From: Eutreptiella sp. 'Long Island Sound 2002'
Lineage: Eukaryota > Protista > Euglenida
Reading direction: 5' to 3'
Assembly (NCBI GenBank): GCA_964036045.1
Contig: OZ038378.1
Span: 158,162,001-158,226,000 of the forward strand
DNA: 64,000 nucleotides
Made by a program: the position numbers and the translations under genes. Positions 1 to 64,000 of this stretch are shown in pieces. Numbering within the stretch: position 1 is the first letter of the stretch; each line of letters opens with the position of its first letter. Below the pieces are notes generated by a model that was not told the origin of the DNA, made no database searches, and saw only the letters and a list, made by a program, of their open reading frames with translations.

Positions 1-361
1 CTGTCCCACCCTCTCCCTACTCTCTCCCACCCTCTCCCAACCATCTGTGATGACCAGCGTGGCGTAGCCCCACCTCAACTGTGTCTGATTGTCTGGATGG
101 CGGCAGAAGTGGGTGAAGGCCACTTAGTCAATGTCCAGGCGTGACAACGGCTCCTCTAAGTACCGTTTGAGGTGCAGCAACTTGGCTTTCAGTAGCCCAT
201 GCTCTACATCAGTACCGCTGACGATGCACAGGATCATCTTTGGCACCCCTGATGAAGGAAACGTCCGAGAAAGAGTTGTGCTACGATGTGCACCCCAGTG
301 TCCCCATGTACCTATGCTTCTTGCCCGATGCTCGGCACTGGGGCAACCGGGCTTGCAATTG

Positions 362-725
362 GAGGGGGAGGGTTGATAGAGCCCCCTGGCTAGACCCCCC
401 CCTCCCCCAAAAAGGGCTCAATTGACAGGACCCCCAAAATCCTACCGAGACTGACGCCCGGGCCTCAGAGGTGACCCAGACCCAAAATTGGGCAAAAAAT
501 GAAAGTGGGATTTTGGGAATCAGCGCGTCGAGCGGGTTCAGAAAAGTCATCATTTGCCATATATTTGGTGAAAAAAAAATTGACCAATTTTAGTGCTCAA
601 AAAAATTTTCGGCGCCTTTGGCGCCAGAATTCATAAACACTGATTAATGGTGCCTGTCAATTGAGCCCCTCTCCCAAACCCCCCCGCCCCGATTTTGGGG
701 GCTCTATTGACCCCCCCCCCCCCTC
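362..725. mobile_element. MITE-like non-autonomous element with nested inverted repeats
   Basis: Perfect 16-bp inverted repeat gggctcaattgacagg (414-429) / cctgtcaattgagccc (653-668), an imperfect outer IR (ggg..gatagagcccc / ggggctctattgaccccc) and an internal ggcgcctttggcgcc hairpin; no ORF. Confidence 0.5.
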
Positions 726-1050
726 CACTTGCAAGCCCGACAAGCCCTGTACCCCTGTGGCCCTGTACACTACTGCCCACAATACAAAAGTGAGAGTAGG
801 TTGAAGGTCAGAGATGCCCCTTGTGCTGTGGTGCAGGTGTTCCCTGTGCACTGCACAAACACACCTGCAATGGCCATCCGCTTATGTTCGCAGTCCAAGA
901 CCATGCACTGTAAGGCTGAGAAAGAAGTGGTGCCATCAAAGGGGACACAGCAGCACATCGTACATGAACAAAGCTGCAAGACGGCACACACCACCCCATT
1001 CTTGCATAGCACGCCGCTTCAGAGTGGGTGGGCGGGTGGACGAGTGGAGT

Positions 1051-1194
1051 GGAGGGAGGGAGGGAGGGAGGGAGGGAGCAAGAGAGAAAGAGGCGAGAGA
1101 GTGAGAGAGAGACAGAAAGACAGAGAGACAGACAGACAGACAAAGAGACAGACAGACAGAGAGACAGACAGACAGAGAGACAGACGGACAGAGT
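1051..1194. repeat. (GGAG)n/(GA)n/(GACA)n compound microsatellite
   Basis: Directly visible simple repeats. Confidence 0.9.
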
Positions 1195-4064
1195 GAGGGC
1201 AACAGTATTTAGTGTCCTGAGCGGAGATACCTGAGGAAAACCTCACACAGATCCTCTTCACACCCAAAACCACTTCCGTTCTCCTCACCTGCGACCCCTT
1301 TGAACCTCCACCGGACCCGGCCCACGTCAACCTGCATGCCTTTGGATCCACCAACACCCACCTCCCCCACATGATACCTCTCACGGCTTTCATGTCGGTG
1401 AAGAGCTGTGGCAAATCACTGCGAGGCTACACACATAACTTTCATCTGTTTCAGGACATGGACTCTAGCTCTGACGATGATCACTGCCCTGCCCAGAACC
1501 TACAAGCCCTGCCCACACATGGATGGGAATACCTGTGCAGGCTGGGGTGACGTCAGTGTCCGCCTCTGCATCAGACTGGGTTGCAAGAGTGTCCGGCACG
1601 GAGGTTGTGTGGTAGGCGTTCCAGATATTGCTGACGATGGCAGCAATCAACGGTTGATTGGACACTTCGCTACCCGCTGCCATACATGATTGTGATGGTT
1701 CGTGATGAGATACTCACACACGTCCGTTGGTACACACACATATACATACACATGCCCTACCGCAAAGCACGTTCACACCCTGTGCAACCTCTCCAAAGAC
1801 AACAGGTACTGGATGCTTAGGCCTCTGCCCTCCTCAACATGCACTTCTGTACCCCCGCCCTTGTCCTTGCTACCCAAAAGTCCCAAATTAATACGGTCTC
1901 TTTGCCTACTGTAGCTTGGACAAGGGCGCAGCCTGCGCGCAACACATACAACTACCGACACACACGTGGGTGAGCGCATGGTATGATATGGTGCACAAAT
2001 ATCCCAAAATCAGAGCTATGTGGGTTCAAGTGGGCAAACACTCACAACAAATATGTCCATGACTCCATGTAACTGGCGAATTTGTCACCAAACCCATGTC
2101 TCATGTGGCTGCACTACATTTGGTACCGAATTAAATTAGGTGCCAAATTAATATGGTCCCTACGCCAACTGTAGCTTGGACAAGTGCGTAGCTAGGACGG
2201 GGGGGGGGGGGGTACACTGTGGCCCTTATTGGCCAGTGCCGTCCTTTCAACGAGGATGAAAGTTTGCCGTGCGCGCTGTTTGTCACCCACTGTTCTCAAG
2301 TATCAAGCCCCACACTTGAACTCCCAAGAAAAGGGAGGGAGGGAGGGAAGGAGGGAAGGAGGGAGCGAAGATTGTTGTCCAATGAGCCTGGTCAATGGAG
2401 CCCCCCTGCCCCCCCCCAGAGTCTGGGGCACCCTCTTCTTGCAAGCCCACATTGCCCCCTGTCAATAGAGCGCTTGGCTAAGCGCCCCACCACCACCAGC
2501 TTTGCCGGAGTTAATGGACCCTCGCCCCCCGTTTGAAAGTCTTCTGAGCCTTGACCCCTTGGGCCCATGCCCCGGGCTGCCATTGGTGAACTGGGGTCTA
2601 ACCTCTGGATTTGGGAAGGGCTTGTGTAAATCCAAAAGATGGCTGGAGTAGAGTAGATCCCACAGCAGTGGGACTGAGATATTGGCAAAACGGAAATGTG
2701 AAGTGTTGCTTCTTGTTACTCTGCATGCTCTGGTTCTCCTGAGCTGGTACTCTCGTTGCCATATGGAGGGCAAGGGCCACACTTGTAATGGGCCAAGCTG
2801 CCCATGTCCCTGCATTGCTGCTACCCCGCCTAGTAAGGTAAAATCACCGTTTGTTGTACCAATGCTGTGCCACTTAGGCAGACGTCGGCGATTAATGCTA
2901 CATGTCAACTAGCGGCATACGGTTCAATGAAACAATGAAGTCTAAATTCACAGACCTATTGAATTATGAAAGCTCAATTGTAGCTTCAAATTAGTACTAG
3001 AAGTACTAGAAGAGGCACCGCGGCGGCCGCCAAAATTGCAGCCGCGCCAGCACTTGCACTAGAAGAAAACTTAGGGAATTTTTGATGAAACTCGAATACG
3101 AATGCGTCAATACATGCAAAATTTTTTGGTTTTCCATGGAATATGCTGCAGAAATCCTTCCATCGGCAAAAGAATTCGCCGATTTATTGGCGCAGCTGAG
3201 GAGAGACCGGACCTTTGCGCACCAAAAATCGAGGGATTTTTCTCGTGACGGAAGGATTTAGGGTGATTGGGGGGTTGATGCGTGATCCAATTAATAGATT
3301 TGAACAGCCAAATCCGTGACACGTCAAGCAGTTTCGCTGAAACCAAGTGCGTAACAGTTCCGGTGGGAGAGAAGGAAGCGGCGCTCCCTCCAGAACGTAT
3401 GCGCGCCGATTGTTCAGGACAGGAGTTGATATCGCAGCCAAAATAACAGTTTTTTGTAGTCCAAATTCAATAATTTGATCGCCTAGATCCACCATTGTTA
3501 CGAAAAATCCTCCCACTGTCCCCCCCAACACAGTGTCACAAGTGGGACCCCAAAGTTTTCCTGCCTCCGCGGCACACCAACGGTGATATGGGCAAATAGG
3601 CAATGCACACTTAGGTGGAGTCTTGGAGAATTAGTTCCAACTATTAAAGACCAACATGGGCACTTTGTGGGCCAATAACGATGTTTTCTTTCAGTGTTAT
3701 GCAGTAGTACAACGGCGAGCACCTGGTACAACAACTGGTGCCTCATGCACCTCGCTGTTTCCAGAAGGGTGCAGCAATCTTGTGGGGTTTTCTTTTCTTA
3801 CATGTCTTGCCCACCTTGCGGGGGGGGGGGGGGTCAAAGGGATCAGTCGGTACTGCTTTTAGACATTGACATGATTTGGCAATCATGTCCCCTGACAGGG
3901 CATTGGAGGGCATTGCTTTGCCATGACAACAAGATTGCCTAAAACGTGTGCAGGACCGCCGTCTGTGAGTCCGGGGGTGGGGTGTTCAAAGACTCGCATC
4001 GGACGGGCTCAATCACTGGGCGTAAACTAAACTGCGTACCGTACGAGCCATCCTTGCACCGTGG

Positions 4065-4260
4065 TCATTGACTGAAAACGAAAATCAGTACACATTCTCG
4101 ATGGTTCAAACCACCGATTTTTATCGACTGACATACCCCCCCCCCCCCCCCCAGTCTGATGACAAACGCCAGAGCGTCCTGCAAATAATAGCAGTTTTTA
4201 AACACATGTGAATGATCTTTGGTGTTCCCACACAAGGGGCACTCTGCAAAAGGCAAAACA
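4065..4260 (-). pseudogene. LINE ORF2 C-terminal CCHC zinc-finger (zf-RVT-like) fragment
   Basis: Translation CPLCGNTKDHSHVFKNC resembles CPICSQKESVKHAMVECP of the LINE at 16 kb; interrupted by a poly-C run. Confidence 0.5.
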
Positions 4261-6270
4261 CGAAATGTTTGGAGTTATTGCGCCATGGGCAACTTGCGCC
4301 ATAGCGCCATGAAAGCACGTGTGTGTGCGCGCGCGTGTGTGTGCCTTGCCCTCACCTTGTTTTTCAATCCACTGTGTTTGCACTGGTTCTCACCTCTGGC
4401 ACCTTTGGCACTTATTTTCCGCTTGTTCCTTGGTGTGCTGTTCAGGTTTTGGGTTTTGGCCTTCGTGCCCCTTTCGCAGTACTATCTTGCAAACGTCGTT
4501 CGTCCCCTGTCTTTCCCGTGCTGGGATGTCATGCAGCACTGACGCCTGTCTTCCCTTGCTTACGCCACATCTGTTGTGGTTCCCAATCTAGTTCTGGATC
4601 CAGCAATTTGAGAGGGCCACTTCGCCTTTGTCAACCCCGCTTCCCTGGTCCCTTGCCCTCCTCGTCATTTGATAATAATGATAATGTTGATGGTGATATT
4701 GTGTGTGCGTGTGGCTGAGGGTCACCATTCTCAGGCGGGAAACGAGTCTGGGGCAGCGGACTAGGGACAGTTGGAGCTCCAGTCTTACCAAAGCTGGCTG
4801 AGCAGGGCGAGCTGTCCGAACGACCAAGCCCTCCAGCAGTGTGTGGCTGGTCTGCGTACTCTGAACGGAGTCAAGTATCATTTTTTTGGGGGGGGGGTGT
4901 TCATTTGGCAGCATTCCTAAAACTGTTCAAACCCACAGAAGCTCAATGCGCACTGACAACAGAACATCCACCACTTTAGAACGTCTTCTCCTGGTGATCA
5001 CTGCCCAGATGGCCCTGTGGCCTAGACTGCAGGGTCCCCATCTCTCCAACAGGCATACCACTGGCCACAATGCTGCCCTCTGGGTCCATCAAGATGCAAG
5101 CCGATACTCCATCACTCACCACTTGGCACAACACCTTCTGCAAAAGCTTTGCCCGCAACATCAACAATAAATGGCTGCAGGAGGAACAGGATGCATGCGG
5201 ATGCAGGATGCACACAAAAATGGCATAAAGAGGGCACCAATGTGATGGCAGCAGCATGCGAAATACAGTCACAAAGGGGGGCACAATGGAAGTGGCTGAT
5301 GTTGCCCAAAACACATGAGTCCCTTGATCTGTACAATTGGCGTTTCGAATGGCTACAATTTCAACAACGACGATTGAGACGTTTCCACATTTCTGTGTGG
5401 CATTTGGTCTTCATTGGCTCAGTGGTCTTAACAGAGGCCTGTATGCAAGCATATGAGCTTTCCGGAGTAACCTTAGGTTAGGGGCCGCAAACCCATTCAA
5501 CAGCATAGAGCGGGTCTGCAGCAGGACAATGGCCAAGGTCTTGCACTGCGTGTGCACTGTGTGCATACTGCGCACGCAGAGGCTGGGATACTCACCCAAG
5601 AATACCTGTCACCGGTCTAGGGGGTGGGGATTCCTTGAAGACCCTTTAGCCCCAAGACACAAGGCAAATGCACAAATGCAATGAAGGAATGTGGGTTGTG
5701 AGTTATCCTAGAGTGCCTTACCTTGTTGGTGAAGGTTGATATCCGAAGGGCGCTTGAATCCAAAACTTCCCACTGCCTGCATGGCATTCCCAATAGCGTT
5801 CTCGAACCGTAGATTAATAGTCCCGTTAGAGTCATCGCTCCCAAACATCATTGCTATGTACAGTGAGCTCATCTATACGTACATTGCTTCAGTGCTCGAT
5901 CTGTCATTGACTCCTCCCTCTCTTGCTCTGCTTTGTGTTGCTCCTTTTTGTGGTTGTTTTCCGCCCTGCTGGCGTACATGAACATACTGGGGGAGGCACC
6001 TGGGTGTCTCTTCGATTAGGGGAGGGCTTGCCGGTTAGAAGAAATGTGGGGACCAGGAAGGAAGGGCGCAGCTTCAACAAAAGCCCGGCTTTGGCTACCT
6101 TTGAGAGGTTGCCAACTGCTGTCATCACTAAATCAATCATCACACACCATTGCCAAGCAGGCAGCATTCATACACGGGTCATGTTTCTTTCATGAGACCT
6201 ACCACTTATAGGTTTGGCCTCGGTCTTGCACTGTTGTGTATAGCGCAAGTACAAATGCTTTGGGAACAGA

Positions 6271-6470
6271 NNNNNNNNNNNNNNNNNNNNNNNNNNNNNN
6301 NNNNNNNNNNNNNNNNNNNNNNNNNNNNNNNNNNNNNNNNNNNNNNNNNNNNNNNNNNNNNNNNNNNNNNNNNNNNNNNNNNNNNNNNNNNNNNNNNNNN
6401 NNNNNNNNNNNNNNNNNNNNNNNNNNNNNNNNNNNNNNNNNNNNNNNNNNNNNNNNNNNNNNNNNNNNNN
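6271..6470. other. Assembly gap (200 N)
   Basis: Run of 200 n. Confidence 0.99.
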
Positions 6471-8849
6471 CTTTGTCCCTAAGTTGCCTATTTGTAGCAA
6501 TCTGTGTATTTTTTGTCCTTCGAACCCCTTACTAGGCCCCAAAATTGACCCCTACCCATCTGAATACCTTCCAAAACATGTTTTTTTGTTTGGTTCCCCA
6601 TCCTCCAAATGGGGGGGGGGGTCCGCACATCAAAGCGAAAATTGCAGAATTTCCCAAAAAGTGCCAAAACGCTCCGCGTTGGCATATTATGAATATGTTG
6701 TTGTCTTGCGTTCGTTCTTAGTTGAGAAATCAAAGGGTCAAAGGGGATTTCCCATTGGTTTGTAGCGTATAGCCTTTGATAATTGGGGGGTGGTCCCATT
6801 TGTACCTACCCCTCGCATGGGGACCAGTGTTCGCGCTCATTGTGGTACATAAAGAGCTATTTTCGTATGTTTGTTGTGTCTTGTGGTGTTGTTACAATGT
6901 CACCCATTGGTTGAGGTGGTAGTTGTAGTCCACGCTGCATTATTGTCCAATTTATCGGCTATTGTAACACGTAATGAGCTTGTGGTATTGTTTTGTTGAA
7001 CGTTGTTTGTCGTTGTTGTTGTGCTATTTTCCATCGTTGCACATATGGCATATGTCCTTAGTTTTGTGTCTTGGTACAATTGTTCATGTGTTGGCCACTG
7101 TTCTAACTAGCCCTCCTACCTTGTGCACAGGTTGCCGTAGACCTTGTTTTTGTGAGATAATTCCATGTAATATTGCTTTTTAGTGTGGCAACATGTGTCA
7201 TATTCACTCTCCCTAGTAACCAGCATATCTATACAGGGTGGCGGCAATGATGGTTTCGGTGGCAAAAGAGGCCAGCGAATCCATGGCTTGGTGTAACGTG
7301 CCTGCAGCATCTTGTGTGTATTGTGTCCAACACTGCTGATGGGTTGGTTGTGGAGGGTGAGTCGGCAGCGCAAGTGAATCAAAACAGCGATATGGAGTGG
7401 GGTTTGGGGGGCGTCAGTTCAGCAAGTTGCTTGCATAGAAATTCCTATTCATGGTGTGGTATTGGAACCGCACAACCATGAGGTGTTGATTTCCAATCCA
7501 AACCAGCCTTTTGTAGGGTGTGGGCCGCCTTTGGGCGCCAATGGGCATTTTGGTGGGGCAACTGGGTGCCAACACTTGGCTCAACGACACAACGGAGGAC
7601 TAGATGTGGCTTTCCTTCCGCCACACTACTTATACCCTCAAACCTCATCCAATTCCCTCACAGACGAGCAAAACAAATGGTGGGGTTTCTTTCCCACCGT
7701 ATTCCGGACCCCCAATGCCTTAATTGCCCCCATGGTGAATGTAGCCATGTGGTCCCTGCCATGTGCATCTAGTTTAGGGGCACCCGTACGCCAACTACTA
7801 TTTTTTTTTTGCTGACGGAGCTACATGATCCATTGTTTGGTGGAGTATTCGCATAATCTTGTCCTGGGATGGCGATGTTGTGTAGCTGGGTTGGGGGCTT
7901 TGTTGGTCGGTAACGTGTTGCCCATTATGGCAAAAGTGCCCAATCTGTTGTATCCTCATATGAAGCAATATTCTATTTTTTGGCATGTCGTTCTTCTCAA
8001 TATACTAGCATCCGCGTGACTTGTAGGTGTTTTTTGGTAATGTTAGGGCATTGCGAAAGTTGTTGTCTATTTCTTTGTAACTCGAGACTAAAGTTCCACC
8101 AAGTGCCCGTAGCGCACTCACACAGCAGGGTCTGGGTCCCTGACAGGCCTTGGTGTGGGTTGGGGTCAGGGTTCCCTAACCTGGCCCCTCATTAGGTACG
8201 TAGGGTGGCACGAGGATCCCCCCCCCCCCGCCCCTCTCCCCATTGAAGCGGGCTTCTAGTGAGATCTCCAGTCTTCAGTCCCGCGTATTGTTTTGCTTGT
8301 ACTGTAGCCCTGACCCGCTGACCTGTACTGTCCTGCCCTGTCCCACGCAGGCAGGCACAAGTCTCACATACCACCCGTCTGATACTCAAGGGTGTGTGTG
8401 GCAGGCTGCAACTTTCCCGAACAGAGGCAGGCCTGCCCCCCCCCCCCCCCCGAGGCAAAACATAGGTTTTGCTAACCTAGGTCGGAGACTTCCACTGTGG
8501 TTACCACAACTACCTTGGGTATTGGCACAGGCTCTGTTGCCCTTGGTCGTTTAGGTTTTTGGGGGCACGATGTGGAGCATGTTCCTTAGTTCCTCAAAGA
8601 TGATAGCATTCCTAGCTTGCGTCTCTGTGGCTATCACGTGCATTGCAGCTAAGTGGCGGCACCCTTGTCTTTCCCAACACTGGATTGTGGTTCACATCTT
8701 TTGGTGGACTTGTTGCCTTCTGGGTCATAGGCCTACAACAAGTGTGCCACGTACGCCTACACCATTGCATGTGTTATGGCAACCTAGGTGCCTGACATCG
8801 TTTCGGATACCCACAGACTAGCTAGAGTCACCCCACTCCACAACAGAGC

Positions 8850-10132
8850 GTGCTAAAAGACCAAGACTGCATCCACCTGGCAATCACCGCCGGGCGTTGC
8901 CGCTTGTCTTTCATGTTTGTAGGCACACCCCGCTATGAGGAACACATGGAACTCAAGATAGGGCAAACCCAGGGAGCGCACAACCATTTGGCGTACAACT
9001 TTCTTCACTAAGCGGACAAAGCACCGAAACAAGAAACAAAAGCGGTTCATCAAGAACTACCTCACCAAAGAGAAACGTTTGGTATCGACGTGCACTACAA
9101 GGGTGACCTGACCACCATTTGGGGTACACAGATGTGCAGCTAGGGGGTGCATGGTGTCGAGGTGGTTGCGCTACGAGTAGGCTAGCTTTTGCTTGGTTCA
9201 CCTTGGTTGGTTAGCATGTGCGTTTGATTTTCCATCTGGTGTCGTTGGCCCGCCAAAGGTGTCATAGGCCTAGGTGCACAACAATAATCTAAATGATAGG
9301 TACTATAATGTCCATGAAAAGCCTAGACCAAACCCTTCCAAACGCCCTTGATTCCAGGCCACCCCACAAGCCCGCCATGACTAGTATGACCAATGCCAAC
9401 CCTTTAGTCTTGGCAACATTGTGTTTAGATGGGCGGCAAATGGTATTTTATAGTGTTGTATCCCGCGGCTCCCAAGGTGAAGATATATGCCCCTTGACAG
9501 CTACCACCACCTTGGTTTGGGGTCCAAGTACCTCAGTCTCGGATCCTTCTTGAGATGTTTTCAGTTCATAACCAACCACATCTATTCCCGTGTTGGTGGT
9601 TATTTGGTGCTGGTTGATGTGGTCCTCGATGTCGGGATTCCATGAGTGTTCCACAACACCTGCAAAATCTTGGGATCACAAGACACTAGTTGGATCCCAT
9701 TTCCAAGGAAGAGAGCCTTGTACATCTTTTGGAAGATGAGCAATGTGTTGGCTACGATAGTAGTTTCACCGTTGTTCAATGCTAGCATCTCGTGAAGCCG
9801 AGGTATTGCCTTTTTTGTTAAAAACTCAAAATTGTTCAAAGTAGAGAACTCAAAAGAGTTCTTGGAAAGCCTGCAGCAGAATCAATCATGATGCTTTCTA
9901 CTGCAGTAGGTGATTGCCACACCGGAGGCTTTTTAACGATGAAGCACAAAATCAGAATCTTAGTGGGTGGCGCTCTCGTGAATGAAGCACATTGCGGCAA
10001 TGATTTTGTAGCATTTGGTGGACGACTCACAATCCTCCATAACCAAGCATGTGGTTTACCTTGAACGTTCAATCGCCTTTTGCATACTCTTTTTGGAGGA
10101 GCACCGGCTAAGCTGACCTCCGTGTTCCACAA
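8850..10132 (-). pseudogene. Highly decayed putative non-LTR retrotransposon ORF2 remnant
   Basis: Short minus-strand ORFs with weak RT-like phrases (ESIMIDSAAGF, FLTKKAIPRLHEML, RSLGLPYLEFHVFL); no YADD found. Confidence 0.25.
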
Positions 10133-11384
10133 TCCACATACTGCACATGAGCAAAAAGCGTTTTGCCTAGTGCAATTGGCGCTGTTGCGCTAGCACCACA
10201 TGCCTGGAGCCCCGGCGCAATCCACTTGACGGCCGTGATGGATGTATGCCATTTGGTGTGCCGCCACTACATTGCGACCCAATTGGGTTACACAACGCGG
10301 CACCTTTACACCATTTAGCATATATTGGGGGATAACGCACTTGTTGCCATAGGATGGTGCTACTGGGAATGGGTTGGTCGATACGGGGACACGCTAATAT
10401 GCCCACAAACGCGACCACAGGCACCCTCGTTCGCGCGGCGGCATAGCCAAATGTCCTTGAAGCTTGTTTACCCTAGGCAAAATGTAGTAATGTTGCCATG
10501 CCACGCGTTCACGTAGCCGAGTGCCATATCTTGGTGGTAACTGGAAATGGAAGGATTGGGGACGATTGGGGACCGTGGAGAACCAATGCATGGAAAAAAT
10601 CTTCTCGGCGGCCGTCATCCACCATTCCACCGCATAGTCGCTCCATTACTCCCACACGGACACCCATAGGTTGCGGAAGGCCACTGCCCATCGGACATAA
10701 AACACGAGGTGAGGGTGCATGCCGGCACCCTTGTGTGGGCACAGAGGGGGCATTGGGGCCGGTAATGATCTCACGGCGGCCCAGTGCCACCACACTTGAC
10801 ATGGACCCAAAACCACAGTACACACGTCAAGCAACAAGTGCCACGGAGCGGGAGCCATGACGACTAGTGTGCGCCCTCGAATCGTGATGTGTGTTGCCGT
10901 TGTACCGTTGACTTCTTGGCCAACGTAGGCATCGGCCCGCACACATGGCTACATCCACACCACCCTTTATGTTTTAGTTCGGTGCCGAGAGCTTCATCGC
11001 CACCTTAGTGAGGAGGTGGATCTCAATGTTCCGACCGATTTCCTTGCGGCCCTGTGCCCTGGTGGCCATAATTCTTTTCTATGGCCGGGGATCCATTGAG
11101 GGGGAAAAATTCTCATCTGGAGATTGTACCTCTCTTTGGATTGGAGATATGTATACGTGCAATAACGGCCAGTTGGTAACCCCCCGGGATCCGGTTCACA
11201 GAGGGTCGTCCTTGCTACAACCGGGTGCAATGACAACGAGGCGCAATGTAGTGCCACATATATGGGATCCCTGAATGCTGCACGGTTCTACAATACAATA
11301 AGATCATGCGAGCTCTCCCTGTCATACAAACTAGGCCCCCTTGTGGCTTTCTACTTAGGGCCACGTGCAGAGCGGTGCAATGGA

Positions 11385-12055
<671 letters not shown>

Positions 12056-12231
12056 GTTGTTGTCTGCACTGTTGTTCTGACTTTTCCTGCTCCCCCCTGC
12101 ATGATGTCCCTTGTCAGGCATATTGCCGTTCCTACGGCGGTGTGCTCAGCAGCGTGTAGAGGAACCGCACAGCGTCTCCGGATACCGGGTCCGCCTGCCT
12201 GAAGAGCGTTCTCTGGGACAGCCTTAAGAGG

Positions 12232-12864
12232 TCAGCTCGACCCGTCAGCCACACATGCATGCGGTCTCAATTTCCTGCTCACAGAGGAGGGCACCGCTCT
12301 GTGTCCCTCTGCCGTCGGACAGTGGAGAATCGCCTCCCACTGGAACGGGTGCCACTTGCCTGCACTTTTGGGTCGCCACTGGACCTGCATGTTCGTCAGA
12401 GCCTGAGTCTTCAGGGTCCAGCTGATTTGGACCATCACCGAGTAGAGTTCTTGGTTGCTCATCAGCAATGGCTCTCCATGATTGTCCACAATTGCACAGT
12501 GCATCCTGGTGCTGTGTGGTTGGTCCAGTCGGAGCCAAATCTGCGGGCCCAGGCCATAGTGGTCAGCTCGGCATTGACTGCCCTCAACCCTTCGTTCGCA
12601 ATGGCGTCCAGCTGGCTTAGTGCTTGCACCTTGAAACGCTGGCGTTGGTGCTGGGGCTTGACCTTCTTCGGGGCTGGCTGAATTTGTGTGTAGGGGCCAT
12701 GTCGATGCTGACGTGGTCCTTGCTCCTTCCATGGCCTTCCCGGCGGCATCACGCCAGGGAGCTCTTCCGCGACAGGACGCGGGGTTTGTGCCTGAGTTCA
12801 GCCGTTGCCGTTGCCACCCCTTTGTGCTTCTGTACGTCGCGACAGGACGCGGGTCTCGTGCCAA
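12232..12864 (-). pseudogene. Frameshifted ORF remnant, possibly retroelement ORF1
   Basis: Overlapping ORFs in two frames with protein-like stretches (QRFKVQALSQLDAIANEGLRAVNAELTTMAWARRF; ELYSVMVQISWTLK); no domain recognised. Confidence 0.2.
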
Positions 12865-14263
12865 AATGCTCTCGCGTCAAAACGCAGGTTTCGGGCACGC
12901 CGGCTTTTTTGGGCTTTAAACCTGTGAAAATTCCGCATTAGAATGCAGGGGTCACAGGCTCTGCTGCTAACGACCTTGTCCAGGGTTCCTGCTTTTCCTG
13001 AGCTTTCGCCTCTTACGTTGTTGCCTGGTGTTGCTCACATCCGTGCTGAAGGACAGTGTTTGAGCTGCAGACATTTCTTCCAACAATCGTCCCATGTGTT
13101 TGTATCCTGCCCAAGCCGATTATTTACGGGGGTTTACAGTGGTTTTGGCCCCCGGCCCCCACATGGTGTAAATTGTTGTAAATTTTCCCAAAAGTGGCGT
13201 AAATTTCTGTAAAAATAGTGTAAATTTAAAAAACGGACGGTGTCACTCAACAGCTCAACCAATTACAAAAACTCAAAACTCTGTAATATGGTGTTCTGAA
13301 CATTGGTTGCTTGGGCCTTGTGACCCCAAGTGGCGTTTTCCCACCGTTTGTACGATTGGTTTCGTGTTTGGATTAAAAAATTGTTTGTGTGTACATACTT
13401 ATATAGACCGGCAGGCTGGGTTTTTTTTTTAGGTGGGTTTGCCCAAGCACTGCCGGGGGTGGGAGGGGTATCGTGGGCTGGGAAATGTACTATGGACCCA
13501 GGTTGTGGTCCAAAAATTGTGCTGTCACAAGGACAGAAAAATGCTGCAAAAAAACTGCACAGCAAGCTGCAAAAAGAGCGGCACATTCATCAAGGGAGAG
13601 GGGGGGAGGGTGGTTGGGGTGGGGTACGTACATTAGTTTCGCGATGTGGGTGGGAGGGTCAGAGGATACATGGAAAGGTTACAGTCAGAGGTAAAAAGCA
13701 GGCAGTACATGAAACAGGTCAGAACAAGACAAGTCAGAACGACACAACACAACGCCACAGAAATCCTATGTTGCTAGCTGCATGGCATCACTGTTTGATG
13801 CCCCGCAGCCATGACTCGAGGGCCTCCGGATCCTCCTCGATCCACGCTTCCAGGCCCTCTGCAGGGTCAAGACGATCCTCTGAATGGCCTGCAAACAGGG
13901 CAAACAAGAGGAAACATTAACCCGGCAAGGGGGAAGTCAGGCACCTGCAAGCAGGCAGGGTGGCAGGGCAGCAGAAAATACCTGTTGGGGGGATGCTCCG
14001 CTCGTCCGCCTGCCACATAGTCACATTGCCAGTCCCATCTGTAGTGCCTACATGGCGGAGAGCAGCAGCAGGGGTAGCAAACTCTTGCCACTCTGCAGCC
14101 GGGTCTTGCTTCCGCACCCACATTACATGAGAAAGCTAAGGCGGCAGAGAACATTGAAAGTAACCCCATACTTGATTCAACCTAGTGGCTATGAGGAATT
14201 CCCAAAAGCGTGGACTAGACCTCATACACCCATAATCCCATTACCCTGTCGGCCCTAAGCTTG

Positions 14264-14612
14264 CCACACCGAAGCGTGGATTGTGAGTCCCTAACCCCAA
14301 CTCGAGGGGCCACGCAACAAAGCGTGGATTGAGAGTCCCTAACCCCAACTCGAGGGGCCACACAACAAAGCGTGGATTGAGAGTCCCTAACCCCAACTCG
14401 AGGGGCCACACCGAAGCGTGGATTGTGAGTCCCTAACCCCAACTCGAGGGGCCACGCAACAAAGCGTGGATTGTGAGTCCCTAACCCCAACTCGAGGGGC
14501 CACGCAACAAAGCGTGGATTGTGAGTCCCTAACCCCAACTCGAGGGGCCACACAACAAAGCGTGGATTGTGAGTCCCTAACCCCAACTCGAGGGGCCACG
14601 CAACAAAGCGTG
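14264..14612. repeat. 48-bp minisatellite, about 7 units
   Basis: Unit agcgtggattgtgagtccctaaccccaactcgaggggccacgcaacaa starts at 14273, 14321, 14369, 14415, 14463, 14511, 14559 (partial at 14607); a related single unit lies near 38070-38100. Confidence 0.95.
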
Positions 14613-15344
14613 GGAAGGAGAAGGAAAGTTTGAACGAATGTGTTCGCCCCAGAAAGAAATTGGCGCTACACTCGGGCCGGGGTTTTGCTCCGAATGCAGG
14701 AGCTTCAGGTAGCAACAAACCATTTGTATAGCGCCCCGTCTTGCTAATCCGCGCTGAAAGCACCTCGCAACAAACGACATTTGTATAGCGCCTCGTCTTG
14801 CGAAATCTGGCGCTCGGTAGTAGTTCATGCTGCAATGTACCAAGTAGGCAGCAGCAACATGGTACAAACATGGTAAAAACAAAAATATACATCACATGTG
14901 GGCAATGTGGGGGGGGGGTGTTTATGATATTTCCCAACATCTAGTAGCATGCAAAAGACATGGGTTCCCGAATTTACACCGAATTTACAAAAATTTACAG
15001 AAATTTACGCCACTTTTTGCGCAATTTACAAAAATTTACGTAATTTACAGCGTAAATTGGATTTGGCCCCCGGCCCTACCCCCACTTTTAATCGGCTTGA
15101 TCCTGCCCCTATTTCCTCACTACCCGAACTGCACGAGTTGCGTGATTCCATTCCGCGTGGTGCTGGTTCCCCGGAGGCTTCCCCTGTCAGCTCATCACTA
15201 TCCATGGGTACCATACCCAGGGATGACCAGAGTGCTTTGGTGTCCTCTGACTCGGATCCAGAACCTCCCCTCAACCCTACCGTGGACTCCGACCCGGATG
15301 ATGATTGTTGTGTGACTTGTTGTGACCACAGCGGGCTCCAGCAC

Positions 15345-15810
15345 ATGCCTTCCATCTCCAATCCATTCGCCACCTCATTCCCATGCACGTTGACATGTGC
15401 TGGGACGTGTTCCCACCAGACTTCTCTTCCTTGCTTTGCCATTTCCTGGAGCAGCATTTCCCACACGGGCACGTGGACCTGCAGCTTGCCGGATGTGGTT
15501 GTCCATCCCTTTGACCTCCAATGCTGTGCCCTGCCGGTCGCTTCTAGTTGCGGGTACTGTGAGTCGGTGAGGATTGCCAATTTTGGCACCCAGAACCCCT
15601 GTAGGGCTTCGAGCGCTGCCCAAAGCTCCGCTCCGTTGTTTGTTTCCCGGTGGCGTGTCGGTACATAGCCGCAGAAACGCACTTTAGGCCCTTGCTCATG
15701 CTGCGAAACTTCAGGCCCCTGCGAATACGCCAAAGCCACCTACCCTGCACATGTCCTTGTGGCTCAGTCTTTTTGATGACCCGTCTGTGTATACAATCCT
15801 GTACCCTTTC
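15345..15810 (-). pseudogene. RNase H domain of LINE ORF2 (frameshifted)
   Basis: YTDGS...GGFGVF, ETNNGAELWAALEAL, ILTDSQY, WEHVPAHVNVHGNEVA motifs across ORFs 15711-16136 and 15026-15739. Confidence 0.85.
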
Positions 15811-16092
15811 GCTACCAGTTCTGCATTCAGGTCTTGTACTCCTTGAAGCACTCCCGGGCCTGCCTGCCTCGGGCGCTTTGGACGTGAATTTGTTTCCCTG
15901 TGCCAATTGTGTGTGCCGGCGTTGCGTTCCCGCGTGAAGCACTCCGTGTGCGTTTGCCACCACACACTCAATCCCCCATTTACGTGCACTTCCCCTTGTC
16001 GTGGCTGCACTCCTGTATCACGAAGGTGCTCCAGCGACTGCTTGAAGCCTCTCCACTGTTCCCTGCGATCTCCTGAATAAAACCCAATCCAT

Positions 16093-17839
16093 TCACACGG
16101 CTCCCTGAGCCAGGTTGTCAGGTATGATGTGAACACTTCTTGCCGACCACACTGCCCAGCCTTGATCCGTGTTCCGCAACCACTCCTGTTGGTCGGATTC
16201 CCTCATATCTCGGACTGGAGACTTCCCGTCCCCAGTTTCTACCGGGCCATAGTAGTGCTGTATCACCGCCGCCGCCGCTTTGAACATGGGGCACTCGACC
16301 ATAGCGTGCTTGACCGACTCCTTTTGCGAGCATATCGGGCACTTGTCCGTGCCCGACCTCTTGTAGACTCCTGCATGCACCATCAGTTTGTGCCACAGCA
16401 CTCGTTGTGCAAAGTCCAGCACCCTTGGCGGTAGCTGTGCTTGTGCCCATTGCTCCCATACCTCCGGTGTTTGTGGGTCGCGGACCCCCGGCTGTGAGGC
16501 GTAGAATTGAAGCAGCCATGCCCTGGTCCAGTTTTGGACGTGGACTGTGGGGGTATCAAACCCCCCTTGAGAAGGGACTTTGTTTAGGAGCCGTCCGCCG
16601 TGATTGTATACCCCCTTCCATGTACGAGGCAGAGAATTCAATAGCCTCACATCTTCCAAAGCTTGTAATTGACCCCACGTCAGTACTCCCCTGCGGATCA
16701 TTTTCATGTTGTAGTAGGAGCAGTTGAACTCATTCCGGAAGTAGACAGAGTGCCACAGTGGCAATTGGTCCCGGTTTTTTGAAGGGGCCACCTGCGGGGC
16801 CACCCGTTGGATATATGAGTGTGCCTTTGCCAACCATCCCAAGAACGTCAGTCCCGCCGTCCGAACCATGCCCAGTTGGATATATGGGAGGTTGTCTTTA
16901 GATGGTGTAAACCCCATTGTTGTCGCCCATGCATAGAATGTCTCCACTGCCTTGTTGGGATACTTGTGAGGCTCTCCCAAGAGGCTGACGAACGGAGCCG
17001 CTGCCTGGTGCATGAGAAACCGCTCGGGCTCTGGCAGTGCCAGTCCCCCCTGCGTCCGTGGCCGCGAGAGGATTGGCAGAGTGATTCCCCAACTGTTGGT
17101 GCCCATGGTCACGTGGTAGACTAGCTTCGGTTGTCTGATCACCGGGGTTGGGGCATAGTATGCCTTGGATATCCAGGCCACAACTGGCAGGATCCATGAT
17201 GTCAGCATGAAGGCGCGCTCGTCCATCCGCAATTGCAGCGTGGATACCACCCTTGCGCGCCGAAAGGACTCTTGCAATGCTGGTGCAAAGGCCTGTTCTG
17301 TTGTCAACCCCCATCCCTGGTCATCTTGATGGTGTCGTATATTCCCCAAGCGTACCCCAAGATACTTGACGAAGTTTTTGACGTCCACCGTGATGTCTCC
17401 AAAGCACCTCGCCCACTCCGTTCCCCCACAATTGCGAACTATCGCTGCCATTTTGTTCAAGTTGACCTTCAGTCCAAAAAACCGTCCAAAGCAGGACACC
17501 ACTTTCCATACTTTCCCCAGCAGCTGTGGATTGGCCTGTCCGTCCAGAAAGATGATGAGGTCATCTGCATACATCATGACAATCAGTCCTGGATCTAGGT
17601 CTTGTAGTGGGAAGATCACAAAGGACGCCACTAGGGAGAACAGCGCCGGGGAGAGTGGGTCTCCCTGGTGCGTACCCGCGCGCGGGTGGTGGTGGACCCC
17701 TGGGACATATCCCCACCCACTGAGTACAGATATGGTGGACGCAAAAGATGCGGGATCGGTCGGATGTATAGGAACGGTATGCACATTAGACCCAGTGCCG
17801 CCGCCACCATCTCGTGAGACATCGTGGAAAACACATTTT
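16093..17839 (-). pseudogene. LINE ORF2 reverse transcriptase C-terminal half plus CCHC finger
   Basis: QGDPLSPALF, MMYADDLIIF, KYLGVRLG, GGLALP, CPICSQKESVKHAMVECP; frameshift near 17715. Confidence 0.9.
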
Positions 17840-18313
17840 TGTTTGCAAAAGGCGGAGCACAAGAACACTGCACAGAAGTTGGGGACGGCAGTACAAAGTA
17901 TCACCAAGGCCGGTACCAATGCCGGCGATAGAAGCTGACCCCGCCCTCCAAGAGAGCCATGGCTGCCCGCCTGCAACGCGGACGCAGTCCCAGCACATAG
18001 CGGTCAACAGACGAGACTGACCCAACGCAAGAACCCGGGGATGGATCGGTCCCCCGCTCAGCACGTCAGACTGCCGCCACATGAGGCGGTGATCATGCTG
18101 GACCCAACCACACGCAACCATTTAACCCGTGAAGGGCGGGGTGCAGGTGCAACCCCCCCCCACCCCCCAACTAAACTAGACTTGGTTGGGGTCCGGTGGG
18201 CGGATGGCCGAACCCAGAAGAGGAGCGGCTGCCGTGGGTGGGTGGGCGGGTAAAGACAGAAAAACTGCCTAAGAAAGGAGGTGCAAACAAAAGTTGAAAC
18301 GAGGTTCAACTAG
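17840..18313 (+). mobile_element. Helitron2/Helentron-like non-autonomous element, unit 1
   Basis: Starts TGTTTGCA; subterminal inverted copy TGCAAACA followed by hairpin GTTGAA-acgagg-TTCAAC and terminal CTAG; interrupts the RT reading VDF|KN. Confidence 0.65.
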
Positions 18314-19664
18314 TGTTTGCAAAAGGCGGAGCACAAGAACACTGCACAGAACTTGGGTATTCATTCTCCGCTGCAACCCTCCCTGCCCCCCCCCCCCCCG
18401 GCCCCAGCCACGCACTGGTGCCATCAGGAACCCGCTGGCCATAGCAGAGAACCCGAGGGGTGGAAACTGAGTTCTAAACCCCCTCCGAAACACCAACCAA
18501 CGCAGAAAACTCCCCATGGGCCTTAGGGCCGCCAATGCAGTTTGCACAAGCACAGCACAAGAAAACTGCACAGAACCTTCCCCCCCCCCCCCCAGCAACC
18601 GCAGGTCCCGCCAACGTGCACAGCTGTCCCGCGTCTACCCGAGACACGGCGCCACGCTCATGGGCAGGGACCAACGGCTGAAGGGGAGTGGAAGCAGGGG
18701 CCGCGCCGGGCTCTTTGCCCACTTCAGCAGGAGTGCACCCGGCGGCCTCCACTCATGAGCCTATTAGTAATAGTCCACAGGCCTGGCAAGACTGGACCTG
18801 GGGCCATATTCAGCTTACGGGCAGGTCCTTGGGACAGGCGGTCTGCCTCCGCCTGGGCACAAAGGCCTTGGCTCACTGGGCAGCGAATAGGGCGACCTCC
18901 TCTGCAGTCCTCAGAGCCTTCACCCGTCACGACGGCCTGCACATAGTTGCCGAACGTGGAGAACAAGGCCAATCAGCTGCCAGAATTGGTGGTCTGGGGG
19001 CTAGTGCTGCTCAATCCGCTGCCGCCAGAACTGTGTCCTGGAGGCCAGTGCTGCTCAAACCGCGGCCGCCAGCACTGGTGGTCTGGAGGCCAGCGCTACT
19101 CAAACCGCTGCCGCCATAACTAGTGGTCTGGAGGTCAGTGCTGGTCAAACCGCTGCTGCCAAAATTGGTGGTCTGGAGGCCAAAGCTGTTCGAACCGCTG
19201 CCGCCAGGAATGGTGGCCTGGAGGCCATTGCTGCTCAAACCGCTGCTGCCAAAATTGGTGGCCTGGAGGCCAGTGCTGCTCAAACCGCTGCCGCCAGAAC
19301 TGGTGGTCTGGAGGCCAGTGCTGCTCAAACCGCTGCTGCCAAAATTGGCGGTCTGGAGGCCAGTGCTGCTCGTACTGCTGCCGCCAGAAATGGTGGTCTG
19401 GAGGTCGGTGCTGCTCAAACCGCTGCTGCCAAAATTGGTGCCTTGGAGGCCAGCGCTGCTCAAAACGCTGCTGCCAAAATTGGTGGTCTGGAGGTCGATG
19501 CTGCTCGAACCGCTGCCATCAGAACTGGTGGTCCGGAGGTCAGTGCCGCTCAAACCGCTGCCTGCCCTAAGGCCCATGGTGGGGAGTCATATGTCCCCCT
19601 AAAAAGACAGAAAAACTGCCTAAGAAAGGAGGTGCAAACAAAAGTTGAAACGAGGTTCAACTAG
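18314..19664 (+). mobile_element. Helitron2/Helentron-like non-autonomous element, unit 2 (head-to-tail with unit 1)
   Basis: Shares the roughly 38-bp 5' end and 62-bp 3' end with unit 1 but has a different interior; a degenerate third 5' end lies near 18540-18575. Confidence 0.65.
19020..19560. repeat. 45-bp minisatellite (about 12 units) inside unit 2
   Basis: Unit like gccagtgctgctcaaaccgctgctgccaaaattggtggtctggag; translates as 15-aa repeats in several frames. Confidence 0.9.
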
Positions 19665-20693
19665 TGAAGTCCACTAACAACGCCGCTCTTTCACGTAAGC
19701 CATCCCAGAGAGCCCGCGAACCATAGACATGCTGGAGGATACTTCTGTGACGAAGGAAGCCCGTTTGCTGAGCCGGGATGCAGTGGAGAAGCACATCCTC
19801 CAACTGGATCAGGAGAATGTTGGTGAGCCACTTCTGTCGTGTCGTTTGCAGTGCAATTGGTCGGAGAGAGTCTGGTGTTTGCATTGCCTTTGTCTTGGGG
19901 ATCATTGTCACCACTCCCGATGTCCATGTCTCCAGCATTGCACCCGCGTCGAGAAAACATTTCAGTGATTCATACATTTGCGGTTCGAAAATTTCTGAGA
20001 ATCTCTTGAAGAACTTTGCCGAGAAGCCGTTCAGTCCAGGGGAACTGTTGCTGGTCAACCTCTTGAGACCCTCATGTACTATGTCCAGGGAGAGCTGCTT
20101 GAATAGGAGTCGACCTGCTTTGCGCAGCCGCTGTTCCACTCCTAACGCCTTAAGGTAGGCCACACATTCTTCCTCCGTGGCTCCCGCTGGGGTGGACACT
20201 CGGTCCCAGTGTTCAACTAGCTCTTGGGCCACCGTCTTTGCACCGCGTACTGCAGTGCCGGCCCGAGACACCAGCTGCCAGAGTTTCTTTCGTTCCTGCA
20301 GCTCCCTCATCAGCCGGTACAATTCAGTTCTGCGCGTTGTCAAATCCCCTGATGTTTCCCTGACGCGATCACCCCCTTGAGTTTGGAGAGTATTTCCATG
20401 CCCGTTCTGTCACGCTGTGCTTTTTCATACACCCCAACCAAGAGGGTGTAGGCTGTTGCCGCCTCTGTTGTTGCGATTCCCAGTGATGAAAGGAACTCAC
20501 TAACCGCCGGTGTGACGGAGTCCCTCGTGGAGACACGTAGGAGCCTTAGAGCTTGTAGTTCAACCGACTGCTTTTTGTTTTTGTGTTCCCTTTGATAATT
20601 GACCGCCTTTGTTTGGATGCAGCCCAGTGCATCTTCCCACCACTGGTCCCCAGTCGAGGTGATAGACTCGAGGGAGGTCTCCAGCTCTTCCAT
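19665..20693 (-). pseudogene. LINE ORF2 linker and RT N-terminal half
   Basis: SSPGLNGFSAKFFKRF, SGVVTMIPK, LRPIALQ, QQTGFLRHRSI, ALLVDF; frameshift near 20340. Confidence 0.9.
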
Positions 20694-20699
20694 TGCCTC

Positions 20700-21590
20700 G
20701 CGGTCTTGGAGGATTGTCTCTGGGCAGTGGAATCTGGGGATCGTGCCCTCTGTTTCGAAGGAGGGGGCGTGAATTCAGCCAGGATCGCTTTGTGGTTTGA
20801 GTTGGCAGCAAACATGGGGTACACGCTAGTCGCCAAGCTCAACAATTCCGACGTCGTATGGATTTGGTCGATGCGGCGTAATCTCTGTGGATCGAGCCGT
20901 TCTCCTTTCCGAGGGTAGCCGTACGTGAAGCCCGTTGGACACAATGACTCTTTGTCCTTGATATCCGTCAGAGTTGGACAATGGATGTCCACCATCATGC
21001 AGACCCGCTTTCGCCAAGGTTGCGACCTCTTGCTCTCGGGCACGTAAAGACGTGTCATGCTCGAACTCTGGGGGCGCAAAGGCGTCCCTATGTTTTACTA
21101 CCAAACTATTGTGATCAGCACATAAGATCAGGTTCGGTCCGTGCAACTCCTTGGCGATGTCTTTCCATTGCGACTGTTGTCGCGTGTGTTTGTGATGGAA
21201 GTGAACCACCACTAGAGTGATCTCCAGTGGACCACTCGACAGTGAGGCTTTCAGCGCCCTGTGAGACAAGAACTGCATTGACTGTAAGGTCCATTTGGAT
21301 GTTTTCCATGCCAGTGCCACTCCTCCCCGTCCTTCTTCATGGAGTGGCCCGTCCAAGCCGTACCCGTACTTTGACAGGCACCGCGTGCCCGCCTGACGAT
21401 CCTCCGCCTTGACAAAGTGGGGCTCTTGGATGGCGAAGAAATCCACCTCCAGGGACCGAAGTAATGAACCTATGGCCACTATTCGAGTTTGCTTTCGCTT
21501 TCTCATGGTTACTTTGGTTTGAAATCCATTGACATTTTGGGATAAAACTCTGAGCGTGCTGCTCAGAGGGATGCTTGATGCGGACGTCAT
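20700..21590 (-). pseudogene. LINE ORF2 APE endonuclease domain
   Basis: LRVLSQNVNG, FAIQEPH, GGVALAW, LILCADHNS, then after a frameshift RRIDQIH and NSNHKAI. Confidence 0.9.
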
Positions 21591-22528
21591 CTTGCCACTC
21601 CATTGGACGACGAAGCCTCATCCTCCTTCAAGTCCCGTTTGTGTTTGAGGGAGCTGATGACCTTGTCGACTTGATCGTCCAATTCCATTGCCTTAGCCAT
21701 TTCACCCGCCGTGACTAGGCCTTGCTTGCGTGTCTTGCCGTCATCTGTGTTCCTCGGCCGGTCTGTGATACGCTTTTTGCGCGCCTCATAGTCCGCCTCG
21801 GAGATCACAAACATTAGAGGCATTCCAAAATCCGACAAGTAGACTTTCCAAATTAGCTGTGACACACTTTCCCCGGTCAGTCGCCATGTGGCCGTGCGCA
21901 TTTCCCCAACGCTCCACCTAACACGGTCCGCGATGTACCGGCATTGTACCGAGGGAGCAAGAGCCTCAGCCGAATCCGAGAGATACCACCAGGGTGCCAC
22001 ATCCAGGATGTACACTGTGCCCACCAGCTCCTTCTTCCACGTCGACGGAGCATTGGGCTTGGAGATGATGTCTCGGTCGAGGAACTGCCCTGTCTTGAGG
22101 TCCTTGAAAACAGCCCCAATGGCCGCCACCAGTTCACGATACCTTGTCTTCAGCGGCGAGTGCCCAGTTTCTGTGCGACCCAGCAGTAGCTTACTTGGGC
22201 CCAACACATGGATTTTCACTAGTGACTGCGATTGCAAGACGCCTGGGACCGTCCAGAACATTGCAAGAACTGAGGCATACATCATGGGCGACCATGTTTC
22301 CTTGTGTGTCTTCTTTATCCAGACCTCATAGACAGCAGACATCTTTGTCAAGTTGGCCCCACGATACCATTCCACTGGCTGAATCTGAAACCTTGGCTTG
22401 GACCCGAATTGCGAAACGACGGTATTCACTTGTTCCTCATTCAACTCCGTGAAAAACAACTTTGAGTTCCGTGGGTCTGTTCCCGGAAGGAGATGGACTT
22501 CATCAGAGTTCAAGCCCATAGACCCCAA
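21587..22528 (-). CDS. LINE ORF1-like protein (313 aa open; frame extends upstream past a single TAG)
   Basis: Long ORF immediately 5' of ORF2 with an overlapping ATGA stop/start at 21587-21590; no domain recognised. Confidence 0.65.
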   Translation of the reverse strand: MGSMGLNSDEVHLLPGTDPRNSKLFFTELNEEQVNTVVSQFGSKPRFQIQPVEWYRGANLTKMSAVYEVWIKKTHKETWSPMMYASVLAMFWTVPGVLQSQSLVKIHVLGPSKLLLGRTETGHSPLKTRYRELVAAIGAVFKDLKTGQFLDRDIISKPNAPSTWKKELVGTVYILDVAPWWYLSDSAEALAPSVQCRYIADRVRWSVGEMRTATWRLTGESVSQLIWKVYLSDFGMPLMFVISEADYEARKKRITDRPRNTDDGKTRKQGLVTAGEMAKAMELDDQVDKVISSLKHKRDLKEDEASSSNGVAR

Positions 22529-22749
22529 CAGAGCATTGATCAGGTCATTGTGGACCTGGATGGCGTACTAATTGTCCCGCACATCTGGCTCATGGAACAC
22601 CACTTTGTCAACCTCTGCCCCAGGTGTCATAAGTCGCAGGAGCTTGTAGGCTGGAGGCGGCGACAAGTTCCTGGAGTCCTTTTGCTGCTCGCAATCCAGA
22701 CATCAAATCGACCATGTGTGCGTATGTGCATGCTCGAGGTTACTAGACT

Positions 22750-23135
22750 TGGCACATCAGTTGTGACACCCTTGTGGTTGTCCGTATGCAAGAAGTCACC
22801 GATGACGGTCGCTACAAGTAGGCTGATATTCCAAAAATTCGGCCTCAAGAGAACGTTGCCGATATGTCTACCATGCGAATGTGTGATTAGCGTTGTGCAA
22901 TCAGATTCAGCGGCGTATGCGACAAGCAGGTCTTGCAGGGCACCTTCCTCCAACACTTCTTATGCAATTTGTTTGGGCTGTCCCGGCCGGCCACACCTCT
23001 CATTGTTGAGATCCCCCACGGGCACGCCCAAGTTTTGAATGTTATCAAGCTACGAGTCCGGTGACGCATGGTGGTCACGCGAAAAGGACCATCTATGTTG
23101 ACAATAGCAAATGGGGGCTGGTCAAGCAAGGCCAT
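22750..23135 (-). pseudogene. Second, divergent APE endonuclease remnant upstream of ORF1
   Basis: FAIVNIDGP, VPVGDLNNE, LQDLLVAY, GRHIGNVL, HTDNHKGV in correct APE motif order, with stops and frameshifts. Confidence 0.55.
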
Positions 23136-24284
23136 ACGGACGGCTTCAGTTTTTTTCTTTCTCAGGATGAAGGAGGTGTTGGAGGATGGCCTTTACACAG
23201 GGCTAGAGTGGGGGTTGCCTTCGGGGCTTGGAGCATGAGAGGGTAAGAGAGCATCACGGCTGGATGGTGGTGATGGGGGATGGGGTCTAACATCGGGGGG
23301 ATTGGCCCTTGACATGGGGAAGAGGACAATATGATGGGACTTTGAGGGACCACTTCCTTCTTCTTGTGTTGGCACAATGACATCGTGGCAGTGGCTGAGA
23401 GTAGAAGGACATAATGGACCACAACAAATGTATCCAGCCATCTTCGTTAGATTGTGGGGCAAGCCTGGCTTATGTCACAGGGCGTGCTCATATATAAGAT
23501 ACAGGACCCACAGACCCCAAGAACCACCACCCCAAAAACAAATCTACGGCCTCGCCAGCACAGACCATTCAGGTCAGGGCCATTGTTGGCACGCGCTTGA
23601 TGCTCATCGGCACAACCCCAATGTGCTGCAAAGCGCCCGGGATGTGACCAATACGCGCATTGCGTGCCCGGTGCACATTGTTGCACGCTCAATTTACGCC
23701 GGTAAGCAACTCGTATGCGCTTGTATGCGCCCTCGAGAGCAGCACACTTGAGAGTAGCAAAACTTAGTGCTTTGCGGCCAATGCACGCCTCGTGCATACT
23801 GGTTCATGCCTATTACATGCTGTTATGCGCTCGGTACCATTTGGTATGAGTCCGGTATGTGTTTGTGAGCGCCCCGTACGAACTAATCTTTGCGCGATAA
23901 ACCTTGCTACATGCCCTGTGAGAGGGGTTGCCAGCACATGTGACTTGAAAGCACTGAGGATGTTTAGTGAGGTATCCGCTCCATGGCATGATGCGCTCAG
24001 CGATAGCATGGCACGGGGCCCTGCACGGCACTAGCTAGCACATAACATGGGATGCCCCCCACGGCCCCCTTGGTTGCCACACGCGATCATAACAACAACT
24101 AGCCATAGGCTAGGCAAGGCTGCCCCCCACAGCATACGAGGGCACCGCAGGTGTGGAACACCAAGGTGCACCCCTTGACCCCGTGCACAAGAACCCCCCC
24201 CCCCCCATAACACGAGTGTGGTGTCTTTATACGAACAATGGAACCCCGGGAAGGCCCACCACCATCCGGCCAACGAACGGCAAT

Positions 24285-25030
24285 TTCGGGGCTTTGTGGG
24301 GGGCCATGGCCTAGGCTACATGAGCTTAGCGGCCACTACATGGGTTCCCATGGGTGATCGAGTACCCCTATTGTCACCCAGTGACCACCAAAATCCATGC
24401 CAAGGGCGACAGAAGGGTTTCGGAAACATTTGAATTCTCAAAGTATTTCAACTGCCACCAAAAAACCTCAACAACAGGAACTTCTGGGCTTTAAGGGGGC
24501 CCACGGCTTGGGCTATATGGGCCTAGCAGCCAATATGTAGGTCCCCATGGGTGCTCAAGTACCAGTTGTATCAACAAATGATGACCCAAAGCCATGCTAG
24601 AGGCGACAAAAGGGTTTCCAAAAATTTCAAGTGCCACTGGACATCCTCAACAAGGGCAATTGTGGTGCTTTTGGGGGGGCCTTGGCCTAGGCTGCATGGG
24701 CCCAGCGGGCACCATGTGGGTCCCCATCGGTGCTCAAGTGCCTAGATTGGCAGCAAATGATCACCCAAACCCATCCCAGAGGCGAAGGAAGGTTTTTCAA
24801 AAATGTCACATTTTTGGAAAATTTTAAGGTCCACAAAAAAATCATCAGCAAGAGCAATTTTGGGGCTTTCGGGGGGCCCATGGCCCGGGCCACATGGGTG
24901 TGGCAGCCACTGCGTGAGACCCCTTGGGTGCTCAAATACCCGTCTTGGCACCGAATGATCACCCACACCGATCCTCGAGGCGACAAAAGCGCTTCGGAAA
25001 ATGTCCAATCTTCGAAAGTTTTCAAGTGCC
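24285..25030. repeat. Diverged tandem repeat, about 180-200 bp x 4
   Basis: Similar blocks (ggggcc..ggcc..ggg..catgg..ggtgctcaagt..gcgacaaaag) restart near 24285, 24481, 24660 and 24858. Confidence 0.75.
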
Positions 25031-27520
25031 ACAACACAGAATGAGCATGCTGCCACAAATTGCAAAAGGTGGTCATTTGTGTAATCTTGTGGCAGTCCCG
25101 CAAACGCCGTAGGCTGAAATCAGCCTACATGGGGGCTGAGAATGCTATTTTTGGAGAACAGATGGTACTGCTGTTTGGTGTTCGGCTGATGTGCCACCTG
25201 GCCAGCCCACCATACATGGTTGAATGGTTCTTTCATAGGCCAATCAAAATAAAATTTGAGCCTAATGTCCATGGTGGCAGCAATGACCGTAGCGTGGAAA
25301 GGGATGCTATGCGAACGACCCCAAAAGAAGGGGGGGGTGGGGGTTATACGACACCCGGAAGTGATTTTCCGTTTGAGCACTTTTCAGCATGTGCCATCGC
25401 TTCGAACATGGTTTACACGTGTGCTTTGTACCCCTTGCATCTTTGTGATTGCTGAAGGGCTCACGTTGCCCACTTTTTGCACTTCTTTCCCGCTTGTAGA
25501 GAACACCTTGGCATTATTCCCTGTCGTTTTCAACATTTGTGACCTTTCCCATGTACCCTCAATGTTTCTTTCCTTCTTTGCACACACAAAAGCACACAGG
25601 AGCAAACACATTAACAAGCACAATCGCAACCTTTGAAAGAATGATGGTTGAAACTGATCGCACTATACCTTCAGATTGGCAAGAAAATATTGTGTGTGAG
25701 TCGCATGCCACTGTAGACCCAAGGAACCAGGCAACAAAAGGCAATTTGTGTGCGATTTGGTGAAAAATTCTGCGGCGGGGGGGGGGTGATTCTTCTTTTG
25801 AGAGGGGGGTCCATGGGCAGGGGGTCTCCTTTCCAAGGGATGGGTCCATTGGCATGGGGGATGGCAGGATGCTGAAGAGCGCAACACAATAGTGGGAACC
25901 TGGTGGTTGGTGCTGATATGATGGGCACCAGGGATGCCGCAAGAAAAAGACATGGTAAACCCAAGCTGAGGGACAGCACAACAAAAACCAGGTGTATTGT
26001 GGCCATGTGGCACAGCAACATGCAGGAATGTGCAAAGGAAGGGGGAGTTGCATGCAATTCCACGCTGTGCACTGTACTGCAACACCATGCCACTGGGCCT
26101 GAAATTGGGACGAAATCAATGGCCATGTAAATTGATATACCAAAACTTTGCACAGCATACGCACAGAGCGTGCAACTCCCTTAGTCAGTGTGGAGGAAGC
26201 TTCGAGAACACTGACACCTGTCTGACAGAGCCGTCTGCCTCGAGGACCGGTTCCGGCAACTGACATGATCTGCTTTTTGTTGCTGTTTGTATCTAACAGA
26301 GGGCGCAGAGCAGAATGGAGAAAAGCTGGGACTGTTCCCGCTGAACCCCCTCTGCGTCAGGAAGGTTTCTTGCGGGCAGTGATTCTTATTAGGAGCAAAC
26401 AGTTCGTCATCTGTGGAGCTTGGGAAGCAGGAGAGATCAAATCGCAAAGAATTATCAAAGCAATTGGATGCACCACCACCTTTCTGTATTGTGATCTCTG
26501 GTCAGCATCTTCTTTGATTGCACATTAATTCTGACAGACACCTTTGGGGTTCATTTCTGCACTCCTGTCCTGGTGGCATGCTCAGTATGCATTGACATGG
26601 CACTCACATCTGTAGTATGCATTGACATGGCACTTACAATCACCTCATTTTACTTGGCAGGGGTGACTTTGGGGTGTGCTTACGGCAATCACATGCTGGG
26701 TCCGCTGTAAACACTCCATCTATAAAGCACCTGCTGAATTGCGTCAGCAGATGGTGTCTTCAACGGTCCTTTGGGGCGAGAGTCACAGAGTTGAGAGTTT
26801 AACAAGGGGTGGGGGTGCATGACCGTGTAACGTAGCAAGGCTCACCTGTATCACCACTGTGGAGCTGTCCACTGCATACAATCAGCCCACCACAATGCAA
26901 CAACCCCGCCAAGGTTTACCTGAAGACCGGGTCATGAGTCTTAGATGGAACAATAATGAAGTAAAAGAGCATTTGCTGACACCGCTTGCAAACACTTGTT
27001 CATTCTCCTCGTTCGACACAGAACCTCAAATTGCGTGTCCCTTCCTCATCTGGCAACCTCAGCATAGTTGACCACCAAACCCTTCCACAGGCAACAGCCC
27101 CTGTGCAGTCACTTGGCTGCACTACATTGCCCGGGCACGCAGAGGCACCGTTGAAGTGCCACATGTGCTCCATGTCATCTTCTTTTTTATTTTTTTATTT
27201 TTTCAACTCTTGACCGAAGTTCCACCAAGTGTCCGCCGAGAGTACACCAAGCAGGTCATGGGTCAGTGACTGGGCGGTTTCGGATGTGGGCTAGGTATGA
27301 CCTATCCCAACCAAGCCAGCTGCGGCGGGAGGAACGCTCCATGTCATGTTCACGCGCTTGTCTTGCACACAAATTTCCTGCCACGGAGTATAGGGTTGGG
27401 CTAACGTGGGCTGAGGGGATGGCGCTTTTTTTGTTGCTCCGGCCTCTTGGGAGCAAGCTACGGCTGTTTGGGACCAACCCCACTCACTGCAATTCCAAAC
27501 CAGATGTGATCCCCTCCCAA

Positions 27521-27859
27521 CTACCCAAATCGACCATCCCCACACTGTGCATCTGTCCGTAGCTCAATATGGTGTTGTGCAACTAGGGCTTGATCACAAG
27601 CCCACAGACTGTGATTGCTTGCAGGAGAGCGTCCTTGCTTTAGGCCACGGGTGGAGGGCAAACTTGCTGGGGACAATTTCCACAGGGACAATTTTGTAAC
27701 CTCTGGGAATCCCCTAGCTGAGCCATACAGCATGCCCCATGAATACTTCCTGATCATCAACAGCCTTTCAAACACCATTGTAACACCTGGGGCGGCTTTT
27801 GATTGGATTGAAGCAGCATCTGTTGGCTCAAACACGTTGTTTAAGGGGTTGTTCGCCAT
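27521..27859 (-). pseudogene. Decayed RT fragment
   Basis: LPSTRGLKQGRSP resembles the RT motif PTRGLKQGCPLSP. Confidence 0.35.
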
Positions 27860-28214
27860 CCCCCCTCATGCTTCCCTTCCATATCCCCCACATCCCTACC
27901 CATCTTGTCACCTTCACATATGGTTTGGCATGTTCACCTCACATACAGTTCACCACCTTGCACGTCACCACATAAGAAATACAACATGCCAATAGTTCCG
28001 AGATTTAGCAAACACGGGCAAAAGGAAAAAAACGTCAAGGCAGGTACTCCAGTTTGGTTGGTCACCCTCACGGATCATCCGAGCAGCTTGATGCACCAAC
28101 GGGTGCAGACATGCAACATATAATGCGCTACTAGCATGGTGACCAAAGCTCCATGGAAATGGGTGACGTTGCCTAGAGTTGTCAGGGTGAAATGTCACGG
28201 TGAAGTTTCATCAG

Positions 28215-28277
28215 TACTCGCGTTGACACTCAAAAAAATATTAAAAATTTTTTTTTCTTCTGAGTGTCACGCGAGTA
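28215..28277. repeat. Hairpin-forming inverted repeat, probably a transposon end
   Basis: tactcgcgt(t)gacactca / tgagtgtcacgcgagta flanking an A/T loop, followed by two more ctcgcgtgacac copies. Confidence 0.7.
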
Positions 28278-29077
28278 CACTCGCGTGACACTTTCTTACA
28301 CTCGCGTGACACTTGCCCCAGCTCTGGGTTGACGTTCCCCCACCTCTCAACAGCAACAAGAGCAGGGCCGCACATGGGTCTGGGAGAGTGTCAGGGTGGG
28401 GCAGTTTTGCAGCCAAAGATGGAGTGCTCGCCATTACCCGAACCTACAAAGTGAGTGCTGTACATGGCCTGATTTTCACAGCCTGAAGGATGAGGGATCA
28501 TAATACCTCTGATGTTGCGTGGTACTGGGGCAATACAGCACATGCACATCGAGAACCTAGAGCCAGGTTGACCGTGAGGATGGTTGACTGAAGCATCGCA
28601 ACTCCCAATACCAATATCACTGTGAGCAGTTGGCAAGTGCACCCAGGCGTCAAAATCACAACCTTTGTCCTCAAAACATGACTGATATTGAAAGGAGAAT
28701 GGTCGCCAAACTACTCCAGCACGGGACAAGTCCCCATTGGCACAAATATGAGCAGATACACAAATATGCACAAGCAGAACAGATATCAGCCTTGTCACTC
28801 AAACAGAGAGACAACCGAATGTTCAGTTCAGAAGCATCAGGTGCTTTCAACTAAGATGACTGAAGTGGGTTGAAAAGGTCAGTTGGAAGTTTAAATCATG
28901 CGATCATCAGGTATTGTATCATGAGGTCGCCAATCAATAGTAATGGCACACGTACACACGCCGGGATAAATAGATTAGTTCGATAGTGTAAAAAGGAGGA
29001 GAGAGGTCAGGCTGCATCCGACGAGAAATTTCCGCATACCGATGGCCACAATCAAGAAAAATTGTCCCGCATTCAAG

Positions 29078-31636
29078 TCAAAACTCGCAGCCATCCACGA
29101 GAGACATCCACATAATAAACTCATCCAGTGATAATCTCGAATCCCCGTTGAAATCATATCGCTGAATATCTCCTTTGTACTTGTCCCAAGTCTCATTCAG
29201 TCCCTCCGAACAAAGCCCCTCTTGAAGTTCTTGCATCGTGAGCAGCCCATCATGATTCCGATCATATCTGCGGAAGATCTCAACAATCTTATCATTGGAC
29301 ATCTTTCGTCTGGTCACTGGGTCATCAGAAGCCTCATAATGCTCAATGTAATGATGAATGACCTGGAGAGGGACTGTTGGGTACAGGAACTGCAGCACCT
29401 GATGGAAAGCACACGCGGTCTCAACGACTCCTGTTGCCTCACTATCAGTCTTGAGCTTCTGTGCTACCTTTTGTGCACGAAAATGAAGCCGTGCTATGGC
29501 CTGACTCTGTTGATTGGCACCACTTGCACCGCCCAGTTTTCGCCCACGCAGATGTGCAACTGCGCACCAGTTCAATAACTCCTGAAGGTCGACCAGCCCA
29601 CTGTGCGAAGTATCCAAACTATGAAAAGCCTTTTGAAGTAAGAAATAGTCATCACGTGCGATAACTCGGGAGTGAAAGTTTGCTTCTACCTGTGCCCTAA
29701 TGTGAAATTCATAGCACTTGGACACTGTCTTCAGAGACCGCACTCTGGACAACTTGGTATTGCGGCACAGCAGCTGATGAAAAGCGTGCACCGCTCTTAA
29801 GGACATCGGTGGATTTTCACTGATATCCAGCACTCGAAGTTTGCGCAGCCAGAGCAGGACTGTAAACAGCAGTTCAAAGCTGTCTGAGTCTAGATTATTG
29901 TCACGAAGGATGAGCTCCTCAATATCACGGTTCAGCAAAAGAACGTCAATAAGTGGTACAAGTGTGTTGAGCCCTGCACTCGCTGCGACGAGCGTCTTGA
30001 TTGCATTGGGTGGAACCTTTGAGCGGTCTGGCAGAGCATCAACGACTTTTTGGCTCACGGGCACAGCACAGCGTTGACACTCGGAGCGGTATACATCTAC
30101 GGCAGCCACAGGATTTGCAGACAGCCATGCAATACGAGCCTGAGACTCCATGATCTCTACTTCCGGGGCCTTCAGGTTGGGCCTACGGACCTGCGTCTTT
30201 GGAGCAGTTGAAAGGTTGAACGGCTGAACTTGTGTCGTCCGAACATCACTGACAATTGGCAATAGGAGCTCTTTCGCAAAGTTGACGTATTTTTCTTTGG
30301 ACAATCCAGTGCACCAAATGTCCACAAACATGAACATGGAATTATAAAACTGTTCCCAGTCCATGTACTCTTCGCCCTTGCTCTCCACATCCCATTCCAC
30401 TTCCGCAAGATCGTCACACTCTTTTTTGCTGCCTTCTGGCACAACCTTCCAATACAAACATCGATACAGCATTTTGTAGCCACGCTTCGTGAGTTTATCG
30501 TTTTCCAGCGGAAGCCCCTTCCAAATGTCCTCCATAACCTGCCGGAGCGAGTCGTCTTTGAAATTTGCTGATCGCTGTTCGATAGCTGTTGCATGCTCCT
30601 GATTACCTCCAAGGTTCCTCTTGCCGGCAGGTTGCAGCTTGGGGGAGTTACCTGCACGATTTGGGCTGCTACTCCGGGCCTGTTGAGGGCTACCAGATCG
30701 GGTCTTGCGGGGACTGCCAGTGCGGGGACTTGACGCTTTGCCGTGTGGACTTGAGGTTCTTGAAGAGCTGGTTGTCGAAGGGCTGCCAGGTTTTGTTGGG
30801 CTACCTGATCTTGTGGTTCTGAAGCGCAACTTCGCAGATCTTGGCGATGTAGTGGGGAATGTGGACGGAGATCCGGCCGTCGGGGTTGTGGCCCGGGGGG
30901 ATTGCATTGGTGCAAGCAGAATGGGGCCTTTGGGGGAGGGTGAGCCGGGCGCCCCTTTGTGCTGTGTCACAACTGTGGCGCTGGGGATGCATGAGCGACG
31001 TTTGCCTGGCTTCATCATCGCGGCGAACCGTTCCTTGTTGCTCCCAATCAAGTGCTGCACTTTCTCAACCTCCTCATCTTCCGCCTTTGCTTCCTGAAGC
31101 CGATCACGTAAAAGGGACGGCGAGCCAACCCGTGGCCGCACAGCACGTGGGGAGACAAAAAGTGCTGGCACCTCTTCACCAGTGGGATCAGGGCGTGCCT
31201 TCAGGCCCACAACTTCCGTCTCAGCAGTACAGAAATCCTGGGCCCCCGTTGTGTGTGCGCGTCCAAACCGGTCCCCTGGAACACGGGAACTGCAGGTCCG
31301 AAGACACATGTCTGGCTCTCCATCGCTGGCGTGATCTGCGTCATTGGACACAGGCATCATGATTGCAGTGTCATTGAAGGATCTGTTGGGCACGATCCGG
31401 GGCGCCATTTCCTTGTCCAGTTTGGAGTAGCATTCGGCAGATCTGCACCGCTGCCGCGACCCTTTGATAGGGGTGCTGTAGGTTCGGAGAAAGGCTGGGT
31501 CTTGCGCAGGCTGCTTCCTTGTCATGTCCTGTACGGACATTGTCCCGCCAAACTGTAGCCGTTCATTTGGGAGATCATTCAGAAAATTGTCGAGTTCGCC
31601 TTTTGATATAAATGGTTCATTCATGAGTGTGCACAT
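29078..31636 (-). CDS. Intronless LRR plus EF-hand protein (about 852 aa), SL-bearing retrocopy
   Basis: Uninterrupted ORF; first ATG after the SL is at 31636 (MCTLMNEPF). S/P/T-rich N-terminal half, LRR (ELILRDNNLDSD..LRVLDISENP), EF-hands (DTSHSGLVDLQEL, DRNHDGLLTMQEL, DFNGDSRLSLDEF). Confidence 0.85.
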   Translation of the reverse strand: MCTLMNEPFISKGELDNFLNDLPNERLQFGGTMSVQDMTRKQPAQDPAFLRTYSTPIKGSRQRCRSAECYSKLDKEMAPRIVPNRSFNDTAIMMPVSNDADHASDGEPDMCLRTCSSRVPGDRFGRAHTTGAQDFCTAETEVVGLKARPDPTGEEVPALFVSPRAVRPRVGSPSLLRDRLQEAKAEDEEVEKVQHLIGSNKERFAAMMKPGKRRSCIPSATVVTQHKGAPGSPSPKGPILLAPMQSPRATTPTAGSPSTFPTTSPRSAKLRFRTTRSGSPTKPGSPSTTSSSRTSSPHGKASSPRTGSPRKTRSGSPQQARSSSPNRAGNSPKLQPAGKRNLGGNQEHATAIEQRSANFKDDSLRQVMEDIWKGLPLENDKLTKRGYKMLYRCLYWKVVPEGSKKECDDLAEVEWDVESKGEEYMDWEQFYNSMFMFVDIWCTGLSKEKYVNFAKELLLPIVSDVRTTQVQPFNLSTAPKTQVRRPNLKAPEVEIMESQARIAWLSANPVAAVDVYRSECQRCAVPVSQKVVDALPDRSKVPPNAIKTLVAASAGLNTLVPLIDVLLLNRDIEELILRDNNLDSDSFELLFTVLLWLRKLRVLDISENPPMSLRAVHAFHQLLCRNTKLSRVRSLKTVSKCYEFHIRAQVEANFHSRVIARDDYFLLQKAFHSLDTSHSGLVDLQELLNWCAVAHLRGRKLGGASGANQQSQAIARLHFRAQKVAQKLKTDSEATGVVETACAFHQVLQFLYPTVPLQVIHHYIEHYEASDDPVTRRKMSNDKIVEIFRRYDRNHDGLLTMQELQEGLCSEGLNETWDKYKGDIQRYDFNGDSRLSLDEFIMWMSLVDGCEF

Positions 31637-31656
31637 TGCAAGGATTCCATGGATAA

Positions 31657-31683
31657 CAAAAAATAGACACTCAGAAAATGAGC
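31657..31683 (-). other. Genomic copy of euglenid spliced leader (SL copy 1)
   Basis: Minus strand gctcaTTTTCTGAGTGTCTATTTTTTG, 20 nt upstream of the ATG; not followed by a GT donor. Confidence 0.9.
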
Positions 31684-31780
31684 AGTTGTACACAGGTCAA
31701 TGAACTGGGGCACCAATCAAACATCAATGTGCTGCTCGAAAAATAAAATGCAATGGATATTGCCACATACCAGGCAAATA

Positions 31781-32163
31781 CCCCCCCCCCTTGCGCAAGC
31801 ACGGCCGCGGTCCCAGAAATCCGGCCAAAACGGCGGTTCAACACCCACCCCGTGCTTAGACAAGGCCATGCATGCGCGTGACACATGTGACAGCCAGACC
31901 AGGAATAACATTGTTAGCCATGGCTGAAAATCACATCAGAACAAGCAGCATGGGGTTCCAATGTGTGGTACAATGTTGTTATGAACAGAATGCACCATCA
32001 CAGACATGGATGAGCCCCTCTTTCCCTGTACAAACGCTCTACAGACACCCAATCCTCCATTCTGAACCACAAAAACAGCGGTCCCAAAATTTCCTCAAAA
32101 CGGCGGTTCAACGCCCACCCCGTGCTTAGACAAGGCCGTGCATGCGCAAGGGGGGGGGGGGGG
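31781..32163. mobile_element. MITE with poly-C/poly-G-tipped TIRs and TA target duplication
   Basis: ta|C10-ttgcgcaagcacggcc ... ggccgtgcatgcgcaa-G14|ta (one TIR mismatch); internal direct repeat aaaacggcggttcaac.cccaccccgtgcttagacaaggcc. Confidence 0.75.
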
Positions 32164-33269
32164 TACGAATGTGTGGACCTTTTTCTGAGCATTCTCTTGA
32201 CCCTTGAGAGCCTTGCGTTCGCTTGCTGGAGGCATCCCTTTTAGGTGGGGCCGCAGGGCTGTGGTATTTATTCTTGGCAGACTCAATTTTCCTAAAATAA
32301 TGAATGTGTGAGCTTGCTCACTGTCACTCCATGACCGATACATTATTTCCTTGGGTTGACTTTCTTTTGGACCCCAGGTGGCCTTGCCAACCAATGCCCC
32401 GAGAATGCGCTGACAAAGCATCTGAACATCAGAAGGCTCGGTGGACGACCAGGGCGCAAGCGGGGAGCCACAAAGGTGTCAATGGGGGGAGCAGCAACCA
32501 TGTTCAGAACGATGGCAGCGAAAGGACTCTGCATCAGCCCGTGCCAAGGGTTTGCACAACGCTGGATGTGGCCACATTGCTAAACGGCAAGCTACAAACT
32601 ACCCTATCTGCACTCGAAAAGCATGATCACACCTTGGAGAAAAGTGTGCTCGAAAAGCATTGATTGCTCCGTTCCTAGATAGCATACAAGTTTCACGTTG
32701 GGCGTCCGCGTTTGCAAGAGCGTTCGCATATTTGTACATTAAGTACCACAACCATCTCCACTTTCGGTGTCATCGCCAGCAGTGGTCATCCTCCCAACCA
32801 GTCATCAAAAGGACCAGGTGGCACACCCAATTTGCCTTCTCACCAGTTTCCGGGATGGCGAAAATGATCGACTTGGATCAGATCTAGAGAAGCAAGACGT
32901 TCCCCAACTCAAAAAAAAAAAAGTGAAATGGGGTGTTACACCCAAAATTCCAAAATGGTTGTTCCCGGCTGGGTGTGGCCACTCTTCTCCCTTGGGTACC
33001 CTGGACTTGGGATTGCAGTCCATCCCTACATAGGCATACAAATGTGGATCAGTTAGACTCTGGGTTTGCAGTCCATAGCACCAACATGCAGACGAACACG
33101 GAACTGTTTCAGGTTAGTCATGCCCACCAGTTTTGTAATCAACCGATTCCAAAAGTTGTGTGGATAAGAGTGCATAATACTTAGTTGCTTGCAACGTGGC
33201 TGACAACACGTGCCAGCAGATCTGCCTTGTTCCCCCAAACAGACAGACCATACCTACAGCAAACAGCCC

Positions 33270-33650
33270 TGAGTTCACACAACACCCACCCCTTCCTTCT
33301 TGAGGGCCCAAAAGAGGGCGGAATTGCTACATAACCCCTGCCTCCTCTGGGGTCCCCAAACAAAGGGGAACAAAATCAGAATTGGCTAGCTCACCCCTGC
33401 CTTCTCGGGGGCCCAAAAGAGGGCGGAATTGCTGCGTAACCCTTGCATTCTCGGGGGTCCCCAACAAAAGGGGAACAAAATCAGAAGTGGCTGCCCCAGC
33501 CCTGCCGCATCGGGGGTCCCCAACAAAGGGGAACAAAATCAGAAGTGGCTGCCTCACCCCTACCTTCTCGGGGGCCCAAAAGAGGGCCGAATTGCTACGT
33601 AACCATGCATACTTGGGGGTCCCCGAATAGGGGTTCAAAAAGGGCCCTCA
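33270..33650. repeat. Diverged short tandem repeat family (about 60-bp modules)
   Basis: Recurrent cccctgccttctcgggggtcccc / caaaggggaacaaaatcagaa modules; related copies at about 63260-63360. Confidence 0.75.
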
Positions 33651-34539
33651 CGGGGCTAGTGGAAAAAGACGTCTCACGGGGGTCCTAGATAGTTCAGGGT
33701 AACCCTACAACCAACGTTCATTGAGGGAACAAAAAAAGAGGGTCTTAGTGAACGTCTTGCAGAGAGGCGGAACCGTTCATTCGCATTGCCACGTCGCAGT
33801 TTGTGCCATAATACCCGTGGCCTTATTGGCCAAAAGATTCGACCTCCCCAAAATTGGTCTTGGTCAATTGACCAAGGAATCATGGACAGTGGTGAAGCTC
33901 CAAGTCCATAGATGCATTATAATTCCTCCCATGTCTTCACGTTTCCCATTCCCAAATCTACAATAATTGAGAACCTGCTGCATGCGAAGCCAATTCAGGA
34001 CAATGCCTGCACTACACACATGCACAAACAAGTAGGATAATGTGATGCTCCAACACGTGCCAGCACTCTTGCCTCCACCTATCTTTCAGTCAAGAATCCC
34101 ACTCACCTGACCTAAGGTACCCTCGAAACCAACCTCCCCGTTGTTGAGCCTATGGGAAACCGCTGCTCGGGCATACACACCCACAAGCTGGACGAGTCCC
34201 CCTTGCCCACTTGCCTTGCGCTTGCCTAGGATAGTCGTGTGTGTACCCGCACAGGACGCGGCGAGGCGCAACCGCCAGGATCGAAGATCCCGCCGCTAAA
34301 GGGCCATGATTTTTTTTCCCGATCAAACAGGCCAAAACTGAAAGTGCCAAGGCCTGAAGGGCAAGTTGGATTAAGTACAGATTTCGGCAATGCTTGGGTC
34401 TGCACACGGGATTCAGCTCCTGGCTGGTCCCCCATCCCCCATGGTTCCCCTGTTGACGTTGTCATGCTAGTTCTCATGTGTGCACCTGTGAGTTGCTGTG
34501 GTGGTAGCGGCAATGCGTAACCTACTTTGTGTCATTGAG

Positions 34540-36450
34540 GTTCAGTGTGACGTGGTGTCAACGCACGTTGGTTGTGCCGTAAATAGGTGAATCTCCCATT
34601 CGTTAGGGTCCTAGTGCGCTTTGTGTCGCTTTGGTAGAGGGAGTAAGGGGATCTCCCACAAAGTGGGGCCCCATACCTCCCTTGGTCTCTTCCGGTGCAG
34701 ATACAATTGCTGGTGTATGTGTCGCATTTTTGTGGTGTATAGTTGGTGCATCGACTGTTGTGCGCTTGTTTCGAGTCGTTGATGGCGAGCCCACCCCAGT
34801 GCATGGTAGAGTATGTGTGGTGTATAGCTGCAACACGTGTCAGTTAGTGCTTGTAGTCTATGCAAGTATTCCGTGAGCCGTTCATACAGTCCTATTATTG
34901 TTGCGCTCTTTGTGTAGAGTGGAGAGTCTCTGCTTTGTGGCATAATAAGCCTTAGTTGTTTCAGAGACGTGTTGTTGCCACATGTGGTATGCATTTGGTC
35001 TTCTATGTGTGTAGTCAGAATGGTGTGGTAGGCTTGTTTTGTGCCGAGTGCGCTGTCATAGAGTGACAGTAGATCCCTCAAGTGCTTCGTGATGTGAGCA
35101 CAAATAGAGGCATATCGGTATGCCTGCGTCACGCTGCGTAAGTGTCGGTGGGTAAGGTCCTCCATGCATTTTAGCGTTGATGTCCACTGGTGGTGCAGCA
35201 TATGTGTGTGTTGTGGTTGTTATCGAATGGAGGATGGTACGTGTAAACTAGCGCGCGGCTTCCATATCGTTGGCTTGTCGGGCCTCTTGAAGCCATGTGT
35301 CTACATCGATCACTGGTTGGTTGTGTTCGTGGCTTAGTTTACGTTTCCGTGATGTTCCGCGAGGTGCTCCCACCATATTACGTAGGTTTTGTGGTGCTTC
35401 TCGTGGTGCATAGTGTTTTGCATTAAAGCGCGTGATCCATAGGGGTGAATGGGGCAGGTCGGGTGTAGGGGCCACTACCTTGCAATGCAACCCCCGGACT
35501 CCACATATTGCTCGGAACTAGACACGACCGCGTCCTGGAGTGGGGCATATTCAGCTGCATTGTATTGCAACACCAGCCCTTGGCTTCCCATTTTCGCGCC
35601 CATTGTGTGGCTCCGTTAAACACCCATTGGGAGTCTGATCACTGCCAAATCTGTTGTCAGGTACATATATGCAAAAGCCGAATGATGGCAAGCGGTTCTG
35701 CTGCGTGATTGGTCTGGCTCAAGTGGGGGGCCATGAGCAACGGATACTGGACTCGCATACACCCCCGTGACACAGGTATATGGTCATGGTCACAAATCAC
35801 AGTACATTGTGTCAAGTGGGGGGGCGTTGTACATCGCGAGTTCCCGCTTGCCTTCAATAAAAGTGCCATATCCCCCTATGCAACCCTCGGATGCATCACA
35901 TTTGGAAGAGCCATTGGTGGACGCTGGTAAGATCTGCCTCAAAAGGGGTCCTGCCAAGACAAGGCGCATGTATTCGCTGCATGGTTCTTTTGGACTGCTC
36001 TTTTTTCTGAGAATAGTGGCCGCTAACCCCCCATACAAAAGGCTTGGATCAGAAATGGGGGAGTGCAGAGCGTTGGCAGAGGACTGAGCAAACAATGTCA
36101 GTGAGCTTTGCCTTGGCTTTGGAGGGTATGAGCTTGGTGATTCTCAGTTGCCAATCTACAGGTACGCGGTGCCAGTGCTCAAAAAGAGGAGCCGATTATG
36201 GTGTGCGCGTTTAACCTGTTTTCAAGGTTGACCACGGCCACATCAAGGCCCCGACCCTTTTCATGTTGTTCTTTGCCTCCACGATGTGGTACAGAGGTCT
36301 GGCTGCCGGTCCGGGGTCTGAAAGTAGGTAGTGCTCTTCCGTTTCGTGACCCCCTACGGGAGGCACGACTCGGTGGATGTTGAGAGGTTCATCCGTGATC
36401 CTCTGCCAAGGACCAAGGCTGAACTTGCTCATCATCCCTCTGCCACTAGG
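34540..36450 (-). pseudogene. Decayed retroelement-like coding remnants
   Basis: ORFs 34611-35201 and 35248-35490 have the A/C-rich bias of the other elements here; GHETEEHYLLSDP near 36330 resembles a degenerate LINE CCHC region. Confidence 0.3.
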
Positions 36451-38947
36451 GACCGACCAGCGCAACCCTGCGCAATCCCTCATTGGGGTCACATGGTGGC
36501 CCTGGGTGACGGATGGCAGGGTTCTGTGGACCTGCCCCGTCGGGATCCATGGGAGAGCTGGTTGGCACCAGCTAATGCTAATGCGGCAGGATGCCCATAC
36601 CATCCTCTGTTTTTGAGTTGACCCCCCGTCGATGCCCAGAATCGAATGTCCACCGTGGATGTGGAGTCCGGGGACATTGTGTGGCCAGGGGGGGGGGGTA
36701 CAAATAAAGTTCCCGGTACTCGCATACAGCTTTTTTTTTTCGGGGGGTACCCCCGGAAAGGGGGGGGGTTACGAAAAAAATTCGCGTGAAAAATTTTTCC
36801 AGACCCCAAAACCTGAAATTTCCTTAACTCTACCCCACGTGTTTGGGTTTGGAAGGTGCAAGGAGGGTATTTTTCAAGGTAACCATGGATATTTGAGCCG
36901 ATATGGGTGGTATTTGTGTTTAAGGGCACAAAGACCCCCGGTCTGTTCCGGCTACAATGCAGCGCCCCACCTTGGCCTCTAATCGGCAGGAAAAAGTCCC
37001 CAGATAAGGCAATACACCCTATCCGGGGCAAGAAACCGAACCAGCAGCATTGAACGACAAGGGTGATTGATGTCCATTCTTGCCATTCTGCAGGTTGCCC
37101 AAGCCTACAGTGGACCCCACAATGTCATGTCCCCATTGCCTTCTCGCATGCCGGTTGATGACCGATACGCCACAATGGCTTGCCAACAAAGATTGGTTCT
37201 CGGTGAGGGTATGGTTTGTGTGTTAGTGTATTATTATGTCTGTGTATGTGTGTGAATGGTGCACATGGTTGCACTACGCCGTTCTTGCGCGCACATCACC
37301 AAATCTATTTGCATCCATTTGCACATTGTGGGGTTCCGCGGAAGTGCTTCGCATGGGGTGCAAGGCATCAAATGCCCATTGTCATCGACTTGAGCCACAC
37401 CCTTGCATGGCGGGTCACGCAAGAAACAACCAACTCCATCCACATACATCCAGTGCACTTTCTCGTGGGAGTGGCGCATCAGTGGATAACGCCCACGAAG
37501 GGCAATCGGACTAGGCACACCCGGTGGCAAAGCACCCATGCACCTAGGCAACACAGTAGGCGAGAGTGACAGTGCCAAGGGCTCACTAGCCCCAGAACGC
37601 GGGCTACTGGGGTCTTCTGATGGCCGTGATGATTCCTGGGATTGCAGCTGAGAGGGCTGCAACCCTTGGGACGACTTGTTGAAAAAGCGCGTCATGGACA
37701 GTTGGTGTCCCTTGACAACAGGGGAAATGCCTGCGCGATGCCTCTCGCCCTGGCAATGCAACTGGTAGGACTGTGTGGCAGGTGTAGCTAGAACTGATAA
37801 GCCCTCACTACGGGGACATGTCCACCCATGGGCATCCCGTTGGCCCCAAGCGATATTGATCGCCGACGACATCTAAAAGGTCTGCGAGAAGGAAAATCTA
37901 ATAACACGTACAATTGAACCCAAATCTTCATGGATTATTGTTAATTGGACCTTCTCCCTCTCACGCTTCTTCGCCCTCCCTCGCTGTCCACTAGCCCAAA
38001 TCCCTCTTTCTTTCCCTCTTTTGTCTTCTCCCTAATGATCGATTGCGGCTCTCTACAACCATGCAAGCAACAAAGCGTGGATTGTGAGTGCCTAACCCAA
38101 TATGGGGTTGTGAAACAAACAAACAAACAAGTGGAACACCCCACATTTCACATTGTGTACCGCAATTCCACTCCCGGGTTGCCACACGGCCACCAAACGC
38201 TGGTGGTCACGCGGCTCCGCGCTTCGCCCACACTCATCGCTAAGTGTGGCACGTAGTAAGGCTAGCGGTTCCGCCTGGAGAGTAGATGGATTGGACACAA
38301 TGCTCAATGTGGGTGGCAACGCCCCGCGCCAGGGGCCCCTTGTCCGTGGGCTGACAATTGCATTTAACAAGTGTCCCCCGCTATTGGACAGAAATCAATG
38401 GCGCCAGGCAAAAAAAAACAAATTCCTTTTATCTCAATAGTAGTTCATGTGCCAATGTCATATAATGTGGCAAAGTGAGGGTGCCATGCAAGTTCAAGTA
38501 GCACATAGTGAAAAAATTCCTCTTGGCGAAAAAAAATTCCTACATGGGGTGCCAGCTTTTTTTTTCGGGGGTACCCGCCGAGGGGGGGGGGGGGTACAAA
38601 AAAAGTCGCACGAATTTTTTCCCCCCTCCCCCCCCCATTGTGTGGCTTTGTGGGGCTTTTTGGCTTGATTTGGACAATCCCCTTGCCAAGTAGGCCACCT
38701 TTTGAAGCAACACTGGGCATTGGCGCACCGCCCCCTTTCACTCGCACAGGCGATCGCGTTCGGCTTCTCGTGGCACATCAGGCCTGCGAAGCACGGATGC
38801 GCACGGCAACGAGAAGCTGCTGTTCATGAAATGCCGCTGCGACGGCAAGATATGCACACCTATGGGGTGCACTGACAGGGAAGTTGCATGAGTGGGGTGA
38901 AGGTTGCAGTGGTAGGGTAGTTGGCAGCCGTGGCGCCCTAATTTGCG

Positions 38948-39790
38948 TGGCCATGAGCAACGGATATAGGACTCACATACACCCCCGTGACACAGGCATA
39001 TGGTCATCGTCACCACTCTCAGTTCATTGTTTGACTTGCTGCACTGCAGCACATATCAGTTGAGGCCAAATGTTTCGTGGCCCGTTGTGGGTAAGAGCAT
39101 ACACCCCCCCCCCCCATTGGCTCGGTTAGGCAAGCATCCCATAAATACAAAAGCGACGACTCCATAGCAGACCAAACCTGGTTTGCGGGGGGCCATGAGG
39201 CAACGGATACTGGGCTCGCATACGCCCCCGTGTCACAGGTGCATGGTCATCACCACACAGTTCAGTGTTTGCCTTGCTGCACTACAGCGCAGACCAGTTC
39301 TGTACCACTCCAGGTGGCCTTTGATGTTGCTGTGGCCTTGGCCAACTGTACATCTGGGTCAGCTCGCACCCACCACCCTCCCACAGTGCCGGTTGGTCTC
39401 TCACCCTCGCTCTGCAGGTCTCCTTCCCTCTGGCCTTTGCGGGGGGCCATGAGGCAACGGATACTGAGCTCGCATACGCCCCCGTGTCACAGGCGCATGG
39501 TCATAACCACATTGTTCAGTGTTTTTCTCGCTGCACTGCAGCGCAGACCAGTTCTGTACCACACCACGTGGTTGCTGACTGTGCTTTGGCTTTGGTCCTC
39601 TGGACATTGAGGTCAGCTCGCACCCACCACCCTCCCACAGTGCCGGTTAGTCTCTAACCCTTGCCCTGCAGGTCGTGCTCATGCTGCCCCTGTCATGCAC
39701 TTGCTCTCTGGCACGTGAGGACATGTCGCACCCGAACTTCGGGGCGCAAAGGCGCCTATGGCGGCGCAAAGGTGTCTCAACGTTTCAACA
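38948..39790 (-). mobile_element. Tandem partial copies of the SINE-like body
   Basis: ggccatgag(g)caacggata...gtcacaggc..catggtcat restarts near 38950, 39190 and 39445; the last copy includes the LINE-like tctggcacgt..ggggcgcaaaggcg segment. Confidence 0.8.
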
Positions 39791-40324
39791 AAAGTTTTGG
39801 TAGCCGGACACTTCAACAAGTCATTGCTGTTGCGGGGGGGGGGGGGGGAGGTTGAGAGTTCTCTAGACTTTGTTGGTTGGGAGGGCCGCAGATGGTATAC
39901 TTTGTGTGTGGGGGGTGGGGGGAGATATGACAGTCTTTTTGTGGCGGTGGTTGCAGGCCTTTGTTGGGTTTGCCGGGCCGCATGTGCCATACACTTAGAG
40001 GGGAAGGGGGGGGGGGCAGGCTGCACTATGCTTAAGGGGGCATGGGGGGTAACCGTGTGCATTAGGGTGTCATGTGTTGATGCTGCGATGCCTGGGCAAT
40101 GGAAGGTGCAGCTAAAACCGCACTGCAAGCTCAGTGCACGCTCGGTGCAAGCTCACTACAAGCGCTGGCGCCTTCAAAGGAGTTGGGTGAGCGTTAGGTG
40201 AACGGTGAGTGAAAGCGCCAGAGCTTGCAATGAGCTTGCACGGAGCTTGCAATGAGCTTGCAGTGAAGGCTCAGTGGCATATGATCTCTTGCCCCATCTT
40301 CCCAAAGGCCTTGTTCCCCTTGCA

Positions 40325-41926
40325 TCAGCCCGTGGCTGAGGAAATGGGGAAGAGATCCACACGGACCCGCGTGGCCAGCCCGTTATCCACGCACCCAGCC
40401 ACCACCACCAATTGGTGGCTGCGGTGTGTTTTGGGAAAACGGGCTAGTGCGCCACCTTTTGACATTTTTATAGAAGGACTTGGACCGGTGCACGGCCATG
40501 CAACGCAACTTGCCGATTTGTTGGCGTATATGTTGCTTCTGTGCGGCGCCTGGCTCATTGAGTTTCTCCTGTGCCCAAAATGGGGTGGGTGTCTGGTTGT
40601 GTCTTGCCTGTCGTGGGCAGGCAGCCCCGGCAATAGGCGGCCCAAAATCAGGTGTGCGTGAGTTAGCGGTGCCTGGGTGTCGCTGAAGCCGAGACTGGCC
40701 ATTTGCGCCGTGAACTTTTTGGAGTGGGGAGCGTACCATCGTGCCACTGTTGGCTGCGGTGCCGGCTGCGATGGGATGTGACCCCCTATGCGCCACTTGA
40801 ACCCGAGCATAACCAAGGAGTGGTCAAAAATGGGCATACATAGTACACTGTAATGGATCCATGGTACGTTAGGTATTTGTTGGCGAACTAGTATGGTGTC
40901 CAGCCTGCGTGGTCTGCCATGGCGGGGGATGTGTCTGTTATATTGCCTTGTGTCGGGGTAATGGCGCGTGGCGAGGAGCAAGTCTAGTAGACTAGCGTCA
41001 TCTAGGCCTGCTTGCCATGGTCGGGTGGGGGCTGCAGCCCAGATGTCATCGTTGAAGTCCCCCATGATCGATGATTATATCGTAGGGGGTTATGGAGTGG
41101 ATGAACTAGTCCACTTCTGTCTTATCTTGTGGTGTAAACCTAGAGAGATGCGGACGATGGTGTGTCCAGGTCTGACCGGGGGCTGAAGGCGTAGAGCCGC
41201 AGCTAAGCCCCATGGAGAATATGTAACCTGCAGCATGTGTGGGTCCAGGGTGTTTTTGGCTAGGAAGGACACCTGGGGACCCGTTCCGAGCGCAGCGTAA
41301 CACTTGTATTCGTTGTGGAGGGTGCCGGTGGCTGCCTCTGGGAAGGCAAAACCGGGGTCATACTCCTGGATGCCACATAGGTCAATGCGGCGATCGCTCA
41401 CAAGGTATAAGATGTTAGCCCAACATTGTAGGCTCAGCCGGCCTTGCGCTCCCTGTACGTTCCATGTGGCGAGTTTCAAGTTGGTGTCCTTGTGCTGTGT
41501 GGTTTGCTTCAGGCACTGTAAATCCCGCTGTGTGTTTGTAACCCGATGTTTGGTGTATGCCTCAATGTCTTGTGGCGGTACAAGGGGTCCCCGCAGGGTG
41601 CGGGTGTGGTTGTTCAGTCGATAGATCCTACGTTGTCCAAGGTTCGGGTGTACGTCGCCCCAGATTAGGACCCAGGTGGCATTGTTGCGATGGTTGTACG
41701 GGCTGATGGGTTGATCCCACGGATATGCCGTGTCCAGGTTCCGGTGGACAATTGTCCCAGTGAGTTCATGACGTGGGACCGCCATGTGCCTGGTACCCTG
41801 GCAACTCGGCACCTGGAAAAGCCAGTAACACATCATTGGGGTGTGGGTCGTGGGTGGCACGATTGTGTATAAAGTCTGATGTCTGATGTCTGATGTAGCA
41901 TGTTGTGTTTGCAGTGTACACAACAA
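40325..41926 (-). pseudogene. APE endonuclease region of a second LINE family (frameshifted)
   Basis: KLATWNVQG, DLCGIQEY, GDFNDD, RRLDTIL, IFDHSLV. Confidence 0.8.
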
Positions 41927-42109
41927 GATGTGTGATATGTCTGATATAGGTATGATGGTTGGAGGAAAGGGGGGGGGGTGTTGGTGTCAAAATGGGTGTG
42001 CAAAAAGTTGATGCCCCCCAGCCAAGAAAAAAGTATAAAAAATCAAGGGGTTAGGAAATATCAAGCCAACATGGAAAATCTGGAAAAACTAAACAACCAG
42101 AATCCGGAA

Positions 42110-43345
42110 AAAGGCCCCATAGGCCCCCATACGTCCCCATAGGTTTGTGTGTCCCCAAAGGTCCCCGAAACTCCCCAGAGGTCCCCAAGTATCCCGATAG
42201 AGCCCCAAAGGTCCCCATAGGTCCCCAAAAGTCCCCATAGGTCCCCATGGGCACCCATAGGGTCTCCATAGCTCCCCAGAGCCCCCCATAGGTCCCCATA
42301 GGTCCCCATAGGTCCCCAGAGGCCGCCATAGATTCCCATAGACTTTATAGGTCACCAAAGGATCCCATAGGCCCCCATAGGTCCCCTTAGGCCCCCTTGG
42401 GTCCCCATGGGTCCCCATAGGCCCCCATGGGTCCCCATAGGTACCGATAGGCCCCCAAAGGTCCCAGTAGATCCCCAAAGGTCCCCATAGGTGCCAATGG
42501 TTCCCCAAAGATCCCCATTGGTGCCAATAGGTCCCCATAGGCCCTCAAAGGTGCCCATAGGTTCCCATATGTCTTCATAGGTGCCCATAGTTCCCCATAG
42601 GTCCTCATAGGTGTCAATAGGTCCCCATAGGCCCCCGTAGGTCCCCAAAAGTCCCCACAGGTTCCCAGAGGTCTCCAAAGGACCCTATAGGTCCCCATAG
42701 GCCCCCATTGGTCCCCACAGGCCCCCATAACTCCCCATAGGTGCCCATAGGACCCCTAAGTCCCCATAGGTCCCCAAAGGTCCGCATAGGTCCCCATAGG
42801 CTCCCAGAGGTCTCCAAAGGACTCTATAGGTCCCCACAGGTTCCCATAGGTCCCCACAGGCCCCCATAGGTCCCCCGCAGGCCCCCATCGGTCCCCAGAA
42901 GGTCCCCATAGGTCCTTAGAAGGTCCCCACAGGCCCCCAAAGGCCCCCATAGGTCCGCAAAGGTGCCCATGGGTCCCCGAAGGTCCCCATAGGTGCCAGT
43001 GGGTCCCCATGGGCCCCCATGGGCCCCCAAAGGTCCCCATAGGTCCCCAAACGGTCCCCATGGGCCCCCAAAGGGCCCCATAGGTCCCCATAGGCCCCCA
43101 TAAGTCCCCATAGATCCCCAAAGGTCCCCATAGGCTCCCAGAGGTCTCCAAAGGACCCTATGGGTCCCCATGGGTCCCCAAAGGTCCCCATTGGTCCTCA
43201 GAGGCCCCCATAGGCCCCCGTAGGTGCCAATAGATCCCGATGCGCCCCCATAAGTCCTCATAGGCCCCCATAAGTCCTCATGGGTCCCCAAATGTCCCAG
43301 TAGGTGCCCATAGGGCCCCATAGGTCCCCATAGGCCCCCATAGGT
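42110..43345. repeat. 10-bp satellite (aggtccccat)n, about 1.2 kb
   Basis: Degenerate tandem aggtccccat/aggcccccat; produces spurious GTYGDLWGPM ORFs. Confidence 0.95.
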
Positions 43346-43761
43346 TACACCCTCCAAGGATGCACCGCATCACCTATACATTAGTGTAAACCTCATGCGG
43401 TGAATCCTTGAAGGGTCTACACCCTCCAAGGATTCACCGCATCTCCTGTACGCTAGTGTATACCTCATGCGGTGAATCCTTGAAGGGTCTGCAACTTTCA
43501 GGGATTCACTGCATCACTTGTACCCCCGGGGGGGGGGGGGGGCGACTAAAACTGGTCCTGTTCCGACCCACCCCCCAACTATCTTTCAAAAGTTGGGGTG
43601 GGGTGGGGGGGGCTTTTGGGGGAGGGGGGTCCAGCCGGCGGTCGGGGGGGGGGGGGGGGGTTCCTGCCGGGGCTAGGGGGGTGGTGTTCCTGCCAGGGGT
43701 CGGGGGGGGGGGGTCTGGCCAAGGGTCAAGGGGGCATCCAGCTAGGGGTGAGGGGGGAGGG

Positions 43762-43780
43762 GTTAGGGTTAGGGTTAGGG
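43762..43780 (+). repeat. Interstitial (TTAGGG)3 telomere-like tract
   Basis: gttagggttagggttaggg. Confidence 0.7.
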
Positions 43781-43852
43781 TCACCGAGCTGGTGGAACCC
43801 GTCTTGGTTTTATAACCCTTTTTAGTGTCTAGGGTGGACCTACCAAGTTTAG

Positions 43853-43884
<32 letters not shown>

Positions 43885-44024
43885 GCACGCGCGAAATGGG
43901 AAAAAATCAGAACTCTATCGTGGTGCTTCAGATTCGGGTGAAATTTTGGTGGATGATACCTATGGGTGTGAAGTACAATCACACAAAGTATGAGCAAGAA
44001 ATTTAACGGTGGCGGCCGGGAACG

Positions 44025-45354
44025 GGATTTGCAAGTGGCGGACCTCGGTTTCAAAAACAGCAGTTTAGGGCCAAAAACAGCCATTTTTGGGCCAAAAAAG
44101 CCCTGGAACACATTCAAAACGGCCAAACGAAGGGAAACGGTGGGTACACTACACATGAATTGCCCAAACGGACGCCTAGACCCCCATACCTAGGCCCACT
44201 AGGCTGCGGCAAGCTGCAAGCTCAAGCCCAAACAGGTGGGTGCCCAAATGGGTCAACAGGGTCCAGTAGGGGCAAAAAGATGACTTTTCTCAAAAATGAT
44301 CCTAGTCCATGTGCAACGCTAAAACAAGTGTTTTTGGACCGTTTTGAGCTTGTGGTGGCCCATTTTGGTCCTCCGAAAATCCCAAAATGCCTTGAAAATG
44401 GGCTGTTTTGGGACCAAAAATGGGTCAAGAATGGGTCAAAAATGCATTTTTCCAAACCTCATCCTAAACCATTTGGGGTGCACAAACGGGTGAAATGGGC
44501 CCAATTTGAGCCCATTTTGGGGCATTTTGGCCCCTCAGAAGTCCAAAAAGCCTTGAAAGTGGGCCTCGTGGTGATGGGGTTCACTCACGGGATTCGCAAG
44601 TGGTGGACCTCAGTTTCAAAAACTGCAGTTTAGGGCCAAAAACAGCCATTTTGGGGCCAAAAAAGCCATGGAACACATTCAAAACGGCCAAACGAAGGGA
44701 AACGGTGGGTACATTGCACGTGCGGCTTGACTTCCCCGTGTCAACGAGCTCTTTGCGGCCCTCCAACTCCACAATATGTCCCGGAAACGGCCCAAAAAGG
44801 CCCCCAAAAGCTCCAAATGCCAACAGCCACAAACCAAGAATAGGCCATATCTTTGGCTACATGGCTCAAAATGCGATTCCGAGGGCACCTACTCCACCCG
44901 CAACCCCCCACTTTTTATGGTTTCCACCCCTCAAAATTGCCCAAACGGACGCCTAGACCCCCGTACCTAGGGCTGCGGCAAGCTGCAAGCTCAAGCCCAA
45001 ACAGTTGGGTGCCCAAATGGGTCAACAGGGTCCAGTAGGGGCAAAAAGATGACTTTTGTCAAAAATGATCCTAGACCATGTGCGACGCTAAAACAAGTGT
45101 TTTTGGACCGTTTTGAGCTTGTGGTGGCCCATTTTGGTCCTCCGAAAATCCCAAAATGCCTTGAAAATGGGCTGTTTTGGGACCAAAAATGGGTCAAGAA
45201 TGGGTCAAAAACGCATTTTTCCAAACCTCATCCTAAACCATTTGGGGTGCACAAACGGATGAAATGAGCCCATTTTGAGCCCATTTTGGGGCATTTTGGC
45301 CCCTCAGAAGTCCAAAAAGCCTTGAAAGTGGGCCTCGTGGTGATGGGGTTCACT
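44025..45354. repeat. Modular duplicated repeat (B-C-B'-D-C')
   Basis: 44025-44157 is similar to 44588-44722; 44158-44585 is similar to 44936-45354 (near identical). Confidence 0.85.
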
Positions 45355-45737
45355 TGCAAGCTAATTTCACTTTGTCAAGAGCCATCAATGTGTGAATCAT
45401 TCTTGATGTCCATCACCAGTCATAGCTGATGTTCCCTCCCCCACCAGCTCGGTCCCAATATTCAGTCTTGATTAGGGCAAGGGTTGCTGCTAGGGCCTGC
45501 AGCCCTCCTGTAGCCCTCCTTCAAGTCAAATTTTTTTGTGTTCTTTTAACACAAATATGAATTCTCTACAAATTTTGAGTATTTTGAGTGTAAACGCACA
45601 GCATGAAAAAAAAATTGGCGCCTTCGGTGCCGCACAGCTCTCTCTAGGGACACTTGTTGGTGGCCGAAGCGGCACCACTATCCTTCAAAACCCGGGGGGG
45701 GGGGGGGGGGGGCTGGGGGGGTCACATACAAGGACCC

Positions 45738-45847
<110 letters not shown>

Positions 45848-46094
45848 AGCATATATGCCTATACATGTGCCAAATTTGTTAGTTTGCTGTGAAATGGTGT
45901 CTGATGGCCCTACAACGCTAGGGTTGAGGCCAGAGAACAAAAATCTACATCTCGAAGGGTGCAGTGAGTGGGTGCAGCTTCCATACTTCCTACAAACAAA
46001 CACACAACACCAAGCGGAGGGTCTTTTCCGAATCATTTTCCATACTTCCCGATGCAGGAAAGCACTCGTGAGTAGGGGGGGGGGGTGGAAGGAC

Positions 46095-46963
46095 TAGGGA
46101 AGTGCCAGAGCGGGGGGGACATTCCATTGGGGGTGTCCAATATGGGTTGTACCCAGGGGCCATGAGGCAACGAAAAACTGGGTTCGCATACGCCCCCGTG
46201 TCACAGGCGCATGGTCATAACCACATTGTTCAGTGTTATGCTTGCTGCACTGCAGCGTAGACCAGTTCTGTACCACACCAGGTGGTTGCTGACTGTGCAT
46301 TGGCTCTGTTCCTCTGAGCAGTGTGGTCAGCTCGCACCCACCACCCACCCACAGTGCCGGTTAGACTCTAACCCTTGCCCTGCAGGTCGTGCCCCTGTCT
46401 TGCACTCATTCCCTGGCACGTGAGGACTTGTCGTACTCGTGCCTCAGGGGCGCAAAGGCGCCTTTGGTGGCGCAAAGGCGTCTCAACAATTCAGCATGTG
46501 CTCCTGCTGTCAGGTATCTCAACAGATCATTGCTGTACTGTGTGTGGCGCCTACCTTTTCTGCTCAACACCATGCATGCGCATGCTGCCCACTTTTCCTT
46601 GCCCACTGGCTTCCAACTGCCTCTCTTGGGCCGCACTCTCGCAGCCCCCGTCATGCTTCGGCCTTTCAACACGTGACGACGTGTTGAGCCTGTGGCTCAG
46701 GGGCGCTACGGCGCCCTGTTTTTTCACCACTTGACTATTCCGTGCTGTCTTGGCGTCCCATACACCCTGGTCAGCTCGAACCCACCACCCTCCCTTTGCG
46801 CCGGTTAGCCCCCGTCTCTTGCTCTGTCTCTTGCTCTGTGGGTCTCTCTCCCACTCTCTCCCTCCCAATCTCTCTTGCTCTCTCTTGCTCTCTCTCCTGT
46901 GTCCCACTCTCTCTCTCTCTCCTCTCTGCTGCTCCTCTCTGTTCCTTTCCCACTGTGTCCTAC

Positions 46964-47005
<42 letters not shown>

Positions 47006-47060
47006 TCGCCCAAAAAAGGGGGTTCGGGTCGTTTGGTGTATCTCTATCCCCCAGGGGGGA
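46095..47060 (-). mobile_element. SINE-like copy lacking the tRNA boxes
   Basis: Same body, LINE-like segment, (CT)n tract and aaggggg ttcggg..tttggt..tctctatccccc junction as the 11385-12055 copy. Confidence 0.75.
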
Positions 47061-47087
47061 TGTACCCAGGGGGGGGGGGGGGTTGTA

Positions 47088-50000
47088 CTACATCACAAGG
47101 GGGGGTGGGGGAGGTGGGTTTATGGTTTGGGTAATGGCGGTCCATAAAAGTCTGATGTCTGATGTCTGATGGCCAACTTGGTCGCTATACACAATCCTGG
47201 TGGGTGGCCGTGGTAGGCGTGGCAGTGCACGTGTATTTGTCGTATGGGTCTGTTGCGGGGTGTGAGCAGCCGCCATCCTTCGGTGTGTATCGCTGTGGGG
47301 GTTAGAAGCAGCAGTACAAGCAACGCTATGGCCTGGCTCAGCAGCGGGGGGCGCCCTGCCGCTTTCCCTTGGTTTGGGGTTTTTTTTTGGTGGTTTGTTG
47401 CGGTCCTTACTCTTGCCCTCTTCCGCCAGGGATGAGGAGGGTGTATTGGCCGGCAGTTTTGGTGGCCGGTCTAGTGACCTTGGGTCTGGTTTCTTCTTCT
47501 TGGTGGGTGGGGAGGTTTTCCCGGGGGTCTTGTGTGGTGTGCGGTTGTGTCCCTTGGTGGTTGGTTTGTGCGGTGTTTGGGATGAGGTGTCGGGTTCAGT
47601 GTGGCGTGATGGGTCTATTGGTGGCTCATCAACGTCCTGCGGTGGTGTTGATTGTTGGGTCACGGGTGATGATGACGAGGCCTCCACCTCCACGTTCCTG
47701 TTTAGTTCAGCAAAGATTGCGACGTCCCATTCCTGAATGTCGATGGGGGCCGGTCCTGCGAGCAGTTGTTTTTGAGTGTTTATGTCCTTGATGACTTTGG
47801 CTGTCATGATGCCTGCTCCCAATTGTTTGCCTACCTGCATGCGTTTGCGAAAAGGCGCGTCCTCCCCGGCGTCGAGGGGGATCTTGTGTGTTCAGCATGT
47901 GATCGATGCGGTCTGAGGCTTGCTGGTCTATGGTGTCGTCCCCTGGTGTCAAGTGCACGTACTCACCAGGCGCCACGCCGACGTACTAGCCGGCCTCCAA
48001 GCCGGCCTCCACGCTTTTGCGTGTTGGTACCTCAGAGAGGCGTATGTGCACCCCGCGTCGCTCCACATGTGGGCTCAGCGCACCAAGTGGCCCAGCATTT
48101 GAAGAAGGACGCCACTACGCGGGCCGTGTCTTCCCCTGCGCCCTGTGTCTAGCCTACGAAGATAGTCGGTGTATTGTGGCACAAAGGTTTCGGTGGTCGT
48201 TTTACGTCTCTAGACCGGTTGGCGGACTGCGTCCAGTTGTTGCGGTTTAGTATGGTGTTCTTCATCACGTGCACCGGTTCATAGGCTTTCATACCTCCGG
48301 GCAGCTGTGCAAGGAAGCGCCAGTCAACATCTAGTGAGAATAGGACTAGGAGCCTATATGTGTGGACTGGCCAGTATCTGCAGAGAAAGGATGTGATGCT
48401 CTGTCCCAACTCTAATTGTTCCCGGTTGATGTCGTCAATGAATGTTTGGACGGAGGAAATCTTGTCGCCTTTGTGTTCTGCATACCGTTGACGGGGCACG
48501 TATAGGCCCTTGTAGTTAGTTTCCACCAACCAGTACGGAATGGGGCTTCCAGCACTTTGTTCCTGTTGTTTGATTGTCTATAGGGTTTGTGCGAGTCTCG
48601 GTAGCAATTGCATAGGAATGCGTAGCTTCCATGCGCATGAGCCACTTTGTCGTGCCGTGTGCTCGGAGGTGCACTTCCATTTAAACACGTTTTCTGGGTC
48701 CTTGATGCTTTTCTTTTGTTGTTGACACCAGACTGAGTTCAGGCCATCCTGCCTACGGTGTGCGTGGGCACTCAGGCCCAGAAGGTACGTACAACATGTA
48801 TTGGGTAACCTACAGCTTCATGCGGGCGAGGCATGCCTCCGTGCTGGGGCACTGTGGGAGGGGACAATCTTTGGCTACTGCACATGTTATGCAGTGGTGT
48901 AGGCTGCCACGGCTTGGTCAAGCCCACCAAATTCAGAGCAGAGGAGTTGGACACGGGGGTAGACTTCGTGTGGGGGACGGGGCAGTGGGTTGGTTTCTAG
49001 GAGGAGTGCCGATAAGCACACATCCTCAGGCGGTAGAGTCAGGCTAACAATTCAGACCAGCATCGTCCCATCGGATGGGAGACCCAGTAAGTTGGATGCC
49101 GTCAATGAAGTGAAGAGTTTGTCGCACTAGGGACCCTATGAGATGCACTACGCAGGTGTCCCCCTGGTGATTGGTGCATTGGTGTTTGCCACGCACGCCC
49201 CCAAGCGAGGGGACAGCTGTGCGTTTTAGGAGCAGGTGGCGGACGATGTCGGACTCCGTGGCCACGTGGCGCTCCTTTTGAGACCAAGCACCCGTCAACC
49301 AATGGTCTGAGAGTGTCTCCAACCGCATCGCTTGGTTCTCAAAGTATCGCTGGACGGTCGTGGAGGCCACGCGGGAGAAGAGGGACTGTTTCTCACTCGC
49401 TACCCGGGTGTAGCTGTGGTGGCACCAGTCCCACATTTTTCGGTCATATCCCCCCCAAAAAACTTTCAGAGACCTTGCGGAAGGAAACCAGGTACGCCTC
49501 TTCCACTCGTTGGTAGGCCATGCGTGGCCACTGATTGTGTGCGCGCATGTAACGTGTCAACATGGTCGCCCAGTTCAAGTATTTCTGGTGGACCTTCGGT
49601 ACATGGTGCCGTGTGGTCCCACCGATAGTCCGCACTTGCCTAATATAGGCCTCGAGCAGTTGCCCATGGAGGGAGAGCGTGGGGAGGTACGAGTGGGCAT
49701 AGGAGTGGAGCTGCAGGAGGGGGCGTGCCAGTTGCGCCTTCCGGGCCAAGGAATGCCGAAACCAGAAATGAAGGCCGAGCATGGTGGTGCGCCAAGCGTG
49801 CAGTGTCTTCATGAGCCATTGGGTGAGCCGGCATGCTCGCATTGTGAGATGGAAGTGCGCCCTGGTGTGGGTGGCCAGGACTGGCCTAGCTGTGGTCCAC
49901 ATGCGGCGGGTGTGGGCGACCCCGCTCATGGTGTACAGGGGTCCCGGTTCCTGGCGTTGCTGTGGGTGCCTCCCTTGAGGGGGGGGGGGTCCGGTGCACA

Positions 50001-52187
50001 TGGAGAAGGTCTGCTCCCGCACTTAGTGACTTTCCAGAGGGGGAAGGTGGGGGAGTAGTAGCAGGAGCGCATTGGCAGTGTCAATGGTGATGGGGCCTTA
50101 TAATAGCTTGCGTGCCTTGGTTGCCGGGTTCTGACTTGCCCTTTCGGCCCCTGTGCGTGTTTGTGCTGTCGTTTTGGTTTGCAGTTGACTTGCGTGCGAA
50201 GTTTTCCGGGTCCTTAATGCTATTGTGGAGGCCACGTCGGATTGGTGTCGATTGATGCGTTTCATGAACGTGTCTCGGGTGCGGATTCCGTCTCAGGGGG
50301 ACATTCCACCAGCACCATGGTTTTTGCCGGCTCGGGTTCTAGCGTGTTTTTCGGGTTTTCCAGTCCTCCCTGTATGAGCATGCCCTTGGATAGGGCGAAT
50401 GCCTCGTGTGTTGGTTCGTGTCCCTGCTTGATGGTGTTGTCCAGGTGTAGGGCCATGATAGGTGTTGGCTCGAGGTGGTTTTTCGGCTGGTTGTGTTCGG
50501 CGGACCACTTATTGATGGGGAACTTATCACATTGGTACACCCCACAAACGTACTGTGATAGCTTCTGCAGGGGTGCGCTACGAAGGCAATCCATACAGTA
50601 GGTTTGGAGTAGTGTGGGGTCCTGTTTGTCTGCCTCGTAGGCAACCAACAGCTCGCGTGCTCTTGGTTCATTCAACGCGCAGAGGATCTGTTTCACCCGC
50701 TCATTCGCGCTACCTCCCCACTCAGTCTGTATAGCCGCCCTTTGCATATGTCACTCGTGGTTGCGCTGGGTGCCCGTTGACTGGGGGAGCAGGATGTAAG
50801 AGCGATTCCGGATATCTGGCGTGCCTTGGTGGCCCACCTCGGTGTGTACCGTGTAGTGTCCGGCGTCGACCATGTCAACCACTGTGTGTAGTCTGTCAGA
50901 GTCCGCCTTGTGTTGCACCATCATGACCTTCCGTAGTTCGTGTTGTGCATGGCTTGGTAGTTGGTATGTGTTTCTATCGTACCAGGTGCCGACCTATGTT
51001 TGCTTACGGATGTGTTCGGTAGTTACCAGCCGGTTGTGGCTTTTGGATAAGTATGCACTGAATTGTGCCTGCGCCTCGCTGATAGTTGCTATTTCTATTG
51101 TTTGTTGTTCCACGTCAGTGATGCTGGTTTGGTTTTTGGCTGTATTCAATTTTACTAGTTCCTCTGTGAGTTTATTTTCGGTGGGCACCGCCGAAGTGGG
51201 TATGTGTTGGCGGGGGTTGTCTGTAGGTGCGTGGAACATGCAGCCCTTTGGGTCCGATAGGGTGGCCAGAGGAGTATAGTTGAAGCCGAGGGTGGCGTTG
51301 TCTCTTGACCCGTGTCTGGGTATCGAGTTGGGGGCATCTGGTACGTCCAAGGTGTTTGTTTCCTCTGTGCGGGTCGCGGGGTCACTAGTGTTGTTGCCAC
51401 TTGTCAGTGGGTCGCAGGCCTCGACAGAGGGGGGGGGGGGGGTAGCAGTGATGGTTGCGGGTTCATGTGTGCCGGTATTGGGGGCGGGGGCCACAAGGGC
51501 CGTGTTCCCGGTATGAGTCTTGGATTGTTGTTGGAATGTCTCTGCGAGAGTGCGTACTATACCTTCGCCGGTGGTGGTGTCAGGAACAGGCCCCAGGTTG
51601 GATTCTACGTCCCCGTCTTCAGTGGGGTCAGGGATCCACTGGCTTGTTCGGGGGGGTAGTAGTGCGTCGTACATTCTGCGTGTGTTGCGCAGGTGTGTGT
51701 GCGATGTATGTGCACCTTGTGTCCCTTGTGTTGGCAACATGGCGGGGTACTGTTCCCACGCGCACAGGTCTGCGTGGGCATAAGGGGGTGCCGGTGTCCA
51801 TTCGGCACCTATGTTGCATGCCAACAGTAAGTTGTGGTGCCCAGCATGTGGCTGCTTGTCGAGCCAAGAGGGCAGGTGGGTAGCCGTGCTGAGGCTGTCT
51901 GCGGTGTCTACCATGTTGTTGAGTTGGTGGCGGGCTGCCCAGTAGCCGGATCGGTCGGAGCGGAGAAATGCTTCCCAGATCTGGCCAATAGGCTCGTATC
52001 TGGGGCTCCATGTGTTATGTGCTATGTGCGGCGGTCTTGCCTCTTCGTTGGTGTAGAAGAGTAGGCGTCGGTTCAGGAGTTGAATGTAGACATTCACAAA
52101 GGTTGTGTTGCCTGCCTGCATCAAGGGTGCTCCATGGAACAATGAAGGGGGAGACCACAGTTCACCACCATTGCAGCCCACACGCAC
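47088..52187 (-). mobile_element. Large decayed ORF1-like region of a non-LTR element
   Basis: Chain of minus-strand ORFs (50994-52187, 50262-50747, 49444-50022, 49044-49436, 48149-48529, 47088-47840); shares the aaag(tctgatg)3 motif (about 47147-47172) with the region 5' of the APE at 41875-41895; contains a 2A-like motif. Confidence 0.5.
51588..51638 (-). other. 2A-like (StopGo) peptide, variant WIPDPTEDGDVESNLGP
   Basis: Matches D(V/I)ExNPGP except L (CTG) for P (CCG), a single C-to-T change. Confidence 0.6.
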
Positions 52188-52942
52188 ATATGTGCTGTTA
52201 TTCCGCCTTCACACCTTGCAAAGAGGTTGTACAACACAGCATATGGTCAATTGGCAACCTGCAGCACCTAAGAAGGGTTGCCAAAGAGCCACTATGGGGT
52301 TACACATGCCCACCATGGTCCCCTGCAGAAACCGAGAGCCACTGGTACAAGGGTGAAGAAATCCACCAAAAAGGGGCGAAAAAACCCCCCGGAAGCAGTG
52401 AAAAAAAAAACCCAAATGGGAGAAAATTAGCCCATCATGTTGGGACATCGAAAGACGGAGACTCTCCGGCAACCTTTGCACTGCCTCAGACAACTCGTCA
52501 AGAGGTTGTGGTGCGAAAGAAGAGGGTACATCAGATGGACCGCTTGGTATTGCAATTGAAGAAGTGCTGTGTTGGGCGCCCGTGTGGTGCATTGGAGACT
52601 GGGGAACATTTGGTTAGTTGGTTGTATTCCTCCCCACACTGGGAGTTTTGTAGCCACTTTGACTTGCACCCCCCCCCCCCCCGCCTCATCGAAGCGAAAG
52701 TCCGCGGATGAAAATCACAGAAAAATTGCGTGCAACCCGCAGTTGTTCACTGGACAAAAGTCAGCCAGACACCAATCCCCTGGGAAGTGCCCAGAACTTT
52801 TCTTGCTGATCAAACCTCCATAATTCTGCAAACATTCCTTCTAGCGCATGAACAAACTTGCACGGTAAAAATTAGCAGATTCATAACAGGGCACTGATGG
52901 AATCCTTTCGGCATTACACTGGATTCAGATCTGCATGTTGTC

Positions 52943-55900
52943 TTACGGCTGGTGCTTTGGTGGGTTTCCTTTGAGATTCTTCAATTTGGAAATATCAATT
53001 GATGGTGCAGGCTGCAATGGCTGTGGGCAGAGGTCCATCCGCTGCTTGAGATAGTGCACCACTTCAGTATGCCCTGGAAGGCCTGCCAGCTCCACAGGGG
53101 TCCGTCCTGCGGCATCGGTCAGAAACATTTGGGTTTCAACACCCGGCAACGCCAGCAACCATTCCAGGGCGTCTCGATGGCCATGCCACGCGGCCTTGTT
53201 GACGACGCCATGACCCCAAAAATTCATTCTGGTGAAATCAGACCCCTTGTGCAAGAGCCACTTGCACATTGGGATGCTGCCGGACGCTGCAGCCCAGATC
53301 GGGGCTGTGCACCCAGAGTTATTTTGTCCCTCGAGGTCCATACCTTGTTGCAGCAACCAATCCGCCACATCAATGGACGCACCCCAGACTGCCCAATGAA
53401 AGCAATTGATCCCCTTCTTAGTCTGTGCGTGCAGATTGGCGCCGCGCTCCACCAGCAACTGTACGGCCTGGAGGTGGCCATTGCGACATGCCCACATCAA
53501 TGCCGTCCTTCCCTCCTTGTTGGGGCTTTCAATATCCACACAATGCTCCAAAAGCAGCGCTACCACATCCACGTGTCCATGTCCTGCAGCCCATGCCAGC
53601 GCATTCAGGCGATTCTTGTCTACTGCTCGCCGGGGATCCCACCCTCGGGCCAGCAGCTCCCGCAATTGCTGTACGTGCCCCATTTTTGCCTGGTACAGAC
53701 CTGATTGCGGGTCCGCTGCGGTCTCCAGCCGCAGCCCGTCCTGATACCGCGCGCTTCTCTCTTCCTTGGAGCCCCCCTTGTGTTGCTGCTCCTTCCCAGA
53801 GACCCCATTGACAGGCAGCTGTTGCTCCTGCCCGAATACACGAGGTTCTGGTGTCGAAACACATGGTGGCAGCCCCGAGACTGGTCCCACGGGTGTTCTC
53901 AGTTCTGTGGAGGCCTGTCTCAGCACTGATTCTGCGATGGCGTTCAGGGTCAGGAACTCAAACGCCCATCCGTCCGGCAGATTCACCCCAAACTCAGTGC
54001 AGAGGGCCTCGTGTAAAGGCTCTGCCAGCATCTCATCGACGCCAAGATGTGATAATGCGACGTCACAGGGCAGCGATGCGCCTGTTTTGAGGGGCTTCGC
54101 ATGTTTGCCACTCAACACATCCTCCACTAATTCGGATGCTCGAGTCAAAACGCTCCTAAGCGCCGACGCCTCTGATGCCGTCGTCTGTGCCAACGATGCT
54201 TCTGTGCGACAACGCTGCAGCGATTCATGAATGAAGAGACCGATGGCAGAGATTGTGGGATGCTCAAACACTAGCGAACTGGGCAGCCGCAGTGGAGCGC
54301 TTTCGTCGCACGCCGTTTGCAGAGCCGCAAAGAAATGCACCGCCTGCACAGAGGCCATGCCGATGGCCTCAAGCGACCGGCCCAGATCTGCCTCCCCAAG
54401 GCCGGTCCCCAGCACTTGCTCCGCACACTCTCTGACCATCGCTGTCACGTCCGCCTCCGAATCCAAAGCCCGGGATCGCCGACCACCGCCACCGGCGCCT
54501 CGATGCGCGTCCGCGGCCTCGGCTGTGGCTTTGTGCACGGCGTCGGCCACCAAAGCGACGGTGCACAGCTCCGCCGGAATGCGGCCCAGCGCTCCGCCCG
54601 GCCCCGGAGCATGCGCCGCCGAAGGCCCGGGCGCCGCCATCGCATCCTCCGCTGAACACTGCGCGACGTCGTCCCCCACGGCCTCGAGACTGATCTCCAG
54701 CAGCAGCTCCGCCGGGATCGCGAGGACGCATTCGGTACAGTCCGCGTCCAATTCCGGTGCCGTCCGGCGCGTCCGCGCCACAAACGCATCCACCGTCCGA
54801 AGGAACTGCAGCATTTTGGAGTTCTTCGCCGTCCGCACAAACGGAATCACTACGAATCGCAGGTGCGCCTGCAGCGCCACGGAGGCCAAGTACCGCAGCG
54901 CCTCATACTCGACCCCGCGATGCAGCACGCGGCAGCTCATCATCAACGAGTCCACGTATAAAGCCCCCGCAGCCTCTGCACGGCACAGCAGGTCGGTGCC
55001 GGTGCACTTCTGCGGCGCAGCGGCCGGGGCCGCAGAAAGCGCGCGCACGCGCTCGGGGCCCGCGGGCACGCGCACATCTTCGCACCGCAACGCGTCCGCT
55101 GCTTGGCCTTCGCTACGCCCCCCCTCCGCCCCCGCCACTGCCCCGTGCCCTCGCCCGTCCACGTCCACTGCCCCGGCCTCGGCCACGTCCACGTGTTCCG
55201 TCGCTGCCCCTCCGGCCCCCGCCTCCCTCGTCGTCTGTGCCCCAGACCCTTCGGGCCAAAGGCCCCGGCGCCACAGCGCCACCAGGACGACGCCGTAGTC
55301 GCCGAAGCGGTCCCGCACCCGAGCGCACGCCACGGCCCGGGCCTCGGCGGACAGCCACGCCCGGACTTGGGCCTCCGTCCGGCGGATGGTCGTGGAGTTG
55401 AACTGATTGGAGCGCTGGGACAACTCCGCGACGCGAGGGAGCTCGTCGGGGCTTGCGGCGTGAAGGTCGACCTGCACCTCCAGCGATCGCAGGAACTCTG
55501 CGAAGCTCAATCCGGAGGTCCGCTGCACCTCATCCCTCTGCGCCTGTTCCTGGTACAGGGTGGTCCGCGACAACGACTCCCGCGTTGGAGCAGCTGCCGC
55601 ATTTTGAGTGCGCAGAACCCTCGAGCCCCAGACATCAAAAGCCCAATGATGATCCAGTGTGGCACGGGCCTTGCCTGTGGGATCGTGTTCACCTCCAATG
55701 GGCAGATGCACACACGTCACCTGCGGCAGTGCCGTTTGAACCTCATGGATTTCCAGTGGATTGTCATCAATGAAAACGAATGCATCCAATCCCAAATTCA
55801 ACATCTCTGCCAGGGCTTTGATATTTGTGCTCTTGGGCTGCCAATTCACCTTCCGTGCGGCGACATCCTCGAGACCGATGCACATGTCAGTGGGTCGGTT

Positions 55901-56719
55901 GCGAAATACTGCCAAAACATCCGCCTCGTCATTCTTGCTGGAGAGGCAGATAAGCCTCCCAGATCTCTGTAGCTGCAGCAGCTTTCGTTGCAACAGTAAA
56001 TGACACTCCGTCATTCGAACTCCTTTCGGACCGAGCTCACTGACGGCACCGTCCCACAATGTGTGATCGCAATCTGTGACGAACACTTTGAAGGTGTTCT
56101 GGTGCAGACATCCGAAGAGACGCCGGGTGATGAGTGTGGCCACAGCAACGTAGTACTCCTTGGTGTACGGAACATGGCCCATACGGAAAGTGTCCGGTGA
56201 CCAATAGCCTGATTCCAGCGGGTACCATTTGTCTAGACAGCACCAGGATACGTAACTGACCCCTTGCAATTCACTGAACGCCGTTTCCAAATAATCAGAC
56301 ATGGCGGTCAAGCCATGAATACACTGCTCGTTTGACATGATGCATGGCGCAGGCTTGCATGCGATGATCAGAAGTGGCGCAAAGGATCCGGGCCGAGCAC
56401 AAAAGCCTCTCACTGCGGCTTCGAAATCCCATACGGTGCGCCACAATGATGCCTCAAAGTCCTTGAGCTGAGGCTCGGGATATCCATCCTTTGCCGGGAT
56501 CCAATCATCGAGTCGCACCAACACAGCGTTCAACACGTTCGAAGAGTCCTTAAACAAACTTGCTGGCTTCAATAATTCGGGGAACACGCTGTCAAATTCC
56601 GCAAATTGCACATGAATGTCCATTCCCAAGTAGCTTGCCCAAAAGTGAAGAGTGGACTGCAACGGCTCCACAGTGAAATTGGAAGACACCACGACCCTCG
56701 GAAAAATTGCATTGTGCAT
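52943..56719 (-). CDS. Intronless FkbH-like (HAD-IIIC)-ACP-ankyrin repeat fusion protein (about 1258 aa), SL-bearing retrocopy
   Basis: First ATG after the SL is at 56719 (MHNAIF). FkbH motifs VTDCDHTLWDG, CLSSKNDE, NWQPKS, FIDDNPLE, QRSNQFN, DRFGDYG, MSCRVLHRGVE; carrier domain GMASVQA..LPSSLVFEHPTI; degenerate second carrier GVDE..EFGVNLP; about 7 ankyrin repeats at the C-terminus. Confidence 0.88.
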   Translation of the reverse strand: MHNAIFPRVVVSSNFTVEPLQSTLHFWASYLGMDIHVQFAEFDSVFPELLKPASLFKDSSNVLNAVLVRLDDWIPAKDGYPEPQLKDFEASLWRTVWDFEAAVRGFCARPGSFAPLLIIACKPAPCIMSNEQCIHGLTAMSDYLETAFSELQGVSYVSWCCLDKWYPLESGYWSPDTFRMGHVPYTKEYYVAVATLITRRLFGCLHQNTFKVFVTDCDHTLWDGAVSELGPKGVRMTECHLLLQRKLLQLQRSGRLICLSSKNDEADVLAVFRNRPTDMCIGLEDVAARKVNWQPKSTNIKALAEMLNLGLDAFVFIDDNPLEIHEVQTALPQVTCVHLPIGGEHDPTGKARATLDHHWAFDVWGSRVLRTQNAAAAPTRESLSRTTLYQEQAQRDEVQRTSGLSFAEFLRSLEVQVDLHAASPDELPRVAELSQRSNQFNSTTIRRTEAQVRAWLSAEARAVACARVRDRFGDYGVVLVALWRRGLWPEGSGAQTTREAGAGGAATEHVDVAEAGAVDVDGRGHGAVAGAEGGRSEGQAADALRCEDVRVPAGPERVRALSAAPAAAPQKCTGTDLLCRAEAAGALYVDSLMMSCRVLHRGVEYEALRYLASVALQAHLRFVVIPFVRTAKNSKMLQFLRTVDAFVARTRRTAPELDADCTECVLAIPAELLLEISLEAVGDDVAQCSAEDAMAAPGPSAAHAPGPGGALGRIPAELCTVALVADAVHKATAEAADAHRGAGGGGRRSRALDSEADVTAMVRECAEQVLGTGLGEADLGRSLEAIGMASVQAVHFFAALQTACDESAPLRLPSSLVFEHPTISAIGLFIHESLQRCRTEASLAQTTASEASALRSVLTRASELVEDVLSGKHAKPLKTGASLPCDVALSHLGVDEMLAEPLHEALCTEFGVNLPDGWAFEFLTLNAIAESVLRQASTELRTPVGPVSGLPPCVSTPEPRVFGQEQQLPVNGVSGKEQQHKGGSKEERSARYQDGLRLETAADPQSGLYQAKMGHVQQLRELLARGWDPRRAVDKNRLNALAWAAGHGHVDVVALLLEHCVDIESPNKEGRTALMWACRNGHLQAVQLLVERGANLHAQTKKGINCFHWAVWGASIDVADWLLQQGMDLEGQNNSGCTAPIWAAASGSIPMCKWLLHKGSDFTRMNFWGHGVVNKAAWHGHRDALEWLLALPGVETQMFLTDAAGRTPVELAGLPGHTEVVHYLKQRMDLCPQPLQPAPSIDISKLKNLKGNPPKHQP

Positions 56720-56731
56720 GCGAAATAGAAG

Positions 56732-56761
56732 CGGAAAAAAACAGACACTCAGAAAATGAGC
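56732..56761 (-). other. Genomic copy of euglenid spliced leader (SL copy 2)
   Basis: Minus strand gctcaTTTTCTGAGTGTCTGTTTTTTTCCG, 12 nt upstream of the ATG. Confidence 0.88.
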
Positions 56762-56764
56762 TAA

Positions 56765-57960
56765 AGGGCAATGAAGCAACGGATACTCAGCTACCCAACG
56801 CCCCTGTGTCACAGGCGACTGCTCATAGCCGGTGACTGCTCTGCTGCACTGCAGCACTTCCAAACCAGCACTGAATGCTGCCTTGAGTTCGCCCGGCCTG
56901 TGGCTATCGAATGTCTCTTAGGCTGGTGAAAGGGGCCATGAGCAACGGATACTGAGCTCGCATATACCCCCATGACACAGGCATATGGCCACCACTTTCA
57001 GTTCATTGTTTTGCCTTGCATCACTGCAGTACAAACCAGACCCGAATGTTGCCTTGAGGTCTCTGTGCAAGGCGGCTATCGAATGTTTCATGGGCCGCCT
57101 GGGTCAGCTCTACTCCCTCCCACAGGTGCCGGTTAGCCATAACCTTGCATCTGGTTGCCAGTTAGCATAAACCTTGCATCTGGGAGCTCACCCCCACCGT
57201 AATTCACACAAAAACAAAAGCAACTGCTCCGTGGTTGGCCGGCCGGGGCGCTGCTTTTTGTTTGGAGGGTGTTGCTTCTTATTTCCTCCGTGCTGCCGTA
57301 CCCACTCCACTTCACCGTCTGTGGAAAAGGTCCAATGCGAGGTGTGACATAACACATCCTCTTCAGCAGAGCCACCACTCTGCTTGCCAGCTCAGCGTCC
57401 CACGTCCACAGACACAAGGGGGTTTCAACCATCTCAACATCGCATGTCTACAAAAACAGGGGGATTCAGGGCGTAGACTAGTCCCGAATGTTGCCCTCAG
57501 GTCACCGCGCAAGGCAGGTTTCAAATGGTTCATGGGCCTCCTGGGGCTCTTCACCCTCCCACTGGTGCCGGTTAGCCAGAAACCTTGCATCCGGGGGTTC
57601 ACACTTCACCGTTATGCACACAAAAACATAAGAAACGGGTCCGTGGTTGGCCGGTTGGGGCTGAGCTTTTTGTTTGGGGGGTGTTGTGTGGTGTTTACTC
57701 CGTGTAGCCATACTCATTACACTACCCCGTTTGGGAGATGGTTCATTGTGGGGTGTGGCATCACACATCCCCTGTAGCGGAGCCACCACTCTACCTTGCC
57801 ATCAGTAGCAGTGTACCACAACAAAGCAACAGCCTGACTCTTGTGCCATTACCGAGTCTCCAAACCACTTAGCACTTCACTTCCATAAAAACAAGGGGGT
57901 TTCGGGGCGTTTGGGTTTTCCCCACCCCCCTCAGGATTCGAACTACCGACGACACTTCGT
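56765..57960 (-). mobile_element. Cluster of SINE-like fragments with an internal duplication of about 440-bp period
   Basis: SINE body ends at 56765 and 56933; 57040-57390 is similar to 57481-57800; B-box-like agttcgaatcct near 57935-57946 with the same head-adjacent sequence as the 12 kb copy. Confidence 0.6.
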
Positions 57961-58202
57961 GGAAGACTAGGCATGTACCGGTGTACCAAAGACTACGGTG
58001 ACAACTCAGGCCCAACAAGGGCTCAAGAGCTCGCATATCAGGGGCTTGGGAACTAAGCACGGTTCAAATGAAGGCTCAGGTGAAAGGCAGTAGGGGCTCG
58101 GATTCAGTCTCTTGCTCTTTCGCATCACTCGAGGTTGACTCAGGTCCTGCAGTGAGGGGCATGTGGCCCACTGGGCTCTCATGACAACCAAACACCGGCA
58201 TT

Positions 58203-58694
58203 TCACCTAACTCTCTGGGCATTGAACGCAAGAGGCAAAATTGGATACACGCCTCCGACCTCACTCCTGTGTTTGCCCCATAAATCATACCTTTGATTTG
58301 GCTTACCACACCCGGGTTTCCACAAATCCAAAGGCAATGCCCCCCCCCCCCCCCCTTTTGTGTTTGCCCCCATGACGATGTCTTTTGATCCACCCGCAAG
58401 CCACACTGTCACCCTGACTTCCCACCCAAAGGGGTGGTGCGGCGTGATCTGTTTCCTGATCCACCTCACGTGTCCCACATAGTGAAGCTTGGATTTCACA
58501 TCCCATGAGAGCCAAGCCAGCACGGAGAAAGTTTCGTGTTCAATGATCATAATCGGGTCGCCTGCAGCCGTCATGAACCCATTCACAAAGCGAGACACGG
58601 ATTCCTTTGCTAGTCGCACTTGAACTTCTTGGTGTTCGTTCCGGCTTCGCAAATCACCAATGTTTGCCCTGTTGTCCTTCTCGGCCGTCGCCAC
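58203..58694 (-). other. Unassigned protein-like ORF fragment
   Basis: DLRSRNEHQEVQVRLAKESVSRFVNGFMTAAGDPIMIIEHETFSVLAWLSWDVKSKLHYVGHVRW reads like real coding sequence; no motif recognised. Confidence 0.25.
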
Positions 58695-60281
58695 TGCTCC
58701 CTTGGTCCGCGCCTAGTGGACCTTGAATTGCTGGTGCTGGATGTGGCCACATCCAACCATTTGAGTACATCAGTGACATTGACAAAATCTCAAAAGAAGG
58801 GTCAGTTGCTGGCTGTGGGGTGTGGTCTCACACTTCCCATGTGCATTTCATTAGCTTTCAGTAGATGGCGGTAGATCGATGAAATTGATGACATCTCAAA
58901 AGAAGGGTCCGCTGGCTGTGGGATGTGATCTCACACAAGCATAAACAAAGCCACCACTCCGCCCTACCAAAGCACCCTTGCGGCGTTTGGCAGACCACCG
59001 CTGAGTGTCACTGACATCCGTGCTACACTGGCTATTGTCTGACGACAGGCCGTCACACTACCACTCTCCCCTCCACCCTTCATGAATCTCTGAACAACCG
59101 CTATCCCCCACCACGCTTGTGGTTTGAATGTTGTTTTGTAGGGTGACAATGATGACAAGAGGGAAGGGGGAGATGTGGGTGAGGAGGGTGAAGAGGGTGA
59201 GGAGGGGGGGGGGGGTTGAGGATGGGATGGAAAGTGAGGGTGAGGGTGAGGAGGGTGGGGTGGGTGAGGGCGGTTGGGAGGGGCAAGAGGGTGTGGAGGA
59301 AGAGGGCGAGGAGGGCAAAGAGGGCAAGGAGGGACAGGTAGGGACGTGGATGGACATGGACGTTGTGTTAGACGTTGACATGGACATCGTCCCACAAGAG
59401 CGGTGTCCAACCCACCCACCCACCCACGTGTGGCTCCTTCGCCCATTGCCAGTGAGTTGGGGTGTGGTTGCACCAGGGGTCGGAGGGGATGAGCCAGGAG
59501 ACGGTAAGGCCCAGGCCTTTGGCTGCCAAAGTGGACATGAGGGGCCCCCTTGTTGTGTGTTTGTGGGGGCGCTTATATTAGTCAGGGACAATTTAGGAGC
59601 CCCGCTCGTGCACACACTCCAACGCTTGCGTCAAGGAATCCGCTGCTTCCGTTAACAGGCCAGCCTCATTTGCCTCCCACAAGAATAAGGTCACAACCCA
59701 CCCCGCCCCGCCTGCTTATGAAGCTCTCAAGCAGGTTCAAATTCATCAAACTTGTCTGATTTCATTCCTTTGTTTTTGATTACCTCAGACTTACGTGTGC
59801 CTCGTAAGTGTTCGGTCAGACGGACCGGGTCTGTGTGGCAGATAAAGGGGGAATCCTTGCACTGCGCGCGCACTGCGCGCTACTTTTAGATTATGTTCCC
59901 CCCGAAGAGCCCCTAGCACGCCCCTTGGAAACACCCTTAGAATTAGGCGACCCATATGTGTTATACTTTGGGGGCGCCTTAAGTGCAGTGTGTGTGCAGT
60001 GCGCGCACAGTGCAACTATTTGGGCGCCTGGCCGTAGTAGAAACCCATACTTTGTGGTACTTTGGGCATCATTTTTGCTTGGTAGTAGGTATTGATGCAT
60101 TGGGGATCTGGCATTTTTGGATTTTCACCCTGTTTCACCTTTCTACTTTTTTGCACACATTTTTTGCCCATTTCCACCACATCTACTCTTTTTCTTGGTT
60201 GATTGATATGGTGATACACTTTGAGGGTGCCTGCTACAGGACATCATACTTCCCTCCTCATTTCTCAGGCCCATTTTCTCC

Positions 60282-60692
60282 ATGGATCTCAGTATTGGGG
60301 ATAGGGTGTTCTACACCTGCTCCAATGGCCTGCGACCTCCTACCACGGTGGTTGGGACGGGTGAAGACGGACTCCTCCACTTGGAATACTACCAAGATGG
60401 GTTGAGAGTCGTGAATCGGCAATGCAAGATGGAGTACATCTCCTTTGCCATCCCAAGTTCAACCTCGCCACCTGATTGCCGCTGCCTCTCTCCGCTGCCC
60501 AACACACAGCCAAGTCCCCCCCCCAAAAGGCCCCTGGTCCTTCACCATGCCACAAGAACCGGGAACGTCCCCCTCAAGGTCCCTTCCAGTCCAATTTATT
60601 ATCCCGTGTGGAGGACCCACATATCGTCGGGTGATGGTAGGATGTATATTTGCAACTTGTACACTGTCACCAGCGGATGCAGCGGGAGGTGA
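60282..60692 (+). other. Short ORF with a possible SH3/Tudor-like N-terminal segment
   Basis: MDLSIGDRVFY...VVGTGEDGLLHLEYY followed by a Pro-rich tail; weak similarity by eye only. Confidence 0.25.
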
Positions 60693-61499
60693 CTGCCCTC
60701 ATCTCCATTACAAAAAATAGCCAATAGTGGTGACTTTTGCAAAAACCTAATGGGTATGGACATCATGCACTCACTGACACGCAGGGGATGGAAATGCTTC
60801 GGACCCGTGTGGTTTGGCCCACAAAAATCAGTGCCGTGCTCACTTGGCTGGTTTGTAAAACTTTGGATCAGGCCTTCTGGGGCGCTTAGTAAGAAAAAGG
60901 AGCTACCATGTCTTTCTTGGGCCCTTTGGCTGGGTTATAGCCCCCATGTGTTGTACAGCCCTTCCGACTTTTCCTATGGCTGCATTTTTGTGGTATTCTC
61001 ATGCTTGAGGCACATCTATATCAAAGCTATGCTGATGTGACTGTGATCACACAAGCAGTTCGGCAACCCCCATGAAGTTCACCCCTACCACTCCAAGGAG
61101 CAGAGGTATCATCCTTCAAGGAGGCAAATACCAAAATGAAGTGGACAGCTTTGCCTCCCTGTGTAGGTTCAGTTTGTCCGCGAAAAAAATTGAACGGTTT
61201 TACGAACAAAGCAAAACACAATTCAAGCATATTGTGGCTCCTCGCTGCTTTCCCAGGCAAAATTGCAAAAACAATCTGGAACAAATAAGACAGGCAAATA
61301 AAACCCCAGTTAGCAAAGCTAACAATCGGTCCCATTTGCACTCCCAATCAACCTGGATATGCTGTTGTTCGTTTTGGTGTCATGCTCTAAAGCGCCCTAT
61401 GGTGTATGCCCCGGCTATTGTTTGATTCGCATGGTTGTACACGGCTTCAAGCAGTTCAAGGTGTCCTTTCATCCGTAACCGTTGTTGTTTGCCAATGGG

Positions 61500-62750
61500 G
61501 GCAAATAGAGCCGGAACGCACAGCATAGAAGGTAAAAAATGGTAGGAAAAAGCTGGGTATACTGCTTAGGATTTTTGAGAATGCTCAGCATGTATCCTCA
61601 ACAAATGAGACTCATATCGCAGGGTACATTTCAGAAATGGGGACCTCAATTTCTCCCTTCTCGAGCGACTTCAGAATTTTCATGGTTGGGAACTTTTTGG
61701 ACTAGTTGCTGGTACACATCACTCTAAAAATCCACGGAAAAAATTCAGTACCCATTCCAATACTGCTCACTGAGCGCTCCGAGTTGATGACTTTTAGTGG
61801 GTTCATTCCAAGATCTTTAAGAAATGCACGGCATCCGTCGCCGAGCGGGGAATCAACAGACTCCAGCAAAACCACATCCGGAGTTCTGATTTTCATACCA
61901 TCAGCGAAATTTCTTTGCACTGTAACACACATCAACATGGGTTCATCTCCTTGGAACTGATTTCTGGCTTTTGGGGGCAAGTATAGATCCTTCGGGCCAT
62001 CGAAGCGCATCAAAAATCCCACCTACAAATCCAGTCCAGCATTAAGATATCGTTCATTTTGGACGACATAGTCATGTTCATCCAATCCTGCAGGACCACC
62101 AGCTGCTCGCTGTTGGTAGTCGTCGGCATCTCCTTGCCTGGGGTCCCATACTTCTTGGGAGTCTTTGGCGTTCATTCGGCCTAACCTCCTTGTGTGGGGG
62201 ATCGGGGAAGTGATGGGCCGTAGAAACAGCTCGATGCGTTGCTCAGTATGCAGCAACCGCTGCTCTATAGGTAGTGAAGGTGTCGATCACCTCCGCAATG
62301 CACAATGAGGAACAAGAAGTCTGGGGCAGGAAATACGGGTAGAGGATGAGCTTCAGGAGCTATGTGAACCCTGTTGACAGTCTCCTCCCCAGGAAATCCA
62401 CTATGGCGTGCAATGGTTGAAACCACTATAGGACTTTTGGATCAATATTTGGTAGCCCCAGTGACAGACGGTCCTTGCTGGTCTTGTCTTGCGTGGGGTG
62501 TGCTGACGAACCGTACTACTTGTTTGTTGACCAAGACCGGCTGCACTCAGCTGGCAATGGGCTGCTGTGAGCCCCTGGGCTGTCAAAGACAAAGCAGCTG
62601 AGCCCGTCGTTAAGGAGTGCGGAGAGGGGTTGTCCTGTATGATCGTGTGTTCGTATATCGGTGCGCAAGACATCAAAAATAAAGGGCCTACAGCTGGCCC
62701 ACGTGGACACCGATGCCGGGATTTGATGGCACCGGAAAAAAAATCAACAA
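61500..62750 (-). pseudogene. Decayed processed pseudogene downstream of SL copy 3
   Basis: Protein-like segments broken by stops and frameshifts (FDVLRTDIRTHDHTGQPLSALLNDG; ERYLNAGLDL*VGFLMRFDGPKDLYLP; ESVDSPLGDGCRAFLKDLG). Parent gene not identified; 3' limit uncertain. Confidence 0.55.
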
Positions 62751-62773
62751 GAAAAAATAGACACTCAGAAAAT
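62751..62773 (-). other. Genomic copy of euglenid spliced leader (SL copy 3)
   Basis: Minus strand ATTTTCTGAGTGTCTATTTTTTC. Confidence 0.9.
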
Positions 62774-62925
62774 ACATTCAGGTTTGCCCCGGGGTGGCTC
62801 GCCAGTGTTTGGCGCAATTGTATGCCGTAGTACAACAAGAATAGCGTCGATGAGAGGGGGCAGCCCTCTGTCATTCGCCTTGTGGGGTGTATGGGTAATT
62901 CACGGCCGTGCACAAACAACACGGC
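62774..62925 (-). pseudogene. LINE RT fragment truncated at SL copy 3
   Basis: IHPTRRMTEGCPLSSTLFLLYY..HPGANLNVF, ending just before the expected xxDD catalytic motif. Confidence 0.75.
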
Positions 62926-63599
62926 GGGTGTGGGGGAATGTTTGTCCGGAGCACGCCCGGCGCGCTACCTTTCTATTAACTATCCCGACTTCAGCCCGAA
63001 ATTTACCCTCTGATGGAGAAGGCCCCCCAAATAGACCATGATGGACTGCGCACCTTCCCTACAAAGCACGTTGCATAATTAGACAATAGCCGTGAATTCA
63101 GCAACTCCAAATGTCATTTGTATTTTACTTAACAAACGGTACTTTGCCTTTACCTTTCCCATAGATTTCGCTATGGTAATGAGTCCCCAAGCCGCAAGCG
63201 GTTTGGACGGCGCTTCTGCCTCACGTCACAAGAACGAAGTGCAAACTCAGTATTCGCTACATCACCCCTGCCTTCTCGGGGTCCCCATGGTGGGGAGAAA
63301 TCAATATGGCTACATTACCCCTGCTTTCTTGGGGTCCCCATGGTGGAGAGAAATCAACCTAGTAAGGAGTGGATGTGGTGGAAACGAGCAAAAAAAAAGG
63401 AAGAAATTGGTGAAACTGGGTGAGAATCCAAATATACCACATCCCAAATGTGAAAGAAGCATCAAAACACCCGTTGTCAAACAACAATAATGCCCATAGT
63501 ATCACAAAGTATGGGGTTCTAGGACGGCTAGACGTCCAAATAGTTGCACTGCGCGCGCACTGCGCTTAGTGCACCCCCTAAAAGGTCACCAGTGGGGCA

Positions 63600-63810
63600 T
63601 GGGTCAAAAAAGATGCCCGGCGCGCTAACGCTCCCCCTGTGTTCTGGTATACTTCCCCAATGAACCGCAAAAGGGGTTCGGGGGCATCTGCGGTCTTAAT
63701 GAGGTCCGTGAGCATAAGGCTAGGGACAGAGGGGAAGGTGTTAGCCACGTCCAGCAGGGCCAGATGAACTCCGTGAGTATGTAAGTCGTTCAAGATCACA
63801 AAGGAAGGAA
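63600..63810 (-). pseudogene. Upstream RT fragment of the same decayed LINE
   Basis: HLALLDVANTFPSVP..PEPLLRFIGEVY, the RT D-x-x-K-A-F region; separated from 62774-62925 by about 0.7 kb of other repeats. Confidence 0.65.
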
Positions 63811-64000
63811 AAGCCTGCACGCGCGCACACGGTGCGCGCTGCCCGCGCAGATGTACAATGGGTTGGTGCAGTGGTCTGTTTGAATGCCACAAATCCACGA
63901 GACAACAATATTCATTGGGTTGGGGGGGTCAAAAATGTCGAAAAAAATTGACCCCCCCATTTTTGGGTCGAAAATCATGAATCTTTTGGTTTTTTCAATT

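Follow-up and report, generated by a model that had tools for sequence, protein, structure and literature searches.

Whether a euglenid nuclear gene can genuinely encode an FkbH enzyme of bacterial type joined to carrier domains and an ankyrin tail, and what such a protein would do, is the question raised by this locus. The window, the whole 64-kb stretch of DNA that was analysed, had previously been read without database searches (hereafter the sequence-only reading) as holding an intact frame at 52943-56719 for a fusion of FkbH, an ACP, a degenerate ACP and ankyrin repeats. Every one of these elements was found in its place. The minus strand is free of stops over 52943..56863, and the first ATG past a sequence resembling a spliced leader (SL) lies at 56719, giving a product of 1258 amino acids (aa). 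The features of the locus are as follows:

56732..56755, minus strand: genome-encoded SL, TTTCTGAGTGTCTGTTTTTTTCCG, separated from the ATG by 12 nt
52943..56719, minus strand: complete coding sequence (1258 aa) without introns, closed by a TAA stop at 52943-52945
56120..56701, minus strand: N-terminal subdomain of a long-type FkbH (aa 7-200), placed by alignment, without a Pfam model
55625..56095, minus strand: HAD-IIIC phosphatase subdomain (aa 209-365), from TIGR01681, TIGR01686 and PDB 3slr
54770..55597, minus strand: C-terminal FkbH subdomain (aa 375-650), the second TIGR01686 stretch, with S595-C596-R597 and the DRFGDYG block, which is invariant
54974..55261, minus strand: low-complexity insert rich in Ala and Gly, ~96 aa long (aa 487-582), within the C-terminal FkbH subdomain, placed by alignment
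54215..54457, minus strand: carrier domain 1 (aa ~755-835) with the motif GMAS, from PF00550
53900..54178, minus strand: predicted carrier-fold domain 2 without attachment Ser (aa ~848-940), motif GVDE, from a fold search
53711..53899, minus strand: linker (aa ~941-1003), predicted to be disordered (model pLDDT 25-36)
53030..53710, minus strand: seven ankyrin repeats (aa ~1004-1230), from Pfam Ank_2, Ank_4, Ank, Ank_3 and Ank_5

The 3774 coding bases contain neither a stop nor a frameshift, and their GC content is 0.60 versus 0.54 in the flanks. A DNA search showed that the gene is present once in the genome, and an identical ORF was found in a second assembly (ENA ERZ25074135). Since the 1258-codon open frame bears four independent significant domain matches, we conclude, judging from these matches, that a frame with this architecture is not a product of chance. 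The locus is surrounded by transposon debris, and the gene lies directly behind a repeat with thousands of copies. No biosynthetic genes were found next to it in the neighbourhood check, and Rfam gave no match between positions 50000 and 64000.

The FkbH region matched TIGR01686 with an E-value of 4.6e-71 (239.6 bits, cut-off 146.65), which marks it as a complete long-type FkbH, and TIGR01681 for the HAD-IIIC part at 52.7 bits (cut-off 35.75). FkbH-type motifs had been proposed for both ends; indeed, the N-terminus of about 200 aa and the C-terminal part both align with bacterial long FkbH proteins, with the invariant columns kept. From residue ~7 onward, the N-terminal subdomain can be aligned with the beginning of bacterial FkbH-ACP proteins, sharing the FT.EP and GHVPYT blocks, and phmmer matches in a large protein search begin at query residue 5-10. 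The alignment revealed no targeting extension or presequence at the N-terminus, which makes a cytosolic location probable. The HAD motifs I (D216-x-D218-x-T220), II (S261), III (K296) and IV (D318-D319) all occupy columns that are invariant or nearly so in a 28-sequence alignment, and DCDHTLW is intact, as had been noted, with the D216 codon at 56072-56074. A PDB sequence search matched the HAD part alone (3slr, E 3.4e-17, aa 206-340) and returned no solved full-length FkbH. In the C-terminal subdomain, R471, G473, S595, C596, R597, R601, E604 and N633 are kept; the family-invariant columns are all kept in alignments of 15 and of 28 sequences, and the SCR motif (S595-C596-R597) is invariant in both. 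By analogy, Cys596 (codon 54932-54934) is presumably the acyl-enzyme site for the glyceryl group. The low-complexity insert is absent from bacterial and dinoflagellate relatives, and a shorter one occurs at the same site in a paralogue described below. We rejected the idea that it is an unspliced intron, given that the frame runs on without a break, that the copy is processed and that the insert of the paralogue lies in the same place within a single exon.

Downstream of the FkbH region, the GMAS carrier recognised earlier matched PF00550 over aa 762-827 (E 1.6e-7, 31.9 bits), exceeding the Pfam cut-off of 20.8. Its Ser790 (codon 54350-54352) lies where helix II begins in the model (pLDDT 74-91; helix from model residue 50, which is aa 790). 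The paralogue has GMTS, and the Asp of the usual GxDS is replaced in both proteins, so phosphopantetheinylation does not appear to be assured. A predicted complex of the FkbH core with carrier domain 1 scored 0.31 against a mark of 0.34 and bears neither way on binding. The proposal of a second, Ser-less carrier-like domain held in terms of fold but not of sequence, as PF00550 scored 14.6 bits (E 0.039), under the cut-off. When a model of this domain, built with nearly no alignment behind it, was searched against the PDB with Foldseek, the best 50 matches were all ACP or PCP structures, with query-normalised TM-scores mostly of 0.5-0.73 and probabilities of ~1.0. Glu896 (codon 54032-54034) replaces the Ser at the N-terminus of modelled helix II, and the corresponding motif of the paralogue is GLDE. 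The modelling indicates that domain 2 has the four-helix carrier fold and that it cannot work as a carrier, because the attachment position is occupied by Glu both here and in the paralogue.

The ankyrin region is separated from domain 2 by the linker, whose length and sequence differ in the paralogue. Pfam ankyrin matches had E-values of 1e-15 to 1e-33 (Ank_2, E 9e-33) and the model showed seven helix pairs (pLDDT 82-97), in line with the roughly seven repeats counted previously. As had also been stated for KS, condensation and thioesterase domains, no Pfam match to KS, C, A or TE domains was detected in the polypeptide at E-values up to 0.1; the A domain is thus an addition to that list.

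Independent evidence for the fusion came from the paralogue (L011), which is located on another chromosome (contig C14, about 40.085-40.092 Mb). It has the same order of FkbH, carrier (GMTS), Ser-less carrier fold (GLDE), linker and ankyrin repeats, with an insert at the same site, and is 40% identical to the gene in the FkbH region, 36% in the carriers and 52-57% in the ankyrin region. Its exons were compared singly, and its first ~120 residues were unplaced. In contrast to the intron-free gene studied here, the paralogue has at least two GT-AG introns, and its FkbH-to-ankyrin junction falls inside one exon. Because the two genes agree in the order of their domains and also in the Ser and the Glu, the comparison indicates that the fusion is old and real, kept over a long divergence, and no artefact of annotation or assembly.

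How the gene came to lack introns is suggested by the SL. Compared with the corresponding stretch of the E. gracilis SL primer, the sequence of which is published (PMC5654406), it differs at 2/24 positions; a search of the whole window gave three matches, versus none expected by chance. The introns of the paralogue lie at the equivalents of K211|V212 and Q1125|G1126. Given its lack of introns, its single copy and the near-perfect SL 12 nt ahead of the start codon, the gene most likely represents an orphaned retrogene, and its introns would be missing because it was written back from an SL-capped mRNA. No A-run was found downstream of the stop, and no direct repeat flanks the locus as a target-site duplication. 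Neither a parent gene nor a second copy was found in the assembly; the present copy is therefore the gene. The earlier claim that the SL shows the parent to be expressed as a normal mRNA thus stands insofar as an SL-capped mRNA across the whole frame once existed, but the assembly holds no such parent. The joint 52688/56766 was rejected as an empty insertion site, since 11 other copies of the upstream repeat have no similarity to the downstream flank.

An origin of the frame in bacterial contamination, an assembly mis-join or two adjacent genes read as one would fit the 35-44% identity of the FkbH core to bacterial proteins. We nevertheless regard such an artefact as hardly credible, and the evidence does not support it. 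The single frame is unbroken on a chromosome-scale contig, the ORF recurs in the second assembly, and in two sequencing runs (X1 and X2) a 4581-base unitig covers 52284-56864 with zero differences; the pieces from two further runs (X3 and X4) are shorter but together account for most of the frame. A eukaryotic host, as had been assumed, is evident from the spliceosomal-type GT-AG introns of the paralogue, with its unchanged domain order and its FkbH-ankyrin junction within one exon, from the Euglena SL upstream of the frame, and from the genome size of 2.28 Gb. Several contig joints, for example a 444-base in-frame skip, 54714>55159, and 52688>56766, were discounted, as they have just 20-26 letters on one side and involve repeats or G/C runs. 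All four runs belong to one study, which probably provided the source data, and they look DNA-like, with contigs crossing both flanks at a depth equal to that of neighbouring unique DNA. They are therefore silent on transcription, and no transcript-derived protein for the locus was found in protein searches. Conceivably, then, the gene could be a silent processed pseudogene, i.e. a young retrocopy without function that is open only for lack of time. The SL relic and the missing introns are marks of a retrocopy, the surroundings are rich in transposons, and the runs that contain the locus are DNA-like. This explanation is improbable, however, as the gene is the sole copy of its lineage in the assembly, the coding bases have stayed open although the SL has already diverged at two positions, and the family-invariant residues are all intact. 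Moreover, the poly(A) tail is gone, which argues against a very recent insertion.

Taken together, we consider it probable, though well short of certain, that this is a real, intact, single-copy nuclear retrogene of a Euglena-type organism coding for a free-standing, self-loading glycerate module. By analogy with the characterised bacterial family (OzmB and the FkbH domains of tetronate and NRPS loading modules), 1,3-bisphosphoglycerate would acylate the enzyme, presumably at the invariant Cys596; the HAD site (Asp216/Asp218) would take off the 3-phosphate; and the glyceryl group would move in cis to the phosphopantetheine thiol on Ser790. The substrate, the role of Cys596 and any role in docking are all assigned in this manner. 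More speculatively, the glyceryl-S-ACP may be used in trans, since no KS, C or TE domain follows, and the Ser-less carrier fold together with the ankyrin repeats could be a docking platform for a partner such as a separate PKS/NRPS, a set of oxidising enzymes or an acyltransferase. That glyceryl groups are delivered to a partner, as was suggested before, is something we infer. The GMAS/GMTS motif, the insert of ~96 aa in the catalytic C-terminal subdomain, the setting in transposon debris with no biosynthetic neighbours and the failure of the searches to find a transcript-derived protein were counted against the glycerate module. There is a small but real chance that the protein is active but does something other than donate glyceryl units to the assembly of polyketides or peptides. 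Its FkbH core might handle another phosphorylated acid; the tethered glycerate might be processed further, as in the bacterial conversion of glyceryl-ACP to hydroxymalonyl-ACP or the lactate starters proposed for bryostatin; or the product might be used to acylate lipids or proteins, in which case the ankyrin repeats would determine where the protein is located instead of docking onto a synthase. Such alternatives accord with the lack of downstream assembly-line domains and of a cluster, with the many uncharacterised FkbH-ACP(-TE) proteins without a PKS/NRPS domain among the closest bacterial relatives, and with the nearest eukaryotic relatives, from dinoflagellates, which have no carrier and an N-terminal part unlike the bacterial subdomain. 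On the other hand, the catalytic signature is identical to that of the glycerate-loading family, and the Ser-bearing carrier is kept in both paralogues.

The FkbH part nests within an otherwise bacterial radiation, as judged from 3451 library representatives detected at E<1e-30 and from a tree in which the euglenid FkbH domains and two dinoflagellate FkbH transcripts form one clade (SH-aLRT 99). The nearest relatives of the HAD and C-terminal core are these dinoflagellate FkbH-like transcripts (Gymnodinium smaydae EukProt EP00928 P013268, and an MMETSP cluster), which share the derived motifs RLICLSS, HHWA.D.W and SCRVLHRGVE. In contrast to the euglenid protein, they lack a carrier, ankyrin repeats and the low-complexity insert, and their N-terminal part is unlike the bacterial subdomain. 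The bacterial derivation proposed earlier is thus upheld, but because the nearest relatives are dinoflagellate transcripts the origin may be indirect. Glycolate starter units have been reported from labelling studies of some dinoflagellate polyethers. It is an unlikely idea that euglenids and dinoflagellates share a bacteria-derived FkbH lineage, of which the euglenid form would be a soluble, self-loading and trans-acting 'starter-unit shuttle'. Docked onto a separate synthase through its Ser-less carrier fold and ankyrin repeats, it would provide protist pathways for polyketides or peptides with starter or extender units derived from glycerate (glyceryl, hydroxymalonyl or glycolyl). Such a shuttle would have no bacterial counterpart. 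FkbH enzymes channel an intermediate of glycolysis into natural products of the polyketide and peptide classes; an active protein would mean that euglenids and, via the related transcripts, dinoflagellates make their own carrier-bound glycerate. It would also offer a handle on the starter units of protist natural products, a compact case of a bacterial loading module rewired for trans delivery in a eukaryote, and an example of a retrogene turned sole copy of its lineage.

In the literature searched, FkbH enzymes were described from bacteria only; no paper combined FkbH with Euglena or reported a eukaryotic FkbH. Word searches with the carrier-carrier region returned only the gene itself, as did a search for exact matches to the 1258-aa product, two metagenome scans gave nothing or just bacterial FkbH at 37% identity, and the ESM Atlas gave no usable match. 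As to known systems, bacterial assembly lines use FkbH to load glycerate from 1,3-bisphosphoglycerate in cis onto a carrier, and the FkbH-carrier fusion was the commonest bacterial arrangement in our protein search (PMC10099666, PMC13122637). A glyceryl-S-enzyme intermediate followed by transfer to the ACP has been described for OzmB (PMC9057759), and stand-alone FkbH with a separate ACP is likewise on record (PMC7489565). In the latter group, i.e. the OzmB/FkbH/GdmH types and the tetronate FkbH-like proteins of the Mad7/Mad14 type, the chemistry of the HAD phosphatase and C-terminal subdomain is the same, but enzyme and ACP are separate proteins, whereas here the ACP is fused and there is no cluster; operons of the OzmB and tetronate types also hold dehydrogenases, an O-methyltransferase or a FabH-like tetronate former. 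OzmB differs further in comprising 366 aa only, which leaves no room for the ~200-aa N-terminal subdomain beside the HAD and C-terminal parts. The bacterial NRPS/PKS units of the vioprolide, corramycin and suomilide/banyaside type, as well as stand-alone FkbH-ACP and FkbH-ACP-TE proteins, are closer: a long-type FkbH is followed directly by a carrier, with 35-44% identity over aa ~8-650 and identical invariant residues. Beyond the carrier, these bacterial proteins either have C, A, KS, TE or R domains or stop, and they lack the ~96-aa insert. Neither ankyrin repeats nor a second Ser-less carrier fold occurred in the 215 retrieved proteins or in 80 bacterial loci with 3-kb flanks, and the proteins and loci examined yielded no further case of FkbH combined with ankyrin. 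Our comparisons indicate that the FkbH-carrier fusion is already known from bacteria and that novelty is confined to the ankyrin tail and to the second carrier fold with its missing Ser, a build not seen elsewhere in which these two parts would replace the downstream domains of an assembly line.

The gene occupies an open frame on the minus strand that runs from 56863 to 52943 of the window, with the following parts and landmarks.

56719 (ATG) to 52943-52945 (TAA), minus strand: coding sequence of 1258 aa, opening at the first ATG after the spliced leader (SL)
56732-56755, minus strand: SL copy of 24 nt, 12 nt upstream of the ATG
54974-55261, minus strand: GC-rich segment encoding an Ala/Gly-rich insert of 96 aa (aa 487-582), which interrupts the catalytic C-terminal FkbH subdomain
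52669-52687, plus strand: stretch with 14 consecutive C, read as G in the gene's orientation, ∼255 nt past the stop codon

The FkbH identity of the first part, originally assigned from motifs, was upheld by NCBIfam profiles, since the window protein scored 239.6 bits against TIGR01686 (FkbH; cut-off 146.65) and 52.7 bits against TIGR01681 (HAD-IIIC; cut-off 35.75). All invariant alignment columns (D216, D218, S261, N263, K296, D318, the DRFGDYG block, S595-C596-R597, R601, E604 and N633) were kept, as were the near-invariant T220 and D319. Long bacterial FkbH proteins aligned with the window protein from residue ∼7, which indicates that the N-terminal subdomain of ∼200 aa is present and that a targeting extension is absent. 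The only solved relative detectable by sequence was 3slr, and this for the HAD part alone. The Ala/Gly-rich insert, which lies in the bin of highest GC in the window (54001-56000; 0.64), recurred at the same site in shorter form in a paralogue and was absent from all other relatives.

Pfam placed a PP-binding domain at aa 762-827 (31.9 bits; cut-off 20.8), in line with the reading of this segment as a carrier, while the second carrier-fold domain stayed below the cut-off at 14.6 bits. Five ankyrin families were also matched. KS, C, A, TE and reductase domains gave no Pfam match in the window protein, as had been stated earlier for the KS, condensation and thioesterase domains. A structure model of aa 741-1258, for which the alignment input was two paralogue exon fragments only, showed domain 1 as a confident four-helix domain whose helix II begins at Ser790. 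Domain 2 was helical at lower confidence, and its Glu896 occupied the same structural position as Ser790. Behind a disordered linker followed seven ankyrin repeats (pLDDT 82-97), in agreement with the approximate count of the sequence-only reading. When domain 2 was modelled alone, all of its top 50 PDB matches were ACPs or PCPs. Because Glu896 replaces the serine and only such folds were matched, domain 2 is thus predicted to have a carrier fold on which phosphopantetheine attachment is impossible, and its description as a carrier-like domain lacking the serine holds.

The genome (2317 contigs, 2.28 Gb; the window lies on contig C1) contained one FkbH gene besides the window gene.

Contig C14, 40084000-40093900 (9.9 kb examined): paralogue L011, with the same FkbH-carrier-carrier-ankyrin order

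A single L011 exon extends from the HAD motif across both carrier folds and reaches into the ankyrin repeats. Exon-by-exon comparison with the window protein gave identities of 40% (FkbH), 36% (carriers) and 52-57% (ankyrin), and both the serine (GMTS) and the glutamate (GLDE) were kept. Introns with GT-AG borders, about 1.1 and 2.2 kb long, separate the equivalents of K211 from V212 and of Q1125 from G1126; the first ∼120 residues were not located within the 9.9 kb. As judged from these sequences, the FkbH-carrier-carrier-ankyrin fusion is real and old.

The window gene is intron-free, and its SL is encoded in the DNA; compared with the E. gracilis SL primer given in PMC5654406, the matching segment shows 2 mismatches over 24 positions. 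The first ATG past this SL, 12 nt on, is the start at 56719 that had been proposed before. The presence of an SL in the DNA upstream of the frame shows that an SL-capped mRNA once existed that covered the frame from end to end, FkbH-ankyrin junction included. The earlier claim, that the parent is expressed as a normal euglenid mRNA, is borne out as far as such an mRNA in the past is concerned; no parent gene was found in the genome. In a DNA search of the genome the window copy was the sole copy, and the closest other protein match was the paralogue on C14. A second assembly contained an identical ORF, on a contig of 171 kb. Of four further runs, two yielded a 4581-base unitig that covered 52284-56864 with zero differences, and the other two covered most of this interval in shorter pieces; all four runs came from a single study, probably the source data, and their contigs behave as DNA. 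The window gene is best read as an orphaned retrogene that is now the gene of its lineage. Against a textbook retrocopy, a search for the usual marks revealed no poly(A) remnant, target-site duplication or parent gene; from the stop codon to 52300, the sequence showed no stretch of A that might be left from a poly(A) tail.

Further elements of the window are the following.

56932-57170, minus strand: ∼240-bp dispersed repeat whose end reads ...GTTGCTCATGGCCC, with a partial second copy at 56766-56927
29078-31693, minus strand: intron-free open frame of 871 aa with EF-hand domains near the C-terminus
31657-31677, minus strand: second SL copy, one mismatch, within the start of the 871-aa frame
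62751-62771, minus strand: third SL copy, one mismatch, overlapping a 173-aa ORF (62401-62922) that had no Pfam match
40325-41065, minus strand: ORF of 246 aa with a weak Exo_endo_phos match below the cut-off, probably what is left of a non-LTR retrotransposon endonuclease

The dispersed repeat had 4744 candidate matches in the genome at first look, and its read depth was roughly 300-950x that of the window gene. Two of its copies, in tandem, immediately precede the gene, and the second stops ∼9 nt short of the SL. The 871-aa frame is probably a further SL-bearing retrocopy. Since its SL copy at 31657 also has the end of a similar element in front of it, the joining of repeat and SL-cDNA may be systematic, for example through template switching.

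An FkbH-carrier fusion is itself not new but standard in bacteria, where a carrier domain comes after FkbH, either with nothing further or with TE, C-A, KS or R domains, and in-cis loading modules of this kind have been described (PMC10099666, PMC13122637). When 1.84 billion representatives were searched exhaustively by HMMER, with aa 1-1000 as the query, 3451 proteins were retrieved at E<1e-30; among the best 150, the nearest match except the window gene itself had 44% identity. Apart from the window's own, none of 215 retrieved proteins contained ankyrin repeats, and 80 named bacterial loci, taken with 3 kb of flanking DNA, had none. No relative came up when the carrier-carrier region served as query or in two metagenome scans, euglenid data being sparse in these collections. 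The architecture did not prove common in the databases searched: no second FkbH-ankyrin protein appeared among the best 150 of the 3451 matches inspected.

By analogy with OzmB (PMC9057759), the tetronate and methoxymalonate FkbH enzymes (PMC7489565) and the in-cis loading modules mentioned above, the enzyme would be acylated by 1,3-bisphosphoglycerate, the phosphate would be removed at the HAD site, and the glyceryl group would pass to the pantetheine arm on Ser790. As the window protein has no downstream domain, the glyceryl product would have to be used in trans, and the obvious docking candidates would be the ankyrin repeats and the conserved carrier fold that lacks the Ser. The observation made in the sequence-only reading proved sound, and its interpretation is partly supported. 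If activity and a partner were demonstrated, the importance of the fusion would rise.

Finally, 84 cores of HAD plus C-terminal part were placed in a rapid maximum-likelihood tree, which has long branches and came from a short tree search. In it, both Euglena-type paralogues formed a single clade with two transcripts of dinoflagellates (SH-aLRT 99), nested within sequences of many bacterial phyla.

P0052: transcript of Gymnodinium smaydae (EukProt)
P0053: transcript and its cluster (MMETSP)

Shared derived motifs back the euglenid-dinoflagellate grouping, which is provisional. The module had been considered bacterial-derived; its core does fall inside bacterial sequences, but its nearest relatives are dinoflagellate. 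By eye, the N-terminal part of the dinoflagellate transcripts looks RRM-like. Although this part is unrelated to the window protein and the transcripts are without a carrier domain, they share with it the FkbH HAD and C-terminal core and are the nearest relatives of the two Euglena-type proteins.
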